A stretch of DNA of 64,000 nt from Entomortierella parvispora E1425 (lineage: Eukaryota; Fungi; Mortierellomycota). The translations under genes were made by a program, and so were the position numbers. The notes under the pieces were generated by a model. That model worked only from the letters and a program-made list of their open reading frames with translations, was not told where the DNA came from and ran no database searches. The stretch spans positions 1,550,001-1,614,000 of the forward strand of contig BQFW01000011.1 of the NCBI GenBank assembly GCA_020891255.1, read 5' to 3'. Within the stretch, counting starts at the first letter, position 1. Every line of letters starts with the position of its first letter. Shown one piece after another: positions 1 through 64,000 of this stretch.

Positions 1-3000
1 GGATCCAAGGCCCTTCCTTGATCATCCAGAGGGACAAGAACACGGCGATTCTTCAAGTGCACAACCCGGTGTGTGTTGGGAACTCTGTAGAGTCCTCCAT
101 CCTTGACAAAAATGGCGGGAGCTTCAATATCCAGTTCCTCGCCACTGCCAACAGTTCCGTTCTGACCTTCAAGGCCGGGGATCGGGGGTTGACTGCGCCA
201 GAACCACGCTTCCCAAGTACGATAGACAATGTGACCCTCTTCCTCTGGGTACCGCTCGCCATCCTTTCCATACATGAATGAGCTGAGTCGAAGCCACTGG
301 GAGAGTTTACGCCACCAACCCACGAACAAGACTTTGAATCGGTCGGAGGGGTCCAACCAGGTCAGCGTCATGGGAACCGCCAAATAAAAGACGAGCATAT
401 CCACAGGAAGATCAGAAAGAGGTTCACTAAATACGTGTGAAAAAGTAGGTGGTTAGCTCTACAGACGTTCAGAATGAACTAAAATATGCGAATAACAATA
501 CACGCCACAACTTACAGAACTGTCCATCGAAGGGGCAAGACGCCGCTCATCAAGTAGTAAATGGCCTGAGTGATCATACTGATGCCAACAAGAATAAGAG
601 TCATGTACATCAAGGCTCCCACTCCAAGTTTGCGAAGCTGCATCAGAACGGGTCTCTCGATTATCTCTCGAACGGGACTGAAGCCTTCGTCATTGGGATC
701 GCGAATAAGCCACATCACGCCTGGTCGCACAACGCCTCTGCAGATACTGACAAACAAAGCAAAGCTGAACATGAAGGCAGTTCCGACGAGCCAGTGCATG
801 AGCAAGGACCATTTTGGTGATTCCTGATAAAATGCCCAGCGAGATGCAAGTGTCGCGTCAGGAAGAATGGGAAGTGTCGTAACGCCAATGACAATTCCAC
901 AGAACAATGGGAAAACAACCATCTCGATAGCTACAAAGAAGGCAATCTATGATATGATGGATCTAGTTAGTAAATGAGGTAGAGTTGCAGCCATAGCAAC
1001 CCAACAACAACGATAAGTTCACCCTGACTTGCCTTCAAGATCAATCCCTGCTGTCGGAGGAAATCCTGGATGATTCGACCCACTGTCCAGATATGAGAGG
1101 GTTGGGGTCGCCTAACATACCACGAGGCCAAAGCAAAAAGCAAAAAGTATCCTACAGCGATGGCCAAATACTTGTCATTCGAAGACGGTCCGTACGCCAA
1201 TGAGCTCCATTTGGACATCAGGTCCTGGTAAGTGGCGCCGATATAGGTAGAGTTGTCAAACAAAAGACCAGATACATCTGCGGCGGTTCCATTCATGACT
1301 GTTTCTCCTGTTTTCACCGTGTCCATGACGACGGCATCGCCTACAACACTCTGCCAAAGGGGGAGCAAATTCGACTTTGCCCATTCCTCGACCGGCTGAA
1401 GGCTCTGACCTCCCAACAACACTCCAGCCACGGGAGCCGTGTACCGCTGGACCTGTGAGAACACCGCGACGAAAGGTTTGGAAATTAATATACCCAATAG
1501 AGGAAGGATACGATCCACCACAAAATCGATGACTGGGTCCGTGACAAAATTCAAGACTCGGATTGGGATCCTGAGAACGTTGAACGGGTTCATCAGCACA
1601 AGGGTCTTTCCGATCGTATAAGGGCCTCCTACACCGACGGCCAAGCTAGCGCAGATAAGGGCCGACATCAAAAGTGCATTCTGGATCAACATGGCGTAGG
1701 ATCCACGCATGCCAATCACTTCCAGAACGCCATCCAGCTCGTCCACAATCATGTCGTCCTGGTCATCTATCACATCCACCGCGGGTTCAAGGTCGGGGAT
1801 TCCTGGAGGTGCTTCGGGGGCAGCAACAGGCGCAAGAGGCCGGGGCGCAACGACAGGCATGGGTTCTGGGAACGCTCTATGGACATGTGCATCTGCTGCA
1901 GGTGCGCCATATCCTTGTTGAAGTGACTCGAGCAGCTGCAGAGTATCTGAGGACATCTCCATGCCCATCAGCTCCTCCCGTTGTTGCATCATAAATTCTG
2001 CTCCAAACTCCAGCTGCTGAAGGTGTTGCTGTTTATCTTCTGCAGACATTCCCTCAACCTCCCGCATGATCCGATCCATTTCTGTCTGGGCCAGATCTGC
2101 CCTCCATTCCAAAAGATGAACTCCATCCTTGAACGAAAGGTTGCGACCACGACACAGTGACTCGTATCTCTCAATCTTTTCCTTGGGTGTCATGACTGTG
2201 CCATCCTGCTTCAGGAAAACATTGTCATATGTCAATGGAATTCCAGCTCTCCAATACATGGGCAGATCGTTCTTGTCCCGGATTTGATTATCGGCGCTAA
2301 AAGGGGGAGGGAGCAAGCTTGAATGTTCTGCCCTGGCACTTCCTGCTTCTGATCCCCCATTAGATTGAGGATCGTTGACAGGATGAAACCGCACCGGTGG
2401 TACCGATGGTGATGCAGTTTCTTGGACCCACGGCGTATCTCTGATGTTTCGAGTTTTAGAATGATGTCTTGTTAGTGAATTCTGCCTCAAAAAGTAATTT
2501 TTCCGCCTTTTTAACTCTGAACTAGAATGCTTACGGGTGGTATGTTTGGCTCAGAGGGTCGTAAATGTATCCTGTTCTGGCAGGGGATGAAGATCCGGCG
2601 CTTGGGAAGTCATCTTGGTGCTGTAACCGGTATGCTGCTTGAATAGCTCCTTCTTCTGACCCGCCTGCGTTCTGTTCGAACGCATTCCTTGTGTCCGCTA
2701 CAGAGTTCCAACCCAATCCAAGGTTGGGAGGTTGTGGAGCACCACCTGGTCGACGTACAGGATCAGCAGCAGGATGATTGAATCGAGCGATTTCCAAGAA
2801 GTGCCCACCTCCTTGAATGTCCCGTGGATGTTCGTCAATAAGGTGACCTGCTCGATGCATTCTCTGCTGTCGCTGTCGTTGTTGTTGTTGATTCCGTTGC
2901 TCTTGTTGTTCCCGTAACTCTTGCTGCTCTGCGCGTTGTCGCAAGTGCTGCTGCAGTGCCTGAAGTCGAGCGGCCATCTGCTCCTGATCACCAGCGATTC

Positions 3001-4377
3001 GGTCAAAATCGGCCAACTCTTCAAGCACGGGGTCACCACCCTCCTCCTCCATGATTTGATTTTGAAGAACCCATTCCCTCAGAAGGAATGTCACAAGGAA
3101 TACGACAACGACCAGGGCAGCCACAACATGGCCCTCAAAGATGTCAAATATAAAAGTACTATAGGAACCAAGAAGTGATCGTTAGTGTGGGCTGGTGTAG
3201 TAAATGCTTGATGATATTTTGGCCCGAGAACCGAGGAAAAGAAAATATACCTGATCCACTTTTGCTCTGGAGGAATAGATTGAAGAACAAACTGCGTTAC
3301 AAAATGCAGTTGATCAAAATCCGGCACCCCTGTTCCGTTCGTGTCAGTGCCGTTGGTCAATGTTGCGTTGATGGCTGGGGGGACATCCAGACCATTGGCA
3401 CCAAAAGCAAATCGATCTCCGACCCAAAAGTATAGACGCCATACCCAGATGGTGAGGTACGGCAACAGGACCAGCCAAATTGTGCCGACAATGATTGCTC
3501 TAATAACCAATTTGATCCCGACTCCAACTGTTCCTGCCATCCTTTTGAAGAGAATCCATCTTGGAATCGATTCTGGCATATTTTGGTCATAAACTAGGGG
3601 ATGAAAGAGGAAAAACAAAAAATTACAAACGATCAGACCTTAGCGTCAACCAGTCGACGACCATTGCTCCTGCCGCCTGTGATCTTGACAACTGTCATCT
3701 CTCCTGTTGCAGATCTCTTACTGGGTGTGAACGCAAAGTTGTATTTGCAAAGTTCGCAGTATCTATAAAGGAGATAACGCTCGTTAGATCACGGCTTTTC
3801 AAGAAATTTGTCGTCATTGGCCAAAAAAAAACAACAATAAAAGCAGATGCATCATGGTCCTGTCCTGCCACATACTTCTTGTTGCTATGCCGAAGCCACT
3901 CTTCCAGACTAGAGGAGGATCCAATCCAATGCGCCAAGGACACGTAAGAGATAAGAGAAAAAGATGATAAATCGATCGGGGGTCGATCGTTTGACGTTCG
4001 TTAGTTCCACAGCTGTTGCGGCATTTTTGCATCACAGGATGGTATGTTGGTGTCTCCTGTGACCGAGCAAAACGATGGTGGTGAGGGTTGTTTTTGCATT
4101 TACCATTCTTGATGCACATAGCGAATACTTCCTGAACATTTGCATGGATGGAACAGCGGTTGGTCCGCTGTGCTCTCTGACCTGCAGACTCTGCAGATCT
4201 CTATTGAATGGGGAATGAATTCATTGGAAGGAAAGGATTAGAGACAGAACATTGAAGATAAAAAAAAGGAGAGGATGTAGGCATGACTTGAGCTCCAGTC
4301 CTAGTGCCTAGCATATCCATGTTCAGCTGCACTAAGATCGATGGATTGAATGTCGAGGTACCTTCTTCCTTCTCCAT
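1..4377 (-). CDS. DOA10: RING-CH (RINGv) ERAD E3 ubiquitin ligase, Doa10/MARCH6 family; 3' end runs off the window
   Basis: Spliced N-terminus MEKEE|[33 protein letters not shown]|[10 protein letters not shown]|KYCELCK is the RING-CH motif (ATG 4377, 16-nt first exon). It is followed by multi-TM segments: [66 protein letters not shown]. Eight introns traced. Confidence 0.92.
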
Positions 4378-4549
4378 CGCGAGTGTGTTGGAGTTGGCGC
4401 TGACAGGCGAGGGTTCGAGATTATTCCACGGGATGAATGTCGCGCAGTATGAAGTGCTCGGGTCAGAAGAAGCGGATGAAGACTAAGAGTGTCCAGAGGA
4501 AGGTAAGTCGCCGCCAGCAAGGAGAGGAGGCTGGACTGATGTGGATAAG

Positions 4550-4583
4550 AGAAGAAGAAGAAGAAGAAGAAGAAGAAGAAGAA
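4550..4583. repeat. (GAA)~11 microsatellite upstream of DOA10
   Basis: Direct run gaagaagaag... in the DOA10/carboxylase divergent intergenic region. Confidence 0.95.
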
Positions 4584-5221
4584 GGAGAATGCCAGGAACG
4601 AATTCCACAAGGGAGTGCAAAGGAGGATTGTATGTGTGTGAGAGTGCGAAAGAGAGGGCAAAAAGAGGGCGGGTGTTGAAAACGACGATGACTGAGGCCA
4701 TTTGCAGCAACAGAGGGTGCACTCTGGCGTGCAATTAGAGAGGGTGCATGCCCATTGGGGTGATTGGTGGCAACAGGACCATGTCCTCTTTCTTGTTTCG
4801 TGCCTGTCGTCTTGTCACTTCTTTCACAGCAGAGGGCCCCTTTTCTGTCCCTCCCTTGAGAGCTGTTGCTGGCAGAGGGCACTTCCCCATCTATTGCTGC
4901 TATCAACCCACTCTCACCTCAGATAACCAGATGTGCAGAGTTTTGCTGTGAGTCCCTTCCTTCTTCCGTGTCACTTCACGAGGAGCACAAGGGGTCTTCC
5001 TTGGTCGTCGCGTCGCTGCTGTCACTTTGCACGCACGGATTCCTTTCCTTCTTTTTTTTTTTTTTTTTTTTTTCTTTTTTTTTTGCATCTCTTGACTCAT
5101 TCACCCTCTTCGTTCATTCCCACTTCAACTTTTTACTGCATCTCGTTCTCTTTTTCAACCCCACCCCATTGACCCGCCCGCCATAACAGTAACAAGTGGC
5201 AAAAAGAAAGGACAAGCAGCC

Positions 5222-7211
5222 ATGGCCACCAACCTCGGCCACAACACCAAGCCGACAAAGTCAAAGGTGAACACAAAGTCGCCCGAGTTCATCGCCAACT
5301 ACAAGGAAATGCTTGAGATGGTCGACCAGCTCAACGAACGTCTCCAGGAAGCGACTTTTCAAGGATCCGATCGCCTCTTGGCCCTTCACCACAAACGCGG
5401 CTCCATTCTGGGTAACAACCATCTTCCTTTCTTTCAGCCGATCCGAGCGAATCTTTCTCGCGGTAGAATGTTATCTGACCCGCTGTTCACATTACCTTGC
5501 AGCTCGTGATCGCATTGAGCTCTTGCTGGATGACGACTCTCCGTTCATGGAGCTGTGCCCTCTTGCTGGATATGGCCAAGATGACATGACCGTTGGTGGT
5601 TCTCAGGTCGCAGGGATTGGCCTTGTTTGGTAGATTGAAGGATCTTGAAATAGAGGAATGCTGGAAAGCTCACGTCTTTATTCTAACTTTCATTGTCAAT
5701 CCTCTCTCTAGTGGCGTCGAATGTATGATCACGGCCAACATCCCAACCCTGCAGGGTGGCGCATGGAATGCAATGACAATGGCGCGAGGACAACGTATCA
5801 GTGAGATTGCCTGGATTAACCGTCTCCCCCACATTCAGCTTGTGCAATCGGTAGAGATTAGGACATTGCCTCATCCTTGAGGTGAACTAACTACTTGCTG
5901 CTGGACTATTGCCATCTAACTAACGGTCATTGACGGTGGTTATATAGGCAGGAGCTAACTTGGCCCAGCAGAGCCGAGTTTTTCACCCTGGTGGAGCTGG
6001 ATTCCGACACTTGGCAGAGAGGTAAAGCGAGATCTGGTTATTCAGAATGTATCTTGCCAAAAAAAAAAAAAAAAATGGCATCTCTAACCACTTCCTTGGA
6101 TCCTAGGTCCAAGGCGGGTCTCCCTTCTGCCGCGGTCGTGTTTGGAAACGCAACGGCTGGTGGAGCGTATATCCCAGGCATGAGCGATTATGTCGTGATG
6201 ATCAAGGAGAAGGCATTCATGTTCTTGGGCGGACCACCTTTGGTCAAGATGGCTACTGGAGAGATCACGGATGCCGAATCTCTTGGAGGGGCAGACATGC
6301 ACAGCCGTCGGTCCGGAGTTTCGGACCAATTAGCCATGGACGAATACCATGCCATTTCGATGGCCCGTGAGTTTGTCTCTGGACTGAATTGGACCAAACA
6401 GGGTCAACTCCCCATGCGACATCTTCAGGGTCTGTTTGACCAGCCTCTGTATGACCCCGATGAGATTTTGGGCATTGTCAGCGCCAACATCCGCATTCCC
6501 TTTGATGCCGTGGAGGTCATTATCCGTCTGGTGGATGGCTCTCGGTTCACGCAGTTTAAGCCTCTCTATGGACCTAATTTGATTTGTGGCTGGGCCACCA
6601 TTCACGGCATCCCTGTTGGTATTCTCGCCAACAACAATGTCATTTTCCCGCCCGAGGCCAACAAGGCGACACAGTTCATTCAGCTGTGCAACATGCGTGA
6701 TACCCCCATTTTGTATCTCCACAACATCACTGGATTCATGGTGGGCAAAAAGTATGAAGAAGAGGGCATCATCAAGGCTGGCTCCCGATTCATTAATGCC
6801 GTTTCCAACTCTCAGGTGCCTTGTATCACGATCGTGATGGGGGCCAGTTACGGCGCCGGAAACTATGCTATGGCTGGTCGTGCCTACAATCCTCGGTTCT
6901 TGTTTTCGTGGCCCAACAGCAAGTGCTCGGTCATGGGAGCTGAGCAGCTGACAGGAGTGCTTGATATTGTGATGAGAGACTCTGCTAAAAAATCGGGCAG
7001 GGTCATTGACGAAGAGATGGCCAAAGCTTCCATGGACATGTTCCAGGCCATGGTGGAGAGCGAGTCGGACGTGTACTGGACCAGTTCGCGCTGTGTTGAC
7101 GATGGAGTGATCGATCCACGCGAAACAAGGACCATCTTGGGCTTTTGTCTTTCGGTCTGTTACAACACTGAGGTCAAGGGTGGCAATCTCTATGGTGTCT
7201 CGCGCATGTAG
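5222..7211 (+). CDS. Biotin-dependent acyl-CoA carboxylase carboxyltransferase (beta) subunit, MCCC2/AccD2/AtuC-like
   Basis: Five exons give RDRIELLLD..PFMEL, GVECMITAN, GNATAGGAY.PGMSD, FLGGPPLVKMATGE, LGGADMH, GASYGAGNYAMAGRAY, DDGVIDPRETR. The protein ends GVSRM*. Four GT-AG introns. Confidence 0.93.
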
Positions 7212-8257
7212 ATGTAGAGGAGACGACTAACCTATAGACGAAGATTATCACTATATAAATGAGATGAGCAGACCCCACCGATGCAACACGTACCTGCATC
7301 GGGGCGTCAATTGCTCATCATCACCATCATCATCTATTCGGACAGCACGGCCCGAGTGCAGCTTGGTGAAAGGGCTATCCTTACTTTAGCGATTGTGCCT
7401 CGATGCCCAAAAAAAACAAAAGACCTCCTGACATCTTTTTTATTTTTCCTCTCTGACAACGACGTTCCTGTTCCCATAAGACCCCTCCTTCCGCGATTGC
7501 CCTGCAGCTTGTCCCCCAGCTTCTACCTTTAGAGGCAGGTCTCGACGACAACAACGCGGAGAAGGGGGATCAGGGACCCTTTTTCCGTCTGCGAATGTTT
7601 GTTGGTTGTCGCCCTTTTGAGGAAATAGAAGAGAGGACGAGCCGTTGAGCCAAGGCAGGGTCGAAGGGTCCGGTCTGACCTCCCCCGCTCGACCAAACAA
7701 ACAAAAGAATGGGATCGGGTGTGTGTGGTTTTACAAAGAGGCAGCAAAATCATAATGGCTCGCGTCCTATAGCTCATTCATTGTCTTTTGGACCGAAAAA
7801 AAAAAAAAAAAAAAAAAAAAGGGCCTCCAAAACTCTAGAAAGAATCGTCTTCCGGACACGTCCGAGAAGGAGCCATCAATATGCGGGCTACATGGAGCAA
7901 TTTTTGCCTAGGACAAGGGGACAAAAAGGACGGTGGGTCCGTCTTTCCCTGGATCAAAGTTGCCCGTCGATCCATCCAGAGCGATAACGTCTTTTTTTTA
8001 TTTGCTCACGACCCAGCAGCAAAGGGGAGGAGAGGAGAGAGAAACCTCTTTTGGATAAACCTCCCTTCTCCACATCCTGCTTCTTTTAGACGGCCTCCAC
8101 GCCACGCCACGCTTCATAGCGATCATATCCGATATCCTCCTCGCTACCCCTCATTAGCACATGTGAAATGGGATCTGCCGAGGTGTTGGCTGGAGCGGGC
8201 TTGTTCGAGGGCTGATGTTAGGGTGAGCGAATGTTGAGTGAGTGAATGGTGAGTTGG

Positions 8258-8476
8258 TGAGTGAGAGAGTGAGAGAGAGAGAGAGAGAGAGAAGGAGGAA
8301 GGATCGGTCAGTGGGCCGATAGACCCAGGCCCAGACAGCAGACAGCAGACAGCAGATAGACAACAGACAGGCACAGACAGGCACAGACAGACAGACAGCG
8401 CAGAGAGACAGAATAATGAGACGAACCAACGGCCGAAAGGGATCGGACTGTCTTGTCCTGTCTTGTCTTGTCTTGG
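8258..8476. repeat. Compound microsatellite block: (GA)n, (CAGACAG)n/(CAGA)n, (TTGTC)n
   Basis: gagagagaga at 8264-8292, cagacagcagacagcagacag... at 8333-8400 and ttgtcttgtcttgtc at ~8452-8475, upstream of DIC1. Confidence 0.9.
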
Positions 8477-8771
8477 GCGGAGGAATCATGGGTGTGTAAA
8501 CACATAAAACAACAGGCGGACCTTTTTTTGTTTCTTCTTCTTCTTCTTCACCTCTCTCCCTTCTCCACTCTTCTCTACCCTGTCCTCGGTCGCTTCGGGC
8601 CATCCTCTCCCTTCTGTGTCCTAGCAACAACATACCCCAGAACAACCGTTATTGTTTGCTCTCGTCCTTTTTTATTTTTTTATTTTTTTATTTTTTGCAT
8701 TCCTTTCCCCCCATTCGTTCGTCTTTTCTTTTTGCATCACTTTGCACTTTTGCTCCTTCCAGACATTCACA

Positions 8772-10467
8772 ATGGCCACCGCAACGACAACAACAACACA
8801 GCAGGTTCAGCTGCAGCAAGTAAAGCCAGTTCAGCAGACACCTCAACAACAGCAGCAGCAACAGCAGCAAAAGGCACCTATTGCGAAGCCAAGAGATCCA
8901 TTCTGGCTCGGAGGTAAAGACAAAAGAAACCAGCTCCCACCAGTCAAAAGAAAAGAATACTTTTTTGACTCATAAGACGCAGGGGCGGGGTCTATTAATT
9001 CCTTGGTCGCCACCAATCCTCATCCTCGCTGTGGTGTGGACCAGTAGACGGAGCACGGCTGGGTCGTCGGACACAGGAACTGCAGGAAGAGAGGCGGTGG
9101 CTGGTTGGCATGGACCGAAGCATGCTGGAATGATGCCCATGACCCTCCCCTCTGTGCATGAGCAAGGACCAGCAAAAAGAGACAAAAAGAGACAAAATGA
9201 GCTGCAAGTGAACGAAGACTAACTTTCCCACCTTCGTCTTTATGACTATTTTCATCTTGTGCACTGTAGGCGCTGCTTCCTGCTCTGCTGCTCTCGTCTC
9301 CCATCCGTTCGATCTGACCAAGGTGCGCTTACAGACCACCCAGGGCGCCAGTTCTCAGGGAATGATCGGAACCATGATCAATGTCGCCCGTCATGAGGGC
9401 ATCTTTGCTCTCTACACCGGACTCTCTGCCAGCTTGTTGCGTCAGGGCACATACTCGACTGTGCGCTTTGGAACCTATGATCTCCTGAAGGAGAAGTTTG
9501 GACCCAAAGATGGAAGTACGTTTATGTCATCCAGCATGACGAGCACCTCGATCCCGATCTGCGTCTTTCTGTCACTTTTTTTTGTTTGTTGTTCTTACAA
9601 GGATGGAACAAGGCTGGCTGGCCTTTTTGCCATCGTTCGGTCCATTGTGGTCATGGGCGTATTTATCATTGCGGCGGGCAGTTGGAGGATGAACGGAGTA
9701 TCGGAGTCGAAAAAACAATGCACTTACACACAACCCAACCTTCTTCCTGTTATCTTTCTTGTCTGTTCTAGGCCGTATCCCCGTCAGCACAATGTTGCTC
9801 TGCGGTGTATTGGCAGGATGCATTGGAGGCGGATTCGGTAACCCAGCAGATGTGGTCAACATTCGTATGGTGAACGACGGCAAGTTGCCCAAGGAGCAGC
9901 AGCGACACTACAAGCATGCGTTCGACGGACTTTACAGGATCGCGAAGGAGGAGGGTCCTGGTCAATTGATGAGAGGTTTGGGACCCAACATGAACCGTGC
10001 CATCTTGATGACAAGTTCCCAATTGGTCTCGTACGATGGTTTCAAGCGGCAATTGTTGGCCACACCTTGGTTCAAGGACAACTTGGCCACTCATTTTGCT
10101 TCCTCGCTTTTGGCTGTAAGTTGCGCTATATCGTCTACAACTCTGCCTCTTTCTTTTTGTCCTCAGTGGGACTGAACAAACTGCAAGGATCAAGTGACTT
10201 ACTCACTGTCTTTTTTTTACAATCTGTCAATAGGGTCTTGTTGCAACGACGGTGTGTGCCCCATTGGATGTGCTCAAAACTAGAATTATGAACTCTTCAG
10301 GAGCATCAACATCTTCGACTCAAATGTTCTTCCATATTATCAAGACTGAGGGACCCACGGCGCTCTTCAAGGGCTGGCTCCCTGCTTTCTTGCGTCTTGG
10401 ACCTCACACCATTGTCACCTTTATTGTCCTTGAGCAGCTCAAGGTCCTTGTTCACCAAAAAAAGTAA
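8772..10467 (+). CDS. DIC1: Mitochondrial dicarboxylate carrier (SLC25A10 family)
   Basis: Four exons. PFWLGG|AASCSAA, three carrier signatures (HPFDLTKVRLQ, NPADVVNIRM, APLDVLKTRIM), GLSASLLRQGTYSTVRFG, RLGPHTIVTF. Confidence 0.9.
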
Positions 10468-11349
10468 ACTACAAAACACATAGACGAATAAACGCTAATT
10501 GCCCCCTCCAGACGTGATCCATGACGCAGGGACCAGGGGGAGAGAAGCAAGGAAGTAGATTGTCGAAGAACTCGGGACCTAGAGGGGTAGCAAAGGCCAG
10601 CCCACAATACCGCTATTCAGGCAACAGTGTTGCAGGAGACTAAGGAGCGCCGATGTTTGCCGTCTCCGCAACTCAGTGCCAAAGGTACAGTGTCTTCTTT
10701 TGAGATCCGTGCTTTGATATTAGGAAGTTGAGTCCTTTTATCTCACATCAAATGTGGTATGACCTGAAATGGAGCCGACAATTAACCCAATATTCACAGC
10801 ATTTTCCCTGTGAGATGTCTTCGTTCCCCATTTCCCCGCACATGGCTATCTCAGCATCAATGGAAACGTTCCCCCGGTCTATTGTTTGTTACCTGAAGAC
10901 CCCGGCATGATTGAAACTGAAGGAGGAGGCACAGGCAACAATTGAGTAAGGTTGGCTAGCGTTCAGGCTATGGTGCGTGGTGATACACGGACCTGAAGGG
11001 TCCATCCAGCGGGTGTTGCTGTTGGGAAGCCAAGCCCCATAACTATGAGAGTCAAAAATAGAGGATATCTGCTTAACCGTCAGGACAACAATGGTTGTCC
11101 AACCAGCAAGCATACATTGCACATGAACACAGAAATGGAATGCAACGGACAGCTAAATGAGAAATGAAGTGCGCGCCGCAACACACACGATGTCAATGGT
11201 GACGGTGACGAATGCGCGCTCGGACCTTTGTGTTTCTTTGCCACCTATCTTTTCCTCTTCTCTTCTCCCACCTTTCCGCACTTCAACATTTTCATTGGTA
11301 AGCTTCACATCCCTTCATGTCGTTTTCCTTCTTGTTTTTTTTTGTAGGA

Positions 11350-11855
11350 AGGTCTGGAATGTCAATTCAGTTTTCTTTAGCTGATGGGTCCCGGTGGTTG
11401 GGTGAGCCAACACAATCATGGGTGTTGCCTCTTGGACCTCCCGCTGCGCGTGCTTATAAGGGACCCATCCCCTTTCTCAAAAGGGAGCAGCTACTGTATC
11501 GCTGATGGTGGCGAGGCTGCTTTGACGCCCCTCCGACTACCTGGCTTGTCCATGGATTCACTTATAAGGGTGCCATCCATTCCATGCCTTCCATTCGTTT
11601 CGTTTTTTGTCCATTGGTTGAGTATGATAATGGTCTTGTACATGTCAAATTCAGTGTTCTTCAGCTGATGGGTCCCGGTGGTTGGGTGAGCCAACACAGT
11701 CATGGGTGTTGCCTCTTGGACCTCCCGCTGCGCGTACTTATAAGGGACCCATCCCCTTTCTCAAAAGGGAGCAGCTGCTGTAACGCTGATGGTGGCGAGG
11801 CTGCTTTGACGCCCCTTCGATTACATGGCATGTCCATGGACTATAAGGGTGCCAC
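11350..11855 (+). repeat. Tandem direct duplication, period 284 bp; ~200-bp core about 93-95% identical by eye
   Basis: ctgatgggtcccggtggttgggtgagccaacac... starts at 11381 and again at 11665. Similarity extends ~30 nt upstream (atgtcaa(a)ttcagt.ttctt.ag) and ends at tataagggtgcca (~11575 and ~11854). Confidence 0.96.
11381..11854 (+). ncRNA. Putative structured non-coding RNA, two tandem copies (11381-11578, 11665-11854); family unknown
   Basis: Perfect 10-bp stem gatgggtccc (11383-92)/gggacccatc (11460-69) enclosing a G-U-rich stem and an inner caacac/gtgttg hairpin. It is followed by a cccttt-ctca-aaaggg hairpin and an agcagc/gctgct stem. No motif of a known RNA family was recognised. Confidence 0.4.
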
Positions 11856-12694
11856 ACAATACTTGATCCTCTTGTCATATCCTTTCGATCTTTTACTCAC
11901 TTTGTCTGACTCTGATATCGAGTTGTGTTATTAACGCGCGTCTTTGACACTCTTCTCGTGGCTTGGGCGGAGTCATTCGATCATTATACTGCAGCAGGGA
12001 ATATTGCACTCTACCAAGTCCAGCAAGCGCCTTAGCCCACCAAGTCCATCAAGCATTTACTCTACGATGTCCGGCAAGCATTTTACTGTACCAAACATGA
12101 ACCTCTCGAACCAGGTGCTTAAAGGATAAATATCAGCTATGGTGCACGTCACCTAGTCGCGACAAAAACGTGGAAATCCCTATAAAGAAGCAAGCGAGGC
12201 CTTTTGATCGTAAAAGGCCCCGTAGTTGATTGATGCCTTTCACATCTTCAGGGCTACGATGCTATTTTCACCTACAGCCTTGACGGCAACTTGAGAGACA
12301 CTGTATCATGGCATGTCTCGATGTGAAAAGCGATCAAATAAAAATCTTCCTTTCATGTATTTGCTGTATTGCTCACGTGATCAGTTTTGATGTTGATCTG
12401 AAATGTCCGAATCTTCGGAGATGCTGTTCGGCATCCAGGCCGGATGAGTGCTCATTTTCCTCTTCTTTCTTCATCATTGCCTTTTCTTTCCACCTCCGGA
12501 CTAGGTGCCGTTCCCTTTTGTTTCCCCCTTCATCCTCCTCTGTGCCTGCCGTTGCTGTAGCACTCTCGTTCACTCCCTTGTACAACCGACTTTCCCTGTT
12601 TTAGAAACACGTTCAAAAAACAGGCACACGTTGCTTCGGACCTCTCTTCGCTTTCACTCCCCACTCTTTTCTCTACATATACCTTTCGCACACA

Positions 12695-15281
12695 ATGCTT
12701 CGCGCATTTGCTTCCAAATCCGCTGGACGTATTGCTCGCCAGGCTGGAGGTACAGTGCTACAGTGACCTGACCGGACCGGATGGACGAAAGATATGCAAG
12801 TCGCTCAATAGGTCGCATGCACCCCAATTAACACGCCATAATCCAAATCATTAGCACCCCGCCACTTCCGCACGTCGGCTGCTGTCAAGAACGAGGTTGA
12901 GGTCTTTGTCGATGGCAAGGCCGTCAAGGTCGAAGCCGGATCGGCTGTTATTCAAGCCTGCGAAAAGGCTGGTGTCCATATCCCCCGTTTCTGTTACCAC
13001 GAGCGTCTGTCTGTGGCTGGAAACTGCAGAATGTGTTTGGTTGAGGTGGAAAAGTCGCCCAAGCCCGTGGCCTCGTGCGCGTTCCCTGTCATGCCTGGAA
13101 TGAAGATCAAGACTGACTCCAAGTTGGTCAAGAAGGCGCGTGAGGGTGTCATGGAGTTCTTGTTGGCCAACCATCCTCTTGATTGCCCCATTTGCGACCA
13201 AGGAGGAGAGTGCGACCTTCAGGATCAGTCGGTCCGTTACGGATCGGACCGTGGTCGTTTCACAGAGGTTGTTGGTAAGCGTGCCGTTGAGGACAAGGAT
13301 CTTGGACCTTTGATCAAGACGACCATGACTCGTTGCATTCACTGCACCCGTTGCGTCCGTTTCGCGAACGAGGTGGCTGGATTCCAGGATCTCGGAACCT
13401 CTGGACGTGGAAACGACATGCAGATCGGAACTTATATTGAAAAGACCATGAACTCTGAGGTAAATTCGTCGCCCTGTTATTATTATTTTTTATTATCTCA
13501 AAATGCCAGCATCGGTTGAATGAGCAGCCTACTAATCTATCCCTTCACTCATTTTTTTTTTACAAATACCTTTTCTACGGATTATTTCTGGAATATTTTT
13601 GACATCCAACCCGACTACAATTGGATCACGGAACAACACTACGGACCCAACTTCAACAGCTCTCTGGAAACCTGGCTGATGTATGCCCCGTTGGCGCTCT
13701 TCTTGCCAAGCCATATACCTTTAATGCCCGCCCTTGGGAGCTCAAGAACACGGAATCGATTGATGTCTTGGACGCTCTCGGATCCAACATTCGTGTCGAC
13801 TCGCGTGGTGTTGAGGTGATGCGCATTCTCCCCCGTTTGAACGAGGAGATTAACGAGGAGTGGATTTCTGACAGAACTCGCTCGGCTTATGATGGTCTCA
13901 AGACCCAGCGTTTGACAACTCCTATGGTCCGCAAGGGCAATACGTTTGTGAATGTCAACTGGGCTGAGGCCTTGAACAAGGTGGCCTCGGAGATGAAGGC
14001 AGCTGGACCTGGAATCAAAGCCATTGCTGGACAATTGGCCGATGCCGAGTCCTTGGTCTCACTCAAGGATCTTGTCAACAGACTCGGATCGGAGAACGTT
14101 ACTGTCGACAACAAGCGTCAGGAGAACCCCGCCCACGGAGCAGACTTCCGTTCCAACTACTTGATGAACTCGACCATTGCTGGAATTGAACAGGCTGATG
14201 CTCTTCTTCTGATCGGTACCAACCCTCGTCACGAGGCCGCCGTGATGAATGCTCGCATTCGTAAGTCGTTTGTTTACAACGGTTTGAACGTCGGACTTGT
14301 CGGAGCACCCGTGGATTTGACCTATGACTATGAGCACATTGGTACCGACACTGCTTCGCTCGAGGCCTTGGTCGCTGGCAAGCACGCCTTCTCGGCCCAG
14401 TTGGCTGCAGCCAAGAACCCCATGATCATTATCGGAAGCGGCGTGAACGACTTGGCTGACAGTGAGTATGTCTTCTCGACCGTCTCCAAGATTGTCGACC
14501 AGCACAAGGACAAGTTCTTCCAGGAGAACTGGAATGGTTTCAACGTTCTCCAGCGGGTAAGGCATCTTTATGTTGTTCTCACCTGCGCTTATATTTGAAG
14601 TTTTTTTTTTTTTTTATGAAATGCTGACGAGAACGTGTTGCTGTTATTTAGGCTGCGGGCAGAGGTGCTGCTTATGACATTGGATTTGTTCCCCAGGCCA
14701 AGGAGGAGGATAAGGCCAAGTTTGTTTACTTGCTCGAGGCGGATGAGATCTCTGCCAGTGATATTCCCAAGGATGCCTTTGTCGTCTACCAGGGACACCA
14801 TGGAGATGTTGGAGCACAATACGCCGATGTGATCTTGCCAGGAGCCACCTATACTGAGAAGAGCGCCACCTACGTCAACACGGAAGGACGTCCCCAGATG
14901 ACTCGTGCAGCTGTTCCTCCCCCTGGCGCTGCTCGTGAGGACTGGAAGATCATTCGTGCGCTTTCAGAGGTCGCTGGAGCCACTCTTCCTTACGATGATG
15001 TTCACCAGGTCCGGGACCGCCTTCGTGACATTGCGCCCTCCTTCTCCCGTTACAACGTGGTCGAGCCCAGCTCTGTGGCCGTGGCCTCTTTGGGACTTTC
15101 CACCTTGAAGAAGGATGGAGCCAAGTCGGCCAAGACTGTGTTTACGCCTGTGATTTCTGATTACTACATGACGGACTCGATCACCCGCGCATCCTCTACC
15201 ATGGCCAAGTGCTCGGTTGCATTCTCCAAGGGCACGCATCCCCCAGAAGAGTCCGAGTTCAAGATCGAGGCAACTGCATAG
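12695..15281 (+). CDS. NDUFS1: NADH:ubiquinone oxidoreductase 75/78-kDa Fe-S subunit (complex I), mitochondrial precursor
   Basis: Presequence [15 protein letters not shown]; [19 protein letters not shown]; [19 protein letters not shown]; [13 protein letters not shown]; [12 protein letters not shown]; [10 protein letters not shown]. Three introns. Confidence 0.97.
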
Positions 15282-15945
15282 ATAGAGAAAGAGAGAGAGG
15301 AGAGAGGAGGGAGGAGGAGGAGAGAGAGAGAACGATAGAGCCAAGTGTACACATATGAATTCAAAAATATCCAACTTTTAGACACACCCTGCTTTGTTTC
15401 AATGGGGGGTGGAGAATGAATGGCAGTGCAAAAAAAGAAGCATCCGTTACACCGAGCCAGCCCAATCTGCGCCCAGACTCGAATGGTCCTGAAGCGGATG
15501 GGGACATGGCAGGGCACAGTGGTGCGGCGAGAGAGAGAGAAAGAGACGGAGGGAGAGAAAAGAAAAGAGGGCTCAACAGACATATGGACTCTATTTTTCT
15601 GTTTGCCTCGTTTTTATTTGTCCAGGGAAGCATCTCCCTCCTTGTTCGTTCATCTCTTCATCCCCATCTCTTTCCTTCATCCGCACCCCTCATCATTCTC
15701 ATTGCCTCGATACCCCCATCCCAAAGAGAGACTGATTCCAGCCCAAGGACAAGGGCGAAGCAAACAAACAAAAAAAGCGGTCGAAACCTCCTTTGTTTCG
15801 CAGTAACCGCCCATCCCAGGAACAGACTGATCTTCGACATACTGCCAGGGGGATAATTCTTTGTATCCATCCAACGGTTCTCTCAGAATCGCTGCACTAG
15901 ACTGCAACATATACCCTGTCAAAGTACAACTTACACCAAGAAAAA

Positions 15946-18233
15946 ATGACCAGGCAAAGACTCGGACGAGGCGTCAAGCGGATAGTCCTCCTCACTGCTG
16001 CAGCCGTGTCTCTCTTGGCTGGGTTCTCTTCCGTTGATGTCTCTGCTGCTCCAACGGCCTTAACAGGACTCATCGCCCACCCCAGACTCAAGAGGCAGGA
16101 GCGGCCAGACGACTGTACTGTTTTGGGCAATCTGGAGGAACCCGACATCTATTGGCAGGACGTCCAACGTTGTTATCAGTCGGTCCCTTACAAAGCTGCG
16201 GATGCGGATGCGATCCTGTCGACCCTTTATGCCTATTACCGAGACTACTATATCTTTATCGACAGTGCCATGTTGGAGAATCAGGCGAAACCATTCACCA
16301 ACCCGCCCGTGGATGTCTTGAAGGAACTGGACGAGATTTCTCGAAAGAGATACAAGGGTGACTTTGAATTCCAGAGTGATGTCGAGTTGCTTGTCAATCG
16401 ACTGAATGATGCCCATGCCAACTATATGCGTAAGACCTATGGAGTCTTTTTGACGAGTTCATTATTATTTGGGCAAAAGCTTGAATTGTCGTACTCAACT
16501 TTCATCCTCCTCTATCCTATATAGCTTCTTGCTACCGGCACTATCTCTTCCAGCAACCGCTCGATCTTTACGCTCCAGTCGTGAATGGCGTCCAGGTATA
16601 AATAAGCCCCATGGAAAGAAAAAGACTGGGGAGAGAGGCGGGACAGAGAGAGCATTTCAATTAATCACCTGCCTTTTGTTTCCTTCGAATCAATTAGTCA
16701 ATACGCATCATGAATGACCGCACGGAAAGGGGCTTGGAAGATTGTGAAATTCAAAAAATCAATGACAAGGATGCATTGGAAGCGATCCAACAGTGGGCTG
16801 ACCTTCACTCGGGCTACTCCAAAGATGCAGGCGTTCGACTGAACAAGGCGCTGTCCCAGACGACCTTCAACACGGTGGACAAGAGTTGGGTTGTGGATAT
16901 GGGACAGTTCCTCTCTCGAGTGACTTTGCCAGAAAGCGCAGAGTTGGTGTACCAAATCCATTGTACGGGCCCCGACTACCCTCAACCGAGACACGAGGTT
17001 CTTAAAGTCCCTTGGGAGGTGTATCGGTTAATGTCATGGAAGGATTTCGGTAGCACGGAAGAGTTTTTGCAACGATGCTACAAGGATCCAAAGACAGAAG
17101 GGGCGAAAAAGAGGTCTGTCAAGGAACGCAGGATGGAGGACTTGAATCACCAGGCTTCAATATCGTCATCTCGAGAGATCCTGAACCCACAGGTGATGGC
17201 CACTCGGCGGCGACAGGAGTCTTCTGCACCCTCCTTGATCAAGAGGCAAGCCGAGGAAATCAAGGTCGCAAACATGGTGTATAACGGCACCTCAACTGCG
17301 TTTTACCAACTCATCAAACGACCCACGATCGGCGTGGTCATGATCCCTACCCATTCTGTGAACCAAACTGCCGAGGTCCAGATTTTGATTGATGGATTCC
17401 AGAAGCTGTACGATATCGGGGTTCGCAACGTGATCTTGGACCTATCCTACAATGGAGGTGGCTATGTCAACTTTGCGTACGATCTTGTCGATTGGATGTT
17501 TCCAAACAATACCCGGACTTCAGTCTACCATTCGGACTTGAGGGCCTCCATGAGTGTCAAGGCTCTAGCGCGCGAAGATCTGGCTCATGAAGACTACAAT
17601 GGGTATTTCAACCCGGATTCTTTTTCAGACCCGGCCACGGAAGAAGTCTTTATGACAAACTTTTTCTTGCAGGATCGAGTACAAAAACGGGCCAAGAGGC
17701 CGACCGGTTACACGCCCAAGGTCTTTATGAACCACAACCTCGGATCTTTTGAGATGGAAATGCCATGGCAGCACGATGCAGAGAGGATCGTGGTCTTGAC
17801 GGAGGGTTCTTGCGGATCTGCTTGCGGGATGACCTTGAATCGGCTCAAGAACCGCCACAATGTCAAGACGTACGCGGTTGGAGGGCGTCAGGGCGAGCCC
17901 CTGTCCATGTTTTCGTTTCCAGGAGCTTCAGTCCACCCCTTGGATTCACTCTTGGAAGATTTTAATGCTCTCGGAGTGGATTCGCCGATGCAGGAGATGA
18001 AATACAAGGGCACTTACAGGGTGCCTGTCATGGAATTCTTCCAGGAAGATGACCTGATGCCTATCGAGTATAATCCAAAATTGTACGCGGCCGATTTTCA
18101 TTTGGACTATACACCCTTGACAGCCAGGAACCATGAACTGCTGTGGGAAATCATTGCAAACAATCATTGGAAAGAAGAAGGCAACCCTGGTGCAGAAGAT
18201 GATCCCTCCATCGAGAAACCAAAAGCCGAATAA
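15946..18233 (+). CDS. Secreted peptidase S41 family (tail-specific/CPAF-like) protein
   Basis: Signal peptide-like N-terminus; LNDAHANY; VILDLSYNGGG; VLTEGSCGSACG nucleophile motif; KTYAVGG; SMFSFPG. Three exons (introns ~16429-16523 and ~16596-16697). Confidence 0.82.
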
Positions 18234-18387
18234 TAGACCTCATACCCCCTCGCCAAATTACATGTAATAGAAAATCATTTATTCTTGAGTCAATTGGAGC
18301 AGCGCGAATAGATGACCTTTATGAAGAAACCAAGGAAACTGTGTAGGGTTCTCTCGTTTCCCCCTTTCTTTTTTTTTTCTCCTTTTC

Positions 18388-19193
18388 TTATTTGTTCTCT
18401 GCGAAAAAGTAGTTGGCACCCACAAGTTCCAAACCAGCCTGGGCGGAAAACTGCTTTGCCTTGAATCCTGCATGTGAGGATCCCAAAGGTGTTGTCAAAA
18501 CGGAGGCATTCGAGTGGTTGGATTGCTTGTACAGCAAAAACACGTAGCGGTGAGGACCCGATCCTGCTGGCGGGGCAGGTCCCATGTAGGAAGAAAGGGT
18601 GTTGCCGTGAGAAATGTTGGCGGGCTGCAAGTCGCCTGCTCCCGGGCTGATGTTGGTGACGACCCAATGACGGTACTCGCGCATCCTTGGATCCTTGCGG
18701 CTTGGTGCATCAGGATCGCACTAGGGGTAAAAAGAAAGTGAGTGTGTGTTTATCCAAGTTAATCTGTCGCTCCGATTCAAGGCCTTGGCGCCTTGACAAG
18801 AATAAAAAAGAGAGCGTGTCACTTGATCCTTGATTTGCTCTTACCATGATCAAAGTATACTTGGAAGAAGGTGAATCAGAGAGAAACGAGACTTGGGGGG
18901 GATGTTGGGTCTCTGCAGAAAGTCAAAGTCAAACGCAACAAATATAGAGGCGACGTGTTAGCAAGCTACGGGACTATCGGTGTTGCCGTTCTTCCAGCAT
19001 CATGGTCCAAGCAAGAAATCCATTTTTTTTTTTTACCGCTGACGGAAAGGGTGTTGCCGAGAGAGACATCCTTGTTGGCACCGTAGCTGACCACAAGCAT
19101 GGTCGAACCGTGGAAGGAGTCGAGAACATCGGGGACGATGCCATCCTGCTTGAGAGCGATCTCGGCGGCCTTGTCGTTTGTGAGAAGAGGCAT
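18388..19193 (-). CDS. Phosphatidylethanolamine-binding protein (PEBP/Tfs1-like)
   Basis: Three exons: DGIVPDVLD...GNTL, KYTLIM|CDPDAPSRKDP.MREYRHWVVTNI, YMGPAPPAGSGPHRYVFLLYKQ, LVGANYF. Confidence 0.95.
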
Positions 19194-19540
19194 GATTGTC
19201 GTTGTTGCTGGATGTTTTTGGGAGGGTTAGGTTGATAGAGGATTGGTTTTATCAAAAGTGGCGATGGAAGTGAAGGGTAGAGAGTCAAGGAGTTGAATCA
19301 GTAGAAGAGAATAGGAGTAGGGAAAAGAGGAATTGCCAAGAAGAGGAGAGGTAGAAGAGCGTGTGAACCTACTACTTGCTGAACAAACGCATGCATGACG
19401 GAATATCTTTCATTTGAGAAGGGTTTTTACCTTTACCCGGGCAAAGGCAGCATCATGCGCCACCAACCGAGACACGCCACCAACCAATCAAGGCATTTTC
19501 TGAAGCTCTGAACCCCTTCACTCAGAGAAAGAGTCTCATT

Positions 19541-20007
19541 GCGCCTATGGCCGCCGAATGAGTACCAACCTTAATGCATCCGCCATAGGCCGCAATGCAC
19601 CTGTCCAACATCCCACTGCGCCGTAGGCCGCCAAGTGAGTACATCACCTTATGCATCCGCCTTAGGCCGCAATGCACCTGTCCAACATCCCACTGCGCCG
19701 TAGGCCGCCAAGTGAGTACAGAGATAGGACGCTGACATCGATAGACATCAACAATGAGTCCATCACACCCCTGCTGAGCTGAACGAAATCAATTTAAACA
19801 TGACATCACCTTATGCATCCGCCTTAGGCCGCAATGCACCTGTCCAACATCCCACTGCGCCGTAGGCCGCCAAGTGAGTACAGAGATAGGACGCTGACAT
19901 CGATAGACATCAACAATGAGTCCATCACACCCCTGCTGAGCTGAACGAAATCAATTCAAACATGACATCAATGAGTCCATCACACCCCTGCTAAGCTGAA
20001 TCAAATT
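19541..20007. repeat. Hierarchical tandem repeat array: 77-bp unit A (x3 plus a degenerate partial), 85-bp unit B (x2) and a partial third B
   Basis: ccgtaggccgccaagtgagtac at 19621, 19698 and 19860 (spacings 77 and 162). agagataggacgctgacatcg...aaacatgac occurs twice. aatgagtccatcacacccctgct occurs three times. Confidence 0.95.
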
Positions 20008-21903
20008 ACTTAATTTACATGCACTCGACAGACACAAATGCGTTGAGGAGGGGGAAGAGGTATGATTGAGTCTAAATGAATGATTGCTTAAGAAGGTGCG
20101 ATTGATTGATCAAGAAGGTGTGATTGATTGATTCGGAGGAGAAGGAGTGTTGAAGGAGGGGAGGAAGGATGATGAAGAAGCAGTCAGAAAATCCAGGGAT
20201 CACGTTCAATAGCCCGAATACTGTATGACGTTCCCCCCTAAAAGACTCAACAGATCTCATACCATGCTCGCTGTCCACTTCGGAGTGCGGGCTGCAGCTG
20301 TGAACTTCTGGAGAGAGACTTCATTTTACAAGGCGACTCGCCTACCTGCCTGGAGGTAGATCGAATACGCTTATTCAAACTCCCAGGGTCCACCAGCATT
20401 TACTTCATGTATTTCAGCAGCAGTGGCAGTCCGGGGTTACCCATCCTCCATGAAGTATCGACTTTTGTGATCAGAGACAATATTTTTTTTTCAGGAATGC
20501 CGAGAGAATACGCTAGTTTCTCTTGGATGAGATGGCGTTCAAACAACCTTTGAAGACTCTCTTTTGTCACAGCAGCCGTACCCTTGGCGATGCCTGAATC
20601 CAATCGGACCATCTTCTACTCGCGATACATCGCGATACAAAAAAAAAGCTTTGGTTAATATCTTATTCCTCATTAAAGTAACCACGCGTTTTTACCGCAG
20701 AAAGAGACATTGGGAGTTGGGAGTTGGAGCCACTTTTGCTTTTGAAGCAGCCAACGACAATGACAAAAAAAAGAATGGATAACAAGCTATTGTGGGTGGG
20801 GGCGATCGCAATGGGGCTGTGAGATCTAAACGCGATCAGCGGAGCGCGTTTTTTGAGTGACGTTTATTGGTTGACGAGTCCCAAACTTATTCATTCATTT
20901 GTTCATTCAGTGCGACGGGAGACCGACGATTTATTGGGGGCGATCCGACTCTTGAGCCCATGCCTTTGTGTGTCCCAATGTCCCAAGGGTGAATGGGACA
21001 AGGCAGCGGGAAGGACAAAGGAGGCAACTGGGCCATGCATCGATGCATGGCAGCGTCACCTTGTTTCTTTTTCCCGAGGGGGAGGGTGGAGGGGAAGAAC
21101 AAAGAAGTAGATATATGTTGTGCATGTATGTGTGTGTCATCCACGCGTGGTAGCTGTGGTTGTCCGTCTGCCCTGCCAGTCTGCCCGTGCCTGCTGGGAG
21201 CAGCAGGTCAGAGAGCGGTGACTGATCTGATCTGATCAGATCTGATCAGGGACAAGGGCGGACGGACGGACATCCTCTTTGCTCATTCTTCTTCGATCCA
21301 ATTGAATCCAGTCTGGACACCAGATCGGGTCGTCCTCCTTTTGTTCATTCCTCCCGTCTTCTTTTCTCTTTCTGTCTTTTTTCTCTTTCTTCTCTTCTCC
21401 TCTTTCTCATTCAATCTCTTTTTCAGCCCACTCGGCTTTATTCTCTCTTCCCCCGTCATTCATCTTTACTCAACCGATCATTGTCTCATCGCATTTCAGG
21501 ACACGCATCCAGTGGATCATCCCATTGTTTCTCCATACATTGTTCCTACCTCCCCTTCTTGTTACGCGAGTCTTCTACTCCTAACCCGAACGCGTTCTTT
21601 GGCCCCTCAGACTCGTTCAACACGGTCCCGTCTCACCACCAGACTCCACCCTGTCTCCAACTGTACGTGGTATCTGAACCGATATCAGACGGCCTGAATC
21701 CCCGTGGTTAGAGTCAAGCACTTTCCTTCCCGACAAGCCAATCCCACGAGGACTCTACTGTTTGCCATCAAAGCTCGGCCTCTCGCGGTGCAAACAAACA
21801 ATTGCTTCGTACTACTTGCAAATACAGGCGCCTACGAGTCATCGTCAACAACATCAGAGCAGCAGTCATCAAGGAGATAAAAAAAGAGAAGAGCTGAGCA
21901 ACC

Positions 21904-24528
21904 ATGATGGCAACTACAGTACCCGCATCCACCCGGACGAAACAGCCGGAAAAGGGTCAGCCCAGGAACCAACAACAGAACCTGGTCGAGGCTACTTCGT
22001 CCCGAGCAGCCATGGTTCAGTCAGCCGCAAATGCGGCGCTGACACACACAGTCTCTGGTATCTCGGCCACGGGACGGTCCATCTCTTCTATGGTGTCATC
22101 GGGATTGCAGTCTCCGAAGCATCGTATTGTGGAGATGCTTCATGCCTTTGATGTAACCGATCTGGCCTCCTCAGCCCGCCACACACTTTCTACCACCAGC
22201 AGCATTGTTTTTTCTCCCTTGACAGTTCAGGCGGTCAAGGGAGATCTGACTGGCATTGCATCTCTTACAGGGCTGACCGGGATGGCTCCCCATCTAATGG
22301 CGAGCCACTACCTCAAGCGCGCTACAGCAAATGCACAGGCGCTGGCTCTGACCGGTGCTATCCAGGCCACGCCTATGCCTGCAGATCAATTGCTTGCCGA
22401 AGATATCCCAGAGCCAGCGGCTCGAGTCTCGCTCTTCCAGGGCTTTAAGGCCTCATACCCAGGACATGCCAAGAATGGCCGAAGAAGCAAAAACCATCAA
22501 AGACGCCGGAAACAGGGATACGGAGAAACGGATGCAGATGATCCGCAGGCTGCCTTTTCGTCACTGTTGAATGAGCGAGAACGGACAATCAAGGAACAGG
22601 TCAAGCTGCAAACACAAAAGGTAAACAATTCCCGTAGATCTATGGTCTGTGCTCCCCCTTTTGGGTGTAAACATTGACTCCTATTACACGAACCCTGACC
22701 AATGTTTATTATTATTGTCATGCTTCCAGACGGTCATTCAGTGCGAGTTGGATCAAATAGCGGCGTCCATTGAAACTCTTCAAGGGAAGCAAAAGAACCT
22801 TGGATTTCAACTTGCAAAGCTTTCGGAACGAGAGGACGATCTCGCGGATACCTGTATGTAATCGGGTATGGAGTTGCCTTTTACCTCATTGAACCCGAGT
22901 TTCTAACTGTTGCTTTGTACTCTAGTGGGAGAAATCAACGATAAGTTGGCTGGAATCTCGGAAGGCAACAAAAATTCCAATGGACAGCGTAAGTATTGGT
23001 GGCGCCGAGCTTCTTTATTTGATGCTTCTTGCTCATGACCCACTCCGCTTCTTTTTTTCTCGATTGTAATAGAAATGCAACTGGAATACAGAAACGAAAC
23101 GAGAGACTCGGGAACTTGTATGCAGACATTCTATGGACACGATGGAATTGTTACCTGCTTGGACTTGAACGGCCCCTATGGAACCATGGTTACCGCATCG
23201 AGAGATAGAACCACCCGCGTGTGGGATTTGACCACGTTCAAATGCCTTGGGCAGTTGCCTGGACACGAAGACTACGTCGAGTGCATGCAGTTGGAGGACA
23301 CTACTCTTGTGACAGGATCCAGGGACAACACCATCCGCATGTGGAACCTCGCGGATTTGCACCATTCTCAGGACTCTCGCTCATCATCACCCTCGCCATC
23401 AGAGAGTAGCCGCCATTCGAACGATATCACTGCCAGGATGAATGACGACGATGATTATAGCCGATCCTCGACCGATACCCTCAATGTCTTGGACTCTTGC
23501 TGGACCAGCACTTTGAATGGACATACTGGCAGTGTAACGTGCCTTTACTTCGAGGATTCAAAGCTGGTATGTTTTTGCAGAGAAAAAAAGAAAGAGCTTG
23601 AAACATGAACATCTGGTCGAAGAAAAGAAACGTGGCAATGGATGCTCACTAACAATGGTCTGTTTCTTTGCTACATGCATTTAGCTCTCAGGGTCCAATG
23701 ACAAGACGATCAAGGAGTGGGATATGACAACTGGACAATGTGTACTCACCATGGATTTGCTCTGGGCCATGAGCACCTCCAACACCTGGTCAGACTGGAT
23801 GAACGATGGCAACGACGAAAGCTATGTTGGCGGTCTTCAGTTCTGGCAGTATGCACTTTGCAGTGGTACCATCGATGGAGCCATTCGCATGTGGGATTGT
23901 AAGTCTTCTTCGGCATGATATCCCATATCCCCTAGTTGCTACGAGGGACATGTCGCTAACTTTCTTCCTCTTTGACTTGATGCTTGTAGTGAGGACGGGT
24001 CAATCACATAGAACACTGGCTGGCCACACGGGACCTGTTACGACTCTTCAGTTTGATAGCTTTCATGTGGTCAGTGGAGGAGTCGACAAGAGCATCCGGG
24101 TAAGTTTGACTTTTGGAGGTTGCAACTGATAGTGTTGCATTCACTCGTTATGAACATGGCACTGATAATTTGCTTCATTTTCTTTTTTGCATTAGATATG
24201 GGATCTTCGGACAGGAGGCATCCAGGAAATCTTGCAGTACGAGGACCCGGTCCGGAGTCTTCAGTTTGACAGCTCAAAGATCATTGTCGGATCGGGCGAT
24301 AGTCTCAAGGTACGAGAAGAGCACCAATGTGATGGAGGGTCAGTTTGCTTACACACCGTTCACTCACTCCTTTTTGCATTTGCATTTACTCTACAGATTT
24401 ACGACAGAAACTCACAACAGCACTCTTATTATACCGGACACACCAACACTGTGGAGAGTGTCCGCTTCTCAGACTCTGTCCTTGCCTCTGGAGGCCAGGA
24501 TTCTACAGTCCGCCTGTGGCAGCGGTAG
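21904..24528 (+). CDS. MDV1: Mitochondrial division protein 1 / Caf4-like WD40 adaptor
   Basis: N-terminal extension, coiled coil ([28 protein letters not shown]), then WD40 repeats including [46 protein letters not shown], typical of fungal Mdv1. Seven introns. Confidence 0.85.
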
Positions 24529-24960
24529 CAACGCAAGATTTACGACGACCATTTCCGTGAATAAAATAGACACCTTGCATCTCAATTTCTCCATCAGACG
24601 GTTGTTCGTCGGAAACAGGACCAGGCTGGATTCGAACCACAACTGGACCGAGAATGGAGAACAGCGGGGAATAAGAAGACAGGGAAGCTGAACAGAGAAG
24701 GAGGGCATTGCGGTCAGTTGGCTGGGACAGATCAAGTCTGGCGATGCAGTCAGTGCTTGCCGTGGCAGTTGTTGCATGGGCGTAATGCAGCCAAAAATAG
24801 AGAGCGTTCAAGTGCACACACACCACGCCCTCCTTATGTTCATTACATTGCATTGCATTGCATTGTTCATCCCCTCCATCCCCTCCCTCTCCTTCCTCTC
24901 TCGTCTACCCTCCTCCTCTCTCCCTTTCCCAGCATTCCGTCCCTTGCCGTGCTCAGAGCC

Positions 24961-27051
24961 ATGCCGGTGAGAAAGACGCACCTCCTTTTGGCTCTGGTCA
25001 TCTTCATGGTCCTGATCTTCTCCATCCAGGAAGCGCCATTCACCTCACTACGAAACAAAGGCTACAGAGGCAACGAGAGCGAGGACCAGGGACGAAACAA
25101 GGAACCCTACCTGGGCTACAAAAAAGAGCAAGAGCCCTACAAGCCCCCCTATGGCGGCATCAGGGACAAATCTTCAGAGGAAAAGCCCGACATCAAAGCT
25201 CCGGGCTACGACCACGACCAGGTCAACCAGGACGACCCACAAACACCTTCCACATCAGCATGGCGGCCAAACACCTCGGGTCAATTCGATACCTTGGTCG
25301 TGATTCCTTCGGACTGGACTCAGATACAGAATCGCAAGTGGGTTCGCGAGACCGTCTTTGGCATCAAGGATAACCTAGAGCCCTGTCAAAAGAACGAACG
25401 AGGCCGGATCCTCTACAAGTTTTTTGTCCACGGGCAGGCGGTCTGGAAAAAAACAACACAGCACTCTGCAGAGTATATGGAAGGGCAGGTCCGAGAGTTT
25501 TACGGAGAGATGACCGAGTTTGACGACATCTTTTTTCCCAACACAACTATGAATCGGGCATCAGTATGGGGAGAAGCCTTAGACTGGGCCGTAAGTGAGC
25601 ATGGCATCTCATTGTTAGAAAGGGGGTACAGAAGAGTGATGATCGGCACTGACCAACATATACCCCTCCTTTTTTTTCCATTTTGTGTGCCTGCAGGTCA
25701 ACCAGTTCATTCCAGGAGAAATGATCAAAGTCGACAAGGTTGTGATCTTTGACTCGACCGCGGTCGTGAACATGGCCAAGATGGAGCAAGCGGCCAAGTT
25801 GGCCATGCCAGCTGACGACAGTGGATTGATTTACACCTGGGGCTGGAGCTCAGCTTCCACTAGCATCCACCCAAAACTGTTGACGACCTCTCAGACTCGA
25901 ACCACGATCACCAATGCAGCCGTTATCCCGTTTAAAACCCTGCAGCAAATTCTCCAAAACAAGGTGACCATCATGAAGCGGAGGCCTACACTGGACCTGA
26001 TATCCGCCTCGGCCAGGTTCTACGATGCCATTGGGTCCATCAAAGTCGTGATGGATCAAAGCGAGTTTTGGAACAGTGACATTATCCACCTTGAGAGTTC
26101 AGCCTTGGTCGTGGCACCTGTTCATCAGTCCGACGACTGGTTCCCAATCTCGGAAAAAATTGGAGTGAAGGCCGCAAAGGAGTTGACCTACACACCAAAT
26201 CCGGATCGGACTCACAGAGTCACGGTCATGACCTCGTCCTACATTTACGCGGGCATGTGCATGGGCGCGGCGTCTCTCCCTGTTGCCAAGAACAAGCGAG
26301 AGTATGCCGCCCGTCATGGATACGACTTTGTGGCACGTGCGGCTGAATTTGCTCAGGAAGAATTTCGAGGCCGGCGAGAGGTTTGGGGCAAGATTGGAGC
26401 GATTCAAAAGGTTCTTCCCCATTACGAATGGGTATTCTGGATGGATATGGATGCCGTGGTCGTGGATATGGACAAGGAGTTGAAGAGCCTTGTGCAGAAG
26501 GCCGAAATGCAACGAGCGGCGCTAGGTGGACCTTTGGCCAAAGAAGAGATTAGTTTGATTGTAGCCAAGCCGACCAAGGACATTATGTTGAACGCCGGCG
26601 TCATGTTGATCAAGAACACGGACTGGAGTCGCAAATTTTTCGCAGAGGTGCAGAAACGGAGGTATTATTATCGACTTCACCCATGGTACGAACAAGCAGC
26701 CATTTGGGAGACCATGCGAGAGCCTGCTTGGGCCTCTGGGGTAAGTTGACTCTGGATTCATCAGACAAATAGAGCGATAGAGACCTCGTTTCTGCAAGAC
26801 CATAGCTGTTAATACCGTGAGGCCCACGATCTATCATTCATTAGGTACACTTGTTTAACGGAGATGAGCACACCATGAATACCTTCCCAGATTTCTACGA
26901 GAATGGCGATTTTATTGTCCATTTTGCTCCGGATGGCTGCCCTGCCCCTCCAGTGCTGGAAGCCTTGCAGAAGCTTGAAAATGGGCAGAGCGTGCTCGGC
27001 GTTGGATATTCTGATAAAAAAATCGCGGCATTGCACGCCGCTGCCAACTAG
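24961..27051 (+). CDS. Type II membrane glycosyltransferase, GT34 (Mnn10/Gma12-like) with an extra N-terminal luminal domain
   Basis: N-terminal TM (HLLLALVIFMVLIFSI), YAARHGY, WGKIGAI, YEWVFWMDMDAVV (DxD), LNAGVMLIKNTDWS, EQAAI, GDFIVHFAP. Three exons. Confidence 0.88.
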
Positions 27052-27336
27052 AGCGTTATCTCTGAAGAAATAAACTGAACCTACTCAATGAATGCAAAAA
27101 CGAAAGGTTGCCCGGTTATCGTGAGATAAATGACAGAAAAAAAAGGGGACCTACACCGTACGGTGGAAAGACACCATCTTTTAACTTGGCAGTGGCCACC
27201 ATGGCTCTATCGCCACTAAATCTACGGTTGAACTGAGACCCGCTCAAACCATCTACTGCCTCGTCCAATCTCCAAAATGGTCCAATAGTTGCGCGACGCA
27301 GTAGTCAACTTTTTCATGTTTATTGTTTCCGGGGGT

Positions 27337-28925
27337 TCACTCGAGTTTTTCCTTGGTGCGAATGGCCTCATCCACATCATCCTTGAGAGGGATAGAATCC
27401 ATAGCACCTTCCTTGCCCACAGCCAGCGAAGCTGCATGACTAGCCTCCTCCAGCGCGTCCCTGAACTGTTCCGTTGTGAAGCGCTTGTTCAACTCCTGGT
27501 TACGAGCCAGATTCGCCACAAAGTATCCTGAAAAAGTATCTCCAGCCTATAAAGTTTGGGGGTAACAGGCCAGGGATGTGAGAAATGGATACATGGGGTA
27601 AAAAAAGTCGACTGAACATAAATCACTCGAGCAAGGGCACTTACACCAGTCGTATTCACAACTTCTCCCTTGACGATACCAAGACGGAACTCCTGCATCT
27701 GGTCATCCTCCTCATTGATTCGGAATCTAGCCACAAGTCCATCGCCTCCGAGCGTGATGATAATGCCAGTAATCTGTCCATAGGCTTTCTCCAAAACAGG
27801 GAAGCTCTCCGAAGCAGTGATATGGGACGAAGACGAGATGGAATCGGCATCGCTCTTGTTGTTGGCAGCAGTCAGGTAAGAGTAAAGTCCCTGTGCCTCA
27901 ATCTCGTTGATCAGCAAATAATCCACCAAGTGCAAAGGGTACTCCCTTGGCAGTTCTGTCGTCATGGGCGAAGGGTTGAAGCAGATCGTCATTCCTAATA
28001 TGGATTTTCCAGAATTTAGTCCAAGAGATCGTTTCATACCAAGGATTCAAATATTCCATTCATCCTTTCTCGACTCGAGTCGCTTCCCTTACCCCTCTCC
28101 TTGGCTGCGCGCATGATCTCTCCTCCAGAGCTCATCTCGTTCTGCATGACGATCCAGTCGCCCTCTCCAAAGTGGGCCAAAACATGGTGGGCTTCTTCCA
28201 GAGTCACCGTATGGTTGGTTCCTGGGAACAAGACGATCGAATTGTCGTGCGACTCTTGACTCAGTTGAATGATGGCCCTGCCCGTCGCTTCCTTCGAGGA
28301 TACCTTCACATATTTAGTATCGACGCCAGCCTCTTCCATGATCTTTTGGACCCAGATACCATCCTTGCCAATCTTTCCTGCATGGTAAACGTTGGCGCCA
28401 GCACGTCCAAGAGCTACGGACTGATTGGCGCCTAAAATAGTTTTCGATCGTCATCCCCAAACGCATGAAGATTAGCGCCAAGAGAAAAACAAAATAACAG
28501 GACATCATCATGTCCTCGTGCAGGACAAATGGACGGTCTTTTCGGTTTGTTATACTTGCCCTTTCCGCCTGCACTCACGGAGTATGAGCTCGAGGAGATT
28601 GTCTATTCATCCCAAGGGACAAAATAGAAGATCAGTTTTGCTTCTTTTGGATAGCGAGAGCACAGCGGGATCGCTTTGTTACGGTAAGCAACAAAAAGGG
28701 GCGGAGTGACATACCTCTCCAGAACGGACAATATGGGGGACAACATAAAAGTCATCTATGGTTGTTCGGTAAGGAGGGGAGCCCAGGGTTAGTTGGTGTC
28801 TGCGTGGCATGGGTTCAGAAACAGAGTTTTTGTTGTAATGCAACAACGCGACATGCATGGACTGCAAATGACATGCCGATGTTAATGGACCCGTAAACGA
28901 GAACTTTTGGCTTTGTAAGATCCAT
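27337..28925 (-). CDS. RBK1: Ribokinase (PfkB family)
   Basis: Six exons: MDLTKPKVLVYGSINI|DDFYVVPHIVRSGE|T...AGGK|GANQSVALGRAG, LINEIEA, IIITLGGDG, NTTG|AGDTF. Introns 1 and 3 require GC donors. Confidence 0.93.
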
Positions 28926-29304
28926 GGTTGAGAATGAGGTATGAGGGAAAAGATGGATGTGTAGCGTATGAAAGAAACAAAAAGACGGGAAGGGATGGGC
29001 ACCGTGGGGTGATCAGAAGGAAGTGAGAAAGGGAAACGTGAGCAGAGAGCCAGCTGGAGACGCGATCCCAAAATATCGCGGTTGCCCCACATTTTGTGTG
29101 GGTCAAACGGTCAGCAACGCTGCCTTCTTTCAAGTCCATCTCTCTTTCTCTCTCTCTCTCTACCGCTGTCTGTGTCATCCTTCACCTGATACACATACAC
29201 CACCCATCGCCCAGACAATTTTTCAAATTTGCAAGTTGTACTTTTTTTGTAAAGAAATGACATTGTAGTGTAAAAGGATCCTATGAGTTTGTAATATTGT
29301 TTGT

Positions 29305-30517
29305 CTATGCGCGTGCACTCCATGCGTTCATGCGGCCCACCCGTCCCTCGATTCTCTTCTTGGTACGTTCAACAGATGCTGCTGCAGCCAATTCGTTACC
29401 CTCCTTGGCAGCCTCGGCCAAGACCTTGGCCACGAGCTCCACACCGCGGACAGAGTCATCGTTTCCGGGAATAGGGTACGAAACAATACGGGGGTCCACA
29501 TCCGTGTCTGTGATGGCAATCGTGGGGATATTGAAACGGGTGGCCTCCTTGATAGCAATCATGTTCTCGATAGGGTTAAGGACAATGACCAAATCAGGGC
29601 GGAAGGGCTTGGCGAGATCACCAGCCTTGGCGCCGGGCAAGCGTGGCGTATGGGGTCCAACAATCTCCTGAGCGTTTGTGATCGTACCGGGGCACCACTT
29701 GGAGGCAACATAGTATGAGCTGCAAGACTTGGCGGCGTCAATCGTCACATTCTCCATGCCGTCGCGAGTTCCGATAAAGAGAATGATACCACCCTGGCGA
29801 GCAACTGCCTTGGTGACGGTGCAGGCACGGCGCAAGTGTGTGATGGTGTGTTCCAAGTTGATGATGCTGATGCCCTCACGGACACCGAAAACAAAGGGCA
29901 TAGAGGCGACATTCCAGAGAGAGGTGCTGTGTCCCAAGTGCAATCCTGCGGCCAACAACTGAGCAATGGTCAAATCTCTAGACTTGGGGTTATCGTTCAA
30001 AGCAGACTTTGACTTGGGAGCCAATTGACCTCCATATGACAAGAACTCGGGCACTAATTTGGTCAAGAATAAAAATAAAAAAAAAGAGATAAGTCCAAGG
30101 TTCCTTGGTCAACTGATAATCGGAGTCCTGTTTATAATGCGCATCGATGCTACTCTGGGGGTTGAAAAAGAAGAGCGACTTACTCAAGGCCTGAAGACGC
30201 TTCTCAATGTCGACTGGCTTGTTGACGTGTGTTGGCTCGGGATCGACAGCATTCTCTGTTGAGGCGGCAGCAGGTTCTGAGGTCGAGGCAGCAGCGGGCT
30301 CGGGGGTGGCGGGGGCAGGGACCTTGAAGTCAGACTCCATACCGGCCATCATGGCATCCAAGATATCATCATCGCCCAATCCAGATCCCGATCCCTTTCC
30401 AGTTGAGTACAATGCAGTCTGTCCTGCACGCATCCAGGTACGGTTGGGTTGTTGTTGTGCGACACGAAGGGCAGCTAATGAAGAGGGGAAGGAAGAGGGG
30501 AGGCAACCATTTAGCAT
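29305..30517 (-). CDS. MRP4: Mitochondrial ribosomal protein uS2m (Mrp4); start could alternatively be ATG 30550
   Basis: LLAAGLHLGH, FVFGVREGISIINLE, ILFIGTR, WCPGTITN, PDLVIVLNP, IPTIAITDTDVDP, YPIPGNDDS; presequence-like N-terminus; one intron. Confidence 0.92.
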
Positions 30518-31484
30518 GCCAGTCAGAGTGATTCCGTTGTAGACATCCATTCTCGGACAGATCGCCCTCCTGTTTGCATCCCATCCGTAGGGACATGTGC
30601 GATTCCGAAAGAGAAACTGCCATTCATTCCGGGGTAGAGGAAACAAGCTGTGCGAGATTCCATTCTCTCTCTCGGTCCATGGTGAATGCATTGTCCAGAG
30701 TTGAAATCCTGAATAACAACAAGGAGGCAAGGCAGAGTCGATTCCCGAGGCAGGTCAAGCTTCATCGGTTCCGAGGTGACATGGGTCCTATGGAGGGTAG
30801 CGCATCGGGTCCTGTCCGGAGGGACGAGTGTTACCTCGGAAAGAGCTGCGAAGGAGAGAGGAGGGGGCCATTGGCGCAGGCTATGTGTGTCGGGTGGGGA
30901 TGGAGTAATGAGAGGTGCGGTCGAGTTTCAAAGGAACAGCCACAGCGGACGGAGGAGAGGAAGGGGCGAAAGAACTGGTCGAGGACAACCCTGGGGGGGC
31001 GAAGCAATGGGATGTAATGAGAAAGGAAAGGGAGAGGGAGATGGATGCCCTTGCACGGTGACTGAAGGCGACTCGCAGGGACACAGGGCAGGAACACACA
31101 CACACACACACACGGGCAATCGCAGATCGAAATGTAAACACAGTCGCAGTGGCTTGGCTGGCGGGAGCATGACCTTGTTGAACGGAATACCTGTGTAAAT
31201 GAAACATTTTTTTTTTTTTTTTTTTTTTTAATTTTTTGATCTGGATGACCTGATTGATGCCCTCTCGCGCGTCACCTTCTCCTCGGTGACCAACGACCTG
31301 AATTTCGCGCTCTCCGCGGTCGTCCGTGCCGTCCTGGAGCCACAGAGTGTAAAGCGAGCCTCACAGTCGAGAGTTAGTACTCTCATGATCTTTTGGAGGG
31401 AACCCTTTTTTTTTAATTATTCTTCTTGGAAGTGGTGGATGCCAGACCAACATCTCGACTTGAGTGTCTTGAGATGAAGAAGGG

Positions 31485-32999
31485 CTATATCTTGTTTAAC
31501 GCGATATCCGATTTAGAAGAGTCTGTCAGCGGTCTCTCGGATGGATTGTCGAGATCCTCGAATTGGAGGTGAGGCGTGAACCGTGTCCTGACTAGTAAGC
31601 TTTTTGGATATCTCTCCTTCACGACAACCAAATACATGGAACCTCTGTATCTGTAGTTCATCGCACATCGAGCAAACAGGATAAGGGATAGACACACAAC
31701 AGCAAGCACGCACACGATCCATAGCACTGGGCTTGGAACGTTGAACACAGTTCGTTTGTCGTACACGGTATACAAGATATAGAGTCGAGATCTATCCCAG
31801 TCCGCGTAAAAGTTTTTGTCCAGCGACGACATGGTGTCTGATACTTGTTGGTTCGCGTTCCTCATATCGGTGACATTTATCGTGTCCGTTACAATATATT
31901 GTAGAGTCAACATCGTACTGGTCCACGGCATCGAGCTGTTTCCTATCGGTTGCATATCGCTGCGGGTGACAGCTACGGTCATGGTAGAGTACGCGCACGT
32001 CAACGCTTTGTAGGCTCCGTAGCATATGAATGCGTCCATATTTGTGCCATAGAGCCTGATGTTGGCCACGAATGTGTTGTTCTCTGGTATTTCCATCTCA
32101 TCAATCAACACATCCCCGGCTACAAAGTCGGACACGTTGGATTTTAACATGTCGGCATACGCGAGAAAGAATCTTGATGTAGTTACAGTAACAACCACAG
32201 TGGCATCTGATACATATTTGGTTGAGACAGTTCTGGGCATGGATGGCAGACCAGTGTTCCGTTCAGACATGGCCTCGCTGCTCAGATCTGTTATGCCAAA
32301 CGACACGTTGTTGTAAAAGGAACGTACTGCAGCAGCTATTTCCAAGGGGTACTGATCCTCCAAAACTCCACTGAGCACAACTTTGTAGTATCCGTTGTTC
32401 TTTTCCACGGAACTTGTATAGTTGTCGGCAAGCATACCCGCCGTGAAAAACATGACTGGTATACATCCATCCGTTAGTTGCGTAGACTGGTTGAACGCAT
32501 AGAATTCCATGGTGTCGCATACGGTGTCATACGAGGACATGACAGGTTTGTACATTTTGTCAGGTGGAGTATTGCTGGTAAACATGTTGTTAATGGCGTT
32601 GGTCGCGTTGAAATCCCGCAGATACGTATTCCACTCATCGAGAGAGTGTATCCCACTAGCGCTGATGAACTGGGTTGTATTTACAAGAACTGTTGTGGGA
32701 TTCACTCCAACAACCTCCACGTCAATCCACTTTGTCAGAGCTTTGTCCAGCACCGAAAATCCCATTCCAATCACCAATCCGAAGAGTGTGGCTAACCAGA
32801 CGCGAGACTGGAGAACCTTGCGCGAGCTCCACAGTGTGGACAAAGCTTCCAGAGGACCACCTTGATAGAGCCATCGGAAACTGTTGACATGGCCATTGTG
32901 CGAGAGCAAGGAAAGCACGCTGGTGAACGCTGTCGTCAAAAGGACCCCAAAGATCCATACCGCAAAATTAAATTCCACCACAGACCAATGTAACAACAT
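31485..32999 (-). CDS. Intronless 504-aa membrane protein of unknown function
   Basis: Single ORF with ATG. Two N-terminal hydrophobic segments, a large domain rich in N-x-S/T sites and one C-terminal TM (VLWIVCVLAVVCLSLILF). No family motif recognised. Confidence 0.75.
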   Translation of the reverse strand: MLLHWSVVEFNFAVWIFGVLLTTAFTSVLSLLSHNGHVNSFRWLYQGGPLEALSTLWSSRKVLQSRVWLATLFGLVIGMGFSVLDKALTKWIDVEVVGVNPTTVLVNTTQFISASGIHSLDEWNTYLRDFNATNAINNMFTSNTPPDKMYKPVMSSYDTVCDTMEFYAFNQSTQLTDGCIPVMFFTAGMLADNYTSSVEKNNGYYKVVLSGVLEDQYPLEIAAAVRSFYNNVSFGITDLSSEAMSERNTGLPSMPRTVSTKYVSDATVVVTVTTSRFFLAYADMLKSNVSDFVAGDVLIDEMEIPENNTFVANIRLYGTNMDAFICYGAYKALTCAYSTMTVAVTRSDMQPIGNSSMPWTSTMLTLQYIVTDTINVTDMRNANQQVSDTMSSLDKNFYADWDRSRLYILYTVYDKRTVFNVPSPVLWIVCVLAVVCLSLILFARCAMNYRYRGSMYLVVVKERYPKSLLVRTRFTPHLQFEDLDNPSERPLTDSSKSDIALNKI

Positions 33000-33840
33000 G
33001 TTGACAATATAACGTCGATGCTGTCGTCCCTGAGTAAACGACGTGGTTAGAAGCTTTCATTCTGTTTGGCTCTATTCTCACATTCATGTGCAAAGCTTCG
33101 TCGAGTATGATATATAAAAAAAGAATGTTTCGGTACCTTTCTGAAAGCTGCAGTTGTCTAGAGAGTAACGACGGTAGATGGGAAGGCAGACTTTCCGAGA
33201 GTCAAGGATGCAATTGAAATGATAAAGGACGAGGGAGAGGGAGAGGAGACAAAGAGGGGATGATGGTTCAGTGTGCACAAAAGAAAAAAGTCATTGTCAT
33301 GTTCATCATCCATGTTTAAGGCTGCGGCGAGTATTCCAAGGGCGAGTATTCCAAGGGCGAGGGAGAGCATTGACAATACTCGTTTTTTTTTTTTTTTTTT
33401 TTTTTTTTTTTCTTTTTCTTTGCCTTTCTGCTCTGTCCTTGAATTGCGCGTGTTTTCCGTTACACTGCTCACCCGGCGAATAGCTGTCAAGGACCGAGAT
33501 TCGTAAGGTCCACGGTGGTTTGTTTGATCCCAATCTATTGGTTGTCATGTGTCCTTTGTTTTCCCAAACTGATCGAGGACGTTGTTGAGCACAAGCCAAA
33601 AAAGAAAAAAAAAAAAAAACAAACAGAAAAACGCAATGCAACGATTCAGAAAGTGCGTGAGAAAACCTGGTGCACAAAATCAGCCCTTTGGACACGCCAA
33701 GGAGCAATCGAAAGCACAAAAAAAAATGCAAGCCCGTCTAAATCGAAGACTCTTACCAACACCTGCTTCAAGTAGCCGTGCCAACCACCTATCTCTTTAT
33801 ATTTTTTTTATTACTACACACATTCAACGCCTCGCAGACA

Positions 33841-36800
33841 CTAGAGGAACACCTTGATCACTCCGTCGCGGTCTCCAGAGATGTACATCGTCGTTGGGAA
33901 TTCTGTGATTGCGATATCGTTGATCGCATCCAGGTGGTTCCGTAACAGCTCCTGCTGCTGCACCGTGATTACGTTGCTGCGTCCGCTGGCCCTGGGTTTG
34001 ACTGTCTGCAGCGGCGTCACTTCGTAGTGTACAGGAAGCTTGTCATCATCGAGCATGCGGGTTCTGAAAGCAAGCAACAACAAAGAGAAATGAATGACTG
34101 TGTTAATAGCTGATCCACTTGGTACCTGCTTTGTCAATGGCTCATAATGGGCTATTTCTACTTGGTGCCATCGTCAGAGTACTCACGCGTATTTTGGAGG
34201 AGGATCTCGGGGGTCTCGGCCACTAATGATAAGCGATACATCGACTCGACTCGTGCGCCAAAACCGCAACTTGCGGTCAGTGCCGCCTGTGACCATGCTC
34301 TCACCATCAGGAGGAAACACAACCGCACGGACACTTTGGTCCGTCGAGATGATCGAATCGTTCGCCGTGAATGAGTTTCGCAAGAGTTCGCTGCCAGAAA
34401 GGGGTTCTGTCGCCTTGAATCGATCCAGTGAAAATGCCCTCTTGTCGTCCGCACTGCGAACAACAAACACTTCGCAACATTCAATATTCTCCAGATCCCA
34501 GACCGATACCTCGTTCTTTCCAGCCGCAATGACAATCTTGCCTCCTCGCGATGGTGAATGAGGCTCAGGGTGGATAACCAGTCGACTAATTCTCGACTTT
34601 GTTGGATGGACCCAAGATCGGATGGCGACCATGAACCGCAAATCCCAAAGAGTGAGCACACCCCTGTTCGTACCAACAAGTAACCATGCTTTGTGATGAT
34701 CGATCACCATGGCTGTAATCACTCCTTGCGAAATGTTGTTTTTGAGTTGCCAAGCTGGTCGCATCGTTCCAAGTTCCATGGCATAGATATTTCCTCGGCT
34801 GGTTGCATACACGAGCAGCGATTGAGATTCTGTTGTCAAAGATACAGAGGATGAGTATAAGGAAGACAGGTAAATACAATCATGAGTGGGGTTATATCCA
34901 TTTGATGCCATACCTGTGGTATAGTGCTCCATGGTCACTGCATGTTCGTTATCCAGAGTAATTTTCCGAACGGCTTCGCACTTTCCATATTTTCCGGCGG
35001 AGATATAGTGCACACGGAAGATGTGGATGTTTCCATTATCGGAGGCAGCGGCGACGCTGTGGGTATTTTCAATAAAGGACATGCAGAGCACCTTCCCCCC
35101 TAGGTTGAGTAATCGCCAAGCAGAATTAATATTTGTCAAATTAAAAAAAGCCAATCCTCCTTGTCTTACCAAGGGCGTTGTAGGACATCCTGGCTCTGTT
35201 GGTAACGTTCTTTTCCAATCGAGCAGTATCCCAAATCTTGACTGATCCGTCATCTGAACAACTCACAAAGAAAGTGTGGTCGGGCGAAATGCAGATTTGG
35301 TTCACCGAGGCCTTGTGCTCAGCCAAATGGGCCACCAGTTTGCACTGCGGTCGCGCTTGACTCCGCACAGTCTGAGTGTTGTTTCGATTCAACAGTCGCT
35401 GGCGTGTCAGAGACACGACATACGGACCAAATTCATGTGTTGGCGTCTGGAACACCTTGAGTGCCTGATGGACCAACAGCTCGTTCAAGTTACGCTGTCC
35501 TCCGTCTAAATGCAATTGAGGCGTCAGTAGAAAGAAAATGCCTGCAAATGGGCAATGAAACCATATTTAGAGGAACTCACCAACACTTGGGGTGAAAGGG
35601 CGACCTCCAAAAGGCTCAATTGGTCGGCCATCTCGCGAGTGCAAGGATGGATAAGCCTCCTCGAACTGAGCCTGCCATGGGGGCGAGGTTGGCTTCGGCA
35701 TGTCTACTCCTGAGCCGGCGATCACATCCTGGACTGTCATGTCGTGCGCTGGGAATTCAATTGTGCCTTGTGCGTTTGTGTCATTCATACTTGTCGCCGG
35801 CGCTGCTTTACCTGTCTCTGATGTCACAGTATTGCCAGGGTTGAGGAGGATGCGAGTACGCCTAGACCCTTTTGAGTCGGTAACGTTAGAGGTGAGTGAG
35901 CGGGTTCGTTCCTGGTTGGTCCCGATGAAACTAGTGGCCTGGAATGAACTTGGGGCCATGGATGAAGCCAAAGATGTGGTTGACTGACTGTCCGAGGACG
36001 ACTGCAAGTAGAGGTTCCCTCCAAGATGACCCCGTGTAGGGAGACTGAAACCATTTCCCTCATAAATTGACGCGCCGGAGCTATCTTTGGTCCTTGCAGA
36101 GCTGAAGATGGTGCTATCGCTCGACAACCTTGGCATATTGCCAGTAGTACTTGATTTGACAATACGTCGCTTAGGATGGAGAAAGGATGGATCATGGGGT
36201 CTCGACTTGCTCATCTATGTGGACCAATTAAAGACGTCAGGATTGAAGTTCCTACAGAAATTAAAAGCTGACCATTTTCACGAAAACTGTACCTGGGCAT
36301 AGCTGCGGGCAGATCCGTATTCTTTCTCGAAGATGTCTGGAGAGAAAAATTTTGTAACAGGGGTGATTCCGATTCTTCTAAGGTCGACGCTTCCATCCTG
36401 TTCAAACAAAAAAAAAAAATGCTTCTCCAATTAATAAGTGGTCCAAGGCGATCCAAAATGAAAGTTATGGCAATATGTATACCTTTGCAATTCCATCCGC
36501 TTCGTCGTCACGACCCTTGGGTCGAGCACTCTGCCGTGATCTTGAAAGCTTCCAAATATACTCTCTCATTGCTGCAAGTTTGTCCTCGTCCTCGAGTGTC
36601 ATTCCAATATCCCGAAGCTTTGCCATATATTTTTCGTCTCTACAAAGAGGATCGGTAACATTGTGAGTCCTCATGTCAGTGAGCCGACAACAAATACACG
36701 CACAATCACTCAAAAGAACTTACTCTGATGACTTGACGACTACAAAGAAAGGCGACTGATCTGCCACCTTTCCCGATTGAAGATCCAGAGCAACCGTGTT

Positions 36801-39800
36801 TGCACTAGTGGAGGAAATCGACAGGGACCGCGTCGACGGCCGCTCGCGGACAGGTTTCCAGAAAGACGTTCTGTTCGCTATGGCGGCCCATTGGATGGCG
36901 CTCTCAAAGACGTTGCGGCTCAAAGGTGGCTTGACATTTTCACGAAGATGCAGCTCACTCACTTCGCCCACATCAGACCTCATGAATGGACGAATAATAG
37001 GATAGATCATACACCAAATATCAGCCGCAGGTAGACGTTGGGAGGTGGAGGCAATGAACCCGATGGCGCCGTAGCGGATCCAGAGATTAGGATGGCAGAG
37101 TAAAGGCGCCACAACCGCCACGAGATCCCATATCGCCATCTTTTGGAACAGGCCAAGGTCACACAGACTCGCAAGCGATTTGAGGACCTTCTCTACCACG
37201 AACTCTTCGGAATCTGTTGTGAAAAAATGGGGAGGATGAGAGTCTTGAAGCACAATGGAGAATACTATTCCGATGTTGAAGGTTTACCTGTAAGAGCTTG
37301 AATCATTAGTGGGAGAATGTACTCTTCCAAGCTGCGACCACCTACAAATGTCCCAACCCCAACAATACTCTCAAAAAAAGCACTGTAGAAAGACGTGTTA
37401 GAAGGTTTTCGTGAGTGGAAATAAAATAGGAATATTGCCATGCTGGTCCTCACCTCCTGAGCATCCAGTCCCTGCCATTGAGGTAGGTAATCATATGGGA
37501 GAGCAAAACATCATCTACACGCTGCTTGCCCAAAAAGATGCAGAGGGATGTCATATCTGACAGTAGTGCTCTTTTTACGCTACTGTCCGGATCAACCAGT
37601 AGAATTCGAATCTGGTCCTCAATGGTTCCTTGAAGATCGTACAATGCAGAGTCGTATGTGGCCTATTGAACGTTAGAGGTAAGTCACTGACCGCTTGGAA
37701 GGTTGCGTTGCAATCAAAGGAGCCGATGGGTTCCTACCTCATATGGCGATCCCTCAACATCATCGCCTTCATTCCCTGTGAATGCACCGTCATTTTTCAA
37801 CAACTAAGTAAATTGAAAATATACATGTTAGAGCATTCCTATGGGTGCTGGAGTTATCGCCTTTTCACCATCCACTCTACCTGTGCTAATTCCAGATACC
37901 GGAGAGCGGTTTGAGCAAACTGGGCAATACATCCTGCATACGCTGATCGGACAAGAACTTCCCTGTCGGTGGGGAAGGACTGAAGTGCAGGCAGGATGTA
38001 TTCGGGAAATATCGTGACATTGATCACGTCGATAGATTCAACCTCATCCAACTATGGTAATGGTTACAGGACATAACGTTAGGGCTCGCACTTTATACAT
38101 ATAATGGTTCTCTCGCCAACAATTCAATCAGGACCTACCACTTTGGCAAGAGTTTTGAGGGCATGGGCTCTAACAATCCCAACTTCGTCGTGCAAGCAAG
38201 CGACAATGTAAGGCACAAGTCGATCTAGCTTGATATCATCGGCAACATGTCGACCAATAGACAAAAGCATGTCCAGCGCATGCATCTTGGAAGATGGAAA
38301 TGCAGTGTTTCTCATTGAAGAACACAGCAGGGAAAGGAAAATCAGCGCTCCTTCATCTGTTGAGGGGTAAAAGTAAAAATAGTGGGAAGTGAATGTTAGC
38401 TGCCGAATTTGCCATCACCCAGAGACTGCAGTAAACTGAACAGAGTTTGGATATTTACTGGGTGCATGCTGGGATTCTTTGACTTCCTTGGTCTGACTCT
38501 CGGATACAGACAACGCCCCCTATCCAGGATGAAGTGCAGCTCATGGTTAAAACACAGAAGCAAGTAGTATTGCGCTTATCCAGCAATGCTCAGCCATACC
38601 AGTCCATTAGAAATGGCTCCTATCGAAGTATCACCTAGAGATAAAAAGTTTGTAAGCTCCAAGATGTATCACAATATGTTATGAATTCCTGGGACGTGAA
38701 GCTCTTACCATCCGTCTCCATAGATGGTGGAGACTTTCGAGTTTCCAAGCCAAGAAAAAATGAAATTTTGTCAAAATCGTGGCAAATCCGTTCAATTTTT
38801 TCGTCCGCGTCCGTTTTGGGCGGTGTTTCCTGAGGCTCAGAGTTGCCGGAAAATACAGTCCTATCCATTGCACCAGTGCCTGACGATTCACTGGCAGATT
38901 CCGTTACAGAGTGAATGTACTGGTGCAAAAATGTGTAAAAGTACTTTGGGAATGCGCGATCCCTCCTATTTCAGTGTTTAAGCGTCAGTGACCGAAATTC
39001 ATTGCTTGATACAAGTATATAAGTCAATGCAGAGACCTTTACCATTCTGACAAGTACTTGTCTGCACTGTAGCGACTCTCTGGGTCAAGTTGAATCATAT
39101 GCCGAATCAGGTCCTAAATGCATGAACTGGTCAGACAGTTTCCAATGAGCACCACAGGGGGTAACTGATCTGTAACTGTACCTTGACATTTTCATCCTCG
39201 ATCTTATTGATATAGGGCGTTGGATCATATTCGCCGCTTCTGTACTTGAACATTTGCGACAGGGAGAATATTGGCGTTCCTTCTGAGTACAGTTCAGCAA
39301 TAACACATCTAAAGTGCATCGGTTTATGTCAGTAAGAGCTCTCTAGTGATGGATCGTCCAAGTATCTTGTGCTGTATCATGAAGCTCTTACCCAGCCGAG
39401 AAGATGTCCATAGCTGCAGTCAGTCCTGCAAAAATGTTGTGTGGATCCTCTGCCTGCCTCTGCTTTTCAAGGTCGACCCCTGGCTTGTAAAATCGTTCTG
39501 GAGCAAGATAACATGTTCGTCTTGAGGAGGTATCAAAGAAAAACGAAAAGTCGGCAGGATTATCCTAAAAGGCATTCCAACTTGCGTTAACAACAAAAGA
39601 AGAACATTGACTTTGGCAGAGGCGAACCATCAAAGGCATCTTACCTCCGGCAGAAAAGTTGGCTTGTATCCAGCAAAGTCACTCAAGTAGACCCAGTTCC
39701 AGGATGTCATCAAGCAATTCTCAGTTTTGATATCGCCATGGTAAACCTAGAGGATAGTGGCATGCTATGTCAGATGGATTTCCGGTTTATCCTCATGCAA

Positions 39801-40529
39801 TAGCCCAAGCAGTCGCTCCATCCTTACGTTTCTGGCATGTGCATCCGCTAGTCCCTTGAGAAGCTGATAGGTCACCCATTTCTTTTCTATCAGATTCATG
39901 AACGGACGAGTACTATTCGAAGCACATTTCCAAAAGGTTCATATTAGACAAAATAAATTGCCGATTTCAAATCCAGCTGCCATTTACCACGCTGGTCCGT
40001 CCATATACCTGATGCGGTCGTAAAGACTGCTGAAAAAGTATTGTCGTATGAGATATCCTGCTCGCTCTGTTTCCAAGACCTTCTGAAAGGCGATGACATT
40101 TGGGACATCCGCAAGACTCTCTCGCTCCTCTATGGAGTGTTGTCAAAAGATGTTAGATCTCTGTATTTCTTTCTGAAAGCCATTGGCTTCATTGAAAAAG
40201 CCGGTTGAATACCATTCAATATCCGTGATATCCGCTTGAGTGAGTATCCAGACTCGGGCTTGACAAAGATCTTCACGACAACTGATCCCTCCTTCTGGCG
40301 TCCCCTGATCGTCTTCATGAATCTGGCGCTTCCAAGACTGTGTCGTGACGAGAACACGGCGGTTGGGGTTAGTCTGCTCCAGATAATCAACTATACTTCC
40401 GTCCTATCCACAGCCAATCCAGAACGGCATGTACCTTTTTTCATAGTGAATATCGCCAAGTTCGCTCACGTAGGAGTCGATACCTGCCGTTGCGGCGGAT
40501 GGGGTGACAGTGGAGACTGAGTTTCCCAT
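33841..40529 (-). CDS. VPS15: Phosphoinositide 3-kinase regulatory subunit Vps15 (PIK3R4)
   Basis: Myristoylation start MGNSVS; kinase-like domain ([48 protein letters not shown]); HEAT repeats ([22 protein letters not shown]); WD40 ([25 protein letters not shown]). About 23 introns traced. Confidence 0.96.
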
Positions 40530-41085
40530 GACGCTGGAATGCTCCTAACCTTGCGCCGGTGAAGTGTATCGTGTACGCTGATGGTGGTCTCCACGTGTTT
40601 GCTGTATAGGTCCAGTGATTTCCTGAAGAATGTCCCGCAGTTGAATGAGGAAAAGACAAAAGTTCAGCCTGCTTGCATGCTTTCTTGCATGCATATATAT
40701 GCATGCCCATGTACAGTATGCATCGCGCAGTCACGGGTCCCACGCGTCACGTGCACCCTTCTTTCGTGTCCCCCCCTCCCCCCGCGCCAGCCAGGAACGA
40801 ACGAACGAAAAGACCATCATCATCAGCGCGTGTCTGCTTTGTCCGTTGTTCCTCTCGTCCCATCCATCCTTCCACCATTGTCCTGTTGTCATCAGCCAGC
40901 AGTGCATTCGTAGAGAGGGACACATTCACACCACCCATACACTCCCTTTTTTTTTTTATTTTTTTACTTTTCCATATACCAGGCATTCCCTTGTTCTCAT
41001 CATCCCCATCGAGAACAACCACTTTTGAACTCTTTCTCAACAACTACGCATAAAGAGGAAGCACAGACACCGATATCCCGACACG
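40530..41085. promoter_or_regulatory. 556-bp divergent (probably bidirectional) promoter region between VPS15 and dynein heavy chain
   Basis: ATG 40529 (-) and ATG 41086 (+) are head to head with only this interval between them. Confidence 0.6.
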
Positions 41086-44000
41086 ATGTTGCAAATGGAC
41101 GAAGACCTCGGTCTTCCGAATGTCGGCACCGAGGTGGCGGTCGACATTGACATCATGAAGATCTACCTGGAGAAGCTGCTGGTGCTTCTTCTCGGAGCAG
41201 AGCAGGCAGACCTCGACATGTCCTTGTTCTCATTCCCAGACTCGACAGAGCGCCTGCGTCGGTTCGCGAGCGATGCGCAGACACCGGCTCTGTATGTCCT
41301 CAAGGAGACCGAGAGCGATGCCTGTAAGTATCCTGGGGCCTCTTTTTTTTTTTTTTTTTTTTGTATATCCGTCTCCTTTCGCGTCTGTCCATCGCGCGCT
41401 ATTGGGTCCTGTTTCATGCGCTTCTTCAGGGACACACGGACAGACATTGCCCCAACATTCGCACCACGCCACCGCACAGACTTGCCGAGATTGGCATACA
41501 TTATCAGGAAGGAGGCAGGCGCATACACAGCAGAAAGCAGACTGGGGTGACTCGACCGGACCATTTCCACGCTAGCGCATCAACAGCGAGTGGTTTATGA
41601 TTTTTTGTCTTTCTTTGCATGTGTGTCGTCTGGTGACTCGACCCCTGTCTATCTCGGCCACAGGCTGGCGTGCATGGAATCATGGCAGGAAATACGCAGC
41701 ATCCATCCAAGCAAAAGAAGAGGCGATCATCGACATCAACAACGATCCAACCAGCCTGACATGTGCTGGTCTGTCTGTCACGCAGCATGATTATTTAACT
41801 CTTTGTTTTTCTTTGTTTGTCAACAACAGCTGCTGCAAACCAGACCTTCTCGTACTCGGTCAGCCACGAGTTGACTTACCACGCTAACCATGTGGGCTCA
41901 ATTGCTCTAATCAAGCGTGGACCCACCATCGATACCTCGCGCCCACTGCAGACTCAGGTCCAGTTTATCAACTTGCCAGGACCAGCAGCCAATGAATCAG
42001 GACTCGGACTCGCCAGCCCCTACGAGGCTCTCCACTCCTACATCCACTATGCCGTCAGTCCTTACTTCAATGCCTACGTGAGCACCAAGAGTGGTGTAGA
42101 GGGTGGCACGTCCAGCAAGCGACCAGACGACAAAGACGGAAAGATGGGTATCCCCATGGCCAAGAAAAAGATCGCAGAGCTGGAGTTGTCCCTGCTTCAT
42201 CTGCAGCAAAACGTGGAAATCCCAGAGATTTCGCTCAACATCCATCCCGTCGTCCAGCGAGCCATTGATGAGGTGAGTACTGTGAATTTCTTTTTATCGT
42301 TACTTATACTGCAAATGTACTGACTCTCCATGACTATGTACGTTTTGAATCTTGTAGTGCCGCGAGGAAGGCCGTCGAGTGACAGTCGATGCACTGGAGT
42401 CATCATACTTTTCAGACTCTACGTTCTTGAACAAGCTGCAGGGAGATGTGAACGGATGGATCAAGGAGATTCAAAAAGTCACCAAGCTTTCGAGAGACCC
42501 TGCATCAGGCACCGCTATCCAGGAGATCAACTTTTGGCTGAGCATGGAACGAGCCTTGGAGAAAATCGAGGAGCAGCTGAAGAGCGATCAAATCGGTTAG
42601 TTCATTCTTCTGCGAAGCAGGATATTATCATATTATCATTTGTTCGACGTGTCGAGTCTCCAAACCACTAACAGTACAACTCCTTCATTAGTTCTTACTC
42701 TTGATATTTTGAAGCATGCCAAGCGCTTCCACGCCACCGTCAGTTTCATCGCTGATACTGGTCTCAAGGAGGGAACAGACAAAGGTAGGTCTCATTATCA
42801 GGACCCTTGGATTCGAGGGCAGAATACTAACCATTAGCTTTCTGTAATCGTGTCGTAGTTCACAAGTACAATCAGCTTATGAAGGATTTCCCATTGAATG
42901 AACTTTTGTCTGCCACGGATGCCATTAAGGTCCGCGACTCCCTGGTGCTCATCTTTGGACATCTCAACAAAAAGCTCAAGCTTTCGTAAGTCCAATGGCT
43001 ACATACTCTGATCCCCGTGATTCTTGGCAACAATGAGCAGGTGCTTGTCCCGATATTAATCTTTTTTTTTCGATTTTATGTGCATTTCCGCTCCTAGGCC
43101 TTATCCAATTCGACGAGCACTGCCCTTGGTGGAGGCCATTTCGAAAGATTTGAACGACCAACTCTTGCGCGTCCTCGGTAGCCGTAGACTGATGTACATG
43201 GACTATGAAGACTTCGAAAAGGCAACAGCAGGAGCCGTCGAGGTATTCTCCACTTGGGATGTGCTGATCAAGGAGTTTACAGATGTGGCCCGTGAGGTTA
43301 CACGCAGGCGATCAGAAAAGTTCCTCCCCATCCGATTCAATCACGCCCATGCCAAGCTTCAGGAACGTGTCAAGTTTGTTCGCAACTTCAGGAAGCAACA
43401 TGAGCAGCTCCATCAGACAATCCTCAAAGTCATGACGAAGCCCAGCGGATTCTCGGCTGCAAGAGCCACTCTCGAGGAGGTGGATGAGACTGAGAGCGTG
43501 AGCATGACTGATGTCAATGCTGTCGAGGAAGTTAAGCTCGCCTACGAGAGTGTCAAGAATGTCGATGTCCTTGATGTCTCCCATGGTAAGTTTAAAAGGC
43601 TTGAAAATTGGAAACCGCTGGGGGGATGAGAGCATTTCTAATGGATATTTTCAAATACAACCATAGAGGGAACCGAGATCTGGGTCACTGCGGAGGTCTC
43701 TTACAACGAGCGAGTGTCCAGAGTCGAGAACCAGATTATCGCTCGACTTCGCGACAGACTTGGAATCGCCAAGAATGCCAATGAGATGTTCCGCGTCTTT
43801 TCCAAGTTCAACGCCCTCTTTGTTCGCCCAAAGGTAATGCATATTCCAGCTCTTTCGTCCATTCAGGACATTTCTTAAGATCAAAGGCCGGTCGGTGCTC
43901 ATCATTGCTGATTATTCCTCAAAATAGATTCGTGGAGCCATCCAGGAATACCAGACGCAGCTGATCGACAAAGTCAAGGAGGACATCAAGAAACTGCACG

Positions 44001-47000
44001 ACAAATTCAAGATGCAGTACCGCCACTCGGACGCCTACCACATGTCCCAGCTGCGCGATCTTCCTCCCATTTCGGGTCATATCATCTGGGCACGCCAGAT
44101 CGAACGCCAACTCTCCACCTACATGAAGCGCGTGGAGGATGTGCTTGGAAAGGGATGGGAACTCTATGCAGAGGGACAAAAGTTGCAAAGCGAGAGCAGC
44201 AGTTTCAGGAAGAAACTGGATACCCGCCAGATCTATGAGACCTGGTTCTCTGAAATCACCCGTCGCGAGCTGGCAGTCTCTGGCCCTCTGTTCGAGATTA
44301 CCCGTAACAGAGCCCAAGGAAACGTTCTCCAGCTTGGTGTCAATTTTGATGCACAGATCATTACCCTGTTCAAGGAAGTCAGGAACCTTCTCTGGCTTAA
44401 ATACCAGGTTCCCCATCAAGTCAGTATCATCGCCAAGGATGCGAAGCGCGTGTACCCCATTGCTGTCAGCTTGATGGAAACCATTCGTACATACAGCCAA
44501 ATGGTCAACAAGGTTCAGCGCCACGGTGAGATCGCTACTCTTGTTGCTGGCTACCGTAACGACGCTCAAAAGATGGTCTCTAAGGGGGTCAACCTTCGAT
44601 GGGAGCACTTTGCCAACACCTATGGTAGCGTGACATCGTATATGAACCCAGGCTCCATGGCCAATACCCGCGAGAACCGTCATATCACATTCGTGCGCGA
44701 GTTTGCATCGGTCGTCTCTATTTTCCAGGACAAGGTTGACTCCTTGATCTCCATCTACGATGATATCATGAAGCTGATTGACGAGCTCCCTGTTTGCGCA
44801 TTCGTCCATTCTACATTCTCAAACATTATTCTGAAGATTCAGAAGTTGGTAAGTGCAATATGCTGGTCAGGCTTTTCTTTAAATTAATTAATCCATCATC
44901 ACTCCTAATCATATTCTACGTCTTAGATCGATCGACTGAACTTGGAGTCTTACTCCAACTTGGAGCAATGGGTTGCTCAATTGGATGCCAAGGTGGAGGC
45001 TGTTCTTGTTGGCCGTCTGCAGCAAGCAATTAACGCTTGGATGTTGGAGTACCAGCGCGATGATCACGAGGAAGGTCTTATCGAGGCCAGGGATGCGACT
45101 GCTCATGGAAAGAACAAAAAACGCCGCACCAACCGCGAAATGGAGCGCGTCTCGGCCTTGACCAAGGCCAACGAAGTCAAGCCCGTCTTGAAGGTGCTTG
45201 TCCACGAGATCCGTATCAAGAACCAGGTCATGTACCTTGATCCTCCAGTCGAACAAGCTCGCGTCAGTTGGTACAATCAACTCCACGAATGGCTCTCCGT
45301 CGTTTGTACTTTGGCCAGAATCCAGAGTTCTAGATACGAAATTGGCCTGGCTGTCCATCAGGATAACGTGGAAGACTTGACCTACTCGGATCTTCTTACC
45401 AAAATCCCCGACGACTCCCTTTCGAAAGCATACGGAAGCATTGAGCTCAAGGTCACCCAGGTCAAGGAGTATGTCGATATTTGGCTGCAGTACCAATCCC
45501 TTTGGGATCTGGAGTCACAGTACATCTTCACTCTTCTCGGAGACGACTTGGCCAAGTGGCAGCAGCTTCTTTTGGAAATCAAGAAGGCTCGCACAACTTT
45601 TGATAACTCTGAGACCGAGCAGTCTTTTGGACCTGTTGTGATTGACTATGAGCAGGTTCAGTCCAAGGTCAACGCAAAGTATGACTCCTGGCAGCGTGAG
45701 GTTCTCAACCGATTCGGAAACATGATGGGCACCTCGATGAAGGAGTTCCACAGCGCGGTCTCTAAGGCCCGCTACGATCTTGAGCTTCATTCTGTGGACA
45801 GCAACTCTACTGGCGAGGCTGTAACGTTTATCACCTTTGTGCAGGACTTGAAGCGCAAGGTCTCCAAATGGGAGCAGGATGTGGAGCTCTTCCGCAATGG
45901 TCAAAAGACTCTGGAGCGCCAACGATTCCAGTTCCCCAACGACTGGCTCTACTGTGATCAGATTGACGGCGAATGGAGTGCGTTCAACGAGATTCTTGGT
46001 CGCAAGAACAATGCCATCCAGGATCAGATCGGTGAGCAAAGATCAACAAATGACTCTACCGGGAGGAGGAGGTCATTAAATGTGGTTACTAACACTTGCT
46101 ACGTATCTCTCAAATAGCCGGATTGCAAATGAAGATCGTGACTGAAGATAAGCTTGTGGAACAAAAGATCTCTGAGATCCTTCAGGACTGGGAGAAGAAC
46201 AAGCCTGTCCAAGGCAACATCAAGCCCGACATTGCCACCAACACCTTGATGATCTTTGAGGGCAGAGTTACTAGAGTCAAGGAGGAGTTTGACATGGTGT
46301 GCCGCGCCAAGGAGGCTCTCGATCTTGATTTGTCCGCGGATGACCGTCTCGAGCCCGTTTTGGAGGAGCTTCGCGATTTGAAGTCTGTGTGGAGCTCATT
46401 GGCCAAGATCTGGCAGTCCATCTACGAAATCAAGGATACTCTTTGGTCAACTGTTGTTCCTCGCAAGATTAGAAACCAGCTCGACAGTCTGGTCAACTCC
46501 ACGAAGGATATGCCCAACCGCATGCGTCAGTATGCTGCATTCGAGTATGTCCAGGAATCTCTCAGACTCTACCTCAAAGTCAACCCTCTTTTGATTGACT
46601 TGAAGTCAGAGGCACTCCGTGAACGCCATTGGCGCCAGTTGTTTAAGGCTCTTCGTCTGGACGGACGCCTTACCTTGTCAGAAATGACTGTAGGTAACAT
46701 CTGGGATCTGGATTTGAAGAGAAACGAGAGTCTTGTGCGTGACATTATCGTCGTTGCCCAGGGTGAAATGGCCCTGGAGGAATTCTTGAAGCAGGTAAGT
46801 CGCCATGAAAAGACACATACTATGCATTTGTCCACTTTGCACAGGAGAGAGCTCATATGCACCTTTAACATTGTCTTTTAGGTTCGCGAGACATGGACAA
46901 ACTACGTTCTGGACCTTGTCAACTACCAAAACAAGTGCCGTCTCATCAGGGGATGGGATGATCTGTTCACAAAGTGCAGCGAGAACCTGAACTTTTTGTC

Positions 47001-50000
47001 CGCTATGAAGTTGTCGCCGTACTACAAGGTCTTCGAGGAGGAGGCGGCTGGATGGGAAGAAAAGCTCAACCGCATCCACGTTCTCTTCGATGTCTGGATC
47101 GACGTTCAGCGCCAGTGGGTGTACCTTGAGGGTATCTTCACAGGAAGTCACGACATCAAGCATCTTCTCCCAGTCGAAACATCGAGATTCCAGAACATCA
47201 ACTCGGAGTTCTTGACCGTCATGAAGAAGGTCTACAAGTCACCTTTCGTTCTGGATGTTCTCAACATTGCCAACATTCAAAAGTCCCTGGAACGCCTGGC
47301 CGATCTTCTCAGCAAAATTCAGAAGGCTTTGGGAGAATACTTGGAGCGTGAGCGTTCATCCTTCCCCCGTTTCTACTTTGTTGGTGACGAAGATCTGTTG
47401 GAGATTATCGGAAACAGCAAGGACGTTGTGCGTATCCAGAAGCATTTCAAGAAGATGTTTGCTGGTATCAGCAGCATCATTCTTAGTGAAGACGTCACAA
47501 CGGTCCTCGGAATGTGCTCTAAGGAAGGCGAGAACGTGATGTTCAAGACTCCAGTTTCGATCAAGGATAACCCAAGAATTAACGACTGGTTGTCTTTGGT
47601 GGAGAAGGAGATGCGCATGTCCCTGGCGCAGATTCTGGCCGAATCTGTCCAAGAGATGAACTTCTTCTACCTCGCCGAGACTCTTGATCCAGCTTCATTC
47701 TTGAGCTGGATCGACAAGATTCCTGACCAGTTGGTTGTCCTCACTTCCCAAATCACCTGGACCACCACCGTCGAGAGGGCTCTGGCCACCATGACGGAGA
47801 CTGGCTCCCCCAGCGAGCAGCCCATGCAAAAGGCTCTCGACTATGCACAGCGTGCCTTGAATGTCCTCGCCGACACTGTGCTCCAGGATCTCGAGCCCAT
47901 CCAACGCAAGAAGTGCGAGCATTTGATCACAGATCTTGTTCACCAGCGGGATGTCATCCGTGTTCTAATTCGCAACAAGGTCTCCTCCGCCAAGGACTTT
48001 GCCTGGTTGTCTCAAATGCGATTCTACTTCAACTCTAGCCACGAGGATCCTCTGCAGTGCTTGACGATTAGCATGGCAAATGCCACATTCTTGTATGGTT
48101 ACGAATACTTTGGAGTAACGGAGCGCTTGGTCCAGACTCCTTTGACCGATCGCTGCTACCTGACTCTCATGCAAGCCCTAGAGTCACGACTCGGAGGTTC
48201 GCCCTTTGGTCCCGCAGGAACAGGAAAGACCGAGTCTGTCAAGGCTCTCGGTATTCAGTTGGGTCGATTCGTCCTTGTTTTCTGCTGTGACGAAAACTTT
48301 GATTTCCAAGCTATGGGTCGTATCTTTATCGGTCTTTCTCAGGTCGGTGCATGGGGATGCTTCGATGAGTTCAACAGATTGGAAGAGAGAATTTTGTCCG
48401 CCGTCTCCCAGCAGGTGCAGACCATTCAATTGGGTTTGAAGGAAGCCAAGACCAACCCCAACCACGAAATCGAGCTGGTTGGAAAGAATGTCCGCGTGAA
48501 CACCAACACTGGTATCTTTATTACCATGAACCCTGGATATGCTGGTCGTTCCAACCTGCCTGACAACCTCAAGAAGTTGTTCCGAAGCATTGCAATGACC
48601 AAGCCCGATCGTGAGCTCATTGCCCAGGTCATGTTGTCGTCTCAAGGTTTCCGTACTGCGGAGCTTTTGGCCTCCAAGGTCATTCCTCTCTTCAACCTCT
48701 GCGATGAGAAGTTGACGCCTCAGTCCCACTATGACTTTGGTCTTCGTGCCTTGAAGAGTGTGTTGGTCAGCGCTGGTAACATGAAGCGTGATCGACTTCA
48801 AGAGCTCCGTTCTGAAAACCCAGAGAACATTCAGGCTGAGTTTGCTCGCATCTCGGAGAGTGTGCCCGAGCAAGAAATTCTCATCCAAAGTATCAGAGAG
48901 ACAGTTGTTCCTAAGCTTGTGGCCGAGGACATTCCTGTCTTGATGAAGTAAGTCCCGATTTTTTCATTTACTTTATATTTGTATTACTCTATTACCGCAA
49001 GTGCTAATCATTTTTTTTTCTGGTGTTGCAACATAGCCTCCTCAAGGATGTATTCCCTGGGGTCGATTATGTTCCTGTCAGTCTCCAGCCCCTCAGACAG
49101 GCTATCAAGGAGATTTGCGACAAGCGTCGTCTTGTTGTCGGAGAGCTTTGGATCGAAAAGATTTTGCAGTTGTACCAGATCCAACGCATTCATCACGGTT
49201 TGATGATGGTTGGTCCCTCTGGAAGCGGCAAGTCGAATGCCTGGCAGGTCTTGCTCGGTGCACTGGAAAAGGTCGAGAACATTGAAGGGCAGTCTTATGT
49301 GATCGACCCCAAGGCCATGTCCAAGGAAGCCCTTTACGGTGTTCTGGACCCCACCACCCGTGAATGGACAGATGGTCTTTTCACCAATATTCTTAGAAAG
49401 ATTGTGGACAATGTTCGTGGCGAAAGCGCCAAGCGACACTGGATCATTTTCGATGGTGATGTCGATCCTGAGTGGGTTGAGAACTTGAACAGGTAAGCAA
49501 CTATTGGCTTGAATGCCAGAGCAACAAATGGCGGTCGTTTTCTAACAACAGTTTGTTTTCGTTTAACTAGTGTTCTGGATGACAACAAGTTGCTGACCCT
49601 CCCCAACGGAGAGCGTTTGAGCTTGCCACCCAATGTCCGCATCATGTTCGAAGTCGAGACCCTCAAGTACGCCACCTTGGCCACTGTCAGTCGATGTGGT
49701 ATGGTTTGGTACAGCAGCGATGTCATTGACCGTTCCATGGTCTTCTCCAACTATTTTGAGACTCTGCGCAACGTGCCATTGGATGAAGTCGATGAAGAGG
49801 TCACTGTTCGTCGCGTGGAGACTGAGGAGAACCGAGCCGCTTCGCCCATTCTCCTTACCCAGCAGGCGTGCGCTAATATCTTGGCTCCCCACTTTGCGGA
49901 TGACGGACTCATTATCAAGGCCTTGGAGTACGCCAACACTTTGGATCACATCATGGATTTCACGACGATGCGTGTCCTTGGTACTCTGTTCTCGCTTTTG

Positions 50001-53000
50001 AACAAGAGTGTCCGCAATGTCATTCAGTACAACAACCAGCACTCCGACTTCCCCATGAGTCCTGAGCAGCTTGATAGCTATATCTCTAAGCGTCTTGTGT
50101 TCTCCACAATCTGGAGTTTTGCTGGAGATGCCAAGCTTGAGCTCCGCACTCGTCTCGGAGAGTTTGTGAGAGGCATTACCACTATCGATCTTCCTCAAAT
50201 CGCTAACATGTCGATCATTGACTTTGATGTGAACATCAACTCTGGCGACTGGGTCCCATGGCAGTCCAAGGTTCCAATGATCGAGATCGAGACTCATACT
50301 GTTGCCGAAGCCGATGTTGTTATTCCTACCGTGGACACAGTCCGCCACGAGGAGGTCCTTTACTCGTGGCTCTCAGAGCACAAGCCTCTCATTTTGTGCG
50401 GTCCCCCAGGTTCAGGAAAGACCATGACTCTGTTCAGTGCCCTCCGCAAGCTCCCCGAGATGGAGGTCGTCGGTCTCAATTTCTCCAGTGCTACTACTCC
50501 CGAGTTGATCCTCAAGACTCTCGAGCAGTACTGCGAGTACCGCAAGACGCCCAATGGCGTTCTCTTATCCCCCGTGCTTTTGGGACGTTGGCTTGTTGTC
50601 TTCTGTGATGAAATCAATTTGCCGTCCATGGACAAGTATGGCACCCAGCGTGTTATTTCGTTCATGCGTCAATTGGTCGAATGCGGTGGATTCTGGAGAA
50701 CGACGGACAAGTCCTGGGTTAAGCTGGAGCGTATTCAATTTGTTGGAGCCTGTAACCCTCCCACGGATCCTGGCCGTATTCCTCTGACACATCGATTCCT
50801 TCGCCATGTTCCCCTCGTCATGGTCGATTATCCCGGAGAGATTTCGCTCAAGCAGATTTACAGCACCTTCTGCCGTGCCATGCTCAAGGTTGTGCCATCT
50901 CTTCGAGCCTACTCGGAGCCCCTTACAGCAGCCATGGTGGAGCTGTACCTTTGCTCCCAGTCTCACTTTGTTCCCGAGATGCAGGCCCATTACATTTACA
51001 GTCCTCGTGAGTTGACTCGCTGGATGCGTGGTATCTTTGAGGCAATCAAACCCATGGAAACTCTTAATGTCGAAGGTTTGGTCCGCATTTGGGCTCATGA
51101 AGCTCTTCGTCTGTTCCAGGATCGTCTGGTGACTGAGGAAGAACGCCAATGGACGGATAACGAGATTGACAGGATCGCCATGAAGCACTTCCCAACTATT
51201 GATCGCGAGCAGGCCTTGGGTCGCCCTATCCTGTACTCCAACTGGTTGTCCAAGTACTACGTTCCTGTGGATCGCGAGGAGCTGAGAGACTATGCCAAGG
51301 CTCGTCTGAAGGTGTTCTATGAGGAGGAGCTCGATGTGCCTCTGGCTCTCTTCAACGATGTCCTGGATCACGTCCTTCGCATCGACAGAGTGTTCAGACA
51401 GATGCAGGGACATATGCTGTTGATCGGAGTCAGTGGATCAGGAAAGACTACTCTTTCGCGCTTCGTTGCTTGGATGAACGGTCTCAGTGTTTTCCAGATC
51501 AAGGTCCACAACAAGTACTCTGCCGCTGACTTTGATGAGGATCTCAGAACTGTCCTTCGTCGCGCTGGTTGCAAGGGCGAGAAGGTCTGCTTTATCTTGG
51601 ACGAATCCAATGTCCTTGATTCTGGATTCCTGGAGAGAATGAACACCCTTTTGGCCAACGCTGAAGTTCCCGGTTTGTTTGAAGGCGACGAGTACTCTTC
51701 CCTTATGACTCAATGTAAGGAGGGTGCTCAGCGTGATGGTCTTATGTTGGACTCGAGCGAAGAACTCTACAAGTGGTTCACCCAGCAAGTCATGAAGAAC
51801 CTCCACGTAGTCTTCACCATGAACCCGCCCGAGGAGGGTCTCGCCTCCCGTGCCGCAACTTCCCCTGCCCTGTTCAACCGTTGTGTTCTGGACTGGTTTG
51901 GTGATTGGTCCGATCAGGCCTTCTTCCAAGTTGGTCAGGAATTCACGACCAGTTTGGATCTTGACCGTCCCAACTACAACCCTCCCCGCAACTTCCCAGC
52001 CGTATATAGAAACCTTCCAGCAACACCTTCGCATCGCCATGCGATTGTTAACGCGTTTGTTTACGTGCACCAGTCGTTGTACGAGGTCAATGCCAAGTTG
52101 AGCAAGAGGAACGGAAAGCGTGGCTATGTGACTCCTCGTCACTACCTTGATTTCATTCGCCACTACGTCCGACTTTACAATGAGAAGCGCGAGGATCTGG
52201 AGGAACAGCAGCGTCATCTGAACGTCGGCTTGGACAAGCTGAAGGACACTGTCGTCAAGGTGGAGGAGCTTCGAAAGAACTTGGCCATCAAGAAGAACGA
52301 ATTGGAGGTCAAGAACAGACAGGCTAACGAGAAGTTGCAAAAGATGGTCGCTGATCAGCAGGAGGCTGAGAAGAAGAAGGCGACTTCGATCGAGATCCAG
52401 GCTGCTTTGGAGGCTCAGAACCACGAGATTGCTCAGCGTACGGCTGTGGTCATGGCTGATCTGGCCAATGCAGAGCCCGCAGTTTTGGAAGCCCAGAAGG
52501 CTGTCACGGACATCAAGAAGCCCTTGCTGCAAGAAGTCCGTTCTATGAGTAACCCTCCACCTGCTGTCAAGATGGCCATGGAGTCTGTTTGTACCCTTTT
52601 GGGTAACCGTCTGGAGAGCTGGAGAACAGTGCAAAGTATCATCCGTCGCGAAGACTTTATCCAGAGCATTGTCAACTACGATACGGATCGACTCATGACC
52701 CCTGCTATGCGCGAGAGGATCAAGGCTGACTTCTTGAGTAACCCCAACTACAACTTTGAAACTGTGAACCATGCCTCTAAGGCCTGTGGTCCACTTGTCA
52801 AGTGGGTTATTGCCCAAGTCAACTACTCTGAGATTTTGGACCGCATTGGTCCCCTTCGTCAGGAGGTCCAGGAGCTCGAGTCCAGTGCTCAGATGACGGT
52901 TCTCAAGGCATCCAGCATTGAGAGGATGATTGAGGAGCTCGAGAACAGTATTGCTACCTACAAGGAGGAGTATGCTGTCCTGATTTCTGAGGTTGGATCA

Positions 53001-55775
53001 ATCAAGGGCGAGATGGAGCGTGTCAAGTCCAAGGTCGACCGCAGTGTTACCCTTCTGGAGTCTTTGTCTTCGGAGAAGGTTCGTTGGGAGGCTGGAAGTC
53101 ACTCTTTCGATACTCAGATGGCCACCACCGTCGGCGATGTTCTCTTGTCATCTGCCTTCTTGGCCTATGGTGGTTACTTTGACCAGCAATACCGTGAGCT
53201 CCTGTTCCACAAGTGGGCCGATCACCTTGCCAAGGCCGGCATTCAGTACAAGGCTGACATCTCCTTGTCAGAGTACCTTTCCACCGCAGATGACCGTCTT
53301 TCGTGGACTGAGCATGCCTTGCCCGCCGATGACCTTTGTGTGGAGAACGCTATTATCTTGGAGCGTTTCAACAGATACCCCTTGATCATCGATCCTTCTG
53401 GTCAGGCCACGACGTTCTTGATGAACGAGTACAAGGATCGCAAGATCACGGTCACCAGTTTCTTGGACGACTCCTTCCTCAAGAACTTGGAGAGTGCTTT
53501 GCGATTCGGAAACCCTCTTTTGATTCAGGATGTGGAGCATTTGGATCCTATCATGAATCCAGTTCTCAACAAGGAGCTTCGACGCACTGGAGGTCGTGTC
53601 TTGATTCGCCTCGGCAACCAGGACATTGATTTCTCGCCCGCCTTCACCCTTTTCCTGTCGACTCGCGATCCTTCGGTCAGCTTCCCTCCTGATGTCTGCT
53701 CTCGAGTCTCGTTTGTCAACTTTACGGTGACACGTGGAAGTCTTCAGAGTCAGTGTTTGAGCAAGGTCCTCAAGGCCGAGAGACCAGATGTGGACCGTCG
53801 TCGTACTGATTTGATCAAGCTGCAGGGTGAATTCAAGGTGAAGCTGCGTCGTTTGGAGAAGTCGCTGTTGCAGGCATTGAACGAGTCCAAGGGTAACATC
53901 TTGGATGACGACAAGGTCATTGGCACTCTGGAGACTTTGAAGCGTGAGGCCGCCGATGTGACACGCAAGGTCGAAGAGACGGACGGAGTCATGCAGGAAG
54001 TCGAGCAGACCACGGCCATTTACACTCCCTTGGCGCACTCTTGCAGTTCCATCTTCTTTGTGATGGAGCAGCTGAACCGTCTGCACCACTTCTACCAGTT
54101 CTCTTTGGACTTTTTCTCTGATATTTTCAACTATGTCCTCCATGAGAATCCAGAGTTGAACGGAGTGAAGGATCATGGACAACGTTTGGAGATTTTGACC
54201 CGCGATCTTTTCAAGGTCTCGTACAGGAGAGCAAGCCGTGCCCTGTTGCACGATGACTACATTACGTTCGCGATGCTCTTGTCCCAGATCAAGATTAGAG
54301 GATCCGGTTCTCAGTCGGATGAGGCCGAGTATGATTTCTTGCTCAGCCAAGAGTCCAACCCCGTGGGAGAGATCCAGGCCGAGTTTACCGAGGAGCAGAG
54401 ACAGACGAGGATGCAGGAATTCTCAAAGTTGGCCTCTTTCAAGGGCATGCCCGATCATATCGCCAATAACCCCGAGGAGTGGTCCAAGGTCTGGAGTGAG
54501 GCAGCTGCAGAGGCTCATGTGCCCATCTTCTGGGAGTCTTCCGACAATAATGGTAATTATCTTGGATTTTTTTCATTTAATTTTTGGTAAATCTGTGATG
54601 GTCATTAACTTTATTCCTTTCTCTTCCTCGTATTATGCAACATCGCAGTCATCAACGAATTCAAGAAGTTGCTCGTGATCAAGTGCTTCCGCCCCGACCG
54701 CCTGCTGATGGCGACCTCGAAGTATGTGGATCAAGTGTTCACGCCCAACTTTGTGGGCCAGTCTGATCTGGACTTTGCCAAGCTGGTGGAAGACGAAGTC
54801 AAGGCCTCAACGCCCATTTCCCTGTGCTCTGTTCCTGGACACGATGCCGCTTACCGCGTGGACAACTTGGCTCAGGAGCAAGGAGTTCGACTGGCCTCGA
54901 TTGCCATGGGATCTCAAGAAGGTTTGACTTTGGCTGACCAGGCGATTGCGATGGCGACCAAGACTGGTAACTGGGTCTTGCTCAAGAACGTGCACCTGGC
55001 CTTGCAATGGCTTGGACAACTCGATAAGCGTCTCCACAGTTTGAAGGCCCACCCCAACTTCAGATTGTTCTTGACCATGGAGACCAACCCCAAGGTGCCC
55101 GTGAACTTGCTCCGATTGTCGCGTGTACTCATGTTTGAGCCTCAGCCCGGTATCAAGGCCAACTTGCAGGAATCTCTCCGCAGCATCCCTGCGGCGCGTT
55201 TGGCCAAGGGTCCTACGGAACGGGTTCGTCTGTACTTTATGGTCGCTTGGTTGCATGCTGTCGTCTTGGAGCGTCTCCGCTATGTTCCTTTGGGCTGGAC
55301 CAAGGCCTACGAGTTTAACGATTCGGATCAGGACTGTGCATTGAGCACGATCGACAACTGGCTGGACACCGTGGGTGCCGGCCGAGCCAATGTCTCGCCC
55401 GACAGGATTCCTTGGGACGCCATCAGGACTTTGTTGAGCCAGTCGGTGTATGGTGGCCGAGTCGACAGTGAGCACGATCAGGCATTGCTCGAGAGCTTTG
55501 TGAACTCGTTCTTCAAGGCCGAGTGCTACGATTTGAACTTCAAGTTGGTGGAGGCGACAGGACCAAACGATCCCGGACTGGTCTCACCCGAGGGTACAAA
55601 GATGTCCCAGTTCTTGGATTGGGTCAATGAGTTGCCCGCGCGTGAGCCTCCCACTTGGTTGAGACTGCCCCCGACGGCTGAGCGTGTCCTTTCCACTCAC
55701 AAGGCCATCACGATGCTCTCCAAGGTCAAGAAGATCAAGAGTCTGGTCGACGATGATGACGACGATGATTTGTAA
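41086..55775 (+). CDS. DYN1: Cytoplasmic dynein 1 heavy chain, 14 exons, ~4370 aa
   Basis: Tail ([31 protein letters not shown]); four P-loops [32 protein letters not shown]; stalk/MTBD (EVRSMSNPP); AAA5/6 ([16 protein letters not shown]). Thirteen GT-AG introns; stop TAA at 55773-75. Confidence 0.98.
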
Positions 55776-55985
55776 ACGAACGACAGTATCCCCAATGATG
55801 AAGCGAATGACTGATGACATTAGTTTTTGACGGGTCGAATATCAGTATCATTTATTTGTGGTATCGGGGAGGAGAAAGAAGAAATAAAAAAAAATGAAAT
55901 TGAAAAACAAAAAAAAAAAAAACACCCAAGAAACTGAGGCCTACTGCCCTTCACAGAAAACTGCGCTCTATCGCTTTCCTGCTCT

Positions 55986-57973
55986 TTAAATAAGTTGCCA
56001 TCTCGCCCATTCTGATCGAGCGTCGGATCTTCCGTCTCTGCGAACCCCCTGGACCCAGAACCAAACCCCATTGCCACTGCTATTTGGAGGCGACTTTTGA
56101 GCTGGACTGGACTCTGTGGCCTGCGGCTGTTGTTGTTGCTGTTGCTGATGCAGCTGTTCCTGTTCTTGCAGAGATTGACTTTCCTTCTGTCGGGCATTTT
56201 GGAGATTAGCCCGCAACGCGTCAGGGTTCAATCCATCAATCAGGATCTTTAGATTCGAGATTCGGTACTGGTTTGTGAAAGCGGTGCCCAAGAATTGGAA
56301 ATGCTCTCCACTCGACGGATCATTGCCGCAGCCTCCAACGCTGCCTGGAAGCGATGAGATGGAGGGAGGGAGAGGATGAGAACTGCCCACCTTGGTCGAG
56401 ATATAAATACAGAAATGGCTGTAATCTGCGGTCGGCGTGCTCAACTCGTCCGCTGGACAGTACAAGGAAGAGGACGAAGACAAGGCCAAGGACGAGCTCG
56501 AATGCGGTGACATGAGCTCCTCCTCTCCTGGGGGCACGATGGGGAAGCCAATGTCCCATGACAAAGTCGAAGAGATCCGCAGCCGGGTCTTGACGGGGTG
56601 AGGCAGACGAATCGTAGAGCCGTCAGCAGGAGACGGTAAAGACACGGATGCTGACGGAGCAGGGAACGAATCCGAGATTCCTTGCTCGCGTGCAGGAGGA
56701 GGAATCAAGGAGGAATCTGGTCTTTCCACGATAATAACATGGTTATCATCGCCCTTCAAGCCCTGAACACTCGATCCACGATAGTGAGCACTCCATGTCG
56801 GGACAAGTGCCAATGAACCCAAGATGACCAGAGGTCGGGTCGATGCGCTTGAAGGTGGTTGAAGCCCACGGGGTGACTTGTCGCTACACTCCTCTCCTCC
56901 CAAGATATCATCCTCCTTGCGCTTTTCGCTTTCAAAAGTCAAGGTCACGCCAAGCTGCGAGAGGATGATGCTGGCAATATCCGGATCAGAGCCAGAATCA
57001 CCGTCGCTACCACGCTGCTCCCCATTCAATGCCAACAGAGTGGACAAGTGCAGAGTCAGTCGCTTCCAGCCATCGCCCATGGCCTCCACGGCATACACGG
57101 ACCCTTCGTCTCCTGGAGAGGGTGTCACCGCCACAAAGCTTCCGACAGGCTCCGATCCATAGGAGGGGTCATCCAAGGTCACCACCGCGAGCAGGCCTGT
57201 AGACTCGGACGCATCGGCTAAAGACAGGTGCCTCTGCGTAAACTGAGCGAGACTCGATGCGGCATCCTCCACCTCCTCATCCTCGCCCAGATCCACTTGC
57301 TCGATGACTTCCAAATCCAGTTCCCCGAAGGATGAAGCACGACGGTTGCGTTGCTGGGGTTGCTTAATATCTGGATGCAAAAGTGACCAGAGCTCCGTCT
57401 CGGTCACCTTTCGAGTCTCCATAGCAGATGCTTGCTGCCAGACGCTCCTTCCTCCGCTGTTTGTGGCCAAAATGCCAAGATGGATACCGACTTGCACATC
57501 GTCTTGTAAAGGTTTGAACATCAGTTCGATTGTAGAGTTTTGAGCTGCCCACAGTGATATTTGAGTGTCGAACAACGGAACCAAGACGGAATTCGATCTG
57601 GTTGTCGACAACTCGATCCCGGGGAGTGGATAGACACCTTTGGGTGGAGAGGGTGGCGCTGGCTCCGAAGGCTCAGGTTGCGGTGGCTGTGGGGCTGGCG
57701 ACGGCGTGTCGGGGTCGGTGGGAATTTTGGGCGGTGGGATGGGCATGGGGAGGGTGGGCGGGAAGGGTCTTTCGTCGCTCAATGAAAACTCTTGAATGAC
57801 CACAGACGATCCGCCATTGTAGGCGTCTTCAGGAGATACTATCCAGCGGATTCCTTTGGTCGGCACAGCTTTCAAGCCGATATTGTCTTTCAACAGATAG
57901 ACCTCCTTGTTCATATTTGGCGAAAGCGACTGATGAGAAAGCTTGGACCATGGCTTCTCGGATACTTTCTATT

Positions 57974-58006
<33 letters not shown>

Positions 58007-59649
58007 GTTAGAACCCGTATCAATCTACGACGACCATTGAACAAGAGCCCGGCAGATGAAAAGTCCATTGAACCCATTACCTTTCCTTGGTTCCAGAACC
58101 CTTTTCCAAACCCACGATCGAAATCAGTGTAAAACCAAGACGAGCATCCAGAGGGCCGCGCAGGAATGTAGGCAGAGATTGGCAAAAAGGCTCTTTCTTC
58201 TTCTCCGCCCTCGCCGCCCCAGTATCCGCCATTTTCCTCCACTGCCCGCTGGAGGTGACCACGAAGACTGTTCAGAAGAATAGACGCGTTGCTTTTGTCG
58301 CCCCCAATGCCACCCGCGGTGCCCAAGCTCTCAGCATGGATGCCTGCTCCTGAATAGCCTGTCCAAAAGAGTCGATCGTTTGTCATGAAGTCGTCCTTCT
58401 TCAAAGACTCATAAGTCCAAGCTGGGGCAAAGATGGCACACGATGTTCCTTCTCGCTGAATGACCTCCAATGCTTTGTATGTCATGTAGCCGCCTCCACC
58501 AAAAGTGTGTCGGCCCCAAATATCTATTCCAGTGTAAACGTCTCTGACACGACCCCCCGCCAGTGCTACTGATTCGCCAACAGAATTTTCTTTCCAAGTG
58601 TAATTTGTAAAGAGACCTTTTTTTTGAGGGGGGGGGGGGGGAAGAAAGAAAGGGGACATGCAGTCCATTGTTAGACCCCTGTCGGCTGATGCTCTCTTGA
58701 AAAATGTAAATCATGCTCGTGCTCCTTACCGTCCGACTGCTCGAAGAACCGATAGTTGTTCACACTCAACTTGTCTTGCCAGGCCACTTCACCAGTTGTC
58801 GAGATGACGCTATCATACCAAATCAATTCCCCGCCTGGGATCTTTGCATGAATCTGCTGGCGAAGGTACCTCAAAAACGCAATCAGTTGATTTGCTTGGA
58901 TGCCTCCGCCTCGTAGGATGCTCTCGATGTTGATGAACCATCCATCGAATCCATAATAGACCGCCATAGCGACCAATTTGTCGGCATACGTCCTGCTGAA
59001 CCACCTTCGATCCACAGGGTCGTTTTCGGGATTGTCCTCGTCCACTAGAGTGGAACAAGGTCCAGTCACCATCTCATCTGTCTCAAGAATGCCCTCTAAC
59101 CATTCTGTGATGATGGTGCCGAGACATCGAACCCCGTTCCTGTGCGCTGCGTTGGTCCAGACCACTGGCGGGATGGAGATGCGACTATGGGAGAAGTAGA
59201 TAAAGGTGTCGATATGACTCCAATACTGGATACTGTAGATAGAACTCTCGTCGTTTCCTTGAGGCAGGTTGTCCTCCTTATAACCTGAAGAAGAAAATAA
59301 AGATGTAGAAACCCAGAAAGGGTCAATGAACCTTGTTTTGCTTGGAGCCAATGTTCTCACGGCCATTTTTTTTTTTTTTTTTACCTCCTGCCATATCATG
59401 GCACACGATGACCTTGCAGTCCTTTAGATTCGAGCGAGCTCTTCCCGAGGACGACGATAACGGTTCTTGAGTGAGATCGTCTGGATTGGAAGGCGGCTGC
59501 CGCATCCCTCGGTCCAGCGTTGGGGGTCGTTTGTGGAGAGGAGTGTTGGAAACATTGTACGGGTCCTGTCCGGGCTGCCAGGCTAAAAGGTCCTTGAAGC
59601 TACGCAGAGGCTGACTCTTGGGGATGGTTGTGTCTGGGATAGACACCAT
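55986..59649 (-). CDS. Cytosolic endo-beta-N-acetylglucosaminidase (GH85, ENGase)
   Basis: CHDMAG|GYKED, WSHIDTFIYFSH, AAHRNGVRCLGTIITEW, YYGFDGWFINIE (catalytic), WYDSVI, G|LFTNYTW, YTGIDIWGR, SCAIFAPAWTYE, AYNGGSS. Four exons. Confidence 0.95.
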
Positions 59650-60838
59650 TTTTTTTTTCTTTGTCTTGGACTCTGAACGATTGTCCGTGTAGGTGAATGA
59701 GATGAGATGGGATGGGATGATTTAATGTGGGAAAAGAGGTGCATGCTTGATGGACAATGCTCCTGTCCCCAGCAGCTATTCGTCCAATCTGTCTGTGTCA
59801 CGCTCTGACGCGTCCACAACTCTGGTATTGAACTCCTTTATTTTTGGTTCAGTGCGACTATGGATCTCTGGCCTGCTCTCAGTCAACTTGTCCCTCTTGC
59901 TCAAGAGAGGACAAGCTGTGCAGGGCGCGCCAACGACCAGGCGACAGGCCATCGCACTCCAATAATAGTTCATGTCCACAGGAGATGGTTGCCAAACATA
60001 TATGACATTGCTGCCAATAAAAGACCTGTCAAGTACGGACATTGCTGCCAGTAAAAGACCTGTAGTAGACTCAGCTCTATTGACGATAACCCCACTTGCT
60101 TACAAACCTGCGGTGTAGTGGTTCCACAACAGAGGTCGCTGCACTGGAAGTATCCCTGCCCCAACCCCTCCTTACAATGCCACAAACACCAAGGCAAACT
60201 CACACGGAGGCCCTGTCCCATTCCGCCATGTCTCCAAGAGACGTACAAGCTGCAGTAGTGTCAGGGAATGGAGGGGAACCACTCTTCTAATGTCCTCACA
60301 ACCGGTACTTCTCTTTTCCAAGTGTCCAGAGGGGCGAAAATCCTCCCGGGTTCCTGCACCGGGAACGTTGTTGAAGCGGTTGAAAAGGCCGCGTCTCTTG
60401 CCACATGACGGGTATGGGGGCTCAATGAACAACAACACAACAACAGTCGGTTTGTATCTCCCTGGGGTGGCTGCCTCTCAGCACGAGATACTTGCCAGGC
60501 TACGGTGGGCATCCCAATGGCAACGGTATATAGAAGAGGAGGAACAACGAAAGGCGCGATCATTTTAACTTGGCACTGGCCACCATTGGCCGCCAGAACA
60601 CAAGCCACCCAGACTGGAATCGTCACGTGTATATTTAATTAAGGGTACACCATGGCATGGTGCCGTGGGTTCTTCGAGCTCACGGTAGATGTCTTCGTAT
60701 TGTCCTTGCGATATTAACAATCCGACGGCAGCATGGGGCTGCATTTTCAATTTTCTCATTATGCTTTATTTCACGCGACTTTCCTGGACTGTTGGGGTAG
60801 GTTTTTTTCATTCAAACAGTCGTTGTGTCCTGCACACC

Positions 60839-62507
60839 TCATTTTTTCTTGAGCGTTCCCGACTTTTTCGTTGTTCCAGTGTTAACAACCTATGATCCGA
60901 TCAGGTATGCAGATGTCAATAAACCACCCATAAATCTACATGGTCCGTCAAGATGTCTGGAGACTGAGAGTAAATACGAACCTTCCGGATCAGGCTGAGA
61001 TCTTCCATTGCGTCGGAATCTGCTGCCAACCACTTGGCAGCTGGCGGTTGTGCCGTCTTGCGTTTTGAGTTTTTAGTTCCGATCTCTGCCTCCTGTCCTC
61101 TCTTCCTCAGCTTTCGGGTTTGGTGTGCCCTTGTCGTTGGCTCGAGCGCAAAGTCTGTAGGCATTCAAAATAAAAAAAGAGGAGATTAGTACCTTTTTTA
61201 AATAAATAAAAAAAAAAATCGCAGAATTGTTTGTTACCGTTTGTGATGTCCAAGTTTTCCTTGTCTTCTCGAAGCACTCTTCGCTTGCTATCAATGACGG
61301 CCAACATTTTTTCCCTCAGGCCTTCGCGCTCACCCTAAAATCAATAAAGCAGACAGGGGACTTAATTCATGCATTCCGCAAACACTCGTGATTATCAAAG
61401 ACTCTCACAGAACTAGCTTCTCTACTTACCATGTATTCCTCTTCCGCAAGCTCCGTCTCCAGGCGATAGGCTTGCTGAGCGCATTCAAACTGATAGTCAC
61501 GGTATAGTCGGGCGTTTGCAATTGTAATCTCCCGAGCCTCGGCTAAATCTTCCAGCTGGTCATGGAAATCGGGATGAACACCTGGAAGTTGATATCAACA
61601 GAGAGGTTAGACTCATAGATTCCACTACTCCTGTTTGCAGGACAAGTATACAACAGACATACCATTCAAGATGGCGCTCATCTCCTCCTTGTATCTGGCC
61701 ATCTGGTATTGGAAAATCCTATTTTTTTTTTTTTTTTGGAGAGACATGAAAATTTAATGTTACCGTGAGATCAGCCTGTACTCGACGCAATTGCTCACAG
61801 GAACATATCGAAACATCAATTGAAGCTATGTCCAACGTCCTTACGTTTGCTTGTTCTCTTCGAATTCAAGCTCCAACTTCTGTAGTCGATCCTGGAACTC
61901 TCTTCGTCTCTTGTCCTTCTTGTTCTCCTGTACCTCTACTGCCACTGTAAAATCCAGAGTTATGACATAGGTTTGAAGCGAAAAAAAGGTTGGCTTGTGA
62001 GAACATCATCCCTGTTTTGATTCCCTGTTTTGCATCCTGCTCGTACTGTGGATACGAACCATCTCCCTTACCATCTGATCCGCCATCAAAGTCCTCTCCA
62101 AGAAGGCTACGACCGTCTTCTTCGTCGTACTCCATGGCTCCGTCGAAAGCAGAATCGTGTTCATCCATCTCTGAAATGAATCCTCCTCCGGCAGTATATG
62201 AATCCTCGCTTTCTGAATGTGCTGCTAGAGCTGCTTCGTAAGAATGGTTTTTGTTCTTGGATGCTGATCCTTTGGACAAAACCTTGGTCGATGTTGATGT
62301 CCCTGTCTGCTTGCCGTGACTGGTTGGTTTGATGTCCTTTGAATTCGGTTGCCGATGGACCTTGGATGTAGCTGAGGGAGAAGAAGTTCTTTGTGAAATG
62401 GAAGGGGATGAATGAGAAGAGTGGCTGTGGTTATTGTTGCTCTTGTTGATATTGTGGTTGTTGCTGATGGAGTGTCTGGATTCAATTGTGGTCGAGGAGG
62501 AGAGCAT
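60839..62507 (-). CDS. Sds3/BRMS1/Dep1-family Sin3-HDAC complex subunit
   Basis: Spliced coiled coil KDKRRREFQDRLQKLELEFEENKQ..IFQYQMARYKEEMSAILN|GVHPDF..EEEYM|GEREGLREKM..KRRVLREDKENLDI; TRKLRKR; ends KKSGTLKKK* after a final small exon. Confidence 0.8.
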
Positions 62508-63242
62508 GGCTTCTCTTTTTGTTCGAGTCCACAGAATTTCAAGTGGTTGTCGGTCTCCTGACTATGTCTGAATAGGACGAGTACCTCTAGTTTGTATTAG
62601 CCTGGGTCGAGTCGAGACTAGAACAAAAGGTCAAAGTCGAGAGAGGAGAGGATGGGGCCGTTGTTGAATCCTGGTCGCGTTTGGTGAGGAGGGTTGTGGT
62701 AAAGAATGAAGGAGACCTTTGAAACGGAAGAATGAGTGGCTGGCTCAGTGGCCATTCTCTGCCTCTGGGCTCCAGGGATTTTCGTCACATGATTTATTCG
62801 CGTACGGCGGCGCGTTTTTTTTTTTCCCCCTTCGTCGTCGTCGTTTACCTCATATGCCTGAAAGGAATGAGGCAAGTTCCGCCTTTCCATGTGTTTCATG
62901 ATTTATAATTGCTCAGCTCTTGAAAGAACCTTGGTCTGCTTTCTCTTCTCGATGAAGATAATCCTGGAAAGACCTGGGAAATCTTGAGTGTGTTTGGAGC
63001 TGAATCATTGCATAAATAAGAAATGCTGTGCTGTACATCCGTGTCAGAGGCAAAGAAGAGTCAAGCGCCTTGGTTTATTGATATAGGTATGCCCTTTTCT
63101 GAAAAGAAATAGGGGAGGATGATTCAACATCAACTCTCTCTGTCTCTCCATCTCTGGAAATCAACTTTGCAGGGCTTGATTCTTGATTGGAACTGATGTT
63201 GACATATTCATAAATGTGTTCTGTCAAACGCCCCAAGTGAAC

Positions 63243-64000
63243 TTACTCTTCACCTTCAGCAAGCTCCTGAATCTTGGGAGCGGTTCCAGACCAAGTCGAA
63301 GGCTTGTACTCCTCGTCCTTGACCACCTTTGGTGGTTTGCGTGTTGTGCTGTTCACCTTGGACGCCAATGTTGGTTTTGACTTTGGTGTGGCCTTGGGAG
63401 CAGGGGCGGCAGGAGCTGCCTGAGATGACGAAGCCTCGCTTGCCTCTTCTTCTGGGTCAATGATCCTGCCTCGGGACAAAAATCCACCCATTGACTTGCG
63501 CTGTTTCTCCTCCGCCTCCTTGGACTTTTTCTTCAGCTTTTCCATCTCTGCCTTCACTCCTGGGACTAGATAGCATTTGAAGCACAAAGATATAAAGGAA
63601 CCAACGTTAGTCTTCTTTTTCTGGCAAAAGTTCGGGACTCTCCCTCTTCATTGGCTATCCACCTACCTTTGTCGCCCAGGTCGGTTAAATCAGCCTCGGC
63701 ACCGGCCAAGTTTCCTTCTAAAAGTTTTGCCTGCGCACGACGGAACTTTGCCTTCACGTTGTTAGGGTCCTGCTTCAAGGCAGTGGTGCAAACCTCGATG
63801 GCACGCTTGTAGTTGGCGTTCTTCAAATGGCAGGCACCCATGTTAGAGTAGACAATTGCCAGGTTAGTCTTGATCTCTGACTTTTGACCGTCGTTGATTG
63901 TTGTGGCTGCGGTTTCCTGTGGTCGCATAGAGGACATCATGGGCATTCCTGCCATCTGGTTATCAAGTCCACTCAAGCCCAAGACAGCCTATCGAAAAAC
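63243..64000 (-). CDS. TPR-domain protein (TTC9/FKBP-TPR-like co-chaperone); 5' end outside the window
   Basis: VYSNMGACHLKNANYKRAIEVCTTALKQDPNNVKAKFRRAQA TPR motifs, then a charged helix (EMEKLKKKSKEAEEKQRKSMGGFL). Stop TAA at 63243-45. Confidence 0.85.

Follow-up and report, generated by a model that had tools for sequence, protein, structure and literature searches.

A conserved tandem unit pair between DIC1 and NDUFS1 of Entomortierella parvispora, a candidate orphan structured RNA

In the soil fungus Entomortierella parvispora E1425, a two-unit element sits between DIC1 and NDUFS1, both genes of mitochondrial proteins, and the question it raises is whether these units are a structured RNA, a DNA-level module, the relic of a mobile element, a small coding gene or simply a duplicated piece of intergenic DNA. 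Structured non-coding RNAs (ncRNAs) of early-diverging fungi are, to our knowledge, almost uncharted, and a search of the literature for such an RNA found nothing. The comparisons and predicted folds described here argue for a credible candidate orphan structured RNA pair that probably folds as RNA. Coordinates refer to the 64-kb window, the whole stretch of DNA that was analysed.

Two units at a single locus

The two direct copies at a spacing of 284 that the original prediction had described were recovered as 193 nt of ungapped alignment with 95% identity. Gapped alignment stretches the copies to 11358-11578 (unit A1, composed of a leader, a predicted three-way-junction domain and a conserved 3' half) and 11642-11857 (unit A2, delimited by alignment to A1 and by its fold), both on the + strand, with 12 substitutions, one 1-nt indel and one 5-nt indel between them. 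Three + strand spacers accompany the units, namely S1 (11296-11357), the T-rich S2 with a T6 run (11579-11641) and S3 (11858-11925), and S2 is homologous in register to both of the others: the semi-global alignment of S1 with S2 reached p = 0.002 against shuffles, with a score attained by 0 of 25 composition-matched genomic controls, and the homology of S2 with S3 gave p = 0.016. Spacer identity is roughly 60% with indels, far below the 95% between the units, indicating that constraint or gene conversion was confined to the unit. Tandem Repeats Finder made no report at the locus, because the spacers are too diverged.

BLAST, a motif pattern and a covariance model all found the element at this locus only in the whole 38.9-Mb genome. 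BLAST of the unit against the remainder of the 64-kb window gave nothing significant, the covariance model of hairpin 1 (R1) detected no further copy in the genome or in 80 metagenome loci, and the pattern CTGATGG N40-80 TATAAGGG matched four times at the locus and nowhere else in the genome (control patterns, 1+1 matches). Dispersed copies with target-site duplications, the mark of a MITE, were looked for as well, and the genome holds none beyond the two. A mobile-element relic or domesticated piece, whether as a foldback of the MITE type or as paired short terminal repeats of the TRIM type with TG...CA ends, would account for the perfect 10-bp inverted arms and for units that begin with TG and finish with CA around a 60-nt piece, but it is very unlikely given the single locus, the lack of any visible target-site duplication, primer-binding site or polypurine tract, and the homologous spacers on both flanks, which mark an array rather than an insertion.

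A plainer account holds that a 284-bp intergenic segment was duplicated neutrally and in part homogenised by gene conversion, with look-alikes contributed by close relatives whose intergenic DNA can still be aligned throughout and a fold that is a by-product of an inverted repeat. The occurrence of just two copies at a single locus fits this account, whereas the in-register contrast between units and spacers speaks against it.

Homologues in other organisms and coding capacity

Database relatives of the unit are limited to two short ORFs, P0121 (JGI) and P0123 (ENA), environmental ORF translations from two other uncultured organisms that run collinear with the unit over 145-175 nt. P0121 was retrieved with E = 6e-10 against 1.84 billion proteins. 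In codon-set alignments, P0121 is collinear with 11359-11533 (173 positions, 14 definite substitutions) and P0123 with 11422-11565 (143 positions, 9 definite substitutions), and the identity of the unit to its homologues is about 90%, as counted on translations, which fix only two thirds of the bases and make 'compensatory' readings hinge on parsimony choices. With DIC1 and NDUFS1 compared with databases one exon at a time, the protein database contained no relative of either gene above 96% amino-acid identity, which suggests that the homologues probably come from other species or genera and which disagrees with look-alikes from close relatives. Metagenome scans returned no match with the unit ORF as query and, with NDUFS1 exon 2, only distant NuoG/NDUFS1 sequences at <=77% identity and no Mortierellaceae contig; scans of genome contigs and viral contigs with the ORF alignment likewise gave no match.

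P0121 and P0123 traverse the unit DNA in changing frames, owing to 1-2-nt indels, and the unit is thus conserved yet non-coding. The idea of a small protein or micro-exon gene, in which 94- and 116-codon open frames or 21-nt exons between splice-like strings are translated, draws on a relative frame that is open across both units and on a splice model (11298 / 11381-11401 / 11665-11685 / 11995) that is in frame by inspection only. It is scarcely to be believed in light of the differing and switching frames of its only two database relatives, of the five out of eight shared-frame differences between the copies that alter the amino acid (by reading) and of the absence of any Pfam match among eight ORFs, and a protein-coding gene was rejected on the same grounds.

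Each copy had further been regarded as bipartite, with four CTGATGG...TATAAGGG modules in total. The four occurrences are real, but neither homologue has CTGATGG, and P0123 carries a changed form of TATAAGGG; judged from the sequences at hand, these modules are species-specific.

The predicted fold and its evolution

The 87-nt hairpin claimed for each copy, with the arms GATGGGTCCC (11383-11392) and GGGACCCATC (11460-11469) and inner stems, was reproduced as the minimum-free-energy (MFE) fold. This hairpin 1 (11383-11469, + strand) is the best-conserved part of the unit, and the copies differ in it at only two positions, 11415 and 11452, which fall within the loop and the bulge, in agreement with the earlier claim. 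In the MFE fold of each copy, and likewise in the RNAalifold consensus, it belongs to a larger predicted three-way-junction domain on the + strand (11367-11505), made up of P1 (11367-11371/11501-11505), P2 (11378-11383/11488-11493), P3, which is hairpin 1 (11384-11468), and P4 (11470-11475/11480-11485), with junction strands just 0, 1 and 2 nt long. P4 is not conserved, and P1 grows to 8-9 bp in copy 2 because of substitutions at 11654 and 11783. The 'Y-rich ...AG' noted before each copy is as well conserved as hairpin 1, and the most stable fold pairs this leader with the hinge; it therefore seems to belong to the RNA structure and not to be just an acceptor site. Acceptor-like AG/CUG and donor-like G/GUGAGC strings are buried in P2 and P3.

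The three-way junction with its leader is more stable than shuffled sequences on the + strand (z -2.7 for copy 1, -3.8 for copy 2), and hairpin 1 alone exceeds them moderately (z -2.2). Folding of the - strand is no less favourable (z -3.4 and -4.1; hairpin 1, -2.8), and the + strand preference that had been argued from the fold therefore receives no backing from folding energy. The 3' half ('module 2', 11506-11578, + strand) is conserved in sequence, with two substitutions and one insertion over 11506-11565 in P0123 and two substitutions over 11506-11533 in P0121, but its structure is not significant, as shown by z values of -0.6 and +0.4 against shuffles and by different folds in the two copies. 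The agcagc/gctgct stem had to be given up, being outside the MFE fold of the sequence with its leader and lost in the homologues.

Hairpin 1 carries only four definite substitutions in P0121, which also has a single extra base in either arm of the basal stem, the two insertions mirroring each other in position. Both homologues together show three changes of C to U across from G and one of G to A across from U, while the predicted pairs at 11460 in P0123 and at 11505 in both homologues are broken unless an unseen partner compensates. Sequences compatible with P0121 retain 25-37 of the 47 reference pairs, versus 12.9 +/- 9.1 after random changes (p = 0.008-0.12), and by MFE they do not surpass randomly mutated sequences (p = 0.10-0.58). 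Between the copies, the pair 11378/11493 changes from U-A in copy 1 to C-G in copy 2, and the test for this one compensatory pair gave p = 0.27 with G-U allowed and 0.044 under a Watson-Crick only criterion that was set post hoc. Within P0121, change in the hinge has outpaced that in hairpin 1 several-fold (p = 0.014 counting substitutions, 0.006 when indels are added). Each of these structural tests is weak when taken singly, and the structural support for the predicted three-way junction is modest.

Marginal structural statistics throughout and strands that fold equally well are what neutral duplication would lead one to expect. The several-fold faster change of the hinge and the retention of fold pairs in P0121 far above that after random changes are not, and together with the diverged spacers and the missing close relatives they make this account unlikely, though it deserves serious weight. 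Strand-symmetric energy would equally suit a DNA-level regulatory module, in which the palindromes and the TATA-like CTTATAAG are protein sites of a tandemly duplicated enhancer, promoter or insulator of NDUFS1 and/or DIC1, a role that the position ~830 nt before the start codon of NDUFS1 (12696), the perfect 10-bp inverted arms and the 8-bp palindrome CTTATAAG would also befit. We consider such a module quite improbable, as about 90% identity over 145-175 nt is an unusual length for fungal cis-elements, as the G-U pairs of the stems and the homologue C-to-U changes opposite G keep + strand RNA pairing and not a DNA palindrome, and as CTGATGG is lost in both homologues and TATAAGGG is changed in one of them, P0123.

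What the original prediction had proposed, a structured ncRNA, is supported in part, in that the units are non-coding, conserved beyond this genome, more stably folded than shuffles and marked by some structure-preserving change; the class to which it was to be assigned did not emerge.

RNA classes, the putative transcript and known systems

The earlier statement that the element has no clean C/D, H/ACA, hammerhead or SRP motif was borne out by class tests, all of which were negative. Rfam searches of 1.7 kb and 251 nt around the element at relaxed thresholds (E <= 10) produced noise only, with no match to any snoRNA, self-cleaving ribozyme, Y RNA or SRP family, and the whole 64-kb window gave no match at the gathering threshold. 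Box C/D snoRNAs carry a C box (RUGAUGA) near the 5' end and a D box (CUGA) near the 3' end, adjoining a terminal stem. TGATGA is absent from the unit; the nearest C-box-like string, CUGAUGG, reads CGGNUGG in P0121, and the second CUGAUGG reads C?GU?GG in both homologues. A role as rRNA guide was rejected on the longest complement to the organism's own rDNA unit, which is 15 nt with G-U counted, against a mean of 15.2 and a maximum of 20 for shuffled units. Box H/ACA RNAs consist of two hairpins joined by a hinge that bears the H box (ANANNA), followed by a tail in which ACA stands 3 nt before the 3' end. Inspection found no ANANNA in the hinge 11470-11500 and no ACA common to the copies past the second half; the internal loop of hairpin 1 opens on one side only, and the second half has no stable hairpin.

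The catalytic core of hammerhead ribozymes is CUGAUGA...GAAA, and CUGA is not conserved here; junction strands of only 0, 1 and 2 nt also spoke against the hammerhead and other small self-cleaving ribozymes. The snoRNA and ribozyme readings are accordingly not supported. The milRNA precursor reading is not supported either, hairpin 1 being atypical with its 18-nt one-sided internal loop and several bulges. For Y RNA, PF05731 (Ro60/TROVE) had no match in the genome and was positive in control genomes. SRP RNAs comprise Alu and S domains with an invariant AGCA motif in helix 8, and the GGGAGCAGC string of the unit is changed in both homologues; genome searches with RF00017 and RF01502 revealed no SRP RNA among the 25-26 first-look candidates scored. 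Motifs resembling U1, U11, U12, U5, U3 or a telomerase template were weighed by eye and set aside, as the strings behind them differ between the copies or are lost in the homologues, and a tRNA scan found none.

The CT-rich, promoter-like tract reported upstream is present as a pyrimidine-rich tract at 11224-11293 (+ strand, recognised by composition), one of nine + strand tracts in the 64-kb window with >=85% pyrimidine over 60 nt. It matches in type the tracts that precede gene starts there: among 15 other such tracts on both strands, most have a plausible gene start after them in the matching orientation. This tract may therefore be a promoter or 5' end. Directly after it stands a donor-like GTAAGC (11298-11303, + strand), and an acceptor-like CTGCAG/CAG/ (11989-11997, + strand) is the candidate 3' end of a ~700-nt intron from 11298, both having been read in the sequence; the donor at 11298 and the AGs at 11347, 11380, 11664 and 11994/11997 listed originally are all there as strings. 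NDUFS1, read in the same direction, has a pyrimidine-rich tract of its own. It probably has a separate start site.

Taken whole, our best explanation, to which we give about an even chance, is that the pair constitutes maintained + strand ncRNA units within a Pol II transcript. Each unit would be a lineage-restricted ncRNA element kept by selection. Pol II would transcribe, from a promoter at about 11224-11293, an RNA without a convincing ORF, with both units either in a leader intron of ~700 nt (11298 to 11994/11997) or in retained exon sequence. The 5' 140 nt of the unit would form the three-way junction, in which leader-hinge pairing (P1, P2) encloses P3 and a short, variable P4, followed by a 70-nt conserved tail that is mostly single-stranded. 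The likeliest role would be that of a stable protein-binding or processing module of the transcript, and action in cis on NDUFS1 ~830 nt downstream is conceivable.

About 90% identity across species, while the element's own spacers and hinge decay, makes function likely, and the next gene downstream, NDUFS1, is a core gene of respiration. If transcribed, the units would represent a new RNA family for Mortierellaceae and a tractable case for the role of leader-borne folded RNAs in these fungi; if no RNA is made, they are merely a conserved duplicated intergenic segment.

Among known systems, there are non-coding host transcripts with small structured RNAs arranged in tandem or lodged in introns, such as those of snoRNA host genes of the UHG/GAS5 type and of the polycistronic snoRNA clusters found in yeast and plants. 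The element resembles them in its putative Pol II-type promoter tract without a convincing ORF, in repeated conserved structured units between poorly conserved U-rich spacers, and in a predicted terminal helix that joins both ends of each structured domain. It differs from them in having no C/D or H/ACA boxes and only chance-level rRNA complementarity, and in being one RNA twice instead of different guides. With MITEs and foldback elements it shares shortness and perfect terminal inverted arms, but it belongs to a tandem array at a single locus and has no target-site duplication.

Fungal TPP riboswitches of the NMT1/THI4 type lie in 5'-leader introns, where the folded aptamer hides or exposes splice sites. 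The element is similar in its predicted multi-helix junction within a possible leader intron, in the splice-site-like strings AG/CUG and G/GUGAGC inside helices, and in its place upstream of a metabolic gene read in the same direction. It is unlike them in that it has no Rfam riboswitch match and no conserved junction core (strands of 0, 1 and 2 nt), and in the separate pyrimidine-rich tract and probably separate start site of NDUFS1. It is a long shot that the units serve as tandem sensor domains in a cis-regulatory RNA new to eukaryotes, set in the leader intron or upstream transcript of the complex I gene NDUFS1; in that case the junction would mask or unmask the buried splice-like strings when a metabolite or protein is sensed, thereby setting NDUFS1 output.

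The tandem array and its surroundings

The 2.2-kb gap between DIC1 and NDUFS1 contains both units of an element that is real, single-locus, tandemly duplicated and non-coding. DIC1, a mitochondrial dicarboxylate carrier gene whose relatives are named dicarboxylate transporter, lies upstream on the + strand with its stop codon ending at 10467, and NDUFS1 lies downstream on the same strand (start codon 12696, first intron 12750-12854, exon 2 from 12855), its start being confirmed by the N-terminus of the Gamsiella multidivaricata protein P0139. Both genes were searched exon by exon, by reference. The + strand units A1 (11358-11578) and A2 (11642-11857), delimited by gapped alignment with each other, are 95% identical and spaced 284 nt, which bears out the period originally predicted. 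The + strand spacers before, between and after them, S1 (11296-11357), S2 (11579-11641) and S3 (11858-11925), are mutually homologous in register at roughly 60% identity with indels; their alignments exceeded shuffles at p = 0.002 and p = 0.016, and none of 25 genomic controls of matched composition attained the first score. This gives an S-A-S-A-S array in which conservation is far stronger in the units than in the spacers; the latter, judged from these alignments, are old.

BLAST, two motif patterns and a covariance model built on hairpin 1 (the 87-nt hairpin at 11383-11469) detected no further copy in the 38.9 Mb searched (20 contigs; the published E1425 assembly has 19 contigs plus the mitochondrion, PMC8759367). 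Since the element is unique there, a MITE, whose dispersed copies the original prediction had named as a refuting outcome, is excluded, and a mobile-element relic is a very improbable origin for this single locus.

The splice-like strings of the original prediction were located at their positions, including the GTAAGC at 11298 and the acceptor-like CAG|CAG at 11994/11997. Nine + strand stretches of the window reach a pyrimidine content of 85% or more, and 11224-11293 is among them. Because most such tracts (on either strand) lie ahead of a gene that starts in the same orientation, + strand transcription could plausibly start just before 11298. T9 and T6 runs in the spacers speak against read-through of the array by Pol III. 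The units may leave in a candidate 700-nt intron (11298 to 11994/11997) or be retained in the transcript; the leader (the unit 5' stretch before hairpin 1) carries an "acceptor" AG which, like a GUGAGC donor-like string, falls inside predicted helices. Downstream, no ORF looks real.

Several further features were observed nearby. Three head-to-tail 25-nt units (CCAAGTCCAGCAAGC-like, 68-72% identity to the reference copy) occupy 12006-12081, just 3' of 11994/11997, and a perfect 8-bp hairpin, GGCCTTTT-GATCGT-AAAAGGCC, lies at 12198-12219, downstream of the units and upstream of the NDUFS1 promoter tract, followed by an AATAAA string at about 12339. A 98-codon ORF at 12308-12604 carries eight Cys within its first 50 residues, and its tail overlaps the NDUFS1 promoter tract; it is probably spurious, as its only Pfam match is weak (E = 0.09). 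Directly after the DIC1 promoter tract, an ORF at 8772-8975 starting MATATTTTTQQVQLQQ and bearing a nine-Q run suggests that the carrier domain is preceded by an N-terminal exon rich in Thr and Gln. In the last DIC1 exon, 16 nt at 10390-10405 (TTGCGTCTTGGACCTC) match the hairpin 1 3' strand (11425-11440) at 15 of 16 positions, probably by chance (E = 1.9 inside the window).

Homologues and what they conserve

When the 94-codon frame of unit 1 was translated and run by HMMER against 1.84 billion proteins, the sole match was P0121 (E = 6e-10), a 59-aa short predicted ORF on an 8961-nt environmental JGI contig; a follow-on profile search added P0123, 49 aa, on 880-nt ENA contigs. Their codon sets were aligned to the window DNA. 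P0121 is collinear with 11359-11533; of its 173 aligned positions, the amino acids fix 96 completely, and the alignment contains 14 definite substitutions and six 1-nt indels. For P0123, collinear with 11422-11565, the count is 9 definite substitutions in 143 positions. The frames of both switch relative to the window and to one another, so the sequence is conserved but not as protein; apart from the weak hit noted above, the local ORFs gave no match to a Pfam family, and a coding sequence is extremely improbable.

At least two other organisms conserve the element. The best relatives of DIC1 and NDUFS1 in the same protein database belong to other Mortierellaceae genera, at 96% and 92% aa identity, so near-identical strains seem rare there, and we infer that P0121 and P0123 come from species other than E. 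parvispora. A neutral duplication seen in close relatives is an unlikely account of the array. One metagenome scan for relatives of the element gave no match, and the matches of a second were distant NDUFS1/NuoG sequences.

Well kept in the homologues are the leader (ATGTCAAATTCAGTGTTCTTCAGC), hairpin 1 and the first half of module 2 (the unit 3' half). In P0121 the hinge, 11470-11505, has evolved several times more quickly (Fisher p = 0.014 counting substitutions, 0.006 when indels are added). The four CTGATGG...TATAAGGG pairs of the original prediction are present in the window; across species this motif does not hold up: P0121 has CGGNTGG for the first CTGATGG, both homologues have C?GT?GG for the second, and P0123 has TATAAYGG for TATAAGGG. 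The proposed cccttt/aaaggg hairpin and agcagc/gctgct stem are likewise lost.

Predicted fold

With the leader included, the same three-way junction is predicted on the + strand for both copies and in the RNAalifold consensus, comprising P1 (11367-11371/11501-11505, longer in copy 2), P2 (11378-11383/11488-11493), P3, which is hairpin 1 (11384-11468), and P4 (11470-11475/11480-11485). Hairpin 1 was found where it had been placed, as were its two inter-copy differences. "Highly structured" holds only for the unit 5' part; the fold of module 2 is not more stable than that of shuffles and differs between the copies. Hairpin 1 alone gives z = -2.2 (+ strand), and the junction gives -2.7 and -3.8 on the + strand and -3.4 and -4.1 on the - strand; folding energy therefore does not tell the strand.

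Four of the 12 inter-copy differences lie in the leader-hinge pairing. Two of them make up pair 11378/11493, U-A in the first copy and C-G in the second, and the remaining two give the second copy a longer P1. Taken by itself, the compensatory pair reaches p = 0.27 with G-U allowed and 0.044 for Watson-Crick helices only, a criterion chosen post hoc. In P0121 each arm of the basal stem carries one extra base, the two lying at mirrored positions; the parsimonious reading has a U facing a G of an expanded G run. Three C-to-U changes opposite G in P0123 and one G-to-A opposite U in P0121 would keep pairing on + strand RNA only, provided that the unseen partners are unchanged; a DNA-level regulatory module is quite unlikely. 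Predicted pairs are broken by changes at 11460 (P0123) and 11505 (both homologues). P0121-compatible sequences, each in its own best fold, keep 25-37 of the 47 reference pairs vs 12.9 +/- 9.1 after equal random changes (p = 0.008-0.12), and in free energy they do no better than random mutants.

This evidence is consistent and short of proof, giving moderate support to a conserved + strand RNA structure, for which the three-way junction is a plausible fold. The reading as a functional RNA module, part of a non-coding or leader transcript, has about an even chance of being right.

Comparison with known RNA classes

Even at E <= 10, the 251 nt gave no Rfam match to C/D and H/ACA snoRNAs, SRP RNA, hammerhead and other ribozymes, RNase P/MRP, the TPP riboswitch or snRNAs. 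Complementarity to the genome's own rDNA is at chance level; full-length 18S rRNA genes were observed on at least four different contigs, one of them on C11 at 5310-7107, about 5 kb from the contig start. The genome lacks a Ro60 gene, which makes a Y RNA unlikely. An SRP-like GGGAGCAGC string is not kept in the homologues; genome-wide, RF00017 (Metazoa_SRP) and RF01502 (Fungi_SRP) yielded no SRP RNA among the 25-26 first-look candidates scored, and the missing SRP RNA gene is probably a filter miss. Set beside these classes, the element falls into no described family.
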